DNA from: Cystobasidiomycetes sp. EMM_F5 | Taxonomy: Eukaryota | Direction of reading: 5' to 3' | DNA: 64,000 bases | Assembly: GCA_051047955.1 (NCBI GenBank) | Contig: JBPGPT010000014.1 | Span: 186,001 to 250,000, forward strand | Shown here: positions 1 through 64,000 of the stretch, piece by piece | How positions within the stretch are numbered: position 1 is the stretch's first letter | Layout: the number at the start of each line of letters is the position of its first letter | The notes under the pieces: generated by a model | Databases searched by the model: none | What the model was told of the DNA's origin: nothing | The model's input: the letters and a program-made list of their open reading frames with translations, nothing else | Made by a program: the position numbers and the translations under genes

Positions 1-709
1 GAGTTCCAGAACAGGAACGTCAGATGAGCATAACATCACATTATTCAGCCAGTAGTGTCTATCGAGGAGAGCGGATATTACTCTTTCCCGCCAAATTCGG
101 ATGGCATTTTCAAATGTGCGCTTCATCAGCGGGGATACGTGAATATGGAAGCTTCATACGCAGATCCGCAGCAGAGGGTCTCCGTGCCGTTGACTTATGC
201 CGCTGACAATCCGCTCACTCGAAACATCCCCAAACGCGATGTACAGACCCTGCGAGCCGAGCTAGGCAGAATTTGGCCAGCTTTGGCTAGGAAACCATTT
301 GCGAGCACACGAATGTGCTGGTACAGCGATACCTTGGACTCGCATTTCCTCATCTCGTACCATAAGCAATATGCTTCGCTGTTCTTGGCAACCGGCGACT
401 CCGGTCATGCATTCAAGGTGAGCCCAACGTGCCAGACAGACTCGACTCGACAAATGCTAATCAGCCATGTCGTCCTAGTTCTTGCCCATTATCGGTGAAT
501 ACAATGACGCTGAGTCTACGCGACGACTGACGAGCAAAGCAGGTGAACTTTGCGTTCAAGGCATTCAGCACAAGTTGCCCAGCGAGCTAGCCGAGGCATG
601 GTCGCATACGCGGGTAAGAGTGGCAGAGAAGCGAGACCGTGGGGAGACGGTATTGCGCGATTTGGATCTCGGCGAGGCAGCCACGGCTGCTGATTTAGCT
701 GCAGTATGA
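1..709 (+). CDS. FAD-dependent amine oxidase (sarcosine/L-pipecolate/fructosyl-amine oxidase family), 3' part; begins before the window
   Basis: Motifs GYYSFPPNSDGIFK, RMCWYSDT, FLATGDSGHAFK|FLPIIG; two short introns at about 418-478 and 496-543; stop TGA 707-709. Confidence 0.85.
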
Positions 710-958
710 CATTATATGCTTTGTGGTCATGTCTGTTGTTAGCTGCTTAGGCTGGACATCATGTGCTTGTCTCCTGCGCATAACTGCAGGCGCAGACCAG
801 GTCGGAAAGTTCAGTCCTGGAGATTCGGTACTAATTGTGGATGTAATGCATGCATTACATAGATGATGATCTCCGCAGCCGTGCAAGAAACCAGATGAGG
901 GTTCGGTCAAACAGGGCGAAATCACCCACAAACGTTTAGCTCAGCACCGCTGGACCAC

Positions 959-2649
959 ATGGATGCTGAGATTGTCATAGTTGGCGGAGGTCCGCACGAT
1001 TATAGCCAGTCCCGCGAAAGGTTGAGATTTCGACTGACATCGAACGCGCCGGCTTGGTGATCAGGTGTCTTTGGACTCTCGACCGCTTTGTCTTTGGCTA
1101 CGGGAAGCTATAAAGACAAGCCACACAGAATCTTGGTCATTGGTAGGGTTGTACTTGTGTTGAGCTGGTTGACACTCGCTGATCTCGATGCAGAGCAGAC
1201 CGTGATCCAAACTGTCCATCCCAAGATGCAGCTTCGAGCGACTACAACAAGATATGCAGAAACGATTATTCGGACCCCGCGTACTCTGAGCTAGCTCTCG
1301 ACGCCATGAAAGAGTGGAGCAGCAATCCTCTCTATCGACCTTACTTTCATCAGTCCGGTCGTGAGTCGATCTCCGCTATAACAATCATGGAAAGTGTACT
1401 CACGCAACGCAATTCGACTACAGTCGTTGTGACATCTAGTGCATTCGGTTCGCTGGGCGAAACCTACGTGCGAAGAAGCTTCGAATATTGCGCCAGGTTG
1501 CACGACTCAGGCCAAGCTAGTCGTCGACCAAGAATGCTGACCTCTACAGAGGAATATCGTGCTGCCTTACAGGCTACCCCATCTAAAATAGGTCCGATGC
1601 CCTCCGTGGCATACATTAACGAACTGTCTGGCTGGGCATGGTCGCGCGGTGCGATCGATGCTGTCGCTCGAAAGTGTCGAGATGCTGGGGTAACATTCGT
1701 GACCGGAGAGGTCAACAGCCTAATATTCGAAGATAACGATGTACGTGGCGCGCGTACGAGCGATGGAAAAGTATACAAATCAAGCAAGCTCGTTGTTCTC
1801 GCGGCAGGAAGCTGGTCGGCAGCAATTTCACCGGATCTTGAGGGCGACGTCGTTGCAAGTGGCCAAGTACTGGCTACTATGCAATTGGACTCTACCGAGC
1901 AGGCTGATTATGCGAAAATAGTAAGCTCGCTTCTTTACAGTACTTACAGATGCTCGAATTGATCGCCATATGTGACAGCCCGTCATTATCGATATGCACA
2001 CGGGCTTCTACGTGTTCCCGCCAAACGCTGATGGCGTCCTCAAATTTGCTTTACATCATCGGGGATACGTGAACAAGCAGCCCTCACTGTCTGATGAGAC
2101 TGTCAAAGTCTCAACGCCGCTGACCCATCATTTCGGGAAAGAACGCATGGATAACATACCGAAAGCAGCAGTCTTAAAGCTTCGTCAGGAGCTTGGTAAA
2201 TTCTGGCCAGCACTAGCTCGAAAGCCATTCGCGGGCACTCGAATGTGCTGGTACAGCGATTCACAAGATACGCACTTTCTGATATCTTATCACAAGAAGT
2301 ACAAGTCACTCTTTCTTGCGACGGGTGACTCAGGTCATGCATTCAAGGTTTGTCGTGTCCTATAACCCGAGGACAGCACGTTCTGACCGTATCGCCTTCG
2401 TCTTAGTTTCTGCCAATTATAGGTGAAAAAAATTATCCTCAATGCCACGTTCGTGGTAGCTGAAACAGCATTCTAGGGGGCCTTTGCGTACAAGCCATCG
2501 AGCATAAGTTACCAGCTGCATTGTCGGAAGCTTGGTCGCATGCACGCGAGAGGCAAGATTACAAGCCCGATCGTGGAGACTCAGTCCTACTGACCCTGGA
2601 CGTCAACGACCCCGCAACAGAAGTTGACTTGGCTGGATCTAGTGTATAG
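959..2649 (+). CDS. FAD-dependent amine oxidase, tandem paralogue of the preceding gene
   Basis: ATG 959 gives MDAEIVIVGG|GVFGLSTALSLA (Rossmann GxGxxG), VVLAAGSWS, RMCWYSDS, LATGDSGHAFK; stop TAG 2647-2649. Confidence 0.85.
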
Positions 2650-2952
2650 CAAGGGCCAGCCTGGCCCACATGCACGTCCTACATCAGAGTGTGATCGCAA
2701 CGAGTCAACGGGTCGTACCAGTGCATATGTCCGGCTTTTGCGAGCTTGCCTAATCTGGTGCGGCTTGCTTTGCGCAACAACACTTGCCTTACTGACCATC
2801 ACTGCGGACACTGAGATTTATGCATTACATTCTACGCTTCGAAGGTTGTTTGGACTGCAAAGCGGTCGATCGAATGCCGCATACATCGAGGCCGTATGTG
2901 GGAATTCCGCAATGACTTGTCTGCTGCCAGATACTAATTTTCTACTCTCCTT

Positions 2953-5031
2953 CTATTCATCGTACCCGCCTCCGCCCGTCATTAGATCCTCGTCAATCAT
3001 GCTGTTGACACCACCATCGAAGCCCGAAAAACCACCTCCAAAGCCCACATTCCCTGTTCCACGAGAAGCCGACTGCTGGTATGCCTTCTCGAGGAAGTTC
3101 CGCGAGCTGGAGATCTGAGAGTCCAGAGTAGATACTGTCCATTTGCTTGATTGTAATACGCTGAGAGCATTCGCAAGGTCTGCATTGACTTGAGATTTGG
3201 CTCGTGACACGGGAAGAAATTCGAGGTACAGCTTGGAACCGCCATCCAGTGTGACTTCTGTTATGCGAGCGGATAAACGCCTCGATGCAATCTGAATGTG
3301 CTATTTAGGTAGATTCACGCAACAGCAAGATGGTTCCAACTCACCATGTCCTCGACGACTCTGGCAAGGTATGTTTCGACCTGCTGTCCATCAAGATTCG
3401 GCGCATCTTGAATATCGAGGCCAGATTGCGATTGTTGAGCCTGATTGGCACCTTGAGACTCGTGTGCGGGACTCAGCGGCGGCTGGGCTGTTGAAACGTG
3501 TACAACGGTCGGCCGAGGTGTAAGTCCAACAAGGCGAGCCAAATGCTCCAATTCGACGGTGCCAAAGACCTTCTCCATCTTGAGGATGGCTCTCGCAGTC
3601 AGAGCATCAAGACATCGCTGCACCAAACCCCAGTTTCCATCTTGCTCAAATACCTTGCGATTGTGCGGCTCATTCACGTAAGATGTAATTTGCTTCCTGT
3701 CGAGCGTAGCGTGGAGGTTCGCGAACTCCAGATAGGGTGTGCTGAAAGACTGCTTGAACACTTGTACGAGATGACCGGAAACCGAACGCGGCAAAGAGGA
3801 GGTCTGATCAAGGCTCTTAAGTCAGAAGAAGCGTGGCGAGCAATACTTCAGCCGAATCTGGCGACGTACTTTACCGTTCAGCAAACACTGCACCAGTATC
3901 AAGCGTTTGTACGCATCGACCTGCATCAACGAAGTTGCTCCATTGTGGGCTGGAGCGCACACTGCCTGATACACGTTTAATACATCAGGCTGGTTCTTTG
4001 CGAGTTGTCGCGAGCGGAACAATGCATACCCTTTCCAGTAGGTCTGCAGCTTGAGAATAGTTCTCCACTGTTGCCAAAATTGTTCCACCATACAGGTGAT
4101 ATTTGAGATTGTCTTGATAAGTGACTGGAAACACCTGACACGTTTGTCATTTAGCTTCAATCATCTCTATGGCGGTCCAAGACTGGCCATGCTCACTCTC
4201 ATATCGATGGACGTCATGGGGACCTGGCAGAGGATGCGGGCTGCTTCTGACAGATCACCAGCGCGGAGACATGCGTAGAGGTACGTTGGGTACACGGCAT
4301 TGAGATAGAAGCCGTAGGTACCGGCAAAAGCTACGAGCAGATTGTGAAGCATGGTCACGGCTGTGCCTGGTTGATTGCGAAGGTAGTGATCAATGTACAA
4401 TCCCAGGAGACCGACTTGGTGTAGGGCACGAGTGCTCATTAGCTTGCTATTGGGTACTTTATTGCAACGACCCTACCTTTGTGAGGTGCGAGACGTAATT
4501 GGACACCGTCGGCGATTTGGCAGAATCCTGCAATGTACGGCAAGAGGACGGGCACATCTGCATTCTCCGCAGTGCATCTTGCTATGCTGCGATGGGAAAC
4601 AACGTGCGTCAGACTGTCAGTATCAACACACTACTCGACGCGGCTCACAGGATGTAGAGGAAGGCCAGACTGCCGTGAGTCTCTCGAGACTGAGCCAGTG
4701 CATGCAGTGGATCTGTGCCATCGAGCAGGCTGCTCTGCAGGACTATGTGTCCGGGCAGTCCTGCCGCTGTCCCTTTTGACTCAAGATACTGCAAGGCCGG
4801 CAGCAAGCTCTCGTTTACGAGCCTGAGGCGGCTGTCTTCATTTCCTCCAGACTGCGAGATGCTGAAGGCTGCACCGACGAGGCTGTCTACTGATTCGAGC
4901 GAGGTCGACGACGACGACGACGATGACGCTGCCCCGCGCTGCTGACTGCTGCCGCTGCCACCTGAGCTGCCAGACTGCCTCGTCGATGACCCAGACCCAG
5001 ACGCTCCAGCATTCCCGTTTGAAGAGGCCAT
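2953..5031 (-). CDS. CSN3: COP9 signalosome subunit 3 (PCI domain)
   Basis: Exons HGSLAFLYIL, QVDAYKRLILVQCLLNGK, FEQDGNWGLVQRCL and KVFGTVEL fit CSN3; Ser/Gly-rich N-terminus. Confidence 0.8.
4907..4928. repeat. (GAC)n microsatellite encoding poly-Ser in CSN3
   Basis: gacgacgacgacgacgatgac run within the first CSN3 exon. Confidence 0.7.
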
Positions 5032-5299
5032 GGTTGGACGAGCAATGCATGAGCAGTACTGCAATACAATCAACGAATGACAATGATCGGAAGTTGGCTA
5101 TTCTCTCAGCGCGAGTGCCAGAAAGTGAAGCAGAGTCTTAGAGTGGAGATGCTGAAATGCTTGCTCGTTGTTCAGTCGCGGCTACATTGTCGTGTCTCAA
5201 CTGCGGTCGTTTCGACGCCACCAATTTTTGTCGCACTTTACGCGCTCAGCAACTGGCCTGTCTTTTTTTATGGACAAGCCGAAGTTTTGGCCTTGAAAG

Positions 5300-7679
5300 A
5301 TGCTGCGAGGCTACAAGCCGTGCTCAAGATGTATGACGACAAGGCCAGGCGCCGTGACATCCTTCCTGCGCTTCTATGCGACTCCGACGGCTTCTCCGGC
5401 CAGCTCTTCGGCTCCTCAGACCTATATCGAGAAAGTCGTCCAGAAGCATGCTGTTGACTGGCCAGCCAGCAAGGCTGTACGAGCGGGCGACTATGTGACC
5501 ATCCGGCCGGCTCATGTCATGACCCACGACAATACTGGTCCGGTTATTTCAAAGTACGCTTCAGAATCGTGTTAAAAATACCCAGCACGAGACACCTTTC
5601 CTGAAGCTGCATCTGCTACAAACAGATTCAAATCGATTGGAGCAAGCAAGATTAGTAATCCCCGTCAACTCGTCTTTACCCTCGACCACGATGTTCAAAA
5701 CAAATCTAGCAAGAATCTAGAAAAATATGCAAAGATTGAAGCATTTGCCCGCCAACACGGCATAGATTTCTTTCCCGCCGGACGTGGCATAGGTCATCAG
5801 ATCATGATTGAAGAGGGATATGCCTTTCCGGGTTTACTGACAGTGTAAGCCATGAGACGCGTTGACCTGTAAATTTTCCTTTGAACGACCTCTTCTCGAC
5901 AGAGCTTCCGACTCCCATTCCAATATGTACGGTGGTGTGGGCTGTGTAGGGACAGCTATCGTCCGAACAGACGGTGCAGCTCTGTGGGCGACCTCAAAGA
6001 CCTGGTGGCAAGTACCTCCAATCATCAAAGTCTCCCTAACTGGCAAACTCGCACCAGGTGTGACCGGCAAAGACGTCATTGTTGCTCTGTGCGGCTACTT
6101 CAACAAGGATCAGGTACTCAACAGTGGGATCGAGTTTGTCGGCGACGGGATCAAGCATCTTTCGGTAGACGAGCGCCTTGCAATAGCAAATATGACAACC
6201 GAATGGGGAGCCCTGGCAGGCGTCTTTCCTGTCGACGACGTTCTGCTGACGTGGTACGAAGTGCAATTGCGGAAACTTGACTTTACAAGATTCAAGTTCG
6301 GTTCTTCTCCTTCGCCTTCCGCCAACCATCCTCGCCTCACAGCTCAGCGGCTGGAAGAACTTGCTCGCAAACCTGTTACTGCAGACTCGGATGCCTTCTA
6401 CTCTAAGCAGCTGACCCTTGATCTCTCCACTTTGGCCCCGCATGTGTCTGGACCAAACAGCGTAAAAGTCTCGACACCTCTGTCGGAACTTGCTGATCGC
6501 AATATCAACATCAACAAGGCATATTTGGTATCGTGCACAAACTCACGGGCATCGGATCTCCAAGCAGCTGCAGACGTCTTTCGGAACGGCGGAAGTGCGC
6601 AACGTGTTGCTCCGAACGTCGAATTCTACGTCGCGGCAGCTTCGAGCGTTGTTCAAGCTGAAGCCGAAGCAAGTGGAGACTGGGCAACTCTGGTCAATGC
6701 AGGAGCTAAAGTCCTACCTGCGGGATGCGGACCATGCATCGGGCTAGGTACCGGCTTGTTGGAAGACGGAGAAGTCGGCATTTCTGCTACGAACCGTAAC
6801 TACAAAGGTCGAATGGGCAGTCCAAAGGCTCAAGCCTACCTGGCTAGCCCTGCGGTTGTAGCAGCGTCAGCCATTGCAGGCCGGATATGCGGGCCAGGCA
6901 TGATGGACGCATCGACATTTTCACACCTTGCGCCTCAAATACACATGCAAGTCTTCAGCGAACCGTCCTCATATAGCTCACCTTCTGCCTCACAAAGCGT
7001 GTCGCCGTCATCTGATACACTCCTCCCGCAATTCCCAGCAGCATTCACAGGGGAAGTACTTTTTTGTCCAGAGGATAACCTCACCACAGATGCCTTGTAC
7101 CCAGGCAAATACACCTATCAAGACGACATAACCCCGTTGAAGCAGTCAGAGGTAGTCATGGAGAACTACGATCCAGCCTTTGCGTCCATGGTCGGCGGAC
7201 TCCGTGGATGCGCAGCGAAGCCTTCAGAGACTGCTATCGCACCTGCATACACATCACGCTCCGGTCATGGCTTTGTCGTTGTTGGTGGATACAACTTCGG
7301 CACTGGCTCATCGCGCGAACAAGCAGCAACGGCTCTCCGCAATGCTGGCATACCTCTTGTTATCGCAGGCAGTTTCGGTGACATTTTCAAACGCAATGCT
7401 ATCAACAACTCCTTGATCTGTGTAGAATGCCCGAAACTGGTCGATGACATGACCGCAATGTTTGCCAAGGACGGCAAGCGGAATAACAGTGGATCCACGG
7501 ACGGCAAGCTCACAGTAAAACCGAGCTGGCAACTTCGTCTCGATTCTGCAAGCGGTCAAATTAAGATAACGAAGGACAATGGTGAGGAGGTAGCCTATCA
7601 AGGCAGAAGTGTGGGGAAGAGTGTGCAAGAAGTGTGGCTGGCGGGTGGGCTCGAAGGCTGGATCAAACAAAGCATCTAA
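5300..7679 (+). CDS. LYS4: Mitochondrial homoaconitase (alpha-aminoadipate lysine pathway)
   Basis: Arg/Ser-rich presequence; [49 protein letters not shown]. Confidence 0.95.
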
Positions 7680-9326
7680 TCATGGTTAGGCATCACACGG
7701 CGATTATCGCATTTTGCATCAGTTGCGAGATATTTCTTCTTTCCTGGTGGCAACGCGTTACGTGCTGGCTACCATCCAGTGCATGCGTATGGATCCAATG
7801 TATGTGTTTCCCTGCCATTCTCGTCCATATGTCTATTCACGCGGAAGCTTGAAAGGTCATCTCCACCTTGCCATTAGTTGACATGATGATGACCGCCGGC
7901 CTCGAAGACAGCGTGCTATGTCGAGCTGTGATTTGTTCCGAAAACCTGCCACCGCATACGTATGCATATGCTTCAAGGGAACTGCAAAAAGCAACGTCAA
8001 TATTTTGATAAGTCCGGGCCGGGTCAGAATTCAGGTCCAGGGGTTGCCTTCGCGTCCGCCGAGGCCTGGCCGGGTCTTCGTCAGGCTGAAGACTGGCATT
8101 CCAGCTGACCTGAGCTAGTGCGCTGCAAGCAGCCCCGCGTATATGTACGCGTAAAGTGCTTGGAAGTCGTACGATTCAAGGCTTCGGAAGCCGTGTCGTT
8201 GCGGAGTATGTAGGAGAACGGAAGAAAACAGGCACAGTTTACCAAAGACAATTCCGTGACGATGTCAAGAGAAGTCACACCACCACCCATTGACGAGCAG
8301 AAGAGCAGGGCTGATGTGAAATGGAAAGCCAGCTTCCAGCTTTCAGTAGAGGTGGTAATTTGGGGTTGGCATTGCACGCTTTCCTGCGCTCTAGGGCAAA
8401 TTTGAATCAGTTGTTGTGACAGCCGCGTATGCCCCGAAGCGGGAGTATGACTCCGGCCGAAAGCTCACAACCCAAGCCAGGAGCGCTCCAAACACATTTT
8501 GCGAAGCCGGCCTCGGGTGTCGTAAAGCAACCCACAGGCAAAGATGAGCAGAGAGCAAATACATCAAGCAGAGTTTGCGGTCCGTATAATGCGCTAGTGC
8601 CGTCTCAAAATTCAGCTGTTGCCGCCTGCTCAAACCACTGCAGCTGCGTTTGGCCAGCAAGGATCCTGCATATATCTCCCAGCTTGCACCGGGCTGCTGG
8701 TTTACAGGCATAAAGTGCCAGCATTTAGCAAGCCAACGCGACCAAGTAGCTCGCAATCAGTACGGCGGCGGCGTTCGAGTCGTTGGACGGAGTGAAGCAA
8801 AGGAGAGAAGGGCCGAGCACGCTGGAACGATAGGGACGTCCGACGGGTAACGGTCCCGCTGACGAGAGACAGAAGGCTTCGGAGAGCTTTGACTCTGATT
8901 GCAGCTGCCATACGTTACGGGACTCCTGGACACGCTTTCGCAACAACAATCCTGTTCACTGTGCCGGCGCCATACAAATCCTGCCGGGCACTCTTCGCCT
9001 ATAACATCTGCTTGAAGCTCGTTCCTACATACCGCTAATTGCCGGCCGAAGGAACGGACGCTTAAGACATTTCGCCGCGAGCAGCATTCGCAGTCGCAAC
9101 AACCTGCCGACCATCGTCGCTATAACGCGTTGAATCTAATCGGATCCATTGCGCTCCACCTTCGCTGAGCATCTGAAGCAATTCGTGGCGTACCTGTGAC
9201 GCCCGATAAATCAGCAGGATCATCTTGACTCAACGGCGGACAAGACCTAGACACTATCATTGCTGGTATCGCGCTCAATACCTTTACCACCCATCTGCGC
9301 GCCAACTTCGATGATCGAGCGGCAGT

Positions 9327-11951
9327 ATGGTTGACAGTGAGCTCGCACTGCCTGCTTTTCGTGGATATATTGGAGATACACTGGACGCTCTATTAATATT
9401 TGAAGGTGAGCTTGCTTTTTGGCAACTACTGCCGTTGCAGGCTTCGCTGATACAGTTGGAATCCTGCCTTAATTTGCGACTAGGATGCCGCCGCGGAGTG
9501 CTCTACAGAGTGCAAGGCCGTCTTTCCGATGCGCAGCGCAAAGACATCAAGTCTGGGGACGTTTACGTATTTAGCGAAGAGGAGAGCAAAATCCGCAGGT
9601 GCATTCGAGTCTGCTTAGACTCGAAATCGGACCAGGGTCTGACATTACGATTTCGCGTATCAGATGGACAGATGGCCGTAGGTGGTCACCAAGCCGTATC
9701 ATGGCCAACTTTCTCATCTATCGGTGCGTCTTACGCATATCGTACGAATCACACTTAGGCTTACTTACTCCCATTCCAGCGAGCTGGAAGGCGAAGAGCC
9801 CAGGCACAAACCAGCTTCGGCCAGAATGGTTGAGGACAGCTTGTCTTTGGAACGAGCACCGTGGCCGCAAGAAGAGGAGCTGGACATAAAGCCAGATCTG
9901 GACCCGTTAGCAAGCCCATATTCGGATGATGAAGCAGCGAATAGCCTTATCAAGTCTCTGCCTGGCAATCATTCCAGTGGTCGCTTCAAGGAAAATGGTT
10001 TGATAAAGAAGACTATTTCCATAGCCGGATTGCATATGATCAGCTGTAAGCCGTGTGATCCTCGTTGAGCATCGGCCAGAGCAACTGATCTCACTCTCAT
10101 GCCACATATCGCATTACAGATTACTTGGCCAGAGATGTAGCCAACCACACGTTGTCCCTCCCTTCCAGTCATCCCGACATCGCAGCGTTCAAGATCGATC
10201 ACCACTTCCTGATGGCACAGTACTTTCGACATCCTCCGCAGGTCTCCTTCGGAGAAGACGGCCTTCCCACTTTTGCCGGCTTAACTGATGACGAGCCAAT
10301 GGTGCGACGAGTATCGCATAGACCTCGTCGAAGGAGGGATCGTAGCGAAATGCAGACTTGGAATTCTGCAAGACAGCCGAGTGGGCAGGGTCGGTCTGTA
10401 GAATCGGACTGTATGCCTTCCTCTATCGGGGTCCAGCACGGTGCAGGAGTGACGAGTCATACGACACCGACAAGTGTGAGCGCAACAGTTGCAGAGGCAA
10501 GTGCGCAAGCTCAGAAACTACCGACGACCTCTGCCGCGCAGGCGCCGTCAGCACAGAATGCAAACGGTACAACCGCGGTTACTTCCGCGAACGACAGCAG
10601 ACGTAGCTCTAGGTCATCCATAGGCGGGTACAGATCGTCCACTACGGATCCGGTACGCCATGAACCTTATCGAATACCGACTGGACGGCCGAATTCATCA
10701 TGCTCTTCGCATCACGATGCGCAATCGCTGACCTCGCCGTTCATTTATGGTCACCCTGCTGTCGGCACAGATGATCCGTATTACGGGCAGCAGTATATCG
10801 CAACAGGGAGTTTGTATACACCCCCGATAAGTAGACAGTACCGGTCTCCGTCATACTCTTCATTTCAAGGGTCGCCTGCCATGCAAGCGGGTTCTTGTCA
10901 TGCTGTATATACGGCTACTCCACCGACAAGTGCTGGATATCCATCACCTTATTTTCCTTTTCCACACGGTGCAGCAGCAAGGCCTCCAGACATTATCGAC
11001 GATGAGTATCGCGAGCAAGAGGTTGCGGGCGGGGTCCCCGTCAGCTACGGGCGCGATGAAGACATGCGGCCCATGACCATGAGCGACAACACACGCAGCC
11101 GCCCAGATCTGTCCATTTGCACGGATACCTACAATCCAGCGTACTACCCGACGTATTATCCATCGTCAATGGTGCCTTCGCTCGTATCATATCCGCCTCA
11201 AAACGATGCGCAACATCGTTCTCGATTAGCCTCCGTCTCTTCCACTGCGTCAGCTCCGCTTCCTCGCGACGCATACACTTCTTCCGTAGCGCACCGATAC
11301 TCTGTAAGTTCATTGCAGGCATCTACGCCAGCGAGTTCTGTCAATCTAGACCAGAGCGCTTCATCAGCGAGTGTGTATGATCCGACACATCAATCTTACC
11401 ATCTGCATACACCGGGGATGTTTGCCATTCCGCAACTTGAACACCCTACCCTACCCGTACACTTACAGGGTCCAAATCGTTACTACATCGGGGGCGAAAT
11501 TGTGACTTCTCCTTCATCTTCATTTGCCCATAGTACACGTCCTACGCCCGTGCAGGAATCTCTCAACGCATACCGTCAACCGCGCATTATAAGCGCTTTT
11601 CCCCCTACGTCAGCAAGTGCTCCGTCGACAATGGAAAGTCATCTACGTCAGCAACCTCTTCTCTTAACCCGTACGGCCCACTCTCCGTTAATGCCGCATT
11701 CGGCAGCTTACAGTCATTCACCCAGTCTACCAGTGATTCAACAGTCACCGGTTGACGCAGCCTTCGGCCAGCAAGTATCGGATGCATATTCAGTGAATAC
11801 GGGAACGGCTCCTCCACCGTATGCCTCAAGAGTGGATACGCCGACTTGTAGCAATATTGGCAAGACTCAGTCCCCGCTTGGTCGGCCTCTTTCGGCAATT
11901 ATGTCAGAAACGCCGGCTCCCTCAACCTTCCTTGAGTTTCCAAGTTCGTGA
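9327..11951 (+). CDS. Gti1/Pac2 (WOPR) family transcription factor
   Basis: FRGYIGDTLDALLIFE, IKSGDVYVF, RRWTDGRRWSPSR, GLIKKTISI, HMISYY across introns; long S/P/Y-rich tail. Confidence 0.9.
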
Positions 11952-12246
11952 TAGCGCACCGCATTAAGCTTGAGAGTGATTTGGCAAGCCTCGTTTACAT
12001 GAACATAGCAGATTATCTTCAGGCGGATTGTGCATGCCCTAATACCGCAGTCTGGGAAGCCGGGTACTCCCAATATGTATCCTTAGTCTGTATTTATAGG
12101 AGTTGGAAACACGCTCGCATGATACGAGATGCAACGCGCCCACTCTCCAGATCAAATGCGCTGTTTCGTCGCCACATTTTCATACCGTACCTGTCCTGAG
12201 GTCCGCTGCTTTACAACCGAGCTCACACCGCTTCTTTTGAACCAGC

Positions 12247-13988
12247 ATGCGTATCCATTGATGAATGTGATGCTCTGGACGTCCTTCACTTTTTAGCAGG
12301 ATATCAGAATCGCGACAATCGCAGTCGCACGTACGTAGCTGATGCCGAAATGACCGTGCTTAGCGATGAGGATGAACCGGAGCTGGATCCAGACCTGCTC
12401 ATTGGTGAATACCTAGTTCAAACTGTCAAGCACGTCTGACGCTATGATTTTGTCTTGATTGCATACAGATATCACGGAATATCGCGAGAGCCTGTCAGGC
12501 TCAGGGACTGGCTTTGGCGATTTTGGCGATGAAGCCAGATACGACGATCACGATGTGCTAGGACACTTGCAACATGGTCCTGACGAAGACTTGCAATCGC
12601 ATTTTGGGACGAGCGAGACAGGGCGACTACGAAGGACCGGCAGTATTGCTACAATGCACACCCTCGCCTTTGAGCTCGCTAGCGCCTCTGAATCTAGAAT
12701 GAGTGACAACGATCTCCTCGCTAGTCTGGATGCAAATTCTTTACCGCCAGAAAGGTCGCGCGAAGTCGATGACATGGACCGCCTGCCCGCCCTTGACGTT
12801 GCGCAGGCATTCGTGTCACACCCATCTACGCCTGGAATGCACAACAAGGCAGTACGATCAACAACGAGTCGCGCTTCCATTAGGTCCCAGCGCATGTCTG
12901 GAGACTGGCGAAGAAATGGGCCAACGTCCCCGCAAGACCCGTCTGCACCGGCCGCGCGCGAAGACGAGGAGGCCAGCGCGCTGTTCACTCAGTACGACGA
13001 CATCCTGCGCAATAACATTGGAAGCATCGCATCATTCCTCGTGTTGCTGAAGGGGTGTTTATCGACAGACTGTTATGCGCCATCAGATGAATCTGATATG
13101 CTCGCGGTGACCGAACGGTCCGCGTCCAGACTTACCAAGGCAACGTATGAGCTCTTCAAGAAGCGGGAAGATCAGTGCAAGGAATTGAAGGAAATATTGA
13201 CGCAGCTGGACGATTGCGACCCAGTGTGGCAAACCATTATTTCTGAGATGCCAGACCTGCCGGTGTGGGCAAACCCGACAAATTCTTCAGACCTACAAAA
13301 TCAGGCTGTGGCTCGATTTGGGGTTGATACTGGAAGCACATCACCATCTCAATTCGGTACTGCCGACCATGGTAGAAATATCACTACAGCACTCGCCAAT
13401 TTGCGAAGGTCCAATGAAGCGCTTGTCGACAGCTTTGGAAACCTTGCCGAGCAATTGCAAGTCGGAAAAGCGGCCACGACAGATGCGGCCCGCAAGATGA
13501 GAACGCTCGAGCAAACGCTTAGCCGAATGAAGCAGGAGATGGAATTCACTGAGCATAGCCGCGAAAAGATTTCAGTCTGGGAACGTGACATTCCGAAAAC
13601 TGAACTCAATAGCTCGCGTCGACGGTCGGTAATGGTCAGCGCTCTTCCTGGCCTGGCCTCTCCTCGCAGCCGAAAGACAAGTACAAGCAGCATTACATCC
13701 AATGGCAGTGGGCTCGGCGAAATGAGCATCGTTCATGGCACACTTGGTCGGCAAGCTAAAGGCGAACTGGTGGCCGCTAGTGCCTTGATAGAGGCGACGC
13801 ACACAGAGCACACCTCTTGCTGTCATGCGGATAGTCACCAGTATTACTGCAAACGGATGCATACAACCCCTGTCATCAGTGTGCTGGACATCATTGGCAG
13901 ATTTCACGAATTTTCGAGGCCAGGATACGTTCGTGTCGAGCACTCTGTCGTATTGCATTCAGAAGTCTTAGTCACATCCAAGCATTGA
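12247..13988 (+). CDS. Hypothetical protein, acidic N-terminus and probable coiled-coil C-half
   Basis: Spliced start ATGC|intron|CAGGATAT...CTCATTG|intron joins the 509-codon ORF 12459-13988; exact C-terminus uncertain. Confidence 0.65.
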
Positions 13989-14203
13989 GCTGGTCCACGT
14001 ATCGCTGTTAGTGGTATTCTGTTGTTGTTGTTCTCTCAGTCGATGCAAGTTCGTATTGCATGCGATTCTCCCCCACCGTCCCGCTCTGCACGCGTAAAGT
14101 GCGTTGGTGGCGTCAACTCGACGCGTTGCAGATTGTTGCCTGCGAGATTCAGGTTTAGCTCGTGATAAAAGGCTGCACGGATAACTTGCTGCACTGCGAC
14201 ATC

Positions 14204-17200
14204 ATGGTATGTACATCTGCTGCTTGACTGGGGTATACGCTGACTGGTACTCCTGTGCTGGCGGACTCGCAGGTTTCTCCAACAAAACGCAGACGCGACT
14301 CGCTTTCGAATGGTCAAAATGAAAATGGAAACGCAGGAACCGCGGCTGCTGGGTCAGTCAACGGTGTCCCGGGCAACAGCAACGCCAGCAGTGCTCCACC
14401 GTCCTCGCTACCACCATCGTCGCCTCCCCAGCCCTTTTCCAGCGACGTCGAAGACGCTATCAGCGACATTGAGACCGGCGTACAAGACCTCGAAACGGAG
14501 ACTGACGGTGACGGAGGTTTGGAAAGCGAAGGTGAAGGCGAAGATCTGTTCGGGGACGGTATGATAGAGTCAGTATGAACTCCCTGCACGAGCTACATTT
14601 GGCCTCGTATACTGAAGCCGGCCGTCTGACAAACAGCGACTATCAAGAGAATGCTGTTCTCGATCGATACGATGGCATGGATCTAAATGACGATGAAGAC
14701 TTTGATGAAATGGATCCTATCGCTCGTGCAGCTGCCGAACGCAAAATGGCAAGACGCGATCGACGCGACGAACGCGGCGCAGCGCGGGATGAAGCAGGGC
14801 TGCCAGGTGGGAGACCAAGGAGATCGCGAGCGCCCGCCTTTTTGCAGAGTGATTCGGAAGAGAGCGATGGCGAAGCACAACTATTGGAACGCCGCAGACG
14901 GCGGAGAGTCTACGATGAAGCTCAGCCTGTCGATGGGATACTGGACGAGGGCGACGATGAGCTCCCTCTGGAACAGCTCTCTGACGTCAAAGCTAACAGT
15001 ATCAAGGAATGGATAGAGTCCGAACCAGTCCGCCGAACCATCATGCGTGAATTCAAGGGCTTTCTCATGACTTATGTGGACGAACAAGGTACCTCTGTAT
15101 ATGGTCAACGTATCAAAGCGTTGGGCGAGCGTAAGATTCGAGGTTGCAAACAATCATGCGCACGAGACTAACTCGGTATCATCTGATCAGAGAATTCCGA
15201 ATCGCTACATGTGTCCTTTCTCCACCTTTCAGACAGCAAGGCGATTTTGGCATATTTCTTGGCCAATTGCCCGACTACCATGCTGTCTTTGTTTGATCAA
15301 GTCGCTCTGGATGTCATCCTCCTGTATTACCCGGTGTATGAGCGCATACATCCCGAAGTACACGTCCGCATAACCGAGCTGCCGACATCTTACACTTTAC
15401 GAGATCTCCGACAAATCCACCTTGATGCGCTGGTAAGGGTATCTGGCGTAGTCACGAGGAGGACCGGCATCTTTCCCCAGCTTAAATATGTCAAATTCGA
15501 CTGCGGAAAATGTGGTGAAGTATTGGGCCCGTTCTTCCAAGACGCGAGCGCAGAAGTCCGAATAAGCTTCTGCTCTGCGTGCGGAGGCAAAGGACCATTT
15601 TCCGTAAACTCAGAGCAGGTAAGAAGCATTATATAAACTCTGCCTACAACACGCCTGACTCCTGACTTGGCGTTACAGACGGTCTACCGAAATTATCAGA
15701 AAATGACCTTACAGGAGTCTCCTGGATCTGTGCCTGCGGGGCGCCTGCCGCGACACCGAGAAGTGATAATGCTTTGGGATCTGATTGACTCCGCCAAGCC
15801 TGGCGAGGAGATTGTGAGCAGAATGTGATTCCCTTCCGTCTTCTGTTCTGACAACAGTCTGTTTGGGATACAGGAAGTAACTGGCATTTATCGAAACAAT
15901 TTCGACACGTCCTTGAACATCAAGAATGGGTTCCCTGTCTTCAGTACTATCATAGAGGCTAACCACATACTGAAAAAAGAGGATTTGTATTCGTCTTTCC
16001 GATTGACGGAAGAGGACGAGAAACATATCCGCTCGTTGGCGCGCGACCCGCGTATCGGCAAACGCATTGTCAAATCCATCGCGCCCTCAATCTATGGACA
16101 TGATGATATCAAAACTGCTATTGCGCTGTCATTGTTCGGGGGAGTCACCAAGAACATCAACAACAAACATAGGATTCGGGGCGATATCAATGTCCTTTTG
16201 CTAGGTGATCCCGGTACTGCGAAATCACAGTTCTTAAAGTATGTCGAAAAGACAGCACATCGCGCCGTTTTTGCAACAGGTCAAGGCGCGTCAGCTGTTG
16301 GTCTCACCGCTTCCGTCCGGAAAGACCCAGTCACTAGAGAGTGGACGCTTGAAGGTGGAGCTCTGGTGTTGGCGGATAAGGGGGTGTGCTTGATTGACGA
16401 ATTTGACAAGATGAACGATGCCGACCGGACATCCATCCACGAGGCAATGGAACAACAGTCCATCTCTATATCCAAAGCCGGCATCGTCACTACTTTGCAA
16501 GCTCGATGCGCGATAATTGCTGCTGCAAATCCCATTCGCGGACGGTACAACCCAACCATCCCGTTCAGCCAGAATGTTGAGCTCACAGAGCCAATTCTGT
16601 CACGCTTTGACGTCTTATGCGTGGTCAAGGACACTGCGGACCCAGTCCTAGACGAAATGCTGGCTCGCTTTGTGGTTGGTAGTCATACTCGAAGCCACCC
16701 AGACTTTGTTGCCGAGCAAGAGGAGATGCACGTTACTACTAGTCTTGATGCTGATATTTTACCGCAAGATACACTGCGAAAATACATACAGTATGCAAAA
16801 GAACGGATTCAGCCCAATCTCGTTCAGATGGACATGGAGAAGATTTCTCGACTTTACGCGGACTTGAGGAGAGAGTCATTGTCTACGGGCTCATTCCCCA
16901 TCACTGTCCGCCATTTGGAGTCTACCATCCGCATGGCCGAAGCTAGTGCCAAAATGCATCTGCGAAACACCGTCCGCAGCGACGACATTGACCTAGCTAT
17001 TCAGGTCACGATTGCCAGTTTCGTAAGCGCGCAAAAGCTGTCTATCAAAAAGCAACTTGAGCGCGGTTTCAAGAAGTACATGACTCGAGCGCAAGATCAG
17101 GAGGAGCTCCTTGCTTTCTTGCTCGGACAGATTGTGAAAGACAAAGTTCGCTACCATGTCATCCGGAATGGCGACCAGCCGCCCTCGGAAGTGCAGGTCA

Positions 17201-17343
17201 AGCTGTCTGAACTCGAGGAAAGAGCCAAAGAAGTCGAGATATACGATCTAAAGCACTTTATCGGATGTTCTCTGTTCAAGACGAATGGCTACAGACTCAT
17301 TGGAGGCGATCAAATTTGCAAATCTTTCAATTCTGAACTGTGA
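14204..17343 (+). CDS. MCM2: DNA replication licensing factor MCM2
   Basis: ATG-only first coding exon (ATG|gtatgt); acidic histone-binding region EGEDLFGD, C4 zinc finger, [22 protein letters not shown]. Confidence 0.97.
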
Positions 17344-17497
17344 CGTTGTGCGCCTTGTAAGACGCTGCAAGCTCTCCAATGGTGATGAGCGGGTCTTCGA
17401 GCTTCTATAGTTGTGGTTTTTGGCAGTCCATAGGGTAACGGTCGTTGTTGAAATCAAACCAAAAACATGTCCTTTGAGCTTGCAAAGCATCTTGCAT

Positions 17498-19528
17498 TTA
17501 GGCTGGCGTTGCGAAGCCGATGCGATTCTGTCTCATGTCGAATATTGAGCTGTTTTCGTGGCATCAGCGCCCATCCGTCCGATGCCGGTCATGCAACGTA
17601 CTATGTGCCTTATATAGCAAAGGTTGACGTTAGCAACAGTCACCATCTCGCGAAAGTATTCTTACGCACTTTTTAAGAAGGCATCGCCTAATATCCAGGC
17701 ATTCAAACCGACTGCCACATACGTAAGCGGGCAAAGCGAACAAACATCGTTGAGATTCTCGCAAGGCTTACCATCTTGGCCGACTATAGCTCCTACGCAG
17801 GAGGAAGATCCCCGACTGACTTGACCGAGGTTCATGTCGGCGGTCGAGACGCTCCACGTCCTCGATGCACCTGCGAAGACGAATGATACCTGTACGTCAA
17901 CATTAGCAACCGCTCTGTTTTCGAACCGGCTCAGTTCTGACGACTACTCCGCACCTTGGGTGGTCTGTGACATGGGTACGTGTAGTACCCCGAAGCATAT
18001 GGGTAAGGCGCCGAGCCCGGAACACTTGCCCAGAAGTTTCGAGCGTCCTTCGGAGGAGCGATGATTACCGTGGTTCCAGTATCAATGACCATGGAGTAGC
18101 TTTCGCTCGTAACGGGACGTGAGTTGACTTGTGGCACACCGGTGATCAACCAGTATGACTTGGATATGATCGGATACCAGCTAATGGCACCGGAGAATCT
18201 GCGCCGAGTCCCTTTGAGCATCGCAGTCTACCCATTGGCAAGAATAGATCGCCTACTTGGCCGGGTTGGTACCTCCCAGAAACAACTCTGACCCTGTTTT
18301 GCCCAATCGAAAGCTAAAGACAGCGGCATCAACCTGACTTTGCGACACAAGCTATGCTAACATTAGCAACGGTCTCTGAGGCAAGCGAGATATTCCGACT
18401 TACTGTCGTAAAAAAAGGTGACTCGTTCATCTCCGAGATAGATTGAAAGGCCAGTCCCATAATGCCATCTTCGACTTCACCACCGAAAGAGTCGGAGGTC
18501 TCGGTTACTGCACTGAAAGCTTGCCCAAACGCCGTGACGCCTCCAACGGTAACATCGTCGCGATAGGCTGGGCTAATGGCTGTCTGGCGTTAGAAAGGAA
18601 GAGTGCTCGTCAAAGTGACCCACCCAGATGATGTCGAACCGTCTCCATACGATCTTTGCATTGAAGATAAACTTAGAAGGTAGCGATGCTGTATCTGAGA
18701 AGAATTGACTTACATCGAAAACGTCTTACCGTCTAGATTCTGGCTACTTCGGCTAGCAGCTGCATCGTACTTATTGTGCGACTGACAGCCCTTTGCCTTA
18801 CATTGCACGCTCGGTACCCAGAAATCTGCTGAGCCCCTGTTGAAAAACGGTGTCGGCTTAGCGCACCACAGACAGATACGATGTGCATACGTATCGAAGT
18901 CGATTTCGAAAGTCTGACCGTTCGAGCCAATGACTGCCGATCCTACCCAAAGGAGGTCGTTGCTGATATCTTTCAGTGGTGCAGAGCCCGTGCGTCGAGC
19001 ACGAAGTCTACTTTGACCACGAGCCGCAAACGATCTTTGATTGTTACTTGGACGCTGCCCGTGAGTGTAACTTTTCGACGAAGGTCTCATCATTGCTTCG
19101 GAAGTCGGGGTACTCGCAGGCGAAGAAGCCGTGCTGGGCTTGGCATAGCTAGAATCAGGATTGCTTGTAAAGTTCAGGCTCGTAAGAGTCTCCCAAGTCG
19201 ATGGCATGGTCGGCTCCGGTACCACGAAGATCTGACCAGTGTTTTTTCGATAATTGTAGAGACCTTGCTGATACTTGGCGTCGACCATTGTTACATGCCG
19301 TTGTATTGATTCAAAGTCGATCACACTGGCGTCTGCAGGGGCAGTTGGTCCTGCCACGCCTGAGCTCGTGGACGTGTTCGCAGCATCAGGCTGGATTTGA
19401 CGCTTATATAGTGGAATTGAAATGCCTCTTCCTGCGGCCGGCGCAGTAGGCATGGCTGCCGACAGCCTCCATAATATCAGGGGCAGGAGGATAGATGAGT
19501 AAGATATAAGGATATGGGCTCTGACCAT
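17498..19528 (-). CDS. Secreted pepsin-like aspartic protease (A1)
   Basis: Signal peptide, propeptide, catalytic FDT|GSADFWV and IDTGTT motifs, C-terminal RIGFATPA*. Confidence 0.9.
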
Positions 19529-19907
19529 GATTTACTTTGGCGGAAGGCGGGATACGAGGCGGGTTTGCACCAGGCAGCTGCCGCAAGGAAATGGAAAGGT
19601 GCAGAAGAAGAGACCAGCTCGTGCACAATGAAGTGAGAGTGAGTAAGAAGAGGAGAGGGAAGGAATGGGAGGGTCTGTGCTACGTGCGTGGGCAGAGCAC
19701 GATGGTTGTTCATCACGTACATCCGTTCCGGGTCAATGCAGGGAGATGTTACTTCAAGGTCCCGCTTGGGATGTCATGCAAGAACAAAGCACACGTCCCG
19801 CGTCAGTAAGTACGCCTTGTCAGCTGTCTCGCGATATTTCCGCGCGCGACACATTGGAGCCGGTGGCGTATGACTTCCTGAGTAAGCCCCGACTGCGACT
19901 CCCGTGC

Positions 19908-21514
<1,607 letters not shown>

Positions 21515-21776
21515 ACATGTCATGGAAGTAGAGCCAATCTTACTAGATTATGAGCATATCTTGCGCATCGCAACACCGACGTAGCTAATGCAGGAAGCTT
21601 GCTTCTACTTGTGCTTGCGTCCTCACATTGTACGATTCTGCTCTGCGGTACCACTGTACTTAGCAATCGGCGAGCCAGCACGTCAGGCAGCCGAATTGAG
21701 CTCATGAGTTACTTGACTCCAACCCAAGACATTTGTTGACACTCAGACCGCCATTCGCTAAACGAGCACATCAAAT

Positions 21777-22511
21777 ATGTCATGGCAAGGTGAGTTCTCT
21801 GCTTGCTCGCGACTTACGGCACAAGATGTGGGCCGTATCGTTGGCGAAAGATTACAACTGAGCCGGAACGGTCTGCCTAATGATACTGACGGGGTGACCG
21901 CAGAGTACGTTGACAACAACATGGTGGGCACTGGCAAATTGCGAGCAGCCGCCATTATCGGACAGCAAGGTGGGGTTTGGGCGACATCGTCTCAATTCGA
22001 TGTAAGTTGTACCGTCCCGCACCTTGAGCATACGCACGAGCAGGATCCTGATCATGGTTACAAACACCGATACCTTTTCTGACACGCTATGCGGTAACAG
22101 ATCACTGCGGAACAGCAAGCCACCATCACCAAGGCCTTCAAATCCGGCGACCCAGCTGACTTTCAGTCTGGCGGCATCAAGCTCGGAAAAAATAAATTCA
22201 TGTTTCTCAGACAGAACGATAATTCATTCTACGGCAAGAAAGGTGTAAGTGCAACCGAAAGGTCCTCTTGCCGTGACCGTTCCTGGCGTGTTGTGGAGCG
22301 GATCAAGAACAAAATGACCCTTGCTGACTTTTGCTGTCCATTTCTGCTGATTTAAAATGACGATGATGACGATGAATAGAGCGAAGGATGCTGTGTCACA
22401 AAATCCAAGCAGGCAATTTTGATAGGCGAATATCCAGAAGGCGTTACAGCTGTTGAAGCCAACAAGGTGGTTGAGGACCTAGCTGCCTATCTGGAGTCTG
22501 TTGGATTTTAG
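21777..22511 (+). CDS. PFY1: Profilin
   Basis: Spliced MSWQ|EYVDNNMVG...GGVWATS...GIKLGKNKFMFL...VEDLAAYLESVGF*. Confidence 0.92.
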
Positions 22512-22982
22512 ATTCTAGTCGGGACTCGCCTTCGGATCTAGCACATTATCTGCCTGGACTTGAGATTAACAAGGAACTGCCTGTCGTGCTCCTTGGGGAA
22601 TGGAGGGGACGCCCCTTTGCTTTCGAGTTCGAGAATGATAGTCGATGCCTACTCAAACTGTGTGCATGAGCTGCAGCGTTGCATGGCCCTTAGCACACTC
22701 AGGGTTTGGCTTGTGTAGAGACAGCGTTAAGCGCAGTTTGGCCACAACGAAACATCCCGCGATTGCTGTGAATGAGGGTAAATAACGTGCGGAGATATAA
22801 GAGGCTTACGGTCTTCTCACGACCTCAGATCAGGCCGTCTTGACTATTCATCGAGTATCATTGGAGTTCCTCTCGGTGTTTCTCCGCAAGACCTCGATTG
22901 CCTAGGCCTTGCCAGACTGCCAATTGCAACCTACTATCGATATTACCCACCCGTAGACAATCTGATTGACAATCTGACCAGC

Positions 22983-24215
<1,233 letters not shown>

Positions 24216-24287
24216 CAACCGCTTCATATACTGGACAGTTTAGGGGCTTAGTTGTTTAATGATCCGCATGCAAGTGTGTGCACACTT

Positions 24288-25450
24288 TCACTCTGCGGAA
24301 CATTCACTACGCTCTATGACGTTATCCACTTTGTTTTGCGCATATAACAACTCAACCGTCTTCAGATAAGAGGCGGGGATTGCCAGCGGACTAATGATGC
24401 TTACGTTCTGACCAAAGCGCTTGTAATTCGTGCTATTGAAGTGGCTCGAATGATTTCGGGCGAATGCGTCCATGCTCTCTAAGCTTGACACCTCATCAAC
24501 GACGATATAGCGCGATACTGCTTTCGGAAAAGGGAGTGGCAGCCCTGGTATCAAAGCTGAATATTGCGTTCCGAAGCCAGTGTAGTTGTGCGACACTGCT
24601 TACACGGGTTATTCCTTCGCAAACATTGCTGCGGCTGTTCGTAAAACCCTACACTGAAGAGCAACGAAAGCCGTGTGCCTCAGTCAGGTGCACCACGGCA
24701 GCCGATTCCACCGTGGCCCCATGCCACTAGCCTACGTGACAGTCTTCCTGATAGAATCTTGTCAATGACTGGCAGCGTTGATGCACAGGAAGCTGAAAAC
24801 TGAAAAGAGGCTTTTAGGGTGTTTCGGTCGCTGCGGCAACGTCTTATCTGTATAGAGCGTGCATGCTTCTTCCTACGAGTGTCAAGTCAGCAAGCAACAT
24901 GCGGTGCAGTTCTACAGACAAGAGCCTCAACATTATACACAAGTAGTGAGAGCTAGACCATGTAGCGGTTGCAAAGTGAGTGACCTTCACTCTTTGTCTT
25001 GAACAAAAGCCGGATGTGTGCCTGACAAGTGGCAATTCTCGGGCAAGTCCACGCTAAATGTACGTTTGAGTTCTTCAACCCTAGGGCGTAAACTCGTATG
25101 GCACTCATACGAATTATCATGCTTAGTCAAGGCATACGCTTTGGGGCACTGACGTAAAGCTGGGGTAGCTTTTGTTCTCCGGAAATTGACGCCCACTCAA
25201 TCAATTGACGGCGCTTAGAGTGGGATGTGACGATATCCGATATATACTTGGACGCAAAGCTTTGCAGGCGGTGGCGTGTCCACGTCGATGACCCTGACCA
25301 CGCTATCGAGGCCGAACCGCAAAAAGCGGCCAAGTCTGCCATGCCTGCAAAGGCCCTCTGCACGGTCCTCCCAGCTCAGTGCGATCTCACTAACCTAACC
25401 TGCGTAGGAGCTCAAGATGAGTGCGAGGCTTACCTTCCTGTGTGATTTCT
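24288..25450 (-). CDS. Possible multi-exon hypothetical gene
   Basis: Protein-like terminal ORF 24288-24596 plus upstream segments bounded by GT/AG; model not resolved. Confidence 0.35.
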
Positions 25451-26124
25451 TCTGCTCCTTGCTGCTTGCGCTCCCCTTACTATCGCCCTTTCCGATTCCT
25501 CGCTAAAGCGATTCGAAACAGCTTAAGTGGAGCCCCTTTGCGGACAAGTGTGCCGAGCACAACCACACGGCCTCGACAGCCTGTTTCGGCGAGAGTTGGG
25601 AAGACTGCGATACCACAAGGCAAGCGGCACCATATGTTTACCTGAATGCGGACATAACCCGGCTGACATCACGTGCTGAATTTACAGCGAACAAAGGCCA
25701 TTGCTCGGAGTTGTCTGGTCGTGACTACTGTACCATAAAAGAAGGGTACATGGTGTCACCAATTTCTGATCGGCAGGCAGACTCCATGCTGGGCAGGACC
25801 GATCTTCCTACATATCACAACGTTGATCATTGCGGTACGAGCTTCCCGACCGAATTAAACTGTATGCTTTGAGAGCGCAAAGCTGACACAATTACTCTCA
25901 TTGCAACGCTTTGGGTGTCTGCGTTCCTCGCCCCTCTCCCTCCTACCTCCGGTCGTTTCAATCTCGTCTGTCGTCCACTTTCTCCCCACTGCGCAGTCGG
26001 TCAGTTTTCCAGCACCAACAATCCGCTTGGTGCTCAATCGGCACCTACAAGAAGACTACTTCCCGTAGCGCCGAGGCGGCCGCATCTGCAACGGTCAAAG
26101 ACCGCGACCATTCCGATCAACAAC

Positions 26125-27566
26125 ATGTATCCGCTCAATGCGATAGCGAATTGGACGTCACAAGTCAATCACACTGTGCCTAACTCACCTGCCGCGATTT
26201 GGTACGAGGCTGCTTCCGAATGTCCTGCCGACGACGATGGGCAGCGGTCTGGATCTGAATCATCGTCCATCTCCGTTCCGCCTCTGGCACAACCGGGCGA
26301 CAAGTTCAGTAAAGTTGCCCGCCCGCCAAATGCTTGGATTCTGTATCGTTCGGATAAGCTTGTGGAGTACAGGAAGCTTAACCCCGAGATGTACGAGAAA
26401 ATGAGTCGAAGCAAAGCGGATCGCGGTATTCGACCAACGCAGGCGAACATGTCGAAAACCATTGCTGAATGGTGGGCCAAGGAACCGCAGTCGGTGAAAG
26501 ACCACTACCACAAAGAAGCTACAGCTCGGAGCGTACGCCATCAAGCGGAGTATCCGGGTGCGTGCTGCAAAATTGCGGTATTTGACGCTCAATCCTGATA
26601 CAGGCACTTGCAGGTTACCGTTTCAATCCGAACAAGTGTCGCAAGCGGAAGCTGGAGAAGAAGCTGCGAATTGCCAAAAATGCTGCTAAGGCACTTAGCG
26701 TTGAAACTGGCTTACTGTCTCCGATACAACTTGGAACGTCTCTCTTTTCAGCTGGCCTGCAGGCCTCCCCCCTACTATATTATGGGGCACAAGGCTATTC
26801 CGCTGACAACCATGTCCCAGCAATGCTGGACCAAATGACCCAGCCTATGCCAATATGCGGTGCACATAAAGGCCGCAGTCCTTCGCTGGCAGCCAAGCTA
26901 GACGAAATCTTCGCAGATCCGACCTTGACGCCATATTCCGCATCACTCGCGTCTTCCTTCTCTTCTTCAGTGACCAGCCCGTCCGATGCCTGGCCGTGGA
27001 GTCCACCGCAGCCCAGTCCTCTCCCACTGTTTGCGCACAGTACTACCTTCCCGCTGCAGGACACCTACCTGAATCACAGCCAGCAAGCGACTGCCAAGTT
27101 GCCGCAGAATGATTATTCGGCTCAGAGTCAGCCCATATCTACGGAATTGCCACCAACCTTCTCGACTTTCATCACGCCAGATTGCCCGGTGTTTGACTTT
27201 GGCACAGCCAATACGCCAGATTTACAAGGGCAATACTCAGGGGACGCATTCTCGGCGGGAACGAGCCCGACGTTTGCCTCACCTGAGCAGGAAGCAGAGG
27301 ATGATTCAGCCTTCTCATTCGCTTTTGAAGGAATCGAGACTTCGTCGGCTGCAGCATCTGTCGGCGCTTCGCCTGAAACTGCTAGTTCATCTGAAGAAGC
27401 TGGCTGGCGGAGATACCGAACATGCACAGGTCAGTCCTACAAAGTCGATACACCCTTCTGCTTATGCTGAACGTCCATTGTCTTGATAGTCAAGCTACCC
27501 AACGGTCTCGAAACCTCTCTAGAGGAATTGATGCTGTCTCTTCGAAATGACGAAGTTTCTGCCTGA
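26125..27566 (+). CDS. HMG-box transcription factor (MATA_HMG/Rox1/Ste11-like)
   Basis: RPPNAWILYR...QANMSKTIAEWW...HQAEYPG|YRFNP; S/P-rich C-terminus; start could lie upstream. Confidence 0.88.
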
Positions 27567-27999
27567 TGTCCTTGCGAGATATCTGCAGGCTCGCCGTAGC
27601 TTGCGATGGATGTCAAGGCTGGAGATAAATTATGCAGTGTATGCTGAAGTACAGTTCAAAGTGCAGTGGGGCAACGCGTGTTGAGCACGCTTGAGGGCTA
27701 GATCAGTAAATTAGCGTAAGAGAGTACAAAAGCATCGGCAAATTTGTTCAGGAGAGTGCACTAATATTGCAAAGCCAACATGCGTTGTTGTTCAGCATAG
27801 ATCCTTTCGAGCTTCGAATCGGGTTGTCCCAAGGTTGTGCTTTTGCTAGCGAGATTGCAAGGTACCAACACCCACCACGAGCAAGATTTCTGCATTCTCG
27901 GGCCCACCTTTCGCATCGAAACGCACAAGACAATCCTGGTGATTTGCTGACCGCGCTGACCGCGTTTGTTGCTGGCTGTACGTGAAACCTGCGGGCGAC

Positions 28000-28739
28000 A
28001 TGTGGTTGACGGACCAGCAGAAGTGAGTACGCCCAGTACAATGATGCGCACCTACAACTGTCACACTCATACTGCGCTCTTATGGCGCCGCTCAGGATTG
28101 GCGTAGGCGTGACAAGCTTCGGATTGCTGTTTCTTGTGTTGGGCGTTGTGACCTTTTTCGACGCGGCTTTACTTGCTTTAGGCGATGTAAGTCCGAGGGC
28201 ATCATTATTGATGCCTCATCAATGACTGATTGCTTTCTGCAGATTCTCTTCCTGTCTGGCATAACACTCGTCATCGGGCCAAGAAAAGCAAGTCGCCGAC
28301 AATTTAAAAGGGTTGAAGGCTATTCGCATTGACTGATGTGGGGACTTCCTCCGCAGACGGTCGCATTCTTCGCACGGCGCAATAAGCTACGCGGAACAGC
28401 ATGCTTTATGGGCGGTATTGGCTTGGTCTTTCTACGGTACCCGTTTTGGGGAATGCTCATCGAGATGTTCGGGTTTCTCAACCTCTTTGGGTGAGCAGCG
28501 CGCCTTCCCCTGTATACTATACAAGTTCTGAATGATTTTCGTCGACCGATGTAGTGACTTCTTTCCCGTCGTCGTTACTTTCCTGCGTCAGGTCCCGCTG
28601 GTCGGCACTTTCTTAAATATGCCTGGAGTCCGACAAGTACGGCAAGCACCGAAGCTGATCAAGCGTTCGCTGAGCAGTTCCTACACGACAGGTAGTTGAC
28701 AGGCTAGCTGGCGCAGGTGCCCGCCAATCTCCAGTGTAG
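28000..28739 (+). CDS. GOT1: Golgi transport protein Got1
   Basis: Spliced MWLTDQQK|IGVG...FFDAALLALGD|ILFLSG...KLRGTACFMGG...FLNLFG|DFFP; contains a GC-AG intron. Confidence 0.93.
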
Positions 28740-28942
28740 ACATCACTTGACGCGTGATTATAACGAACAGATACGCTCGCGCAGTATAATGCCCACACAT
28801 GGTCAATGTAATTCTTTATTGTAGTGCAATAGACAGTCGCATGAATAGCAATCCGAAAGACTGCATTTGCCATGCATCGTGCCCATATGCGCGATCATAG
28901 TTCCATACGAGCTGTCGTAAACTTTCTCTTGACCCTGTCTTC

Positions 28943-30861
28943 ATGGCTGGCCCATCATTTTCGGAATTGAAGGCAACTCGTCGTGACTCCAGGGCAGCCG
29001 CGTTAGCTTCGACCTCCACAGACAAAACCCCTCTACCTTCGAAGAAGACAGATGACGACAGCCTGAGCGCGTCGCTTTACGATGAGCTGGACAGGAATCT
29101 CCTGAAGATACAACAAACGCCGGCAGCTGGTCGTTCACTTTTTGCGGTAAAGGCAATTGCAGCGGGAACAGTCATCCTCAAGACGGAACCTTTCGTTGCC
29201 ATACTGGACAAGCGACACTCGCCACTACTCTGTGCTAATTGTTTCGCAGAGCCGCGACAAGGAACGCAGCTACAGCGTTGTTCAGCGTGCAAAGCATGTT
29301 TCTACTGCTCCACTGTGCGCAGCTAGCAATACTACTTACGCGACCGCTTGCTGACTGTATCAACAATATGATCAAAAGGCCTGCCAGGCGGCACAATGGA
29401 AGATGGATCTTCATAAGCTAGATTGCGGGCACCTGAAGGAATGGGCAAAAATCTGTCGGGCTGCAGGGCGGAAGGTCGATGAGGAAATTCCTGATACTCC
29501 AATAAGGGGATTGGGCAGATTGCTGATGTTGAAGGCGCACAGAACTGCTCAGGTAAGGGACGTATGCTTGGACACGATCCGAAGTGATTATGGCGCTCAG
29601 GTATCGAGTTGCCCACAGTGGTGGGAGCAGGTTCGCTCTTTGGCGGAAACCAACGTGACTGAGGATGAAGAACGTCAAAATCAAGGCGCTTTGGTGCTAG
29701 CAATTTCGCAGTACGTTGCGGGACAGGGTTCCCTCACCTCGTTCTTCCCCGGAATGGACGCGAAGGCTATAACCCGTTCTCTGCTCGCATTGGCAAACCA
29801 ATTTGCAACCAATACCTTCTCTCTCACTCTGCCCGATCTAACGAACATCGGCGTAGCAATTAGTCCAACAGTCGCTCTGATAAACCACTCATGCGAACCA
29901 AACGTGGCTGTATGTTTCCCGAGAGGACCGAACAAGGGCATGCACGTTGTCGCTTTTCGCGACATCAAGGCCGGTGAGGAGGTGTTGTCCTCCTACATAG
30001 ATGTCACACTGCCACGGGAACAGCGGCAGCAAAATCTTCTTAAGCAATACAAGTTTGTGTGCAATTGTGCCCTATGTTTGTCCGAGGCAAAACAGTTCAA
30101 TGCTAGGTCAGCCGTGAGGTGCGATAAAGTCACATGCCCAGGCATATGTGAAGCCTCGAGTAACGTACAGTCACATTGCTTACTGACAGAAATGCGACTG
30201 ATATATCGCTTCGATACGCAGAATCCTTCACCCCTGTCACATGTTTGACTTGTCACTCGAAGCGGACGCTGAATGTAGAACGAACGACTGGAAAAGATCT
30301 CGGAACAAGATGGGCCTTGCAAGAAGCCGCGGAACAGCTCTCGAGTAGCTCGGAAAGCATCAGTCAGTTGTATGCCCAAACCCTTCTGCTAATCTGATGC
30401 CCGTAATTTCAGCACCAGCAAAACAAGCAGCTTTGGAGATCTTGATTTTTCAGCTCACTGAAATTCAGCGATTCCACCCCGCATCATATCCCTTATTGGC
30501 AATACATCGACTAGCTTTAGACAGGTGTCTTGACAGGGATGCAGAGCAATGCGGTACTGCGCGCTACCAACAGGCAGCAAAATATGCACACGAGATCTGC
30601 GCGGGATTGGACACCATTCTCCACCCCGGACACCCAGTACGGGCAGTGCAGCGGACTGTGCTTGGTCGACTGATGAGCATATGTTCTGAAAATGACCAGG
30701 CTGCTAACACGATCAATACTAGCGCGGCTTGCGTAGTCTTGGAGCATGCGCACAAAGAACTCGAGCTCGCCTTCGGTCGTGAGGGGATACTGCGTGACCA
30801 AATTGGTGCGGAGATCGCGCAACTTAGGCGAGACCTGGCTATACGCCAGCAGCTGCATTAG
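28943..30861 (+). CDS. SET-MYND (SMYD-type) lysine methyltransferase
   Basis: GRSLFA, MYND CxxC pairs, NHSCEPN, GEEVLSSY, post-SET CNCALC, helical C-terminal region. Confidence 0.9.
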
Positions 30862-31015
30862 CTTGAAAGCTGCAGGGATATGTTGTCAGTTGTGCATTTC
30901 AGCGCAGTGATGAGGCAGTGAAAAGCCAGGATGATTCCGAAGATAGCAAACTCCCTTGTTATTGCATGAACAACGACCATATCCATGACTGCACGCCGTG
31001 ATTGCTGTGACCATT

Positions 31016-32696
31016 CTATTCCCGAGAATCAGGTCTGAGCGAACGGACTGTCTTTCCAGCCCTCCAGATCTCTTGTTGATCGATGGCGTCGAGCTCTTTC
31101 CGTAGATCGGCATTGTATGTCTTGCGACCGTTGAAATCGAGAGATCGTCGGGTTTCAGTGCCATCTCTAACGGACTTGTATAGCTCCTGGAAGACAGGGT
31201 AATTGGCTTCGTAGAATTTGGGGAACCAGTCGAGGGCTGCAGGATGGAAGATGAAACATGGGTGTAAGTATTCTACTGAAGTGCTGTACGTGACCGCTCA
31301 CCTCCTCGACGTGCGGTTGTGGAGCAGGCTGCATACTACGAATTTCAATATGTCTGGTTAATAGACTGTTGTAGTACTTCACATGTTATGCGTACCATGT
31401 AGTCCATGCCTTTCGCCCCAATCAAAGGGAACAAAGACTGGGTTGCTTCCTCAACAGTCTCGTTGAAAGCCTCTGACGGGGAGTGTCCGTTTTCGCGGAG
31501 GACCTGGTATTGTGCCAGGAACATGCCCTCTGCAGTGAAAAAAGATCAAGACGAGGTCTTTTGCGCCCAAGCATCTAACTTACGAATACCTCCCATGAGA
31601 ACGCCACGCTCGCCGTACAAGTCAGAGTAAACTTCCTTCTCGAATGTTGTTTCGTAAGAGTAGCCGCAACCAATGGCCATAGATAGAGCGACAGCCTTCT
31701 CTTTAGCCTGGCCAGTTACATCTTGGAACACCGCTACGGAAGCCTAAGACATAGAGCTGTCAGTTGGTACAGTATTGACACGGTACGTATGATGCTTCAA
31801 CTGACGTTAATACCGCGGCCCTCCTTGAAGAGGGTTCGCACAGTCCTGCCGGATCCTTTTGGTGCAACAAGGATGACATCAACATCCTTGGGCGGGACAA
31901 CCTTGGTGTCGTCCTTGTAAACTACGGAGAAACCGTGTGAGAAGTACAAAGTCTTGCCCTTCTTGATATACGGGGCGATGTGGGACCACGTTTGCGATTG
32001 AGCTGCATCGGAAAGCAGGTTCATGAGAATAGTACCCTTTTCGAGTGCCTCTTCAATGGAGAAGAGGTTCTTGCCCTCCACCTGACGGGATGCACAGATC
32101 AGATAAGAGACATCACGCATTCCGATAGTATCGCTTACCCATCCATCTTCTTGAGCCTGCTTCCAGCTCTCTCCGTCCTTTCGAACTCCGACAATAACGT
32201 TCAGGCCGTTGTCTCGTGCATTCAGTCCCTGACCGTGACCTTCAAGACGAGAAAATATGCTGCGTTAATTTTGCTCGAATAATATGGCGAAGACCGCCTG
32301 GTACGTGCAGCGATGACTTGTACTTACCCTGCGAGCCATATCCGATCAGCGCAAGGGTATCGTTCTTGAAGTACTCTTGAAGTTTTGGTACTGGCCAGTC
32401 TGCACGCTCGTATACAGTCTCCTTGGTGCCAGCGAAGTCCAGCGTCTTCACTCCGCGACGCGGTTGCTGTCAGCGACCACAATGAAAAAGTGCGAACAGG
32501 CTGTTAGCGAGACGGGAACAAGGTGGACATCTGGTCCGCTCACGCTGAAAGCTGAAGCAAGGGCTGCTTGAGTTTGACGAGCAGCTGGACGAGCGGACTG
32601 CTGTGCTACACTGCTGAAAGCTCGAGCGGCCGTCTGCTTGCCAGCGGAGCGGGCGACAATGCGCGAAACGGCCGAAGTCGCGGTGCGGGTTGCCAT
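31016..32696 (-). CDS. ILV5: Mitochondrial ketol-acid reductoisomerase
   Basis: Presequence; IGYGSQG, LLSDAAQ, YFSHGF, APKGSG, SDLYGERGVLMG; ends RSLRPDSRE*. Confidence 0.96.
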
Positions 32697-33050
32697 AATC
32701 TTAGCAGAGTGATATTGGTTGGAGACGAGTATTCAAGTGCGCGTTGTTTGGTAGGGCGATATTCGAAGTCGGCGTCGTTTTCTGAAATGACTTGAACTTT
32801 TTCCAAAAACTTGGCGGGCCAGAGCGGCGGAAGTTTGGGCAGACGGCCAAAAGTCGAACAGCAGGTTTAGGCGAGAGAATTGAGAAGCGAGCAACGACGG
32901 CACAGAGCATGCAGGCAACAGCGGACTAATAGACTGCATCTATTTGGAAAAGATTGCCGATGTGGTGTCACAACAAACGTTGGTAAGAATACATAGCTAA
33001 GCCTTGCTAGCTGGAACTTCAGATATCCATAGGAAAAACCGCCATCACCT

Positions 33051-36000
33051 TCATCGTTTTTCTGAAGCAGCCGGGATGTCTGCAACCTCTCCTGACGACT
33101 CGGGTATAGCGCTCACACTAGGGCCGCGAGAGTGACCACGTGTCGAGGCAGCGGTCTGATGCAAGAATTGCTGAGCCAGCGGGTCGGAAGAGTCCGTGTC
33201 TGGATGAAGAACAGCTTCCCCGCGATACAGAGCAGTGGACGACCGGCTCGGTTCCATGGCAGCGGGGTTGGCAAGACTGCCAGAATCTGGCCGCCAACCA
33301 CCGCCAACGGCAGATGCCACAATACTTGGCAACATTGCCATCAATGTAGTCGGATAGATATTGTCCTTCTCCAGCTTCCTGAGTCGAGAACGCTGAACGA
33401 TACTCGATGAACGAAGGCGCCCACCGCGGACACGTGAATATACCCGAAGATTGTCTCGAAGCTGCTCGAATGGTGCATCCCATTTGGCTTCGTCTGCAGA
33501 TGGGTCGGCCACGGGAAGGGCATTAGGATCTGGGAGTAGCTTGAATCTGATCATGAACCTCTCGAACGGTGCCGTAGGGAGTAGTCGGATGAAGACGCCA
33601 ATGGGGAGTGAAATCAGGCCGATGATGATGCTGATTGCCCATAGATTGCCGCCGATTCTAGTCACTTGGAATGCTCGACCGCCGACGTTGACAATCAAAG
33701 CTTGACCGCCAACCACTGTATGATGTGTCAGAAAGTACTCGGTGCGAGTCATGGCATCAATAAGGCCAACTTACTGATTGCAAAGATGGCCATGAAGTAA
33801 TAATTTCTCCAGAATCCACGCAGAACGTTGAGGCGACGATCCAGTCTTCGCGCGTTAAGCATGTTGAAGATTTGGCAGAATACGAATTGGTTGAAAATGA
33901 GCGTGTTGAGGTCGTCTGCTTGTTGAATGCGTTGAAACTCGTCCGTAGCGTTATATCCCAAGATGGAAGAACCGGCGAAATGCAGCACTAGGGCCACGGT
34001 CAACTGGAAAATAGATTGACCGATAATCATTCTACAGCGGAACAGTCAGCTTTGGCTAAGCTTGCACGAAACCGTAGTGCACTTACTTCCACATGTCGGC
34101 AGATATGAGCGGAGCCATGGACCGGTCTGGCTTTCTGTCGAGGTTTTCGGGATCGGCAGGGTCCGTTGCTAAAGCCAAGGCTGCGAAAGTATCCATGATC
34201 AAGTTGACCCAAAGTAGTTGTACAGCAGTAATGACTGAAGTTTCCTCATCGGACGCCACAGCACTGATGAACGTGAGCAAGACAGCCGTAATGTTGACGG
34301 AAATCTGGAATTGCAAGAATTTGCGGACAGAGTCATTTACGCATCGGCCCCAAGAGATGGCGGTGACGATGCTTGCGAAATTGTCGTCCATCAGAATGAT
34401 GGCAGAGGCCTCCTTAGCGACTGGTGTACCGGCGATCCCCATTGCGAAACCAACATTGGCGGCCTTCAGTGCGGGAGCATCGTTTGCACCGTCTCCAGTG
34501 ACGCCGACGACTTCACCTAATTCACGCAAAGCACGAACAAGATCCGCCTTGTCGGTTGGAGAGCAGCGTGCCAAAACTTGTAGACGGGGTGCAATAGCCT
34601 TCTGTCCGGCTGGTCCTAGTGCGTGGAAAGCTGGACCCTCCATGATGATTCCGCCGGTCGTATAGATGCCGCACTGCTGTGCTATTGAGCTAAAGAAGAA
34701 TGATAGTCAGACATTCGGGGCGTAAAGCCAAAGACAGATAGACATACCGAGCGGTCAAAGGGTTGTCGCCAGTGCACATCTTGACTGCTACTCCTGCCTT
34801 CTGGGAAGTCGCAACCGCCTTGATTACACCTTCTCGGAGCGGGTCTTCTATCGCAGTAACACCGATGAGCGTGAGGTTGTTGCAGATCTGCTCATACGGG
34901 ACAGAGCCCTCGACGAGAGGAAGAGGTGGCCATTGTTCAAAGTCACGGTAGCAAATGGCGATTGTTCGAAGTGATTGATTGGCGTAAAAGATGATTGTTC
35001 TGTCTGTGTTGGTTCGGCTCGCTTCATCAAACGGAACGACTGTTATATCTTGTGCCGCTGCGCCATCTTCTAAGCAGACGACGTGATGCGTCGACTTTTT
35101 GAACAGAATTTCAGACGCTCCTTTGATATAAACACGGTACTTGTTTCCATGCTTGACCGCACATGCCATGTATTTACGGGCCGAGGAGAAGGGAAGCTCG
35201 TCGACAGTCGGTATACTGTCTCTGACTTGTTGCATAGGTTGCCAGCCACGGTCTTTAGCAAATTGAAGCAGCGCGACGTCGGTCTTGGAGCCTGTAAAGA
35301 TGACCTTGTTATCTTCCTCAGCCTCGTGGGCCGAGCTGCACTTGGCGATGGCCTCATTGAGAAGAGTTTGTAGCGATTGAGACATGGCTTGGTTAATTTC
35401 CGTTGCATCTCGCGAGAAATCCTTGGCAGGGGTGTTGAGTGCAAGTGTAGACTCCGTATTGGCATTGCTACGCTTCGTTTCTTCGAGACGTTCGGCAAAC
35501 TTGAGGTGCACACCAATGGCGCCAGCTACGACGGTCATCTTATTTTGCGTCAACGTACCAGTCTTGTCGGTGCACACCACTGTTGCAGTTCCCATTGTCT
35601 CGCAAGAGCTGAATTGTCGGACCAGCAAATTCTGTTTTGTCATTCGGGTAGTCGCAAATGCAAGTGCCAGAGTGACGGCCAATGGCAGACCTTCGGCTGT
35701 GTCGGACGCAGATCATTAGCATATAAATCATCGTCGGGAAATCGGCACTACTTACGAACGGCGACGACTACCACTGTGACCGCGATGATGAGAATATGAA
35801 TAAATGATTGAGCCTTCTGATCCGAGGTGTAGCCTTCTCTGCCGAGTTGAGTGAAGAAGCGAATCATCAATGCTAAAAAGAGGAGCAAGCCCGCGCCAGC
35901 ACCAGCGTACGCGATCCAATTGGCCAGCCGATTCAGCTTGAGCTGGAGCGGAGTTTCCGTGTCCGTTTCACCGCGAAGTTCGACCATGATTTTACCGATA

Positions 36001-37750
36001 AAGGATTGCTGGCCAACACCGGTGGCTACGTATGAACCTGTGCCATCCTTGATTCTGGCACCGGACAGTAGGAAACAGTCTGCTTTCTTCTCGTCGGGCG
36101 ACTTCTCCTTTGCAACCAGTTTGGCGTACGGAACCTTCTTGATATCGTCCGATTCGCCCGTAGCTGATGATTCATCGCAAAGAACATTGTGACCCTCGAG
36201 GAAAATGCCATCTACAGCAACAATGTCTCCTGGTTTGACCCGGCATACATCGCCAACAACGACATCGAATACGCTGATGTCTTTCATTTGACCATCGCGG
36301 ACGACCAATTGAGTCTGGTCTTCGGCTGTAGCGTTGAGTTTTCTGAATTGCAGTTCCTTTTGGTAGTCATTGACCGCACCGACCAGTACGATGACGACGA
36401 TAGCAACGACGATAGCCACGCCCTCGACCCATTCCACAGATGCAATCTCGCAGAGATTGTTTGGACACTCGGGTGATGGATAAGTTTGAGGTGGTTGACC
36501 TTCACTCTGATATATGCCGAGAGCAAGAGAGACGACGGCAGCAACGGTAAGGAGGATGAGGATTTTATCTTGATAGGCGATCCACATCAGTTGGAGCAAT
36601 GTCTTGGGTTTGCGTGCGGGAATGCGATTCTCGCCGAAGATGCGACGGCGGTCTGCTATGGCTGTGCCAGGAGACGATGAGCTATCACTCAGCCCAGTCT
36701 TGGGGTTGGTGTGCAGCTTCTCCAGTAGCCCGGACTCTCCGCCGAGCTGAGTGAGGTGGTCCAAGTTCTTCGGACTAATGAGCTTGTACAGCGACGATGG
36801 CACGACATCGCTTGGGAAAGATCCCATTTGCTCTGGGGTAGGGTCAGGAATGATTTTAGCGACTCCCGGCTTCTTCTTGCCAGTCTTTTCATCGATATCG
36901 CCTTCGTCCTCGATAACCTCCTCTTTTGCCCACCGTTTGAGAATCGGAATCTTGGCCAGTGCACCAACTTTGCGCGTCCGTCGTGGTGGGCCCGCAATAC
37001 CAGCGCCGACGTTACTTTCGAGATCGCTGGCGCTTCCCGCGGGGTGGTCCACCTCCTCGGCAGCTCTGGGTCCATCGATGGCAGTAAAAGCCGACATGTC
37101 AGTCGCTCCACTCGGTCGGCGCGCATGACCGGAGACGTGTTGATTTGTATCGAGATATGTCTTGAAACTAGAATCTACAGACTTTGTCGGAGAATGGCCT
37201 CTGCCGTCCCGCCGTGAGGGAGTCGACAAAGACAGCTTTCTGTTGTGACCGGCAAGGTTGACGCTGTTTGTGGCTGCCGAAGGACTGCCTTGGCCAGATG
37301 TTGAGGCCTGCGAGAGGGTCGGTGAGGGCGGATAGGCAGTAGAAGGCGACCTGCCCGACCCGTCATCGACAAAGGATGGCGCCAAGGATGGCGAGTTGTG
37401 TGCGCTGCCGTTTTCCCTCCCCACACCCGGAGGAGTATACAGATGCGCGTTGCTGTGCGCGTGAGTCTCCTCGTCTTCACCTTGACTGGGAGTCACGACA
37501 AAGACTGGCGGAGTTAGCGCGCTAAGGGACGATTGTCCTGCAGCTGGGCGCGGTGGTGTGATGGGAGCATTGTGCACGTTGTTTATCGTTTCGCGCAGGT
37601 CGACATTTGACGGCGTCGTTGTGCTGTATCGACAATGCCAAGGCCCTGCGTCAGTCAATTGTCCATGCCGATAGATGGACACCAAACCCACACTATCGCC
37701 GGGAGTAGAGGGCGGCCATTGTCGCCGTCGTCGCTGCGTGGTGCAGCCAT
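33051..37750 (-). CDS. PMC1: PMCA-type (P2B) Ca2+-transporting ATPase
   Basis: DESSATGES, VAVPEGLPLA, DKTGTLT, KGASE, TGDN, VTGDGANDAPALK, LLWVNLIMDT; long disordered N-terminus. Confidence 0.93.
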
Positions 37751-38162
37751 TGCGTTGCAGATCAGAGGCTCAGCGCTGTGTTAGCTGTGCTGACAGTCTG
37801 CCAGATGGCTGTCCTGTGACCCTTTGATCCTGACGCTGGCTTGCCGACCAGCTTGCGATGGAGAGAAGAGAGCAAACCTCAGAGTCCGCCTACGCGTCCA
37901 CTGTGCACTCCGTTGCCGCCCAAGACTCTGCGCATTTGTCGCTCCAAAAGTCTTGGAATCTCGTAAACGACGTCGCTGCCAAGGCCCACCAGACAAATCC
38001 CGATCATCTGTCTTGGGGAGCACAGCCTAAAGTGGTGGCAAATCTATGACAAATTGTGACTGATGGCAGAGTCGCGGAGTCGCGTCAAAGAAGCAGCGAA
38101 GGCGAATCGAGAACAACTGTATTGCACAATGACGGAGCTACCTGCAAACTGCGTACTGTCGA

Positions 38163-39948
38163 CTACCACTCCCGCACACTGCCGTCCGGAGCACGGAAGA
38201 CTGGGTTGCGCCATGAGAAATCCGCGTGCTCTTGTGCACATTTTCGAATGAGCTCCTCGTTCATCTCAATGCCCAGTCCCGGTCCAGTCAGCAGGTCAAT
38301 CATTCCCTCCTTTACGTTCAGCACTTCCGGGTTCTTGAGGTATGTAAACAGGTCATAATCTCCAGCATTGTCTGCAGACGCGAGATATCAGTCACATCTA
38401 GATATCGAATACTTGTGTAGCTTACAATGCATCTTCCAGCTCATTTCGCAGCTGTACGGAGGCGTGAATCAGCTTGATCAGCTCTCGTCTGATACGGAAT
38501 CACGCACATTACGAAATTGAGGCAAGAGAAGCCAAGCTGCAAGCTAGCAGCGAATGCAATCGGCCCAAGAGGACTATCATAAACAGTAGAAATGGTTTTC
38601 AGCTCATAGACTCCGTTGCTCGACCCTTCGTACCCACCAATGCGGCGCGAAAGCAATATCATACGTCTCTGCCATGTTTGCAATGCGCTTCGTTTCGCTG
38701 ATACCGCCCGAATGTGCGATATCTGGTTGAATGATGTCGATACACCCTGCTTCAAAGTACGGTCTGACATCTTGGCGAGTAAGCAAGCGTTCGCCCAACG
38801 CGATAGGAATGGTTGTTTGCGCATAGAGTTTTTTCAGTTCTTCAATCTGTTGTGGCAGAAGCGGTTCTTCGATGAAGAGAGGTTTGTGCGGTTCTAATGC
38901 TCGAGCCAGTTGTTTGGCAAGCGTCTTGTGCACACGGCCATGAAAGTCGAGTCCCACGTCGATCCCCACAGATTTTACCTCCTTGCATCGCTGAACCGTT
39001 GCCTCCAATGCATGCGGAGAATCCAGCCATGCAAGCTGTTCAGTGCGTCTTCAGTCCGCATATGACCAATCAGGAAGAACCCTCATCTCATCACTCACCG
39101 ACTCGACAGCGTTCATTTTGACAGCAGTGAATCCCTGTGCTTTTCTCGCCTTCGCTTGCTCGAGCACGTCGCCAGGTCGGTCTCCGCCAATCCACCCATA
39201 TACTGGACAGCTCCAACGGTGAGCTTCGGCATTTGATCCTTACAATAGGGGACTTACCTGGACACCGCGTGCGGACTTTGCCGCCAAGGAGCTGCCAGAT
39301 GGGTACGCCCAGTGTCTTGCCCTTGATGTCCCATAGCGCAATATCTGCATTGAGTCTGCACGTCAGCTTTCTCTGATGGTCGATTGGATGCATCTCACCG
39401 AGACCTGACAGAGCACTCATCAATACCGGTCCTCCACGGTAAAACCGATGGCGGTACGCAGTCTGGTAAATGTCCTCAATCTGGCATGTCGGCCAATTTA
39501 GCCAGAGTCGTTGTAAACGTCCGCAGTCACTTGCTTACATTACTTGCATCCCAGCCAATAAAGCGTTCCCTAAAGTCTACGAAAGCACCTTCCACAGCTT
39601 CCGTGTGTCCTGTCAAGGTGTGTAAAGTCAGCCTAGCAATTTATTGATCTAAGCAATATCGCTCTATCTACCTTCGAGAGTAGCTTCTCCCCAACCGACA
39701 ATGCCCTTCTCTGTTTCTACACGGACAAACAGCCATCTTGGGCGGATGCGGAAATGCTCGATACTCTTGATTGGGTCTACGCTTGGATCCTTCTTGCCAG
39801 CGAGGTGTTCCGGAGACAGGAGACCTTTCAAATAGACGTCTGTGTCGGCATAGAAGACTCCGCCAAACTGATGCTGGGGTGCAGAGACTGTCACGGGCTC
39901 GGTTGTCTGCATCTTTACCGTTTCCTCAATGCCGTTTGAGGAAGACAT
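38163..39948 (-). CDS. DgoD-like sugar-acid dehydratase (enolase superfamily, mandelate racemase subgroup)
   Basis: [68 protein letters not shown]; ends DGSVREW*. Confidence 0.9.
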
Positions 39949-40075
39949 GATGAGCGGCGATGAGGGAGTTAAGCGGAGTAGGAGATTGTACTGCAATAAG
40001 GATATGTAGGATGTACAAGATACCTTGACGAGGTGTGGTGTTGTAGGACCTGGTGAGAGTAGCAGGCGGCCTTCA

Positions 40076-40129
40076 CGCTAGCCGCTTTGTGCTGCCCGGG
40101 TCATGGTGGCAAAAGGACGTCGCTAGCCG
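40076..40129. promoter_or_regulatory. Two CGCTAGCCG sites in the dehydratase/SDR divergent promoter
   Basis: Exact copies at 40076-40084 and 40121-40129. Confidence 0.6.
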
Positions 40130-40221
40130 GCAATGGCTCGACTCGCTTGGTCGCCTGTCAAGGCTTTCGACAACACGAATGTTACTTTAGTACTTTCTCA
40201 CATCTGATATTGACAGCAAAC

Positions 40222-41204
40222 ATGACCAACAGCTACCTCGAGAGCCTGTTTGGCTTGCAAGGCAAAACGGCGTTATGTACCGGAGCAACGCGGGGCATTG
40301 GCAAAAACATGGCCGTCGCTCTCGCCAAGAGTGGAGCAGATGTTCTTCTTGTCCAAGTGAGCAGACGATGGTTCGGAATGCCGCCGGTCCAGAATTGCGC
40401 TTAAGTCGTCATATCTATAGCGAAACGACAACAATACTGAAACGCGAGACGAGATACGCGCTCTGGGACGGAGATCCGAAATTGTGGTCTGCGACCTCGC
40501 AGATGCGGCTTCGGTAAAAGGTCTCATCAAGAAAGTCACTGGCTCGAAATCCGACGGCGGACTGGGCGAAACCCTAGACATACTCATCAATTGCGGAGGC
40601 ATCCAGCGCAGGCAAGTTCATCCTCGAAACGGTGCACACCTCATGTCAATTTGACTTGTCCAACTTGTACTGTGATAGAACGCCCGCCGAGAACTTTCCA
40701 GATAGTGACTGGGATGAAGTACTGCAGGTCAATCTGCATACTGTTTTTACGCTAGCTCGGGATGCTGGCCGACATATGCTGGAGAGCCGTGGAGGCGTGT
40801 CTGGCGAGGAAGCGAAACCGGAAGGCGCAGCAGAGTCCAATCCTCGAGGCCGGGGCAAAATTGTCAATGTCGCTTCGCTGGTGTCGTATCAGGGCGGTAT
40901 CACAGTCCCCGCATACGCAGCTGCAAAACACGGTGTGCTCGGTGTCACAAAAGCCCTGTCGAATGAGTGGGCAAGCAAAGGCGTGAATGTGAACGCAATC
41001 GCGCCAGGCTACATCGCGACCGACATGAATGAAGCCTTGATAGCCAATCCAACACGCTCACGTCAAATCATGGAACGTATTCCTGCACAACGGTGGGGCA
41101 AGCCAGGCGACTTTGAAGGACTGATTGTTTTCCTTTGCGGTGCTGGGAGTGACTATATCTCAGGCGAGTGCGTCGTATGCGATGGAGGCTGGATGGGTAG
41201 GTAG
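40222..41204 (+). CDS. KduD/IdnO-like short-chain dehydrogenase (2-deoxy-D-gluconate 3-DH / gluconate 5-DH family)
   Basis: [51 protein letters not shown]. Confidence 0.9.
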
Positions 41205-41355
41205 ACCGCTCTGTAGGGGATGCATATTGCATTGTACGATGTGTCATATTGGCAACCAATCTATATACGACCTATGGACACAGGATGCTTTTGCCCGTTG
41301 AATATGCTTACCGCTGCCCTATGCAATTCGCATCCAAGTACCCTGAGTACAGATT

Positions 41356-42760
41356 CTAGACGACACTCCCGCCTGGCGGAGGGACGTTGTTGCGGAATCT
41401 CCAGTCCAATGCCGATACCAGAGCGTTAATTGTCTCTAGTGTCGGAGTCTTGATTCCTAGCTCTTTTGCCTTTCGAAGAGGTAGCGAAACAATGGTCTTT
41501 GACATCCGCTCAGCGATTGCTTATATGCTCGTTTCAAATGACTGACCTCAACCTCCATCGGCCTGGACTTGCAGGCATCCATGCACATACTGGAATAGAT
41601 GCCATTTTTGATGGTGTCGCGCTCGATCAAGCTCGTCAGGTAATCTTCCTCGATATGGTGGCCAAGAGCAGTGGCTATCGATGTCATCTCATCAATGATG
41701 GCTTTTGCAACCACGCGACCAGAGTCGGAAGCAGCCAAGTATTTGTCCGTCCGTGTCAGAGTCAAAGCGGTCAGAGTGTTCCAGCAAGCGTTCCTGCGGG
41801 TAGGTACCGTCAACTCGCACTGTCAGATTTAGCGGGTGCAAGAGCCTACCATATAGTCTTCTTCCATCGCCACAGATCAATGGACGGAACAAGTTCGACA
41901 TCAGTCCCTCCTGCTTTCAGAAGCTCAATGAACGTGTTGAGGCGTCTCTCTTCGAGTTGTCTGTCAATGCTCTTGCTGAAATGGGCTCCGAATTGCATTG
42001 TCTCATCGAATCTATGCTATCGTCGCGTAAGCAATCTTCAGCATCGTAACGATGGCCCACACCAGTCTCTCGCTCACAATTATAGTACCAGTCTCGGGCT
42101 GGTTCGCATTGACCCACGTCTGCGGCTTGACTTAGCATGCTGACTAAGAATTGGGCATAACGGAAACACTTACAACTCCAGACAAAACTGTGTTGTTTGG
42201 GAACCGCTTTTGAAATGGTTCTTCGATGCCAACACCGTTCTGGATGAGTACGATAGTGGTGTCGTCACTGATGACGGGGGCGAGCCTTTCTGTGACAGGT
42301 GGATCCATATATACTGCTTTGTGCGTGCATACGACGTAGCTGAATTTGACGCCCTTCAGACTCTTATCGTCCGGCGACGCGACCGCTGCAAGACGGTCTC
42401 ACTAAGCCTAGGATAGGTACATTTCGAGAAAACGCGGATTCTACTGACCATTGTGAAATTTGTAGCCCGAGGTATTACCGTAGCGTTCCGACTCGTAGTT
42501 CAGGCCTTGCTCTTTTGCGATTTTGTAATTGCTTCTTGCGCACACGGTGACGCGAACTCCTGGAGCTTTGCTAAGAACTGAAGAAGGTGGCGGGCATCAA
42601 ATACTGTCGACACAAGACGTGCCGCAACACGCACTGTAAGCATAGACGGCGCCTGCGTGAATGAAAGCAGGATCAGCTTCGGAAGAAAGTGCGCCTGAGA
42701 CAGACAGTGTGACTGACCGACTCCGCCGAGGCCGAACAACAGAATATCTTGGGAAGCCAT
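41356..42760 (-). CDS. Ketopantoate reductase-like (PanE/ApbA family) 2-keto-acid reductase
   Basis: MASQDILLFGLGGV|GAVYAY, ARSNY, IQNG, NACWNTLTAL, SSMCMD...RPMEVE. Confidence 0.85.
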
Positions 42761-42841
42761 GGTGAAGGGCGATGTGACTGCAGTGATGAGGCTGCCTGAG
42801 TGGTCTGTTGCCCTATGACACAAAAAGCTTTGCGTGAAGAC

Positions 42842-42871
42842 AGCGGCTAAGCCTACCAGTCGCTAGCCGCT
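42842..42871. promoter_or_regulatory. CGCTAGCCG site plus inverted variant in the reductase/dehydrogenase divergent promoter
   Basis: GTCGCTAGCCGCT at 42859-42871; AGCGGCTAA at 42842-42850. Confidence 0.6.
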
Positions 42872-42997
42872 CGTAGGTGGCAACCCGGCTTGTTGGGTAA
42901 GAGTCCGGGCTGTCAGTATTTCTTTGCAACCTAAAGCTTTGGCAGTCTTTCCAGGTTCCGGTCACCTTCATAGCGTACGCAGCTCGCGAAGCTTCCC

Positions 42998-44431
42998 ATG
43001 TCTTCCGCCAATGGCACACAATCTGGCTTGCGCAATGTCGCAGCGGTTCTCCACGGGGCCAAAGATCTGAGAATAGTGGGCTGTTCTCGCATTGATTGCG
43101 GCAAAACGCGAGGCTAAACATGCCTTTCATCGTAGACCGAGCGAACAATTCAGCCGCCTGCTGCTGGCGAATGTCAGGTTCAGGTCAAAGCAACCGGATT
43201 ATGCGGTAGCGACTTGCATTACTTCATACAGTACGTCAAGGCGAGTGGTCGGACTAATTTTGACAATAGTTGACGAGAACGGCAACAGTGGCAGAAACGG
43301 CGAATATGTCTTGCGAGATCCGATGGCTCTGGGTCACGAGTCTGCCGGCGTGGTCACAGCAGTTGGCGACGGCGTCACTAGCCTGAAGGTCGGCGACAGA
43401 GTAGCCATCGAGGCAGGCGTGTACTGTCGACAATGCCGCTTCTGCAAACTCGGTCGCTACAACCTGTGTACCAAGAGTGAGTCGTGGTGGATCCAGGTTG
43501 GATGGACATCTAGGCTAATGGGCGGTTTTGCCGTACAGTGCGGTTCGCTTCTTCGGCAAAAGTGTACCCTCATGCAGATGGCTTTCTACAAACTTACATT
43601 AACCATCCGGAGAGCTTTTTGTACGCTCTCCCTGAGCACTGCTCGTTTGAACAGGCATCTTTGGTCGAACCGCTTTCCGTCGTTCTCCACGCTGCTAGAC
43701 GGGCTCATATCACTGCTGGACAAACTGTGCTTGTACTTGGTGCCGGTGCGGTCGGACTGCTGGGTCTGTTTGTGCGATGTTCGTATCGCTGGCATTAGCT
43801 GAGCGAAATTTGACAGGTGCAAGCATCGCGACAGCATTCGGTGCGACCTTCGTTGCAGCAGTAGACATCAATGCAGACCGTGTAGCGTTTGCGACAAGAG
43901 AAGGTTTCACGCAAGCAGGCCACGTGCTTCCCATGGGTCCTCGACCTAAAGACTCCGCTGAATCCCTAGTGAAGGCGAAAGAGACGGCTGCGGACATCAT
44001 GGCAGCAGTCATGCCAGACGGGGAAGGCTTCGATGTGGTACTAGAGTGTACTGGTGTCGAGAGCTGTATGCAGACTGCTATTCACGTAAGCTGCCGCCCT
44101 CAACATCTGGGTCACAATGCTGAGACAATCATATTAATAGTGTGCCAGAACCGCCGGGAAGGTAGTCTACATAGGAATGGGTACGCCCAATGCAACGCTG
44201 CCAGTCAGTGCTGCTGCTTTCCGCGAGGTGGATATGATTGGCGTGTTCCGGTACTGCAATACCTACCCGGACGCATTGGCACTCTTCGGCGCGGGCAAGC
44301 TACCCAATGCAGACAAGCTAGTCACAACACGCTTCAAGCTCGAAAACTCGAATGCTGCATTCGACGCCTTGATGAAGGGCAAAGATGAAAACGGAAATCT
44401 GATCATCAAGCTGATGGTAGGGGATTATTAG
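42998..44431 (+). CDS. Zn-dependent polyol/sugar-acid dehydrogenase (sorbitol/xylitol/L-idonate 5-DH type MDR)
   Basis: GLCGSDLHY, GHESAG, structural-Zn CRQCRFC...C, VEPLSV, GAGAVG, VDIN (Asp suggests NAD), GVFRY. Confidence 0.9.
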
Positions 44432-44870
44432 GGTCATAAGTGTGTCAAGCTGCGGTAGTTATAGCCATCTTCGAATCCGTAATCTGCGTATCCTACGCAT
44501 CCCGACTTTCGTACCTCAGCACTATTGAGTGTTGCTTCCGTATATGTGTTATCGTTTACCGAGATTTTTGTTATTCCTGCCAGCGATGAAATGCTGACCT
44601 AGATAACAACTTTTCATATTGTGCTGATGTGCGTTTCATTATCGGTCAGAACCATGTGTCGCGAGACTCAAATCTGTATCACGATGCTTCGCTGCGCGCA
44701 ACAAATGCCGGAATTATGGTCGGTACTCTACGCGATATCTATACCATGTCGTGCATACTCTGCTAACCGGACACCGCAGCTGGCAGCAGCCCTCACAATG
44801 CGAACCCGCCAAGGACTATCGGCGTGTTGAGTAAACGATTTACCGGGCCCCGCACAGATTTTCAGGGGGG

Positions 44871-44880
44871 GCGGCTAGTG
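44871..44880. promoter_or_regulatory. Inverted motif copy upstream of the MFS gene
   Basis: GCGGCTAGTG (reverse complement CACTAGCCGC), about 135 bp before ATG 45016. Confidence 0.5.
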
Positions 44881-45015
44881 TCAAGTCGGCAACAGACGGC
44901 TTTCGAGAAGGCTAGCTGATCACGAGGCAGCAAAAGGTAAAGAAGCATCAAAGCAGCTGCAGCTCTTCGCTTGGCCATATCCTGCACCGCAACTTCTGCA
45001 CGCCTCCCCATAATC

Positions 45016-47252
45016 ATGTCATACTCACCTGATGGTAAAGATCGCAAAGAAGGGTCACTCGATGAGCTTGAAAATAATATCGCATATTCCGATGGTAACG
45101 GACATAAGTAAGCTGGCGTTTGAATCTCACGGAGGCGTTAATTGATGACCATTCCCGCCCATTAGCGTGTCAGCTCTGGACAATGCGCCTCCATCGATAC
45201 TTGCTTTGAGCGCGGAGGAGCGCGTAGCTCTCGAAAAGCGGGTCGTTCGCAAAATCGACTTCACTTTGTTGCCAATTCTCATGGTTATGTACATTCTTAA
45301 TTACCTGGGTGAGCATTACGTCGACAGCCGGCACGCAGATTCTGAGAGGGTATTGCATGACGCGTAGACCGAAACAACATTGCCGCAGCCAAACTTTACG
45401 GAATTGTCAAAGACACTGGCTTAGTCGGCACCGAGTATCAAACGGTCATCAGCATCCTCTTCGCCTCTTACATTCGTAAGCAGAGTTTTGCGATACTGGA
45501 GATTTGTTCGTTGAGCTGTACGGCACAGTCTTCCAAACGCCCTCGAATCTTGTTGCATCCAAGACCAGGTACCCTGGCATCTACATTAATGTAAGCCTTC
45601 CATATGAGTCCGCTCTGTTCATCCGCTTGCTTACACTACCTCGCAATAGGTTTGCATGGCTGGATGGGGTATCGTCAGCGCATGCGTCGCGGCGTGCAAT
45701 AGCTTCGGATCATTGATTGGCGTCCGAATCTTCATAGGCCTGTTCGAGTAAGCGCAAAAAGATGCGGCCCAGCGTGAAAGCTTAGCCCATATCCATCTCT
45801 TCGTTTATAGGGCGGCATTCTTCCCTGGCGCGGTCTTCCTGCTATCCTGCTGGTATACGAAGAAGGAACTGGCTCTGCGAACCGCTATTCTGTATTCCGG
45901 CTCTCAACTAGGAAACGCTTTTGGTGAGGACGAAAGGACACCCTTCTTCGAAGTGACCTTGTGACCGTGTCTGTGCATTTTGTTCGCAGGCACTCTGATC
46001 GCTCGTGGCATTTTGACTTTGGACGGCGTGCATGGAATCGCCGGATGGAGGTGGCTCTTCATCGTGGAGGGTGTCTTGACCTTTGGCTTCGCCATCATTT
46101 TCGCCATCCTCATACCTAATCTCCCTCAAAATTCATGGCAATTCTCTCAGATTCAGCGGGACATGGCTGTTTGGCGCCTCGAAGTTGAAGCTGGTAATGT
46201 GGATCAAGGTGTCGGAATGTGGGAGGGCTTTAAGATGGCCGTTGCGGACGTCAAGCTCTACTACCTTATGGGCATACTATCCCTAACCTACGTTGCTGGT
46301 ACGTAAAGCTTACCAACCCCCTTGTGTCACTTCTGACTTTTCTTGCTGCACAGGCGCTGTCAATTCGTGAGTCCGGCTAGGCAAATTCAGATAAACAATG
46401 CTGTTCATGCTGACGCCTCTTCGCAGCTTCTTTCCTTCGGTCGTTGCCACTCTTGGCTTCTCATCGAATAATACGCTGTTGCTCACCGCTCCCCCCTTCC
46501 TTTTCTGCACAATCGTCATGTTCATCAATGGTTGGCATGTGGGTTCAACATTACGCGACGCCGACGCCACGTCTCATCGCTAATTTGTATTCCAAACAGG
46601 CTGACAAGACCAACGAGCGTTTTCTCCACGTTTCCGTGCCTCTTGTCGTTACCATCGTTGCTATGATTATGGCTATCGCATCCACCAATACTGGAGTGCG
46701 CTACACTGCGTAAGACAATTTTCGGAGATCACAAAACACGCGCTGAACTCTCATACAGAATGATGCTCATGCCATGCTCGTTCTATTCCTCCGCTATTGT
46801 CACCCTGACCTGGATTTCCCAATCAATGCCGCGTCCCGCTCAGAAGCGTGCTGCAGCTCTTGCGATCATTAATAGCTTTGGAGTGAGTTGTTTGCTGTCA
46901 GTACGATGGCAGGCACCTGACAATGAGTTCGTCTAGAACACACCGAACATATGGTGCTCTTATCTCTACCAAGATAGCATGGCGCCCCGTTACCTTGGAG
47001 CCTTTACATGCAATATGTGAGTGATGAGCGTGCCGCAACAAACCTCGTCAATCTATGTACGCATACACTGAAGAGACGGCTGACAATATGAACTATGCTC
47101 AATGTAACAGTGCCGCATGTGGCCTTGCAATTGCTCTGGCTTTCGGACTTCGCGTTCATCTCCGCAAGCAGAATCAGCTGATGGATCAGGGCATTGTTCC
47201 GGTCGGTGTCACCAAGGAAATGATTGCTCTCGGATGGCGCTACAAGCTATGA
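45016..47252 (+). CDS. MFS transporter, anion:cation symporter (Dal5/Tna1-like) family
   Basis: KRVVRKIDFTLLP, NYL|DRNNI, AFFPG, WYTKKELALR, GIAGWRWLFIVEG, terminal WRYKL; many introns. Confidence 0.9.
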
Positions 47253-47650
47253 CGGGAAGGTAGTCTACAGATAGGTTTCTGCACGGGTTTTCAGATAAGT
47301 GATGAAGCAGCTGTGCAAATGCCGTAGGGTAGGGCAGAACGCGATGAAGCGAAGCGAATTGAGCAGCAGCAGGAGCAGTGTATCATTTAGGGGTATGTTT
47401 GTGCGTACGTCCAAGTTGTGCTCCAATATCTTTCTGCGATTGTTCGTCGCCTAGATCTGCAGCTGTGTGGTGGCAAAAGGTTTGCAGTCCCGTGATGCCA
47501 AACAATCGCACTCTACTGCTCTCATCCGTGCAACACTCTGACATGCATATGAAGCAGAAATCACATCCCGTTGATTTGGTCACATTCATTCAAGCCGTCA
47601 AGGTCACGATCTTGCCAACTCCAGACAAGCGGCTTGAAACCAATACAATC

Positions 47651-48850
47651 ATGGATGACGACGAAGATTGCGCAAAGGCAATAACATCCGGCAAATCAAA
47701 TGCGACAGCACGCACGCTGCCCTGGGAAATCATTGTGATAATTCTCGACTCCATATATGGAGAATGGGCGGCTGTTCAATCAGGGCGCTCGTCCGCCATC
47801 GTCAAAGCCAATGACGTTAACGTACGGAAACTACAGCTACGCGCCCACTATCGATGTCTACTCAGACTAAGTCTAGTCAGCTCGTCGTTTTGCAATCACT
47901 TTCGCAACAAACTGTTCACGCGATTCGATCATGCTGAGATACCGTTCCTGAAGCAAGATGCGGGGACGAGTGCTCTGTTACAGTGTTCAGGTCACTTTAG
48001 CATCGGCTCATACGTCCGTACTCTTTGCCTGCCTACCAGTACTTTGGCACATCAAGTCCCTGCGATGATTCGAACGTGCTTGCAAGTGCACAGAATCGAG
48101 CTAGACGTTTGCGACGTCCAGCGAAGCGAATGTCTCGTGGAATGTATCCAGGGTGCTCTCTCCAGTCTCCATAATCTGAAAGAGGTTCGCTTGTTACGCA
48201 TCAACTCCGTCAGAGCCTTCAGCATCGCAATGAGCCTACCTTTTCGTCTACAAAAGGCAGAGTTCGCTGGGTTTGGAGACCGAATGGGCGGCTTTTGGGA
48301 AAATCCGCACGATTGGTATGATGTCGAAGAGCTGAACCTCGTTCAGTGTAGATTTCAATCATGGGATAATCAATTCTTCACGGATCTTTTCGCTCAACAC
48401 AACGCGCGCCCGCCTTCTAATCTTCGCGTTTCAGGAGGCTCTTTCGATTTGTCAAGAGTATCCGAGTCGTGGACAAATTGTCTACGCACACTGATAGTGG
48501 AAGATGCGCAGAAAATGCTTGACTTAGGCGAACTCCGTCACTTTCGTCTGCTGCATACCCTTGCCATCAGCACAAAACACGACTTTCTCAAGTGTCAACA
48601 CAACCTGTCATATCTAACGGACGTGGTGGTCACATCTTGCAACGACCCAATGACAAGAGTACTGATAAAATGGTTGTGCCAACAACGCTTTCCAGCCCTC
48701 AGAAGGCTATCATTCGCGGCAGGTGCATTTGCACAACAGCGAGACATGCCCGGTCTGGACTTATTGAGTACGCTGGAAGAGACGCTACGACGAGACTGTC
48801 AGCTACAAGTCCTTCCGGATTACCCGCTCAAGCTGGCCGCTATCACGTAA
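47651..48850 (+). CDS. Intronless F-box-like/LRR-like hypothetical protein
   Basis: Long open frame from 47378; LPWEIIVIILD and LRLSLVSSSF resemble an F-box; repeated LxxLxL; start codon uncertain. Confidence 0.6.
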   Translation: MDDDEDCAKAITSGKSNATARTLPWEIIVIILDSIYGEWAAVQSGRSSAIVKANDVNVRKLQLRAHYRCLLRLSLVSSSFCNHFRNKLFTRFDHAEIPFLKQDAGTSALLQCSGHFSIGSYVRTLCLPTSTLAHQVPAMIRTCLQVHRIELDVCDVQRSECLVECIQGALSSLHNLKEVRLLRINSVRAFSIAMSLPFRLQKAEFAGFGDRMGGFWENPHDWYDVEELNLVQCRFQSWDNQFFTDLFAQHNARPPSNLRVSGGSFDLSRVSESWTNCLRTLIVEDAQKMLDLGELRHFRLLHTLAISTKHDFLKCQHNLSYLTDVVVTSCNDPMTRVLIKWLCQQRFPALRRLSFAAGAFAQQRDMPGLDLLSTLEETLRRDCQLQVLPDYPLKLAAIT

Positions 48851-48953
48851 CGACAGGACTGTACTTATCCTGACGTATCATGTGGCTCGTGCAGCTATGA
48901 CTTATGCGTCTCTCATGTCGAGGATGTTAGTAGCCGATCTCTATACAGGATCG

Positions 48954-50167
48954 CTACGCTTCTGCCATAGCCTCCTTCACTGCGGAAGACTTCAGCATCC
49001 AAGCCTCCTGTATCGGCATCAATCTCAGTCAAATTGAATCACTTGGTACGCATGGTTGAAAACGGACTTTGGGTTCCACATATAGCGCATCACATTCAAC
49101 GAGGCGCTTCCCTAGAATGTCGTATATTTCACCCTCAACAAAAGCTTTTCGCCCGCTCACGCTCTTGAGACGCGTTTTAACAACCAGAAACTGGTCGGCC
49201 AGCGTTGGGGCTTTGTATCGCACATTGAGGTAGACGGTCATCCCGATATTATTTGGCAAAGCGAAGAAAGCCTGTAGCATAGCATTGACATACATTCGAA
49301 TGAGCGTTTGAGGTTTACGAGATTTACGAGAATGATATCACTGACAGGACGCGCCACTGCCTCATCTAGCAGCGTAGCTAGCAGCCCACCATGCACAATG
49401 CCGTTGTGTCCGCACATTCCGTTGCCTGTGGAAACAAACAATCCTAAGTTGTCAATTGCGAAAACATTCCGTCTTTCAGCCAAGCCAGGCTCACCGACAT
49501 GGACTATAGCGATAGTCTCCTTTTCGTCTAGCGAGGCAAAGACGAGCGGGTTGACAGCAAACTTGCCGGGTCCTCTGAGTGAGAATTGGGTCAGGGAATG
49601 ACGTTTCTTGCTCTCAGGCATTCGGGAGTATGGCCGAGATTCCTTCCAGCGTTTCACTCTACTGGTCTGATCTTGCGTTAGGCTCGTAGTATAGGGAGAG
49701 GTGGTGAGGAGCTGGCCAGTAGCGGGGTTGATATATTCTTCCCTTAGTTGCTTGACAATGTCCAGGTTTTGCAATTCTCCTTCGATCTGGCGCACAAGGG
49801 CCACTCCTTCCGGCGTATCTGCAGCTGGAGCTATCGGTGCTGGCAGTGGAAAAAGCAATCTGTACCATCCTGGCGGATACAGCACACAGAGGCCATAGCC
49901 GGCAATCAACCCAAACGCGCCAACAGCCACAGCTGTCCCGAAAGAGCGCTTGCCGGGTTGCGAGGTAGCAGAGGATGAGGTACTTTGCAGCGGGCTCGCC
50001 TTTGCAGAGTCTGCAAGATATGCTGCATTTCCAGGACGTGTTGTTGATTGCCACCGTTGTCGCCGGATGTACCGGCTAGGAATCGCAGAATGGCCTACGA
50101 AGGGCAATGTTGCCTGACGGGCAGCGAACAAACATGTGCAGGCAGGCCGTAGCCGCGACAGAGACAT
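48954..50167 (-). CDS. Mitochondrial hotdog-fold thioesterase (PaaI/THEM4-like)
   Basis: Presequence and TM segment, CGHNGIVHGGLLATLLDE, TVYLNVRYKAPT, GRK. Confidence 0.88.
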
Positions 50168-51093
50168 GGTTCACGTGAATATCATTTATTATCAGGATGA
50201 GGGTTGGTTTCAAAGGCAAACGTGGGCGGTTGTTGCTTTTTCGGTAACGCCGCGCCTCAAATTGGACAAGCCAACTGCATCCCCTTGACATGCACAAACA
50301 GCAGAATTAAGCAAGGTATACTGAAGAAAATACGAGACAGCGTAACATAATCATAGCGTAACACAATCACATTTGTAATGGCCGATACTGTATATACATA
50401 TATATAACGAGCGGTGGGAAACGGAATGACATAGAAAGTAAGCCAGAATCTGCAGGAGGCTTGCACTACCGCATGGCCTTTATTATCTCTCTCTGTGTCC
50501 CTGGGATGGCCGCCGCCGTCCTCGCAGAAACAAAGCCTGAGAAGGTGAACCACCTGTTGAGCGAATACTGCATCGGCACAGGTCGCTTCACCATGCTGTA
50601 AAAGCCATCACATCATCAAGAGGCTCCACACGTTCATCCCTTTCTGCATTGCATTTGTAGGAACGTAGAAGAGGCCTTGACTTCCCGCTGCCAGTGGTGT
50701 GTTCGAACTGCGCAAATCGCAGGAATGGAAGCAAAGGGCGAAGCAGATGAGATACCCGCACAAACTCAAGCTGAGATGTTTAAGAGAAGAGGAATTGGAT
50801 GTTGGGTTGTCCCAGAAAAGATCTCATTTTGTAACGAGATGGTCAGCTGCAGCCCGCCCCACAGGACTGGTGCTCGGGGTAGGTAAAGAGTCGGAGCCAC
50901 CTCAGCCGGATATCCTGATAAGCAGAGTACAATGACCATCTACTATGTGCACGGTCCTCTCGAAAGGGCCCGAGGAGAAATTCTTCCCTCCAAATTTTTC
51001 CGGCAAAGGAAGTTTGGGGGGACGAAAGAGAGCCCTTCTGCCTATCCTCGGAGCCACGTCCAGTCCATACCGCAAACGACACGCTCAAGCACA

Positions 51094-52855
51094 ATGGTCA
51101 GTCCACTTACGCACGACACCCACCCGTAGTCGACGCCAAGTCATCCGCCTGTCCGCGACTTCGACCCGAAAATGCCAGCATAAAATGCACTCGGTGCCCT
51201 GTGCAAATACCGTTCAAGCTTCGATAATGCCGGCAGCAGTCATCATGTCTCTCTGCATAGACAGATACGGGCGTCGTTCCTGAGGGGCGGAGCAACGGGA
51301 GATGCCATGCAATTGGTTCTTTCGCGACGCTTGCTGAGGGGAATCGACCTTAATGTGAAACGAGGGAGAGGTTCGAAGCCTGATGTCGGTATTGCGAAAG
51401 CAGTATTCGGCAGTATGATGGCATAGAACCCACTTAGAGCATCAAGAAAGGATAGTTGTGTGTGCATCTTCCCGTTGCTTGCGCTTCTTTCAAGAAACGT
51501 ATGCATCGGGCCTCATCTCATTGTCACCAATGGGTGGAGGTATAGATCACTGCTATGGTGTACGAAGCAAGGAAGCGGATCTGTATCTGCTGCACTGGGA
51601 GGCACTTTGTGTCGTGGCTCGGGAAGAATGGTCGGACGGCGAAAGCTTGGTTGGCTGCGGGATGGGCGTCGGCTCACATAACGAGGCTTAGTTGCTTCGC
51701 ATCGTGCCATGCCTTGTCTATCCTGTTGCTGACGAGTGCTTCGTCTCTGCCTCTCTTTTCTCCAATTACCCAACCTTCTGCACCACTATCTGCTCCATGA
51801 ACCCCATTTCTGCAACGACGCCTGTCTTTGCGACCATCTTTTCCACTACCTCTGCTACTGATATACAGGCACCAGCAAAGAAGACCGCAAAAGCTCCAGC
51901 CCTCGGCAAAAAGCCAGTCAAGAAGACGACAAACCCATTGTTCGAGAAGAAGCCAAAGAACTTTGCTATTGGTAAGAGCAGACCTTGAAATCATGTATGC
52001 GAGTACTCACGATACCTTGCTTTCCGCAGGCCAGGACATTCAGCCCACTCGCGACTTGACCCGCTTCGTCAAGTGGCCAGAGTATGTCCGCCTTCAACGC
52101 CAGAAGGTAATCCTCAACCAGCGCCTCAAGGTACCGCCCGCCATTGCCCAATTCTCGTCAACTCTAGACAAGAATACCGCCACCCAACTTTTCCGTCTCC
52201 TCAACAAGTACAAGCCAGAGACCAAACAAGAGAAGAAGACTCGGCTTGGCAAAGAGGCTGAGGCTATCGCTGCCAACGATGGTAAGAAGCCAGAAAAGAG
52301 CGAGAAGAAGCCTCTGTTCGTCAAGATGGGTCTCAACCACTGCGTTGCCTTGATCGAGGTCGGTTTGAAAGACAGCAGTTTCAAGGGGAGGTACATCGGA
52401 CTGATTCGTTCGCTTCTCCAAAACAGAACAAGAAGGCCAACCTCGTTATCATTGCCGATGATGTTGACCCAATTGAGCTCGTCGTCTTTGTGCCCGCTTT
52501 GTGCCGCAAGATGGGCGTCCCTTACGTGATTGTCAAGAACAAGGCTCGTCTCGGTACGGTAGTACACAAGAAGAAGGCTGCAATCCTGACCCTGCAAGAC
52601 GTTCGCTCTGAGGATTCGTCCGAGCTCTCCAAGCTCGTTTCCGCTGCCAAAGCCAACTACTTAGACAAGTTTGAAGACCATCGCAAGCATTGGGGAGGCG
52701 GAATCCGGGGGAATAAATCGAAATCTATGATGCTTAGGCGTGCAAAGGCAGCGGGTATGTTGTCATTGCGCTCCACAATTGTCGTTTCGTTTGTCTTGAT
52801 TTTCTGACTTTTCGACTTTTCAGGTACCACGGTGGCCGCGCTCGAGAAGATCTAA
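51094..52855 (+). CDS. RPL8: 60S ribosomal protein eL8 (L7a/L8)
   Basis: [33 protein letters not shown]-like [16 protein letters not shown]; start inferred as CACA-ATG|gtcagt with intron 51097-51868 (start less certain than identity). Confidence 0.93.
51255..51745 (+). ncRNA. Putative structured intronic RNA element with kink-turn-like motif in RPL8 intron 1
   Basis: Nested complementary segments with sense-strand G-U pairs, GAAA tetraloop hairpin, GCCTGA/GATGGC motif; read by eye, family not recognised. Confidence 0.6.
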
Positions 52856-53144
52856 GGGTTGTAATCGTAGTACTCATTGTATCACCTTGCAGGTCTCTGC
52901 GTTGTTCCCGTCTCGTCAATTGGTCGGATTCGACTTTTGCAATGGTCGCACGTTTGCCACCCCCCTGAAGTCTCCACAATCAACAAAGTTTCCCTCAGCT
53001 GATATGCTGGTAGATATACACCGCGGCAAATGACACTCCACGCCCCTGCACATCAGCAATTCGTTCAGGCTAGCGTCGGAGAAATCCAGTTTTCGCACAT
53101 TTACATGATACAATCTAGCAGCCACATAGCGATATACTACGCAT

Positions 53145-54338
53145 TCACTTTCTGACTAGATTGCCATCTGCGTCTTCCACCAACCCTCTCTCCTGCAGGA
53201 TCTCCGGTCGTGTCTTTTTCAGACGCCAGTAGAGAAAGAGGGCCGCAGCCACCGACACAGCGATGGTTATGCCAAGTGTAGTGTACTCGATAATCTTCTG
53301 CGTGCGCGCGCTGTCTTCATCTTTCTTCTTCTTCGCTGGTCTGCAAAGCAAATTAATCAATCGCCAGGAATTCAAACGTGGTGGCATCAACGTACTGTCC
53401 GTACAGATAGCCTCTACGGAAGCTTCAGCACTGATCTTTGTATTCAGGTTATTTCGATGCTCACAGGTATACTGTCGCCAATTGATACGGTAGCGTCACA
53501 ATACACAGCAAGATAAACATTAGCCATTCCATTCCTGCGTGCGCAAAGACTGGCGTTGCATAATGAGCTGGGAGTAGACTGAAGCGTGCCAATACGCCGA
53601 TCAGGAATGGCTGCCTCTGTACAGCCCGCAGAGTCGCAGCGTAAGTGATATTTTCGCGGTCCCACTTATCCTTGAGAGACGTAAAACCGTATTTAAAGGC
53701 TGGGAACAGCAAAAATTCGCCCAGCACTTTACCGGGCTGACGATCAGTATCCGGATTTGACCTCGTGGGTATCGTCATTGCGCTCACAAGTTCCGCTGAA
53801 GATTGACACCGTCTCAGCTGACTTTGCCACTGCTGCTGTACGGCAAAGACACTCACGCAGCCATTATGAGAAGACCAACCAAGAGTGCGTTGAAGTAAAT
53901 GACGCCTATTATGAATCCTACCAATTCGTGCCCAAACTATGGGGGCCAATTCAGCGCATGGGATTGACGTGGATGAGGGGCGAACATACAAGAGGAGGGA
54001 TAGTCACTATCACTACTGCAAAACTATAGGCCAGGGTCAACCAGGTCATTAATAACACACGTATAGCGGGAAACATAAGGCAATGCTCACACAAAAATCA
54101 GAAAGCCGCCTGGCAGCGCTCTCGCTTTCAAACCCCATGGCTGTATCCAAGCAACAATCTCGTCGCGATAAACTATCGCCAGAACGACGATGACGATGAC
54201 CACCAGGAGTAGCAGCCACCAACGGAGCTTGCGCCATTGAAGATGAGATCGCCAGTTGCTCATCAAGCACGATAGTCATTGAACAGGCGCTCCTGGCGCA
54301 CAGAGTACTACAATAAGGTCGTAGATAGTCAACGACAT
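53145..54338 (-). CDS. TVP38/TMEM64 (DedA/VTT domain) membrane protein
   Basis: WWLLLLVVIVIVVLAIVY, IPPLYGP...HEL, LGEFLLF, LARFSLLPAHY, LPYQLATVY; start approximate. Confidence 0.75.
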
Positions 54339-54655
54339 ATCACGATGGATTAGTAGGGACCGGACTGCATGCGGTGTACCCGCACAGCCGTCAAAGGGCC
54401 AGTTTTGATGGTGGACTCGGAGATCCCTGCCAGCTTGGAATTGCGATCTTCGCCAAACGGCGCTTGTACAATACCATGCGGCACGGATAGATCAGTTTGT
54501 CAGTATATTATGCGCGAGCGTATGTGTCAGGGCGGCTATTGGTTGCTTTGTGAATCAGACTATCGATCAGCCTTATTTACGCGTCAAAAGGCTTGCGAGG
54601 CGAGTATTGGCCTGCAACACGACAACCCTGCTGCCATTCTCTTGAAGGCGTCCTC

Positions 54656-57600
54656 ATGTCCGAGGACGACGACCTCTTTGATGATGACATTGATGACAGC
54701 GTACTCCGCGAAGTCGCACAGCTTGAAGCTCAGGCCAGGCCGGCAACAAGCGCGAAACAACAAAACAATGGCGGACCTGCAGTCTCGAGAGGGAACATGC
54801 AGCCAGCGGTACTCAAACCAAGCAATGTCTCTTCTCGACTTCCCAATACGAAGATACTGCATCGCGCAACCTCGAACGGCACACTAGGCGCAACTAGCGT
54901 TTCAGCTGCTGGCAGTACGCATATAGCAGAGATGGGACCAGCTTTGCAGCAGAAGGATCTCTTCGGTAATATCCTTCCATCGAAAGCTTCCACATCCAAC
55001 GCGGTCGCCTCAACGTCGAAGGTACCGCCATGGCAAGCGACAACGTCGTCCACGCTAAGTGGCGGAACTACAACCGATAAAGTCCGCACAATCCTTATAA
55101 AGAAGTGGGACCAGACACATTATGCGAAGAGCGGTGCCGTCCGTAATCACGCTACTAAAAGCAAAGCCTCAGCCTCAAAAAGTCTCAAAGCCGGAGGCAA
55201 GGGAAAGGGAAAGGGAAAGGCGACGACTTATGACGAAGATGGTGGTCTGGATGACGACGTTGAAGACGACGATGGCATCTCTGATGATGACGAGATTGTC
55301 GGACCTCCAGCACCAATGAAAATACAGCCAGATCGCGAAGCCTGCAAGACATTTGTGTATCCCCTCAACAAGCCTCTTCGAAAGTATCAATACGATATCG
55401 TCACAAAGAGCTTTTATACAGATACACTAGTGGCCCTGCCAACGGGTCTAGGAAAGACTTTCCTGGCAGCTGTCCTTATGCTTAATTTCTACCGGTGGTT
55501 TCCAAAAGGCAAGATCATTTTCATGGCTCCGTCTCGGCCTCTGGTCACACAGCAGATTAAGGCGTGTCATGGGATCGCCGGCATCCCGCTGCAGGACGCC
55601 GTCGAGCTCACTGGCAAAGATCCGCCGGAAAAACGGCAAGAACAGTGGGATACGCGTCGACTATTCTACTGTACACCACAGACCGTAATCAACGATTTAC
55701 GCAACAAGAGGATTGATTCCACCGACATTGTTTGCATAGTTGTCGATGAGGCGCATCGAGCCATGGGAGGGTATGGTGAGCTGTGAAAGTCTAGTGGTCT
55801 GCACTTTCCAATTCTCATCATTCCATCACTGCAGCGTATACCAGGGTTGTACAATACCTCATGAAACGCAATCCTCATTTCAGAATTTTGGCTCTGACAG
55901 CCACGCCGGGAGGCAATGCGGAAGTCGTTCAAGCTGTAGTGGACAACCTGCATGTATGTCGATATCCGTTTCAGCGTTGCTTCCGGTCACACTGACGACC
56001 CCTCAGATCGGGCATATTGAAGTTCGAACGGATGAGTCTTTGGATATCCGTCAGTATATACACAAGAAGGTATGGTCTTGCGACATCAACAATACTGATC
56101 CGGATGTCAGCTGAATGTAGCTTGCAATTTTAGAAAATAGAGCTGGTCGTGATACCCATACAGGGAGAGTTGCAGAGCATTAGCGATCGCTTCGGCGCGC
56201 TCATGGATATCCTTCTTCAGCCGCTGAAGCAGCGCGGTGTCTTCCATACAGCGAAGCAAAATCCGGCCCATATTCATGCATACGCGTTTCAAAAGGCGTC
56301 TCAGCGCGCTCATGCCGCAGGCGTTGGCTGGGCAATCACACAGCTAACATTCCTTGGTGCCATGTCGCGATGCATCGTCAAGCTATTGGAGCAGTCAGTG
56401 TCAGCGTTCAACGAGAGCCTGAGAGATCTACAAGGCCAAGCCAAGGGAAAAGCAAAAGAACTCATGGTTCATCCTAATTACGCAAGTATCGTAAGAGACA
56501 CTCAGGACATTGTAAATGGTCGCGATTTTGCTGGACATCCGAAGATGGTCAAGCTGCGAGAAATGGTTCAATCGCACTTCAAACAAGCCGAGCAAGACGG
56601 ATCCTTGGAAACTACCCGTATTATGGTGTTCTGCTCGTTTAGGGAGGTTGTCGAGGAAATAGTAGAACGTCTTAATCGGACCGAGGGCATACGGGCGACT
56701 CGCCTTGTAGGACAAGGTACGGATGCTAAGGGCAAAAAGGGTTTGGCTCAGAAGCAACAAAACGAAGTCCTGGCAAAGTTCAAAGGCGGTACATACAACG
56801 TTTTGGTTGCCACGTCTATCGGGGAAGAAGGCCTTGACATCGGTGAACTCGACCTCATCATCTGCTACGAGGCTCCAAAATCGTCAATCAGGACCGTAAG
56901 ACGGTAAAGTAGCTCACGTACGGATACGAATACTGATGCATTCATTTGCGATGACCCTAGTTACAACGCGCCGGTCGGACAGGGCGAGCCAGGGATGGCA
57001 AAGTCATCGTCTTGATGACCGAGGGCATCGAAGAGTCAAATGTGTGGATTCCTTCTCGCCTGCAATTGTGAAGGCACGTCTGACGCTGCCTTTGATAGTG
57101 GCAAACAGCAAACGACAACTACAAGGGCGTCGAAAATGCGATAGTATCGGGTAAACTGTTCGAGCTGTATGCAGACTGCAAAAGACTCGTGCCGGACGAC
57201 ATACGGCCGGCGCCTGACAAGCGCGTTGTCGACGTTGAACCTTTCGATCCGGAAAAGATGGGTGTCAGTAGCAGGCGTACCTCGAAAAAGCGCGTACGGG
57301 AGGAGGGAGACAAGCTTGACCTCTTCGAATCTGGCTTCCAAAAAGCTAGCGGTCGGCGCATTCGCCCTAAGGCGGATGACATGGACGGAGAGCAAGACAC
57401 ACGGTCCAGTGACGCAAATCCGATGTACATCGCAGACGGCGATGGGACACTTTCTGTCGCAGAGCAGTCAGAGCTGGCACGATGCAAGCAGATACCCAGC
57501 ATTCAAGCAGCTCAGTCAGCGCACCAGCGCCTCACAAAGCTCGCACCTCAGGCGGCGAGAAGGGGTTTGCTGCAGACTTACACCGGCATGTCTCGCTTCA

Positions 57601-59268
57601 ACTCTACAATGAGTCGTTCAACGACGCTCGTAAAGATCTTCGAAGCCGGCCGATTGATGAGTGCGGATCCAGCACGCTACAAGGAATGGGAACAGAATAC
57701 TTACCCCCATTTTCGGAATAGCAACGTCAATTGGTGGGCAGACAGCAAAGTCGGGACTGGTAGGGACTCTTCCTTCAAGAGCATGCGGGTATTGCCACAA
57801 GACAGGACGAATTACAGTCCATCCTGTCTCATCTCTGCAAGCGATAAAGCACAGGACAACCTACCCCAGGATGGTCTTGAAAATGCAGAAGACAAGCATT
57901 TTCAGATCACCAACAATGTCCGCTCTAGTCGTGCTCCAGAGAGCGATGACGATGACGACCTACCGGATTTGCCAACGATAGCGCGCAACACCACTAAAGA
58001 TATCAAGGTTGGAAAAATCGTTGCCCGTGCAAAACCGCGACTATCAAGCTCGCCTGCCTTATCACGCCAAAGTTTGGAGGCGAAGTCGACTTCGAAAGCA
58101 GCGTCAACGGGAAAGGATGTGGTGGTCATCGATCTTGACGGCGACGATGACGTCGACGATGTCCACCAATCTGACCGGTAAGCAGTTCGAAGTCATACGA
58201 TTGCGATCATTGCTAACGTGCGTGGCGTATCAATCTAGCTCGAAGCAACCCAGAAATTGGTCGTCGCCAAGACAAAGGAAAGCAGCCAGTCCACGTTCGC
58301 AAGACAGAGCATCCGGCAGCGGGCCCAGACCTCCCTCGCCCGGGCTGGCGGCCATCCCGCAACTATCGGAGGCGGATCTCCCTTCCCCTTTAGTCGCCCA
58401 ACAGTCGAGCGCTCTTCGGGTCATCGATGTTCATGAAGACGACTCGCCGCTTGTTCCGCTGCGCCGTAAGGCGGTTAAGCGAATAATCGCAGACGACGAA
58501 AGTTCGTCACCCAACAAGGTTGCCAGAATAACGGGACCCGTTCCTGCGAACGATGTCAAACACAATGCGACGCAAGTTTCTGCGCAGGTCATTCGGAGAA
58601 AGCTTGTGCGAGCATCCGACATGCCAGAAGCAAAAACATCGGAAGTCAAGATGGGTCAACCCCGAAAAAGGAAGGCTAAGTTGCTGCCTGGCGATGCTTG
58701 CCCCTTCTTCGATCTTCGGGCTGTCAACTCTGATGATCCAGACAGCCTGACAGACTCTGATGGTGATGATGAAGGACCGCCAGAAACGTAAGTTTGGTTG
58801 TTGCCTGCGTTGATCGAATTCATCGTTTGCTAAATATCCATCCGTACAGTCATGGAGACCGTCGCTTTGTTGCCAGTGATGGTATGGCGTCAGATCCTGC
58901 TGACATGTCAGCCTTCTATCGCGAAAGTCTCATGTCACAAGCAAATCATCGCTTTCAGCACGATGTAAAGCGTCCGGGTGCCTACAAGATGGAGAACAGG
59001 TGAGTGGGGGCAATCACCATTTTGCTATTAGTCCTGATTACCTTGCCCAGAGCACGCAGGCGTAGATCGATTGTGAGATCGGCAGATAACTCTCCAGGGG
59101 ACGCTTCGCAGTGGCAATTCGGCAGTTTTGTTGTCGGTGAGTGTCTAGAACATAGTCTGTGTCTTTCTCCGCCAACCTGTTTTGAGCTCAGATGATGATG
59201 ACGATATTATATACGAGGATGAAGGTGATGACCTCTCAATAGCAGATAAATTCACATCGGAGACGTAG
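54656..59268 (+). CDS. MPH1: FANCM/Mph1 DEAH DNA helicase
   Basis: LRKYQ, LPTGLGKT, TPQT, DEAHRA, LTATPG, HPKM, ATSIGEEGLDI, QRAGRTGR; long acidic disordered C-terminus. Confidence 0.93.
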
Positions 59269-59383
59269 TTCAAGGTTACATGAGTAGCGCGCTCTAGCAC
59301 TTGCTGTAATCCATCATAATTCGGAGCTCGAGCGGCCAGAGGCATGATACAACGACACAATTTGCCTAATTATCCCTGCTCAC

Positions 59384-62300
59384 TTACAGATACAGAGATG
59401 GATTGAATACCACACTGCTCTGCCGTTCCAACTTTGTCAAGCTTTCTATAAACTTCTGCTCCAGCTCGGTATTGCCTATCACTTTGGCAGCCATCGCCAT
59501 CTGACGGAGCAACTCTTGTAGACGGCGGAAAACGCGAATCAATGATCCTTCGAAAACATCCGACATCTGCAGGACTGCATCAGTAACCTCTTCGCGATGC
59601 AATACGGTCACGACTTACTTTGCAGATTTCGGCGAATGTCGCTCCTCTACACCACCGAAGGACAACGTCCATCATGCCAGTTTTGAAAGATGCAACATAT
59701 TCATCTTCGTTGATGACAAGTTTAGACTCTTTCGAAACCTTTGCGATGTTGCGAGCGAATTCTTGCATGCGCCGGAGTGGTGCGGCTAGCTCTTCTCTGA
59801 GTTTGGCAGTCGTCTCGGTCTTCTCGTCAAAAACGAAACAGCTGCACAACGCTGCGCATTGCTCGGCTGTCAAATCATTGAAGACGCCATGGAAGATTAG
59901 CTCGGTGAGCAGAAGCTGCGCAAGACAGCTACATTAGTATCTTCCAAAACATTTGCGGGCGATGTACAAAGGCACCTCGTCGCCGCTGCTGATCTCACAA
60001 GCCACTCTGCCTTTCATCTCTACGACATCATCACTGGTGGTGAATTCCAATCGCCGTAGTACTCGCTTCCGCTGCTTGAGTTCATCGAGGTGTATGACGC
60101 TATTGGCGGCAGAAATCTTGCGTTTGATTGCCTTGATCTGATTGGTTAGGTTCTGCTTAGCAGCATACAGATCGTATTGCGCTGGTAGCTGAGCAGAGTC
60201 GTACAGCTTATTAGCTCGCAGCGCCTCCTCCAGCGCTTCGATCTTCTTCAGCATCTGCCGGAACTCCTTATCTTTGATACCCATGTTTTGTACAGGGTCT
60301 AAAAGGCCTATGCCTTGCGGAAATCTTCGCTGAACCTCTTTGACGTTTTTGAACATCTGCTCTCGCGCGGCTGGCGGCTTTAGATCTTTCGGTAAGAACA
60401 AGCGTATCTGACTGATGCTCGCTATTGCGGACAACAAAGCTGGAATGACGACATACTCGCCCTTGGCTCCTGGAGGACACGGCCGTATTCCCGTAACGCT
60501 GGAAAAATTTTCCCCAGTCTTAACTTTTGTTGATGTGGCGCCAACATCAGCATGTACGAGAACATCTACAATGTATGTCTCTTGGGCCGGTGTCCCATCT
60601 GGCAGCGGTTGGCTGCGAGGCCCGAGCCTCTTTTGGTAATTGACCACACAACACCAGCCGAAATCCATATCGCCATGCCGTACTTGCACCAATCGACCAG
60701 GCTGCAAGAATGGCAGACTATATTGCGGATGCTGTATCACGGCTTTTAAATCACTGTTTAGCTCATCAAGTCGTTGTCGGATCTCGTAGTAGTCGGCAAT
60801 GGTGTCTTCGTCCTTGATCTCGATCTCCCTCCTGGATACATCCAGCTGAGCGATTTCTACAAATTTCGAATTACACAATCTCTCTTCCGCTAAGGTGATA
60901 AATGTACTCACCTTTCTCCAATCGAGGAACAGATGTTGAATTTTGAAACTGATAGAAACACCGGGACAGCATGCTTTCTGGACTGATGCCTTCGACTCGT
61001 ATAAGATTCAGGATCATATTGTAACCGAGATGAAATGCCGAATCGAGTCTGTCGGCCACGCCTTTCACCATGCCTTTCGCTGCAGCTGGTTCCAATTTCT
61101 CGTCGCACATCATTATGACGATTCCGCGATCATCCAGCCCTCGTCTTCCGGCACGACCAGACATCTGGATGTATTCGCCTCCCGTTAGGTTTCTGAAATC
61201 CTTGCCGTCCCACTTCCGAACATTCGTGAACACGACAGTCTTTGCAGGCATGTTAAGACCGATTGAGAAAGTCTCAGTCGCAAATAGTACCTTGATGAGT
61301 CCTTCCTGGAAGAGAATCTCGATGACCTCCTTCAACAAAGGCAGTAAACCTCCGTGATGAATACCGATGCCCCGCTTCAGCAAGGGCAAAATCTGCTCTA
61401 TTTGCGGCAGGTTCCTATCCTCTTCCGAAAGTCCTGATATGGCGTTTTCGAATACGTTGGCTACCATATCTCTTTCTTCATCCGTATTGAATTCCAGCTT
61501 GGTCATTTGTATGGCTAGTCCTTCGCACTCCTTCTTGCTGAATGCGAAAACAATGACAGGGTTATACTGCTTGAGCATAATCATTTTGACAATCTTGTAG
61601 ATATCGGATGGGCCTCTGGTCCCACCCTTACGTGATTTGCCTTTCCTGCCCTTGCCGCCATCGGCAGAAGCTGGGTCTTCCCCTTGTCCATCTGTCAGAG
61701 CAGCCATTGCTTTTTGGAAGTTGTCCTCTCGGAAATTGCCTTTCTCATCCACTACAAGATGAATACCTTCTCCGTGCTGCGGAAACAGGTAATGCTGTAG
61801 CGGGGTCGGACGGTAATCCGTGTAGACTACGTGACAAGGTTGCCCATGAATCTTGCAAATCCATTCTGCAAACTCCATAGCGTTCGGAATGGTTGCCGAC
61901 AGGAATACGAGGTGAACCTTTGGCGGTAATAGGATGATAGTCTCCTCCCACACGACTCCTCTAGACTTGTCGCGCATGTAGTGAATCTCATCGAATATAA
62001 CCCAAGCTACTTCGCGCATTACTTCAGAGCCACGATACAGCATGGACCGCAGAATCTGGTCCTTATTGTCAGTATTAAGTATGAATTCGGTCCATGAGAG
62101 CGAGCATACCTCGGTCGTCATGACAAGACAACTCGCTGTCGGATTTATCGTGACGTCGCCCGTCATCAAACCCACGTCACCAAATTCTGCGAGCATTTCC
62201 CGGTATTTCTGATTAGATAACGCCTGTTGGACACCAAAATGTTCAGGCCCTGCGTGCTCAACACTCTCATTAGATCGCACCTTGATTGGACTGGTGTAGA

Positions 62301-63048
62301 TTACACGCTGCTTGTCTCGCAAGCATTGCGCTATAGCGTACTCTGCAACAACCGTCTTTCCCGCCGACGTATGCGCAGAGACGAGTACTGATTCATCTCG
62401 CTGTATGGAAGCCACACTGACTTTCTGGAAAGGGTCCAATTCAAATGGATACACTCGAGCAGGAACTGCAGGAGGGACATGCTTCGATAATGGAACATAT
62501 GGATACCCGGGCGGTATGGCGACTTGGTGCCTCACTTGATGAGACAGCGTTATCTTGCCTCCAGCTTCTCCGGTAGCCGCACTGCTGCTTTGCAAGCCAG
62601 CACTGGCATTGAACGCCACTGTCGCTTCCTCTTCGAACGAATCTCCAACAAGCGGTTGCTGCTCATCGTCCAAGACATCTAGCTTATTTCTGACTGCCTC
62701 ATTGTCGCTTTTGTACTCCCTGAGCGCATTTCCATTTGCTAGACCACCCACAGTATCGCTAGCGGCGTGAGAATTGCTGCCGTTCTTTTGCTTCTTAGAC
62801 GAGGAGTGTACATGCCCGTTGGGAACATTATCGGCTTTGGTGACTTCTTTCCGCTGTCTCGAATCATCGCTGCTCTCGCTGCCCTTTTGCGAATTGGTTT
62901 CGTCGACTTCGCGATGCCGCCGTTTCTTTTTGCGCTCAGACTTGGTCGGACTCTCGACAATTGAGTCGGGCGCTGTATCTGCTACTAGCGCACTGGTGCT
63001 GGCCATAGGCTGCGCCGAGAAGGCTGCGAACAGGTCATCATCTTCCAT
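59384..63048 (-). CDS. MTR4: Ski2-like RNA helicase Mtr4
   Basis: [37 protein letters not shown], arch domain, C-terminal SLYL*. Confidence 0.95.
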
Positions 63049-63313
63049 TTTTCAGCGGCAGTGGGTTGTGTCGAAAGCTGACCGTGCAATGTTAAAATCT
63101 GTCTGATATCATGGCACCGAAGATCCGTCTGCACATTGCCGACTGAACGGCGATGCGTATCTATTGATATTCACGGGTATACATTTGAAATCATCCTGAA
63201 ATCGCAGAGTCCACTATGCTACTCCCAAATGCTGTCAGTGTCACCAGGTTGCGTTCGACTACTATGAAATGGATTGCTTGGGGCCCCGACTTGTATGAGA
63301 TGACATGTGTGAT

Positions 63314-63930
63314 TCATCGGTACACTTCGACGTTAAACAATTTTTTGACAGCCTCAGAGTGGCCTGTAACCCTATAAAGCAAAGACACGACATCAGCATT
63401 ACGAACAAGCGCGAGGACGGATAGTCATACCATATTGGACCTCCCCTCCAGAAGGGCAAGATGTCACCCTTGTCCTTCCTCCTGCGTTCGATGTGTTCCA
63501 TGATTTCGCCGTTTTGAAACAGGCGGACATCCTTGCCGCTGACTTTCCCATCGCGCCTACTGGCCGCAAGCATCCACAAACCGACAGCATCGAGTTGACT
63601 TGTCAGACCTCCGTTCTGAGTCTGGGAAGCGATGTGTGCAAGCTCTCCTCTCGTGTAGCGCTTGTCAGAATCTATCGAAGGGAAAGCACTTGGGCCTCCT
63701 AGTAGTTTTCGAGCGGAACGAACGGATGGGACGTGGATGCTCAAAGATAAAAAGCCACAGTTGCCAAAGATGAGGTGTCGGATGGAGGCGAGCAAGAGGG
63801 CCAGAGGAGCATTCAGGCCGAGACTGAGATCTCCCCTAAAAGAATCCATGAAAGAGACATGTTCGGAATTGGGAGATCTGCCTTTCTTTGCAAAGAAGGT
63901 CAGTAGTCTGTGGAAGGGTGGATTCGACAT
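63314..63930 (-). CDS. Divergent caleosin-like protein
   Basis: LTFF...DSFRG..LGLNAPLALLLA..RH and LWMLA...DGKVSGKDVR..NG..MEHIERRR resemble caleosin; one intron near the 3' end; a further 5' exon is possible. Confidence 0.5.
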
Positions 63931-64000
63931 GGTTCGCGTTGCCGCTGTCTAGACCTGCAGGATTACAAGAAATTCGCTGTTTGCTGATCGATGACGCGGG

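Follow-up and report, generated by a model that had tools for sequence, protein, structure and literature searches.

The five genes at positions 38163-47252 of the window (the 64-kb stretch of DNA analysed here) raise the question of whether they act together on one sugar acid and, if so, by which route. The initial annotation had tentatively assigned them to a route from 2-keto-L-gulonate via L-idonate, 5-ketogluconate and gluconate to KDG. The five neighbouring genes probably do act jointly in the uptake and breakdown of a sugar acid, most likely by way of a galactonate-type dehydratase and not by the proposed idonate route. The features are as follows.

38163-39948, minus strand: gene A, DgoD-type (D-galactonate-type) enolase-superfamily dehydratase, 439 aa, 9 exons (39948-39672, 39609-39539, 39480-39399, 39344-39258, 39202-39099, 39035-38638, 38573-38508, 38451-38426, 38371-38163)
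39949-40221, no strand: 273-bp bidirectional promoter between A and B, in which CGCTAGCCG occurs exactly at two sites (40076-40084 and 40121-40129)
40222-41204, plus strand: gene B, KduD-like short-chain dehydrogenase/reductase (SDR), 283 aa, 3 exons (40222-40356, 40421-40611, 40679-41204; intron 2 is GC-AG)
41356-42760, minus strand: gene C, PanE/ApbA-type 2-oxoacid reductase, 336 aa, 8 exons (42760-42718, 42652-42635, 42577-42449, 42397-42174, 42119-42078, 42016-41850, 41793-41547, 41496-41356)
42761-42997, no strand: 237-bp bidirectional promoter between C and D, in which CGCTAGCCG occurs exactly at a single site (42861-42869)
42998-44431, plus strand: gene D, Zn-dependent polyol-dehydrogenase-type MDR (like sorbitol/xylitol dehydrogenase), 381 aa, 6 exons (42998-43075, 43136-43230, 43289-43476, 43539-43763, 43817-44085, 44141-44431)
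44872-44880, minus strand: one-mismatch motif copy CACTAGCCG, some 140 bp upstream of E, weak when taken alone
45016-47252, plus strand: gene E, MFS transporter showing features of anion:cation symporters (ACS, TIGR00893-like), 504 aa and 13 exons in an ab initio model

All five genes are intron-rich and intact after splicing. Families were assigned by Pfam searches on exon pieces; the gene models of A to D are homology-guided and that of E is ab initio only. Gene A stands head-to-head with B (start codons 273 bp apart) and C head-to-head with D (237 bp apart), followed by E after a gap of 585 bp, and the spacers across the cluster measure 150-585 bp, a tight packing amid housekeeping genes. 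The flanks are a P-type cation ATPase on one side and an ORF without Pfam match on the other, and the remaining window encodes housekeeping functions, e.g. aconitase family, MCM2, TIM, KARI, and MTR4. No aldolase, kinase, or Zn2Cys6 regulator was found among the ORF pieces of at least 100 aa in the window, the Zn2Cys6 cysteine pattern was absent from all of its reading frames, and no FAH-family hydrolase was seen in it. The layout given in the initial annotation, five genes of sugar-acid or polyol families in two head-to-head pairs, with unrelated flanks and with no aldolase, kinase, or regulator in the cluster, is therefore borne out, Pfam matches being present for all five genes.

The exon pieces of gene A matched Pfam MR_MLE_N and MR_MLE_C, and galactonate dehydratase was the top NCBIfam match for three of them. 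The spliced model showed 74-78% overall identity to P0001-P0005, contained the motifs DFHGR, FIEEP, GER, QPD, and APHCPLGP, and had as its top PDB match 3rr1, a putative D-galactonate dehydratase (5e-36); homologs are also present in Aspergillus, e.g. P0091 of A. wentii with 53% identity. The ortholog P0003 (76% identical to A) passed the galactonate-dehydratase equivalog with 513.6 bits (cut-off 311), a model built for bacteria, but reached only 247 bits on the gluconate/galactonate model (cut-off 750) and 216 bits on the ManD model (cut-off 550). These scores speak against the gluconate dehydratase role first given to A. Related archaeal enzymes accept gluconate and galactonate alike.

For gene B (Pfam adh_short and adh_short_C2 on exon pieces; YAAAK motif; 83% identical to P0122 of Cystobasidium minutum), the top NCBIfam match was KduD, and its ortholog scored 295 bits on the KduD model (cut-off 339) vs 209 bits on gluconate 5-dehydrogenase, under the cut-off for both. 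The PDB matches were also stronger to KduD (4hp8 2.8e-46, 4z9y 3.2e-44) than to gluconate 5-dehydrogenases (1e-35 to 1e-27), so the proposed IdnO/gluconate 5-dehydrogenase role is disfavoured. Among families and solved structures alike, bacterial KduD (2-dehydro-3-deoxy-D-gluconate 5-dehydrogenase) thus matches B best, and both carry a C-terminal DGGW motif, but the B ortholog remains under the equivalog cut-off, the locus lacks a KduI or uronate-isomerase context, and B is fungal, intron-bearing, and paired with a DgoD-type gene. KduD acts on C5 of 2-keto-3-deoxy-gluconate.

Gene D matched Pfam ADH_N and ADH_zinc_N on exon pieces, contained the Zn-ligand and structural-Zn motifs, and was 100% identical to P0241 (EMMF5_003517) across 312 aa. 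Its PDB matches included 1e3j (1.5e-59) and human SDH (1.8e-58), its matches to sorbitol, xylitol, and ketose reductases ranged from 1e-59 to 1e-50 vs 9e-25 for E. coli IdnD, and it reached 139-195 bits vs the IdnD cut-off of 469. The closest Atlas clusters were labelled 'D-xylulose reductase'. An IdnD-type role for D is hence poorly matched; judged by sequence, D resembles common polyol dehydrogenases, which need not act on acids.

Gene C matched Pfam ApbA and ApbA_C on exon pieces and contained the motifs GLGGVG, WKK, and SSMCMD, and a search of 1.84 billion representatives returned only 34 proteins at E <=0.001. As a 2-keto-L-gulonate reductase it would not be of the known type, since GluC and GluD of A. 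niger are, in the available parts of their descriptions, D-isomer 2-hydroxyacid dehydrogenases and not PanE-type (PMC4870679, PMC5306355). In gene E, whose last intron (46989-47073) is unsure, two exons matched Pfam MFS_1. Three consecutive exons matched TIGR00893 collinearly (profile 65-94, 97-133, and 145-221; E = 0.046, 0.0016, and 1.1e-5), far under the cut-off of 395 bits, and this was the sole transporter family matched by E exons. The carboxylate-type MFS of the initial annotation is confirmed as MFS_1, and its ACS features consist of these sub-cut-off matches on three exons.

A motif is common to both bidirectional promoters. All three exact copies of CGCTAGCCG in 64 kb lie within them, 100-175 bp from start codons, and both contain the 11-mer GTCGCTAGCCG. 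A shared 11-mer or longer was found in 2.7% of 5000 random pairs of window segments (p ~0.027), and 15 of 5000 random pairs had a 9-mer that recurred within one segment and also occurred in its partner, a statistic picked after the motif, itself post hoc, had been seen. One-mismatch copies of CGCTAGCCG were not enriched in the window (17 vs 13.7 expected).

Linkage was compared across the 26 fungal species present in the homolog lists of both A and B, counted by hand. A and B lay side by side or shared a contig in 10 of them: by adjacent locus tags in Microbotryomycetes sp. JL221 (OIO90_000561/000560) and JL201 (OIV83_002553/002554), and by equally long contigs in eight more, Pseudohyphozyma (33.5 kb), Myxozyma (88 kb), Dipodascopsis tothii (275 kb), Leucosporidium (301 kb), and D. 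uninucleata (861 kb), and, less informatively, Meredithblackwellia (2.6 Mb), Flagelloscypha (3.0 Mb), and Sugiyamaella (5.0 Mb). In the other 16 species, namely all five Tremellomycetes and all 11 Mycena-type agarics (Mycena, Roridomyces, Cylindrobasidium), A- and B-type genes were on separate contigs. Four merged models in Aureobasidium subglaciale and Fusarium avenaceum fuse DgoD-type and PanE-type proteins in opposite orders; the PanE halves of two of them (P0079 and P0116) take 3rd and 4th place in the ranking of full-length C relatives, with 38-40% overall identity to its model. D orthologs were not beside A orthologs in any of the three informative relatives, lying 46 locus tags away in NB124-2 and on different contigs in Pseudohyphozyma and Phenoliferia. 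Conserved linkage, a check named in the initial annotation, was thus found for A-B and, in two ascomycete genera, for A-C, and in none of these three relatives for D-A.

The promoter motif, the A-B linkage, and the A-C linkage support one co-regulated sugar-acid unit, as initially supposed. The preferred reading (probability about 0.45) is a co-regulated aldonate/keto-aldonate locus of a cystobasidiomycete yeast, whose conserved core pairs a D-galactonate-type (DgoD/Dgd) dehydratase with a KduD-like SDR, the cleavage being encoded elsewhere. From the chemistry of the families, the ACS-type transporter E would import an aldonate or keto-aldonate, and the nicotinamide-dependent oxidoreductases B, C, and D would bring related acids to one 2R,3S-aldonate, C reducing a 2-oxo group to a D-2-hydroxy acid, and B and D acting on the penultimate carbinol or ketone beside the terminal CH2OH. 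A would convert the 2R,3S-aldonate, most likely D-galactonate and possibly D-gluconate too, to a 2-keto-3-deoxy acid, which an enzyme encoded elsewhere would cleave to pyruvate and glyceraldehyde. Several observations count against this reading: the separate contigs of A- and B-type genes in 16 of the 26 species, the D-A separation in the three informative relatives, the score of the B ortholog under the KduD cut-off, the polyol-dehydrogenase character of D, the bacterial basis of the equivalog model together with the dual substrate use of archaeal enzymes, and the post hoc discovery of the promoter motif with no excess of one-mismatch copies.

The dgo operon of Escherichia coli comprises DgoD, DgoT, DgoK, DgoA, and DgoR. 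As in the present locus, a DgoD-type dehydratase lies beside an ACS-family MFS (DgoT), but the kinase DgoK, the aldolase DgoA, and the regulator DgoR have no counterpart here, where three oxidoreductases are found instead. At metagenome bacterial DgoD loci, the neighbouring SDRs were of the glucose-1-dehydrogenase type and only 27-31% identical to B. In the fungal D-galactonate pathway (DgdA/B), a dehydratase converts D-galactonate to 2-keto-3-deoxy-D-galactonate, as A would, and the downstream aldolase is unassigned in the parts of the reports available (PMC6231085, PMC9781776, PMC8113861). No clustering of that pathway with a KduD-like SDR, PanE-like reductase, MDR, or MFS was found in the available parts of the literature, and no description of the present clustered form was found in the literature either, in agreement with the initial annotation.

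An unlikely alternative, although the best placed of three, is a scheme like the bacterial 'Route III', in which dehydration of an aldonate by A (either D-galactonate or a pentonate, e.g. D-xylonate or L-arabinonate) comes first and the SDR acts afterwards. B would oxidise the penultimate carbinol of the 2-keto-3-deoxy acid and an unlinked hydrolase or other enzyme would cleave the diketo acid, so that an aldolase would not be needed, consistent with the fungal D-galactonate pathway having no assigned aldolase in the accounts available. KduD, the nearest characterised family of B, acts on just such a substrate, and the A-B pair is the conserved core. As far as the available part of its description goes, bacterial 'Route III' has an acid-sugar dehydratase clustered with an SDR oxidising its product, with SDR 4-dehydrogenases and FAH-family hydrolases acting on 2-keto-3-deoxy-pentonates and -deoxyhexonates (PMC6336799), but those SDRs are not KduD-type and the FAH-family hydrolase was not seen in the window. 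Two fungal enzymes that may be orthologs of A would also favour this scheme: a 'predicted galactonate dehydratase' of Trichoderma atroviride, xylan-induced and with a xylose-specific fitness defect (PMC13534542), and an MR/MLE enzyme of Rhodotorula toruloides, up 64- to 1000-fold on xylose (PMC6547517). Being tied to xylose and not galactonate, they would count against the D-galactonate reading. However, KduD-type C5 oxidation of a hexonate would give a 2,5-diketo acid and not the cleavable 2,4-diketo acid, a neutral pentose as starting compound is poorly matched by an anion-type importer, and the scheme gives C and D nothing to do.

The idonate route, which would be a non-phosphorylative end to the fungal D-glucuronate pathway, is more doubtful still. 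E would import 2-keto-L-gulonate or L-idonate, C would reduce 2-keto-L-gulonate to L-idonate, D would form 5-keto-D-gluconate by oxidation of L-idonate, B would form D-gluconate from it by reduction, and A would form KDG by dehydration. The conversion of 2-keto-L-gulonate/L-idonate to gluconate is chemically coherent, family precedent exists for all steps but that of C, and all four enzymes are employed, which fits the shared promoter motif. L-idonate and L-gulonate would resemble L-iditol and sorbitol at the end attacked by sorbitol-dehydrogenase-type enzymes, and the A and B families co-occur in basidiomycete yeasts and Lipomycetaceae. The same logic, from MDR to reductase to enolase-superfamily dehydratase to KDG, is found in bacterial L-idonate/L-gulonate catabolism, in which low-efficiency enolase-superfamily gluconate/mannonate dehydratases reportedly take part (Wichelecki and colleagues, 2014). 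Those dehydratases belong to the ManD subgroup, on whose model the A ortholog stays under the cut-off. In the available parts of its descriptions, A. niger has an MDR L-idonate 5-dehydrogenase (GluE) and an SDR 5-ketogluconate reductase (GluF), and a bidirectional promoter serves gluD-gluE, which like C/D pair a reductase with an MDR (PMC5306355, PMC5814732). This pathway and E. coli IdnD/IdnO offer an MDR and an SDR able to epimerise hexonate C5 via a 5-keto acid, as D and B might. Against the route, D and B have better matches than IdnD and IdnO, B being nearer KduD; the A ortholog passes the galactonate equivalog and not the gluconate/galactonate model; D is unlinked to A in all three informative relatives; GluC and GluD differ in family from C; and A. 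niger, by the same partial accounts, ends the pathway by phosphorylating gluconate, not by dehydration. The family tests and the D-A separation together thus weigh against this assignment.

No better placed is the view that no single pathway exists and that a conserved A-B pair lies beside an unrelated C/D pair and a transporter by local genome accident: D is like xylitol/sorbitol dehydrogenase and unlinked to A in the three informative genomes, and fungal PanE-type and ACS-type proteins have other roles, also serving pantothenate biosynthesis and vitamin uptake, but the motif in both bidirectional promoters with no other exact copy in 64 kb, the recurrence, in two ascomycete genera, of C-type reductases of the same narrow subfamily next to DgoD-type genes, and the tight packing of the five genes argue against it.

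On the preferred reading of an aldonate/keto-aldonate locus, both the pairing of A with B and the association of this core with C would be ancient in fungi, and D, perhaps with E, would have joined them locally.

Spliced models of genes A-D in the predicted sugar-acid catabolic cluster were guided by orthologs found with single-exon queries, and gene E was modelled ab initio only, with parameters for codon usage and splice sites taken from A-D. The models are as follows (window coordinates).

38163-39948, minus strand: gene A, predicted DgoD-type dehydratase; 439 aa, 9 exons, ortholog-guided model
40222-41204, plus strand: gene B, predicted KduD-like SDR; 283 aa, 3 exons, one GC-AG intron, ortholog-guided model
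41356-42760, minus strand: gene C, predicted PanE/ApbA-type reductase; 336 aa, 8 exons, ortholog-guided model
42998-44431, plus strand: gene D, predicted Zn-MDR; 381 aa, 6 exons, ortholog-guided model
45016-47252, plus strand: gene E, predicted MFS transporter; 504 aa, 13 exons, ab initio model with an unsure last intron

The window is eukaryotic, its ORFs being interrupted by short introns, and 22 introns of 50-67 nt were defined in genes A-D. Intron 2 of gene B (40612-40678) is of the GC-AG type with the donor GCAAGT, and the remaining 21 are GT-AG. The frames are open in all five genes, and the expected catalytic or cofactor motifs were found. Genes A and B lie head-to-head with start codons 273 bp apart, as do genes C and D (237 bp), and the cluster is bordered by a P-type cation ATPase and an ORF with no Pfam match, while the remainder of the window encodes housekeeping genes. 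The initial annotation had described the five families, the head-to-head pairs with unrelated flanks and a cluster devoid of aldolase, kinase and regulator; the families were confirmed by Pfam and NCBIfam matches on exon pieces and the arrangement by the gene models and the ORF annotation of the window, and no aldolase, kinase or Zn2Cys6 regulator was seen in the window among ORF pieces of at least 100 aa and in a cysteine-pattern scan.

Directly downstream of gene E are two long ORFs of 495 and 310 aa (47363-48847, plus strand; 49241-50170, minus strand), neither with a Pfam match. At the start of the window (34-2362, plus strand), ORF pieces with a DAO domain (FAD-dependent oxidoreductase) match overlapping parts of the Pfam profile and may represent a tandem pair of DAO-type genes or a single gene truncated by the window edge.

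Gene D retrieved its own deposited protein (P0241, EMMF5_003517) at 100% identity; the searches with exons of genes A and B returned no 100% match from the source organism, the closest being 90% for the A exon and 94% for the B exon (P0121, an ENA metagenome protein). The deposited annotation may lack genes A and B or contain faulty models of them. The deposited EMMF5_003517 (312 aa) begins at an internal Met and is missing exons 1 and 2 as well as part of exon 3 at the 5' end of gene D (42998-43300), about 69 residues that are supported by the orthologs and by the window sequence.

Gene A is predicted from its sequence to encode an enolase-superfamily enzyme of the DgoD type, which would dehydrate D-galactonate. 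Both MR_MLE domains (PF02746 and PF13378) were found on its exon pieces, and the galactonate dehydratase family NF010624 was the top NCBIfam family on three separate pieces, which alone scored 162.9, 62.7 and 40.4 bits (whole-protein cut-off 311). The Leucosporidium ortholog P0003, 76% identical overall, scored 513.6 bits against the same equivalog cut-off of 311, and only 247 of 750 bits on the archaeal gluconate/galactonate dehydratase model and 216 of 550 on ManD. The top solved structure was 3rr1, a putative D-galactonate dehydratase. The motifs DFHGR, FIEEP, GER, QPD and APHCPLGP, which we take, after E. coli DgoD, to hold the metal-binding residues and the acid/base catalysts (His and His-Asp), are present in gene A and invariant in 28 fungal relatives. 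Mannonate dehydration of the ManD type was set aside because of the DgoD-type His/Asp motifs and the low ManD score.

Gene B is predicted to be KduD-like. The KduD family TIGR01832 was its top NCBIfam family, with 204.5 bits for the last exon alone and 295.3 bits for the Cystobasidium minutum ortholog P0122 (83% identical), a score under the equivalog cut-off of 338.85. This was still higher than the score of P0122 on each of three gluconate 5-dehydrogenase models (208.7 of 279, 189.5 of 369 and 188.7 of 408 bits), and the KduD structures 4hp8 (2.8e-46) and 4z9y (3.2e-44) likewise ranked before the gluconate 5-dehydrogenase structures (5e-35 to 4e-27). The classical SDR cofactor motif and the catalytic YAAAK are present. 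An aldose 1-dehydrogenase was set aside, the glucose-1-dehydrogenase model giving 166 of 215 bits, well under the KduD score, and gene B is presumably not an SDR of the sorbose or mannitol type.

The product of gene D is predicted to be a Zn-MDR of the polyol-dehydrogenase branch, with the motifs CGSDLH, GHE and CRQCRFCKLGRYNLC corresponding to the catalytic Zn ligands and the structural Zn cysteines. Its structure matches (1e3j, 1pl6, 7y9p and 3m6i; 1e-59 to 7e-50) are ketose reductase and sorbitol, xylitol and L-arabinitol dehydrogenases, with sorbitol/ketose reductases at 1e-59 against 9e-25 for E. coli IdnD (6dkh). On the L-idonate 5-dehydrogenase model NF007375, P0241 and its ortholog P0244 scored 139 and 195 bits against a cut-off of 469. 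The nearest Atlas clusters were titled 'D-xylulose reductase' (score 0.98), which is a lead only.

Gene C is predicted to encode a PanE/ApbA-type reductase, with both the ApbA and ApbA_C Pfam domains found on exon pieces and 41.0 and 38.7 bits for pieces on TIGR00745 (whole-protein cut-off 141), a model on which the related PanE half of P0079 scored 212.5 bits. The subfamily appears narrow, because only 34 proteins among 1.84 billion representatives matched the C-terminal exon at E <=0.001. For gene E, predicted to be an MFS transporter, three consecutive exons matched collinear parts of TIGR00893, the anion:cation symporter (ACS) model named after the D-galactonate transporter, at 12.6, 17.4 and 24.6 bits, far under the cut-off of 395; the Pfam MFS_1 match was weak, and an Atlas search with one exon gave MFS_1 clusters only. 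PDB searches with an exon of gene C and with an exon of gene E gave no match.

To describe the linkage of these genes in other fungi, locus tags and the identical sizes of the contigs printed with the matches were compared by hand count. Among the 26 species present in both the A and B match lists, A and B were on the same contig in 10, namely 5/5 Microbotryomycetes, 4/4 Saccharomycotina (two Dipodascopsis, Myxozyma and Sugiyamaella) and Flagelloscypha. Adjacency by locus tag was seen in two of the 26 (Microbotryomycetes sp. JL221 and JL201), and in the eight further species the two genes were on contigs of identical size, four of these contigs being <=301 kb. In the other 16 species, including 5/5 Tremellomycetes and 11 Mycena-type agarics, A and B were on separate contigs. 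In Aureobasidium subglaciale and Fusarium avenaceum, four deposited proteins of about 690 aa are merged models that join a DgoD-type protein to a PanE-type one, and the order of these parts is reversed between the two genera; therefore, the A- and C-type genes would be adjacent on one strand there. The PanE halves of these models ranked third and fourth among the full-length relatives of gene C. Adjacency of A and D was found in none of the three informative genomes, the orthologs being 46 tags apart in NB124-2 and on different contigs in Pseudohyphozyma and Phenoliferia. Linkage was seen for A-B in 10/26 species and for A-C in two ascomycete genera, which bears on whether the locus is one unit; the A-D result (0/3) speaks against a unit of five genes.

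The 80 metagenome loci retained gave no fungal synteny; in almost all of them the DgoD gene is uninterrupted, looks bacterial and shares 45-63% identity with the query. In three annotated loci, DgoD has glucose-1-dehydrogenase-type SDRs and MDRs as neighbours, a loose analogy only. The uninterrupted DgoD genes most similar to those of fungi (58-62% identity) are on the bacterial-looking contigs L003-L006 (L005:75-1816) and L059:9995-11992, where a glucose-1-dehydrogenase-type SDR follows within about 10 nt or a few hundred nt; an MDR is also nearby in L011 and L059.

The two bidirectional promoters, A-B and C-D, have the 11-mer GTCGCTAGCCG in common, the one sign of possible co-induction of the cluster members, and an 11-mer or longer was shared by 2.7% of random window segment pairs of the same sizes (n=5000). 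All three exact copies of the 9-mer CGCTAGCCG in the 64 kb are in these promoters (40076, 40121 and 42861), 100-175 bp away from the four start codons, and 15 of 5000 random pairs had a 9-mer that occurs more than once in one segment and also in the other, a statistic chosen post hoc. A one-mismatch copy is located about 140 bp upstream of gene E, and such copies were not enriched in the window (17 observed vs 13.7 expected). A 10-mer, GGCAACAGAC, was seen in the C-D promoter (42800-42830) and upstream of gene E (44880-44900) and nowhere else in the window; by estimate, it is not unusual for regions of this size to share a 10-mer.

Our preferred, still tentative reading, to which we assign a probability of roughly 45%, is that the genes of the locus are co-regulated and funnel aldonates or keto-aldonates. 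The ACS-type transporter (E) would import the acid, the PanE-type enzyme (C) would reduce a 2-oxo group, the SDR (B) and MDR (D) would act on the penultimate carbon, and the DgoD-type enzyme (A) would dehydrate the resulting 2R,3S-aldonate, most likely D-galactonate and possibly D-gluconate too, giving a product that would be cleaved by an enzyme encoded elsewhere.

It is rather unlikely that gene B instead oxidises the product of gene A before cleavage, as in Route III. Bacterial SDRs that oxidise 2-keto-3-deoxy-pentonates and -deoxyhexonates ahead of a cleaving hydrolase are described in PMC6336799, and two fungal observations hint at pentoses: in Trichoderma atroviride, a predicted galactonate dehydratase gave a fitness value of -3.0 in liquid xylose and was induced on xylan (PMC13534542), and an MR/MLE enzyme of Rhodotorula toruloides was 64- to 1000-fold higher on xylose (PMC6547517). 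However, no hydrolase was found within the window. A related and quite improbable proposal is that the A-B pair and the recurrently linked C-type reductase form the missing lower half of a fungal non-phosphorylative aldonate pathway, in which the 2-keto-3-deoxy acid would be oxidised or reduced before an aldolase-independent cleavage and CGCTAGCCG would be the binding site of a regulator; since the Trichoderma 'galactonate dehydratase' has xylose phenotypes, an oxidative D-xylose/L-arabinose branch may be involved.

The initial annotation had proposed conversion of 2-keto-L-gulonate via L-idonate and 5-ketogluconate to gluconate and KDG, which is chemically coherent and would employ all four enzymes, but the enzyme assignments make it quite unlikely. 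The MDR is not IdnD-like, as its NF007375 and 6dkh scores indicate, and the SDR, expected to be a 5-keto-D-gluconate reductase, leans to KduD, with its ortholog under all three gluconate 5-dehydrogenase cut-offs. Gluconate dehydration by gene A is likewise disfavoured, its ortholog qualifying as a galactonate and not a gluconate dehydratase. As to C2 reduction by a PanE-like enzyme, GluC and GluD, the two characterised fungal 2-keto-L-gulonate reductases, belong to the D-isomer 2-hydroxyacid dehydrogenase family according to PMC4870679 and PMC5306355, whereas gene C is of the ApbA/ApbA_C type. According to PMC5814732, GluF belongs to the SDRs, its similarity to IdnO is under 35%, and the gluconate of this A. 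niger pathway is subsequently phosphorylated. That the locus holds chance neighbours, a conserved A-B pair beside an unrelated pair and a transporter, is also a long shot.

The closest known systems to the proposed funnel are the fungal Dgd enzymes, the E. coli dgo operon, the A. niger glu and E. coli idn genes, bacterial KduD and the Route III clusters. The Dgd enzymes are a fungal precedent for the dehydratase step of gene A, DgdA and DgdB reportedly being DgoD-type (work of Motter et al. in 2014). The E. coli dgo operon consists of a dehydratase, an ACS transporter, a kinase, an aldolase and a regulator; counterparts of the first two are predicted in the cluster, while the kinase, aldolase and regulator are absent from it. 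No paper describing DgoD-type dehydratase, KduD-like SDR and PanE-type reductase genes clustered in a fungus was found in a search that had most subscription journals outside its range, and to that extent the statement of the initial annotation that the clustered form was not recognised as described stands. Literature searches covering yeast D-galactonate metabolism, glucuronate in R. toruloides, dgdA and inositol in Cryptococcus gave no account of the cluster, an R. toruloides galacturonate preprint contained no glucuronate fitness data, and a pentose paper did not mention any dehydratase.

The enzyme families are all ordinary, and what is new is their combination, its conservation and the candidate cis-element. 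Known chemistry is not overturned, and the value of the locus is a short list of testable genes with one candidate cis-element. Keto-aldonate and aldonate assimilation traits serve yeast taxonomy, and in basidiomycete yeasts hardly any of sugar-acid catabolism has been mapped to genes; the step following D-galactonate dehydration is unassigned even in Aspergillus. The dehydratase/KduD-like pair linked in Pucciniomycotina and early-diverging Saccharomycotina, together with its specific PanE-type partner, provides candidates for the missing steps, and the same genes are candidates for the assimilation traits.

Follow-up and report, generated by a model that had tools for sequence, protein, structure and literature searches.

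The first intron of the eL8 gene appears to carry an element that controls its own splicing, probably by autoregulation, inside an intron that has expanded and is predicted to fold like a zipper; modest confidence is placed in this interpretation. The intron lies in the window, the 64,000-nt stretch of Cystobasidiomycetes sp. EMM_F5 DNA analyzed here, and contains a stretched form, specific to the lineage, of an element that distantly related fungi conserve at the 3′ end of the same intron. The eL8 protein is named RPL8 in yeast and L7a in human. In the proposed mechanism, the formed hairpin would be held by a protein, most simply excess eL8, and the branch point and the 3′ splice site would thereby be masked. 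With these signals masked, intron 1 would stay in, and the retained transcript would be unproductive. What we infer in this mechanism is that the intron is regulated, in which direction, and by which binding factor. The invariant bases of the element coincide exactly with the branch point and the 3′ splice site, and the position of conserved elements at splice signals is consistent with cis-regulation of splicing. Should the element prove to be regulatory, it would rank among the oldest splicing-control RNAs known in eukaryotes. To our knowledge, nearly all examples of feedback on ribosomal protein genes through intronic structures of their own come from budding yeast. The window presents the case of such an element in an intron that has grown tenfold: both halves are kept, the intervening sequence drifts, and a strong fold arises in competition.

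The initial annotation described an oversized RPL8 first intron behind a coding exon that consists of ATG only, and this is borne out by the gene model, the use of the acceptor, and the relatives. The start codon (51094–51096, + strand, as are all features below) forms the last three bases of exon 1, as read from the sequence and from ATG-exon 2 joints in relatives. Intron 1 (51097–51868, GTCAGT...CAG) is a genuine first intron of 772 nt, which is supported by the sequence, a contig joint, and the fold, and exon 2 (51869–51971) is placed by the sequence and a contig joint at 51971/52030. The donor side reads ...CACAATG/GTCAGT at 51094–51102 and the acceptor side reads ...CTGATATACAG/GCACCAGCAAAG at 51868/51869. 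The intron has the features of a spliceosomal GT-AG intron, namely a GT donor, an AG acceptor, a branch-point-like CTRAY sequence, and a junction that restores the conserved N-terminus; a U12-type intron was ruled out by the donor GTCAGT. Exon 2 translates to the N-terminus of eL8 without Met, and the M + APAKK... read across the junction agrees with the MAPAKK or MPPKK of relatives. Two public gene models of the eL8 protein start with the translated end of the intron, which suggests that the ATG-only exon was missed in them. An in-frame ATG at 51797 was considered as the true start and rejected, as it is out of frame in the contigs L001 and L004 of relatives.

Intron 1 is 11–13 times as long as the other introns of the gene, which are located at 51972–52029 (58 nt), 52359–52426 (68 nt), and 52755–52823 (69 nt); contig joints additionally show the first two, and the third was read from the sequence. 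An error-free contig (run X2, record 7) joins 51868–51970 to 52029–52141. The RNA label of run X2 is a guess, however, the contig is without intron 2. The 14 extra letters that it has 5′ of 51868 do not match the intron, and the acceptor at 51868 is accordingly taken to be used. Seven sequencing runs matched weakly (shares of 0.05–0.10), and the contigs from the four that were aligned give no cover of 50800–51604, a gap that carries no information. In relatives, ATG is joined directly to exon 2 in contigs L003, L009, and L013, and ATG/GT... is read in L001, L012, L016, L017, L018, L027, L049, L053, and L064. The same ATG/GT intron measures 626 nt in L001, 544 nt in L017, 372 nt in L012, and ~130 nt in L018.

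The contigs of relatives may be RNA or DNA, and the term "retained" refers to contigs with matched spliced partners and a missing intron 2. The same exon 2 is joined to ATG in one contig and preceded by the intron in another in the pairs L003/L004, L009/L008, L013/L012, and L047/L046, and intron 2 is absent from all contigs of these four pairs. Contigs L001 and L002 run from exon 1 on and contain the entire intron 1 followed by contiguous exons 2–4, and L004, L005, and L008 begin inside the intron. Intron-1 sequence is kept in 33 of the 42 contigs without intron 2, be they RNA or DNA. In the retained form of the window, a stop ends the reading frame after 11 codons, and 17 ATGs are present in the intron.

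The conserved element consists of an invariant pair, UAGAG ... CUC-N-AUGA, which is present at the 3′ end of intron 1 in 67 of 80 related loci. These 67, in which the CUCNAUGA-type motif is found upstream of exon 2, are all the loci that include the place; of the remaining 13, 9 are contigs in which intron 1 is spliced out and 4 are contigs that stop short of the place. UAGAG, CU, and AUGA are invariant in 44/44 distinct aligned sequences, and the second C of CUC is a C in 43/44. The usual form of the element is a hairpin of ~70–90 nt that is closed by UAGAG with CUC-N-AUGA (GAG/CUC), and its interior varies in sequence with the pairing kept by covariation. The 3′ strand of the hairpin contains or adjoins the branch point, and in most loci the 3′ splice site follows 2–8 nt past the motif. 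GAG/CUC closes a local MFE hairpin in 12 of 14 cases. On a MAFFT alignment, 89.7% of the cells of helices H1 and H2 are paired, compared with 37–55% with slid partners, and the two helices contain 12 compensatory cells versus 3.5 ± 1.6 in shuffles (0/500). Four of the five H2 pairs vary on both sides, with many G-U pairs; H2 reads CGAGG/CYUCG in most loci and GGUUUUG/CAAAAUC in L044. Like the autoregulatory elements of ribosomal protein genes (RPL30/RPL7B type), the element is a conserved intronic RNA structure of its host gene and overlaps the splice signals.

The proteins encoded at these loci match those of Malassezia (96%), Puccinia (91–93%), Ceratobasidium (96%), and Testicularia (92%), and further loci are Kwoniella-like and Pleurotus-like by protein match; the loci with the element resemble all three basidiomycete subphyla. 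The protein of locus L050 matches Pyronema (94–95%) and belongs to a Pezizales-like ascomycete. The family model R1 gave no match in the window or its clade.

In the window's clade the two halves of the element are separated by 358 nt. The upstream half is block A (CTTAGAGCATCAAGAAAGGATAGT, 51433–51456), which holds the invariant UAGAG at 51435–51439 and is identical at 22/24 positions in L001, the closest full-length relative (exon identity 84%). The downstream half is block B (ACTATCTGCTCCATGAA, 51785–51801), which holds the invariant CUC-N-AUGA at 51793–51800 and is complementary to block A over 11 bp (ACUAUC/GAUAGU and UGCUC/GAGCA). A 15-nt core of block B is identical in the window, L001, L004, L005, L007, and L008. 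The introns of the window and L001 were compared by short-word blastn, which found blocks A and B with E values of 5e-5 and 1.5e-4 and everything else at E ≥ 8; blastn at E 1e-3 detected no intron similarity, and globally aligning the long introns with MAFFT was informative at block B only. Block B was also considered as the branch point and rejected, since it lies 2–3 nt from the AG in most relatives.

A branch-point-like site, GCTGAC, is present at 51728–51733; its branch A (51732) is 136 nt away from the 3′ splice site. Apart from one located 7 nt from the AG, no other CTRAY occurs in the last 220 nt of the intron, and the same layout is found in L001, L004, L007, and L008. The site is followed by an AG-free, CU-rich tail of 132 nt (51737–51868) that ends in the 3′ splice site, where 2.7 AG would be expected from the composition. 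The tails of five clade relatives are 128–154 nt long, with the L005 tail bounded by the contig itself. Insertions in this clade would have moved the halves of the element to their present distance and the branch-point-like site away from the 3′ splice site.

The folding of the 772-nt intron was compared with shuffled controls, and the structure proposed in the initial annotation proved to be far beyond chance on the sense strand. The whole intron folds at −291.6 kcal/mol versus −252.7 ± 7.3 for the shuffles (z −5.31, 0/20), and the antisense strand gives a z of −0.31 (8/20 shuffles). With 97-nt block shuffles, which keep the regional composition, the sense z is −7.0 (0/169). The domain at 51285–51485 has a z of −6.68 on the sense strand (0/200) and −3.76 on the antisense strand. 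Its core (51291–51479) is a long stem that closes a three-way junction and bears block A on its 3′ strand. All four nested pairings that had been described, together with both hairpins, are recovered in the MFE structure as stems 51290–51300/51470–51480, 51301–51305/51464–51468, 51306–51315/51453–51462, 51317–51323/51446–51452, 51334–51338/51433–51437, and 51339–51341/51429–51431, and hairpins 51344–51376 and 51378–51422. Two further stems, GGTATAGATC/GATCTGTATC and GAGGCACTT/GAGTGCTTC, are complementary as stated but go unused in the MFE structure, where the segments there pair with the 5′ arm of the long-range fold. The three-way junction is not conserved in L001; within the domain, conservation is confined to the 3′-strand block. 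A box C/D-like reading of the hairpin 51378–51422 was dropped because this hairpin is not conserved in L001. No Rfam family matched the window at the gathering score and none matched 50900–52100 at E ≤ 10 (Rfam 15).

The predicted long-range zipper, a very stable fold, pairs a C-rich 5′ arm (51114–51244) with a G-rich 3′ arm (51545–51671), as identified by the MFE structure and the block composition. The arms are ~130 nt each and enclose ~300–430 nt, including the central domain. The zipper is predicted in the window and in L001 with significant z, based on energy models of these two full-length sequences; the L017 intron gives z values of −2.56 and −2.30 with no strand asymmetry. The fold of the two arms would place the 5′ splice site and the branch-point region close together, which may make a 772-nt intron spliceable in a gene where the other introns are ~60 nt. 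Neither the branch-point-like site nor the tail is paired in the MFE structure; in an alternative fold both pair with the G-rich 3′ arm. Because the central domain would sequester the UAGAG half, the long-range fold may compete with the conserved helix. The predicted cost of forming the A-B helices relative to the MFE structure is +29.5 kcal/mol in the window, +18.5 kcal/mol in L001, and +0.7 kcal/mol in L017, and by this energy model the helices would rarely form in the window. Cognate duplexes of the two blocks average −11.4 kcal/mol versus −9.3 kcal/mol for non-cognate duplexes, a weak difference in which the window and L017 rank 12/16, with the window coordinate one base off in this test.

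Several other explanations of the intron were weighed against a regulatory element. The fold may be only a constitutive aid to splicing that shortens the distance between the 5′ splice site and the branch point, with the UAGAG/CUCNAUGA hairpin being an unusual yet likewise constitutive way to present the branch point and the 3′ splice site, and giving no feedback. The extent of the predicted zipper, the strength of the intron's fold against block shuffles, and the unpaired branch-point-like site and tail are consistent with such an aid, and zipper stems are established in yeast introns according to PMC12350175 and PMC12311795. However, this explanation accounts neither for 5 + 7–8 bases that are invariant from basidiomycetes to a Pezizales-like ascomycete in an intron of one gene nor for the intron-1 sequence that most contigs without intron 2 keep, whether as RNA or DNA, and pairing of the branch-point region within a hairpin would be expected to hinder its recognition, so we regard it as unlikely. 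The conserved blocks may instead act in the DNA, either as an enhancer within the intron or as an internal promoter that the CT-rich tail contains, with the RNA fold being incidental. The tail itself, the contigs that start inside the intron, and the in-frame ATG in block B of the window would suit a promoter, but the compensatory changes and G-U pairs of H2 and the strand asymmetry of the fold point to RNA, the ATG does not keep its frame in L001 and L004, and L001 and L002 cross the whole intron from exon 1. There is accordingly very little likelihood that the blocks act at the DNA level.

The element may also be a site for a factor other than eL8, such as another L7Ae-family protein (e.g., Snu13), an snRNP, or a splicing factor, and may respond to a signal other than the level of eL8. 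The helix is flanked by a k-turn-like loop, and a 2026 preprint (10.64898/2026.08.03.742641) reports that intronic K-loop RNAs bound by 15.5K suppress the excision of their host introns. A motif called rpl7-l8-s3 has additionally been reported in introns of the L7, L8, and S3 genes (PMC5640933). If the element is this motif, it is present in L7 and S3 introns as well and a shared regulator would fit better than strict autoregulation; however, the identity of the two is unproven, and R1 gave nothing convincing in 278,491 bases (flanks and window) outside the expected place in eL8 intron 1. A different factor is therefore considered quite improbable. The initial annotation offered a hosted ncRNA as one possibility, a snoRNA or other stable RNA processed out of the intron. 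The strong structure on the sense strand would suit it, as would an error-free 217-nt contig of run X1, possibly DNA, that spans just 51605–51821. Yet clear conservation with L001 is limited to two short blocks (24 and ~17 nt) that are both part of the branch-point element, Rfam provides no match, and in most relatives the intron is too short or the element is the 70–90-nt branch-point hairpin, which makes a hosted ncRNA very improbable. The other possibility offered was a cis-regulatory splicing switch with a poison exon. The regulatory part of this proposal agrees with the conserved elements at the splice signals, whereas the cassette exon (~51261–51498), which would send the mRNA to NMD, has scarcely any chance of being real: the AG at 51260 and the GT at 51499 do bracket the domain, but neither is conserved in L001, and none of the relatives' contigs shows an internal cassette exon, the alternative forms keeping the intron or its 3′ part.

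A more specific version of the regulatory element is that eL8, which has the L7Ae fold, binds its own intron 1 through a Kt-23-like kink-turn located at the branch point and 3′ splice site. This feedback would predate the split of basidiomycetes and ascomycetes and would have become a long-range switch against the zipper in the window's clade; it is a possible but doubtful reading. The predicted kink-turn has A.U at 2b.2n and is formed by the strands UA/GAG and CUC/NAU/GA, which in the window's clade are the distant halves of the element, and the zipper would otherwise make the 772-nt intron spliceable. The A.U pair at 2b.2n is known from Kt-23, and the same change stops the folding of Kt-7 (PMC2790904). 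A canonical helix that ends in a Watson-Crick pair and is followed by a 3-nt bulge was found: GAG/CUC is paired in 44/44 sequences (one with G-U) and extended by the covarying H2, and the bulge is N-A-U, where N is A in 39, G in 4, and C in 3 sequences (n = 46). G1b, A2b, and A1n are invariant. The non-canonical helix of a kink-turn was not found, as the 46 sequences have no consistent pairing beside G.A/A.U; ~11/46 have a GGC/GCC pairing of 3 bp that is offset and involves the splice-site G, and the window has none.

In yeast, the L30 pre-mRNA is autoregulated by an L7Ae-family protein through a kink-turn. This case is cited as L32 by Li and Breaker (2017, BMC Genomics 18:785, PMC5640933), who describe rpl7-l8-s3 as a candidate structured RNA that resides chiefly within introns of ribosomal protein genes, L8 among them, in fungi. 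Their account features one or more long hairpins with internal loops and a conserved purine-rich stretch likened to the yeast L32 pre-mRNA site. In the literature searched, this was the only article to contain the term rpl7-l8-s3, and no paper was found on an eL8/RPL8 intron element in basidiomycetes. The element of the window is likewise located in a fungal L8 intron, and by comparison with the published description the two probably overlap. They differ in that rpl7-l8-s3 is described with two hairpins and also in L7 and S3 introns, and the species examined from its list are all ascomycetes (PMC5640933), while the present element comes mainly from basidiomycete-like loci and one Pyronema-like ascomycete. 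Archaeal L7Ae is reported to regulate its own mRNA through a k-turn in the 5′ leader (PMC6298567; see also PMC5539422). The eL8 loop resembles such a k-turn in its Watson-Crick helix ending in C-G, its 3-nt bulge, and the adjacent G.A; however, 2n is U in all sequences, not G, and the non-canonical helix is unsupported.

The zipper stems described for yeast (Rangan et al. 2025, PMC12350175) likewise pair the region after the 5′ splice site with the region before the branch point. The zipper of the window is predicted and differs in its arms of ~130 nt in a gene whose other introns are ~60 nt. A precedent for the proposed control of eL8 splicing combines both features: intron 1 of yeast RPL7B is reported to contain a zipper stem and a mutually exclusive conserved structure, and binding of its own protein represses splicing (Granas et al. 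2025, PMC12311795). The RPL7B protein is uL30 and the sequence is another one, and the regulation is experimental there and inferred in the eL8 intron. Unlike that of RPL7B, the eL8 element includes the branch-point and 3′ splice-site region itself.

The gene at 51094-52855 on the + strand encodes the ribosomal protein eL8 (yeast Rpl8, human L7a), and Pfam PF01248 is found on all relatives. Its first exon consists of the ATG only. The sequence reads CACAATG|GTCAGT at the exon 1/intron 1 junction (51094-51102, + strand) and CTGATATACAG|GCACCAGCAAAG at the intron 1/exon 2 junction (51868/51869, + strand), and joining the Met to the translation of exon 2 reproduces the N-terminus of the relatives (MAPAKK.., MPPKK..). 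The other introns of the gene are 58, 68, and 69 nt long, two of them confirmed as contig joints, so intron 1 (51097-51868), with 772 nt, is 11-13 times longer. An error-free contig (record 7) from the sequencing run X2 lacks intron 2, starts matching at 51868, and carries 14 non-matching letters 5' of this point, so the intron 1 acceptor is used. Among the sequencing runs, none recorded as RNA contains this stretch. A second run, X1, which may be DNA, features an error-free 217-nt contig that covers only 51605-51821 of the intron, and all X1 contigs matching exons derive from other organisms. The in-frame ATG at 51797 was rejected as the eL8 start, as it belongs to a conserved motif of the intron and, in the related loci L001 and L004, does not share the frame of exon 2; only the window has it in frame, with 24 open codons (51797-51868). 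The retained-intron frame of the window meets an early stop, and intron 1 contains 17 ATGs.

The initial annotation described intron 1 as long and highly base-paired, and this holds: all of its nested pairings and both hairpins are present in the minimum-energy fold (MFE) of the window. The whole sense intron folds at -291.6 kcal/mol versus -252.7 ± 7.3 kcal/mol for shuffled sequences (z -5.3, 0/20), and the antisense strand gives a z of -0.3 (8/20). Given a C-rich 5' part and a G content of 40% in 51582-51678, shuffling was also confined to 97-nt blocks, which preserves regional composition, and the z is then -7.0 (0/169). The central domain from the initial annotation (51291-51479), folded as 51285-51485, has a z of -6.7 in sense (0/200) and -3.8 in antisense. 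On the RNA strand, intron 1 is more structured than chance predicts. The strand asymmetry, together with the absence of exact inverted repeats of more than 10 nt, speaks against a DNA palindrome or a transposon. The predicted MFE is a giant imperfect hairpin whose paired arms, 51114-51244 and 51545-51671, enclose the central domain. On its 3' side, little pairing is predicted for GCTGAC (51728-51733), which resembles a branch point, or for the CU-rich tail. A 22-nt inverted repeat (51262-51283/51809-51830), which is 77% complementary and contains a perfectly paired core of 9 bp (GGCGUCGUU/AACGACGCC), is unused in the MFE and could link the central domain, at its base, with the stretch that separates the conserved block B (described below) from the 3' splice site.

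Scanning metagenome contigs with the exon 3 peptide gave 80 related loci. The closest matches of the window's peptide are unnamed proteins (90-91%), and its best named fungal matches are from Basidiomycota (78-83%). L001 and L002, with 84% nucleotide identity in exon 3, start 17 nt 5' of ATG|GTTAGT, contain a 626-nt intron 1, and continue with contiguous exons 2-4. The ATG is fused straight to exon 2 in L003, L009, and L013, and their respective partners L004, L008, and L012 feature an identical exon 2 preceded by intron sequence; L047/L046 is a fourth such spliced/intron-keeping pair. Of the contigs lacking intron 2, 42 extend to the exon 2 start: intron 1 is spliced out in 9 and its sequence is present in 33; such contigs may be RNA or DNA, and the matched pairs are the firm part of the retention evidence.

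A CUC-N-AUGA-type motif lies 5' of exon 2 in 67 of the 80 loci; the other 13 comprise 9 spliced contigs and 4 contigs that end before the motif position. In the compact form it follows a UAGAG motif at a spacing of 30-103 nt. UAGAG, CU, and AUGA are invariant in 44/44 distinct compact-form sequences, and the second C of CUC is conserved in 43/44. The GAG/CUC pairing closes the local MFE hairpin in 12/14 sequences, and constraining it in the remaining two costs 0.1 and 2.1 kcal/mol. Beyond a small internal loop is a second helix, the 3' strand of which begins at or beside the branch-point consensus (GCUGAC or GCUAAY). The 3' splice site is located 2-8 nt after the second motif in most loci, e.g., CUCAAUGACCAG|CC. 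Covariation was scored over both helices on a MAFFT alignment that was not fitted to the structure. Paired cells amount to 89.7% versus 37-55% with the partners slid, and 12 cells are compensatory versus 3.5 ± 1.6 in shuffled alignments (0/500). Both sides change in 4/5 pairs of the second helix, which reads CGAGG/CYUCG in the majority of loci, CGGGG/CCCCG in L043, CGACG/CGUCG in L040, and GGUUUUG/CAAAAUC in L044. The hairpin is old and covaries, its flanks are invariant, the branch point lies within it, and the 3' splice site is directly adjacent.

A covariance model built from the alignment matches 32 loci, all at the intron 1 element position only, with no convincing match elsewhere in 278 kb of flanks plus the window; it does not detect the window's clade (the window, L001, L004, L005, L007, and L008). 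The closest named proteins of element-bearing loci are from Malassezia restricta (96%), Puccinia triticina (91-93%), Ceratobasidium (96%), Testicularia (92%), Kwoniella (85-89%), Pleurotus (87-90%), and, for L050, Pyronema (94-95%), so the element, as judged by these matches, is present in both Basidiomycota and Ascomycota. In one locus (L010:126-205) the invariant motifs close an 18-bp helix with no mismatch, and GCTGAC is located downstream, not upstream, of the second motif. In the public gene models P0023 (Heliocybe sulcata) and P0032 (Mycena olivaceomarginata), PPK/PKAK is preceded by a long N-terminal extension that ends in ...RLNDQ. Translated in frame, the conserved intron end gives RLNDQ, as in many loci (CGU CUC AAU GAC CAG), which suggests that annotation of these genes missed the ATG-only first exon.

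In the window's clade the two halves of the element are pulled apart. Block A (51433-51456), which holds UAGAG, is 22/24 identical between the window and L001 (E 5e-5), and the region of block B (51773-51805), which holds CUC-N-AUGA, matches with an E of 1.5e-4; every other match between the two introns has an E of at least 8. The 15-nt core of block B, CTATCTGCTCCATGA, is identical in all six members. The blocks are complementary (GAUAGU with ACUAUC, GAGCA with UGCUC, nine bases of A being unpaired), and the distance from UAGAG to CUC, 358 nt in the window, is 244 nt in L001. In the window, 66 nt separate the CUC-N-AUGA motif from the 3' splice site. Within 220 nt of the intron's 3' end there is a single CTRAY besides the one located 7 nt from the AG, and its A lies at 136 nt; the corresponding distance is 121-143 nt in L001, L004, L007, and L008. 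The tail after CTRAY is AG-free over 128-154 nt in all six members, where composition predicts 2.7-3.4 AG, which is suggestive only because the members are related.

Block A is paired with 51306-51341 in the MFE of the central domain, which excludes the conserved A-B helices. The energy penalty for forcing these helices is +29.5 kcal/mol for the window, +18.5 for L001, and +0.7 for L017. In L001, which lacks an equivalent of the three-way junction, block A is masked by another segment (96-109) upstream, so the window and L001 may share the masking, but the central domain itself is, by these predicted folds, not conserved. With the A-B helices forced, the predicted partner of the G-rich arm (51596-51668) is no longer the 5' arm but sequence in 51715-51772, comprising part of the CU-rich tail and the branch-point-like GCUGAC (51650-55 with 51728-33), which would be a second route to hiding the branch point. 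In L017 (57-600), the 12 nt up to and including the invariant CUC are complementary to a segment close to the intron's 5' end (GAGCAGAGAGAG); this pairing is present in the MFE, and the UAGAG pairing is only 0.7 kcal/mol dearer. This is possibly a two-state arrangement in a third lineage.

The initial annotation proposed a cis-regulatory splicing switch with a poison exon, or a hosted ncRNA. The conserved covarying hairpin at the splice signals supports a cis-acting splicing element; the poison exon and the ncRNA are unsupported. We infer that splicing is controlled by a bound protein: held by it, the hairpin would mask the branch point and the 3' splice site, intron 1 would be kept, and the transcript would be unproductive. 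The simplest regulator would be eL8 itself.

Li and Breaker 2017 (PMC5640933) described a candidate 'rpl7-l8-s3' motif, mostly in introns of L7, L8, and S3 genes, from 25 species, which are ascomycetes throughout the excerpted part of the list. This motif, as judged from its description, probably overlaps the eL8 intron element. Our literature search found no other paper mentioning rpl7-l8-s3 and nothing on any eL8 intron element in basidiomycetes, and no L8 structure is among those listed by Gao et al. 2021. The flanks of the helix resemble a kink-turn: the helix ends in C-G, followed by an N-A-U bulge and then G and A opposite A and U, and Kt-23 has an A.U pair in the equivalent place (PMC2790904). 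However, the helix expected after the G/A pairs is not supported, so the element is not classed as a k-turn. Two systems are precedents for the proposed control. Archaeal L7Ae controls its own mRNA via a k-turn (PMC6298567). In yeast RPL7B, a zipper stem promotes splicing, which is blocked when Rpl7 binds a conserved structure that is mutually exclusive with the stem (PMC12311795). Intron 1 is probably an unusually expanded case of the ribosomal-protein intron control elements, and its interest comes from how old the element is, from its position exactly at the splice signals, and from the gene product having the L7Ae fold.

Follow-up and report, generated by a model that had tools for sequence, protein, structure and literature searches.

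Ribosomal proteins must be made in balance, and to our knowledge few of the feedback circuits of eukaryotic ribosomal proteins are understood at the level of RNA, with L30 being the classic case. In yeast, the 5′ splice site is part of the L30 K-turn and splicing is blocked when L30 binds, and archaeal L7Ae, the archaeal counterpart of eL8, binds a K-turn in the leader of its own mRNA. Since eL8 is the direct counterpart of this archetypal K-turn binder, a K-turn in its own intron would offer a concrete and easily tested mechanism. The locus described here, which is located in a stretch of 64,000 nucleotides of fungal DNA that was analysed as a whole (the window), raises the question whether a K-turn-like sequence in the first intron of the eL8 gene forms part of such a circuit. 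On balance, we consider it probable that eL8, as a protein of the L7Ae family, binds this K-turn and thereby locks a fold that blocks splicing of its own pre-mRNA.

The eL8 gene, its first intron and the window hairpin

The host gene encodes eL8, as exon 4 matches Pfam family PF01248 (E 3.8e-18) and the best solved chains for the gene product are those of 60S L8/eL8 (PDB, E 2e-44). A contig of sequencing run X4, in which 51077-51095/6 is joined directly to 51868/9-51972, demonstrates that intron 1 is spliced. The first-pass annotation was thus right in placing its motif in the pre-mRNA of an L7Ae-family protein. The gene is organized as follows:

51094..51096, + strand: start codon of eL8, the entire coding part of exon 1 (spliced contig of run X4)
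51097..51868, + strand: intron 1, 772 nt, GUCAGU...ACAG, which hosts the whole element (borders confirmed by the spliced contig)
51866..51868, + strand: CAG, 3′ splice site of intron 1 (spliced contig; first AG after 51735)
51869..51971, + strand: exon 2 of eL8 (aligns to exon 2 of relatives)

Retention of intron 1 in transcripts whose following exon junction is joined is common, as observed in many RNA-derived contigs. For the window's own sequence, this is illustrated by a contig of run X3, which retains the end of intron 1 (51816-51868) with intron 2 already removed. Elsewhere, 41 loci combine intron-1 sequence with contiguous exons 2 and 3; 33 short contigs may come from species that have no intron between these two exons. 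From four sequencing runs, six short contigs were placed on the window, with large parts of the intron uncovered; they contain no variant letters within the intron and thus carry no covariation information on the window's own hairpin.

Within intron 1, the K-turn-like sequence is part of a larger hairpin arm:

51370..51430, + strand: hairpin arm P2, closed by GGUUC/GAACC, with a 3x3 internal loop GAA/AUA, containing the K-turn (RNAfold; position)
51378..51422, + strand: K-turn-like core (sequence and RNAfold; equivalents in L001/L002, L011, L029, L012 and the main group of loci)

The letters of this core had been described exactly, including a GA opposite a GA, a U.U, three G-C pairs and a loop of 4 nt. 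On its 5′ side, GCC (51378-80) is followed by U81, by G82 and A83 and by a hairpin (51384-51412) whose stem of 12 bp contains one bulged U and is capped by a GAAA loop, whereas the 3′ side continues after the hairpin with GUAU (51413-16), G17 and A18, U19 and GGC (51420-22). Both helices of a simple K-turn can be assigned, with the hairpin constituting the C helix and the three G-C pairs of GCC/GGC together with the U.U constituting the NC helix. The GA at 51382-83 is placed opposite the GA at 51417-18, in the register of tandem G.A/A.G pairs at the level of sequence, for which a sheared geometry is predicted. A simple K-turn is defined with a 3-nt loop (PMC5061560), whereas the minimum-free-energy (MFE) fold of the window's hairpin leaves four nucleotides, GUAU, and the pair beside the loop is U-A instead of the G-C of the consensus. 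A covariance model of the commonest hairpin form (R1) misses this sequence, with four weak matches elsewhere (E 0.68-2.3). With its loop of 4 nt, its U-A pair and its escape from this model, the window's copy is atypical.

Folding with RNAfold retains this hairpin, pairs GGUUC (51370-74) with GAACC (51426-30) in an outer stem and assigns a free energy of -23.6 kcal/mol to the segment 51370-51430 (z = -3.66), a stability that is reached by 0 of 200 shuffled sequences; the reverse strand of the arm yields -11.0 kcal/mol (z = -1.10). Within a longer segment of 151 nt, the MFE structure as well as the centroid structure still contain the hairpin, but the stretch as a whole is unremarkable (z = -0.64). 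We also counted sequences with a descriptor demanding GA...GA, stems of no fewer than 6 bp (C) and 3 bp (NC) and a loop of 3-4 nt. Across the window, it finds 12 matches on the + strand and 8 on the - strand, compared to 7.0 +/- 2.9 per strand in block-wise dinucleotide shuffles. The K-turn motif by itself is thus not beyond chance in the window, correct as its initial description was, and its significance derives entirely from the comparison with orthologous introns.

Conservation of junction and hairpin in related introns

The comparison encompasses 80 eL8 loci from metagenomes, whose proteins share 63-91% identity. Intron-1 sequence is kept in 67 of the 80, with nine of the other 13 reading as a spliced fusion of the ATG to exon 2 and four being cut short. 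A search upstream of exon 2 with the regular expression CUCNAUGAY retrieves 66 of the 80 loci, and 67 with the variant found in L012. Consequently, all 67 intron-holding loci contain a CUC-NAU-GA block, of which L012 and the window carry one-letter variants. In nearly all of these loci, UAGAG is found upstream of the AUGA block, and a 15-nt block containing ACUAUCU is invariant between the window and six related contigs. As judged from these sequences, the hairpin adjoins or sits within a multi-helix junction that is conserved in the same intron of many fungi. The parts of this junction are a helix in which a G-rich strand pairs with the nucleotides that follow NAU-GA, the variable hairpin P2, the 3-bp helix GAG/CUC and a helix termed H3, which in the window correspond to the following features:

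51333..51341, + strand: GCUGAGGGG, candidate 5′ strand pairing with the C-run at 51802-05 after the AUGA block (weak; by analogy)
51434..51440, + strand: UUAGAGC block, whose GAG (51437-39) pairs with CUC (51793-95) over 3 bp
51450..51456, + strand: GGAUAGU, 5′ strand of H3, pairing with ACUAUCU (51785-91)
51729..51733, + strand: CUGAC, likely branch point, enclosed by H3 and GAG/CUC (putative use)
51785..51791, + strand: ACUAUCU, 3′ strand of H3 (within the invariant 15-nt block)
51793..51805, + strand: CUC-CAU-GA-ACCCC, instance of the conserved CUC-NAU-GA block, which provides the K-turn-like strand in the junction (regular expression across loci)

The P2 arm of the window is located directly upstream of CAC-UUAGAG, the position that is occupied by the covarying P2 hairpin in other fungi. 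The stem noted in the first-pass annotation, in K-turn terms the C helix with GCC/GGC as NC helix, constitutes just one arm of a much larger conserved structure that had been missed.

The helices of the junction are supported by compensatory changes. From an alignment of 21 sequences, RNAalifold independently predicts GAG/CUC, which is invariant in 21/21 and replaced by a compensatory GAA/UUC in L012, as well as H3, which covaries between CGAGG/CCUCG, CGAGAG/CUCUCG, GGUUUUG/CAAAAUC, GAUAGUA/UACUAUC and others. The helix beside NAU-GA covaries likewise (GCUGG/CCAGC, CAGG/CCUG, AAGCAG/CUGCUU, GGGG/CCCC). Because gaps were too frequent around P2 and the NAU-GA helix when whole intron ends were aligned with MAFFT, we instead used an anchored parsing for these two, whose counts are lower bounds since it picked the wrong P2 in several loci of the main group (L041, L048, L052, L059, L065 and L067). 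For the candidate strand GCUGAGGGG of the window, the analogues are GCUGG/CCAGC in the main group, GGGG/CCCC in L053 and L012 and GGAGG/CCUCC in L001; an alternative local partner is CCCACUUAG (51430-38), as observed in the MFE fold of the 151-nt context.

The junction surrounds signals for splicing. Downstream of the likely branch point of the window, the sequence is rich in pyrimidines and AG is absent from 51737 to 51866, and GCUGAC is also found upstream of the AUGA block in L001, L007 and L008. In most compact loci, the branch-point consensus is located 9-16 nt before CUC, and in the main group the first AG follows 4 nt after GA. H3 and GAG/CUC enclose the branch point, as do the covarying helices in the window, and in most lineages the first helix pairs the CAG of the 3′ splice site itself. 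The K-turn hairpin of the window overlaps no splicing signal. The in-frame AUG inside the AUGA block (51797) was considered as an alternative start and rejected, as it is out of frame in L001 and L005.

To find the hairpin in relatives, we searched up to 120 nt upstream of UAGAG for a strict K-turn hairpin, which is present in 24 of 46 non-redundant loci. Shuffled sequences yield 6.5 +/- 2.4 (with a maximum of 12 in 200), equivalent to about 14% of shuffled 120-nt stretches (6.5/46), and the reverse strand yields 4/46. Several of the 24 matches, in L025, L033, L070, L042/L046 and L053/L056, are probably due to chance. The remaining 22 loci contain no strict match, with a few near-misses among them (L039 and L065, which a covariance model recovers, and L026, which served as one of its seeds). 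In L052, where AA replaces the second GA, and in L059, L075 and L076, where none is readable, the hairpin is apparently degenerate or lost. Since the loci that lack a strict match still keep the junction, the hairpin may be dispensable.

When 65 loci (148 kb) are scanned on both strands with the covariance model built from ten hairpins, 18 matches emerge, all of them on the sense strand and eight of them non-seeds. In the alignment of these 18 hairpins, 93.7% of the cells pair and six of the seven pairs, with the C and the NC helix both covarying, show changes on both sides, resulting in a covariation score of 0.665, compared to 0.263 in shuffles (of which 0/500 reach the observed value) and to 0.18 at most after sliding of the partner. 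The GA/GA pairs, whose conservation had been suggested as a check, are invariant in the seed alignment of ten sequences, and many fungal eL8 introns carry the K-turn hairpin at an equivalent place with compensatory changes. The copies in relatives that were counted as real have 3-nt loops (GAU, AAU, GCU and CGU). The K-turn hairpin resides inside P2 in the window, L011, L029 and L012, and 5′ of the junction in the main group, so that these hairpins may not be one-to-one orthologues. Among close relatives, only L001 and L002 cover the region of the window's hairpin; they contain a K-turn hairpin of different sequence with a 3-nt loop, located 49 nt before UUAGAG, compared to 18 nt in the window.

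Proposed autoregulation by eL8 and competing readings

A conserved K-turn fold around the branch point and the 3′ splice site probably acts as a sensor that limits the splicing of eL8, with eL8 as protein partner being inferred solely from the host gene. As in an autoregulatory element of the L30 type, the motif is contained in the transcript of eL8 itself and resembles the K-turn that is the RNA site of the L7Ae family, and the covarying helices involve the branch point and, in the main group, also the 3′ splice site. Among K-turn binders, the proteins of the L7Ae family are the archetype, and L30e of yeast binds to a K-turn within the pre-mRNA that encodes it (PMC5061560). In the proposed mechanism, eL8 in excess of its uptake in ribosome assembly would bind the K-turn of the intron, and it may also bind the K-turn-like pair of strands NAU-GA and UA in the junction. 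Binding would stabilise the fold, rendering branch point and 3′ splice site inaccessible to the splicing machinery, as a consequence of which intron 1 would be retained. Since read-through from the start of eL8 into intron 1 encounters a stop after 11 codons, the retained transcript would be unproductive and likely degraded. The outcome would be a negative feedback comparable to the circuits of L30 in yeast and L7Ae in archaea. With respect to the second contact, two k-junctions are not folded by L7Ae (PMC10573300), and thus the junction part of the eL8 element may not be a protein site.

More tentatively, and with a confidence that falls short of probable, we envisage that filamentous fungi might possess an eL8 sensor of two parts, with an age of hundreds of millions of years. 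It would combine a canonical K-turn hairpin with a new K-turn-like three-way junction, where NAU-GA faces U-A and a third helix is inserted between the NC strand and the U-A step, and the two parts would jointly act as a clamp on branch point and 3′ splice site of the eL8 intron. For the G-rich strand, alternation between YUAG as local partner and the CCAG of the 3′ splice site is conceivable, in a manner resembling the expression platform of a riboswitch. If so, this would be the first K-turn-based splicing feedback of eL8 and a protein-operated switch at the 3′ end of an intron.

The main rival, which we consider unlikely though deserving of serious attention, assumes that the K-turn is bound by Snu13, the homologue of 15.5K, instead of eL8, and that a particle resembling a snoRNP or a K-loop RNA slows the excision of the intron with no feedback from the level of eL8. 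This reading is favored by the hairpins of the main group, which read like D′/C′ boxes (..GA-hairpin-GAUGAUGC / AAUGAUGC), and by a preprint in which thousands of K-loop RNAs from introns of human and mouse, to which 15.5K binds, are reported to suppress the excision of their host introns (bioRxiv 10.64898/2026.08.03.742641). These RNAs share with the eL8 element the C/D-type GA motifs in introns. Conversely, they are mammalian, defined by the terminal C/D motifs of small processed RNAs and distributed over thousands of genes, with the accessible part of the preprint containing no link to eL8 or a conserved junction, whereas the K-turn described here lies within a hairpin that is linked to a junction with the splice signals. 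Moreover, a generic Snu13 particle leaves unexplained why the element is fixed at the same intron of eL8 across 63-91% protein identity, with 67/67 intron-holding loci being eL8 genes in a search that was conducted among eL8 loci. As an observation on the hairpins themselves, they resemble the K-turns of box C′/D′ and U4 RNA, which are of the type bound by Snu13, and this counts against the eL8 reading.

We find it quite unlikely that the fold acts as a constitutive aid to splicing without a protein sensor, either by joining a distant branch point to the 3′ splice site or by fixing the choice of the 3′ site, with GA/GA as an architectural kink. The likely branch point of the window is 136 nt away from the 3′ splice site with an AG-free zone in between, GAG/CUC and H3 loop out about 330 nt, and K-turns with purely architectural roles exist, for example in riboswitches (PMC5061560), all of which would suit such an aid. 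In the compact main group, however, only about 20 nt separate the branch point from the 3′ splice site to begin with, and the fold buries both signals instead of presenting them. Intron 1 is also the intron that is found retained, and the link to the gene of a K-turn-binding protein would be a coincidence.

There is a slim chance that the hairpin of the window is a fortuitous look-alike and that only the UAGAG / CUC-NAU-GA junction is conserved in this lineage, as might be suspected from the chance-level frequency of the motif, its 4-nt loop, its escape from model R1 and the mere two close relatives, L001 and L002, that cover this part of the intron. Its location argues otherwise, since it is placed 18 nt before UUAGAG and exactly in the P2 arm, inside which L011, L029 and L012 also carry their K-turn, and L001 and L002 contain a K-turn hairpin 49 nt before the same block. 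In addition, the arm folds unusually well and only about 14% of shuffled stretches score.

Finally, it is highly improbable that the motif is the internal D′/C′ pair of an intron-encoded box C/D methylation guide snoRNA: although CUGA, hairpin and AUGAUGG follow each other in the order D′ then C′, the intron contains no RUGAUGA (with up to one mismatch) other than that of the motif at 51415, and downstream of the motif CUGA does not recur for 310 nt, until the branch point. Rfam yields no match at gathering score, none on 50900-52100 with E relaxed to 10, and none among 15 related loci with E relaxed to 1. The window element is not a box C/D snoRNA. Although CUGA is found in the intron at 51280, 51334, 51380, 51729 and 51858, intron 1 contains no terminal box C and box D spaced by 70-130 nt, in agreement with the initial annotation, which had reported no terminal boxes. 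The stretches directly upstream of both GA strands are unconserved among loci, which argues against a snoRNA guide.

Relation to known systems

Like that of yeast RPL30 (L30e), the proposed circuit of eL8 would involve a ribosomal protein of the L7Ae family, a K-turn in the transcript of this very protein and control at the step of splicing. In contrast to RPL30, the K-turn of eL8 is a hairpin deep in the intron that is joined to a junction with the branch point and the 3′ splice site instead of the 5′ splice site, and binding of eL8 is predicted. If correct, this would provide a new case of a protein-bound RNA fold that hides the branch point and the 3′ splice site and not the 5′ splice site. 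Archaeal L7Ae resembles the proposal in the recognition of a K-turn in its own transcript, whereas its control is translational and located in a 5′ leader that contains no multi-helix junction, compared to the control of splicing proposed for eL8.

In C. elegans, rpl-7A (eL8) undergoes alternative splicing that is homeostatic and linked to NMD (Takei et al. 2016, PMC4937301), where expression of eL8 feeds back on whether its own transcript is spliced productively or unproductively, and the alternative intron is unusually conserved among nematodes. This system is found in an animal, and the accessible part of that study describes no RNA element or K-turn and does not state a direct action of eL8; the fungal element, if it works as proposed, would offer a molecular lead for this feedback. 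A splicing feedback of eL8 based on a K-turn was not found in the literature searched, which covered subscription journals only to a small extent.

As judged by location and general description, the locus is probably an instance of the orphan rpl7-l8-s3 motif (Li and Breaker 2017, PMC5640933). In that paper, the words kink, k-turn, L7Ae and L7a are absent and no mechanism is proposed for the motif, which was also not seen in Rfam 15, as far as scans of the intron region of the window and of 15 related loci show. The mechanism proposed here, if true, would assign a function and a structural reading to a fungal RNA motif that was catalogued in 2017.

The k-junction of the Lilley laboratory (PMC10573300) is a three-way junction built on K-turn features, and similarly NAU-GA here faces the A before GAG/CUC, with P2 as third helix on the other strand. 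In the k-junction, the extra helix is opposite the loop and both G.A pairs are kept, whereas P2 is inserted between the NC strand and the U-A step, where the second pair would be A.U. The assignment as a true k-junction was thus rejected, as it would require the extra helix on the other side of the A. We also considered whether GUGAUGCC, which follows UUAGAGC in L063, L064, L033, L040 and L070, might form a C/D-type K-turn with the branch-point CUGA; in L063 and L064, the same letters are explained by a plain 6-bp helix, GUGAUG/CAUCGC.

The eL8 gene and the hairpin in its first intron

The gene around the K-turn-like hairpin at 51378-51422 of the forward strand encodes, as claimed in the first-pass annotation, the ribosomal protein eL8 (alias L7a or L8), which is eukaryotic and of fungal type. 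Its exon 4 matches Pfam PF01248 (L7Ae/L30e/S12e family, E 3.8e-18) and has 60S L8/eL8 chains as best solved relatives (E 2e-44). Intron 1, which contains the hairpin, is truly spliced, because a contig from sequencing run X4 joins the ATG with 0 differences to 51869 and continues into exon 3.

Parts of the eL8 gene in the window
51094-96, +, start codon, with intron 1 beginning directly after
51097-51868, +, intron 1 (772 nt, GUCAGU...ACAG)
51869-51971, +, exon 2
51972-52029, +, intron 2
52030-52358, +, exon 3
52427-52753, +, exon 4, with the PF01248 match

The letters described at the hairpin were found exactly there, and the stretch folds as proposed (-23.6 kcal/mol, z -3.66), with an outer stem (51370-74/51426-30) added in the predicted fold and poor folding of the opposite strand. 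A K-turn descriptor of like stringency finds 12 sites on the forward and 8 on the reverse strand of the window, where shuffling predicts 7.0 +/- 2.9 per strand. Taken alone, the pattern is thus not more than chance, and the case for a K-turn therefore rests on comparison.

Several minor features of the intron were observed. The distance from the likely branch point CUGAC to the 3' splice site (51729-51868) is 136 nt, with a pyrimidine-rich, AG-free region between them (51737-51866) and no AG from 51737 up to the 3' splice site, and a second CUGAU is found just 7 nt ahead of the terminal AG. The AUG in the conserved CUCCAUGA block (51797-51868) is in frame with exon 2 and followed by 24 stop-free codons; as this AUG falls outside the reading frame in L001 and L005, two of the eL8 loci fetched from metagenome contigs, we rejected it as a meaningful start and its frame looks accidental. 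Two short contigs internal to the intron and identical to the window cover 51338-51563 (run X1) and 51605-51821 (run X2), one of them spanning the K-turn arm; with run kinds unknown or guessed, they could stem from DNA or pre-mRNA, or be stable pieces of the intron.

Conservation of the hairpin among eL8 loci

Relatives were collected by querying metagenome contigs with the exon-3 peptide, and the best 80 of 330 confirmed stretches (63-91% identity) were compared. These comprise some long genomic contigs and many of 1-1.7 kb, which derive from RNA since no intron separates exons 2 and 3 in them. Ahead of exon 2, the block CUCNAUGAY is present in 66 of these best 80 loci, with the variant UUCAAUGAC in L012 and the remaining 13 being either spliced, with the ATG directly on exon 2 (9), or incomplete (4). 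Almost all loci have UAGAG upstream of this block; the two are separated by 30-90 nt where the intron is compact, by 244 nt in L001 and by 358 nt in the window.

Counterparts of both blocks in the window
51434-40, +, UUAGAGC, corresponding to UAGAG
51793-805, +, CUC-CAU-GA-ACCCC, corresponding to CUCNAUGAY and part of a 15-nt segment that six related contigs share unchanged with the window

Strict criteria (GA...GA, a C stem and, past 3b.3n, an NC stem of 3 bp or more each, loop of 3-4 nt) identified a K-turn hairpin within 120 nt upstream of UAGAG in 24 of 46 non-redundant loci, compared to 6.5 +/- 2.4 in dinucleotide shuffles (maximum 12, 200 shuffles) and 4/46 on the reverse strand; several of the 24 are probably chance matches. 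The usual layout is NC-GA-(G..hairpin..C)-RAU-GA-NC, with NC strands that vary among loci (ACGCA/UGCGU, GCGCA/AGCGC, UCUGCG/UGCAGA, CGAAAGCA/CGCUUUCG, GAGCCUUU/UAAGGCUC, UGGGAACCU/UGGUUCCCG). Scanned over both strands of 65 loci (148 kb) with E at most 1, a covariance model seeded with ten short copies gave 18 matches, all on the sense strand and eight of them non-seed. In their alignment, which was built by fit to the model and is hence biased toward the structure, 93.7% of cells are paired, six of seven pairs show two-sided changes, and the covariation score is 0.665 compared to 0.263 +/- 0.036 after shuffling (0/500 as high) and never above 0.18 with slid partners. Both the slide control and the descriptor count, obtained independently, speak for a real signal. 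Judged by sequence comparison, eL8 intron 1 of many relatives carries a conserved K-turn hairpin.

In 22 of the 46 loci the strict search had no match. These include near-misses that the model does recover (L039, L065 and the seed L026), L052, whose hairpin looks degenerate with the second GA replaced by AA, and L059, L075 and L076, where no hairpin was readable on inspection. L001 and L002, the closest relatives spanning this part of the intron, contain a standard hairpin with a 3-nt loop, 49 nt upstream of UUAGAG and unrelated in sequence to that of the window. Also counting against conservation, the model, when run on the window, did not recover the copy at 51378-51422, which has a 4-nt loop flanked by U-A instead of the 3 nt and G-C of the consensus. 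The four weak matches found elsewhere (E 0.68-2.3) are at chance level.

Weak covariance-model matches in the window
33771-33800, +
37905-37933, -
58416-58450, -
58941-58966, -

About 115 nt before UAGAG, L044, L045 and L050, which differ in exon structure, contain GGGUAUGAUGGA, resembling the K-turn strand GUAUGAUGGC of the window.

A junction around the branch point and 3' splice site

The conserved blocks are part of a larger predicted fold, whose commonest arrangement we refer to as the main group.

Order of elements in the main group, read from the loci
K-turn hairpin, then 1-4 nt
GCUGG, 5' of P2
hairpin P2, pairing kept and sequence variable
R-Y-U-A, then GAG
CUC bulge, then the 5' strand of H3
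inner hairpin, with the branch-point consensus GCURAY on its 3' side
3' strand of H3, then U
CUC, AAU, GA, then CCAGCC, with exon 2 starting after CCAG

RNAalifold, applied to 21 main-group sequences in an unguided alignment, predicted GAG/CUC, which is invariant (21/21), and five H3 pairs with compensatory changes. Covariation in H3 is strong over all groups of loci (GGAUAGU 51450-56 with ACUAUCU 51785-91, +, in the window), and L012 contains GAA/UUC where others have GAG/CUC. A further helix joins the strand preceding P2 to the letters after GA, as GCUGG/CCAGC (8 bp in L071/L079), CAGG/CCUG (L033), AAGCAG/CUGCUU (L042) or GGGG/CCCC (L053/L056), thus placing the 3' splice site of the main group itself within a helix; the partner of ACCCC in the window is uncertain (GGG 51364-66 or GGGG 51338-41). 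The branch point adjoins H3 in the main group, 9-16 nt upstream of CUC, and the likely one of the window (51729-33) is enclosed by H3. The comparison establishes a covarying predicted junction in which the branch point is enclosed and the 3' splice site, in most lineages, is paired. It is also kept in loci without a strict hairpin. The K-turn hairpin is the P2 arm itself in the window, L011, L029 and L012, and in the main group it is located directly 5' of the junction.

By its letters, CUC-NAU-GA opposite U-A-GAG reads like a K-turn carrying U at 2n, a substitution for which Kt-23 is a precedent (PMC5061560). We rejected a standard K-turn at this site as P2 is inserted on the other strand, which also distinguishes the junction from the published k-junction (PMC10573300). 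In L063, L064, L033, L040, L070 and L049, a conserved box-C-like GUGAUGCC directly follows UUAGAGC and the branch-point CUGA immediately precedes CUC; both could form a second C/D-type K-turn using the branch adenosine, and a plain helix accounts for the same letters in L063/L064.

In the main group, GCUGG has an alternative partner in CUAG of the UAGAG block, and the minimum free energy fold of 151 nt of the window pairs GCUGAGGG with CCCACUUAG (51333-51341 with 51430-51438). Latter pairing would mask UUAGAG and compete with the long-range GAG/CUC, as a possible alternative conformer. No covariation of the local pairing was found beyond two groups of loci, and a switch between both states is only an idea.

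Intron retention and possible autoregulation

RNA retaining intron 1 is frequent. Among the best 80 of 330 stretches, 41 contain the 3' part of intron 1 with exons 2 and 3 contiguous; after removal of seven long genomic contigs, from species without an intron there, and of the false call L077, 33 short contigs remain, mostly from species in which intron 2 is not proven. The window shares the position of its exon 2-3 intron with 26 loci. Its matched partner is a run X3 contig that still contains the final 53 nt of intron 1, with intron 2 already removed; L042 vs L046 and L064 vs L063 are further matched pairs. Fully spliced contigs exist from same or close species (L003/L004, L008/L009, L012/L013, L046/L047). 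The RNA contig L046 retains the structured part of the intron but lacks a further piece, GUAAGC...UAUAG, that genomic L042 of the same species contains, and L047 is fully spliced; in this species the element may be inside an alternative (poison-type) exon.

Retention of intron 1 leads to a stop after 11 codons. In the proposed mechanism, free eL8 would bind the K-turn and stabilise the fold, the stabilised fold would hinder U2 and 3' splice-site recognition, and the intron-retaining RNA would be unproductive. We lean slightly towards such autoregulation of eL8 through the element. By analogy, its main rival is binding of the K-turn by Snu13, for which intronic K-loop RNAs bound by 15.5K, described in a 2026 preprint (10.64898/2026.08.03.742641), provide a precedent, whereas the persistent tie of the element to the eL8 gene, in a comparison of eL8 loci only, favours eL8. 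A box C/D guide snoRNA is ruled out by the absence of Rfam matches to the element, of conserved flanks able to serve as guide among the compared loci and, as the first-pass annotation had observed, of terminal C and D boxes, the intron holding no other box C and the next CUGA being 310 nt downstream.

Archaeal L7Ae recognises a K-turn in its own transcript. If eL8 acts as proposed, it would be another instance of such a self-recognition circuit, already known for yeast L30e (PMC5061560). Homeostatic splicing feedback is described for C. elegans rpl-7A (PMC4937301); we found no proposal of eL8 K-turn splicing feedback in a literature search that covered few subscription journals. Li and Breaker 2017 (PMC5640933) reported an orphan 'rpl7-l8-s3' motif in L7/L8 gene introns of 25 filamentous ascomycetes, with kink, k-turn and L7Ae unmentioned, and the motif is not mentioned by Gao, Jones and Rivas 2021. 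Matched by location and description, it is probably the element analysed here, which is real and conserved.
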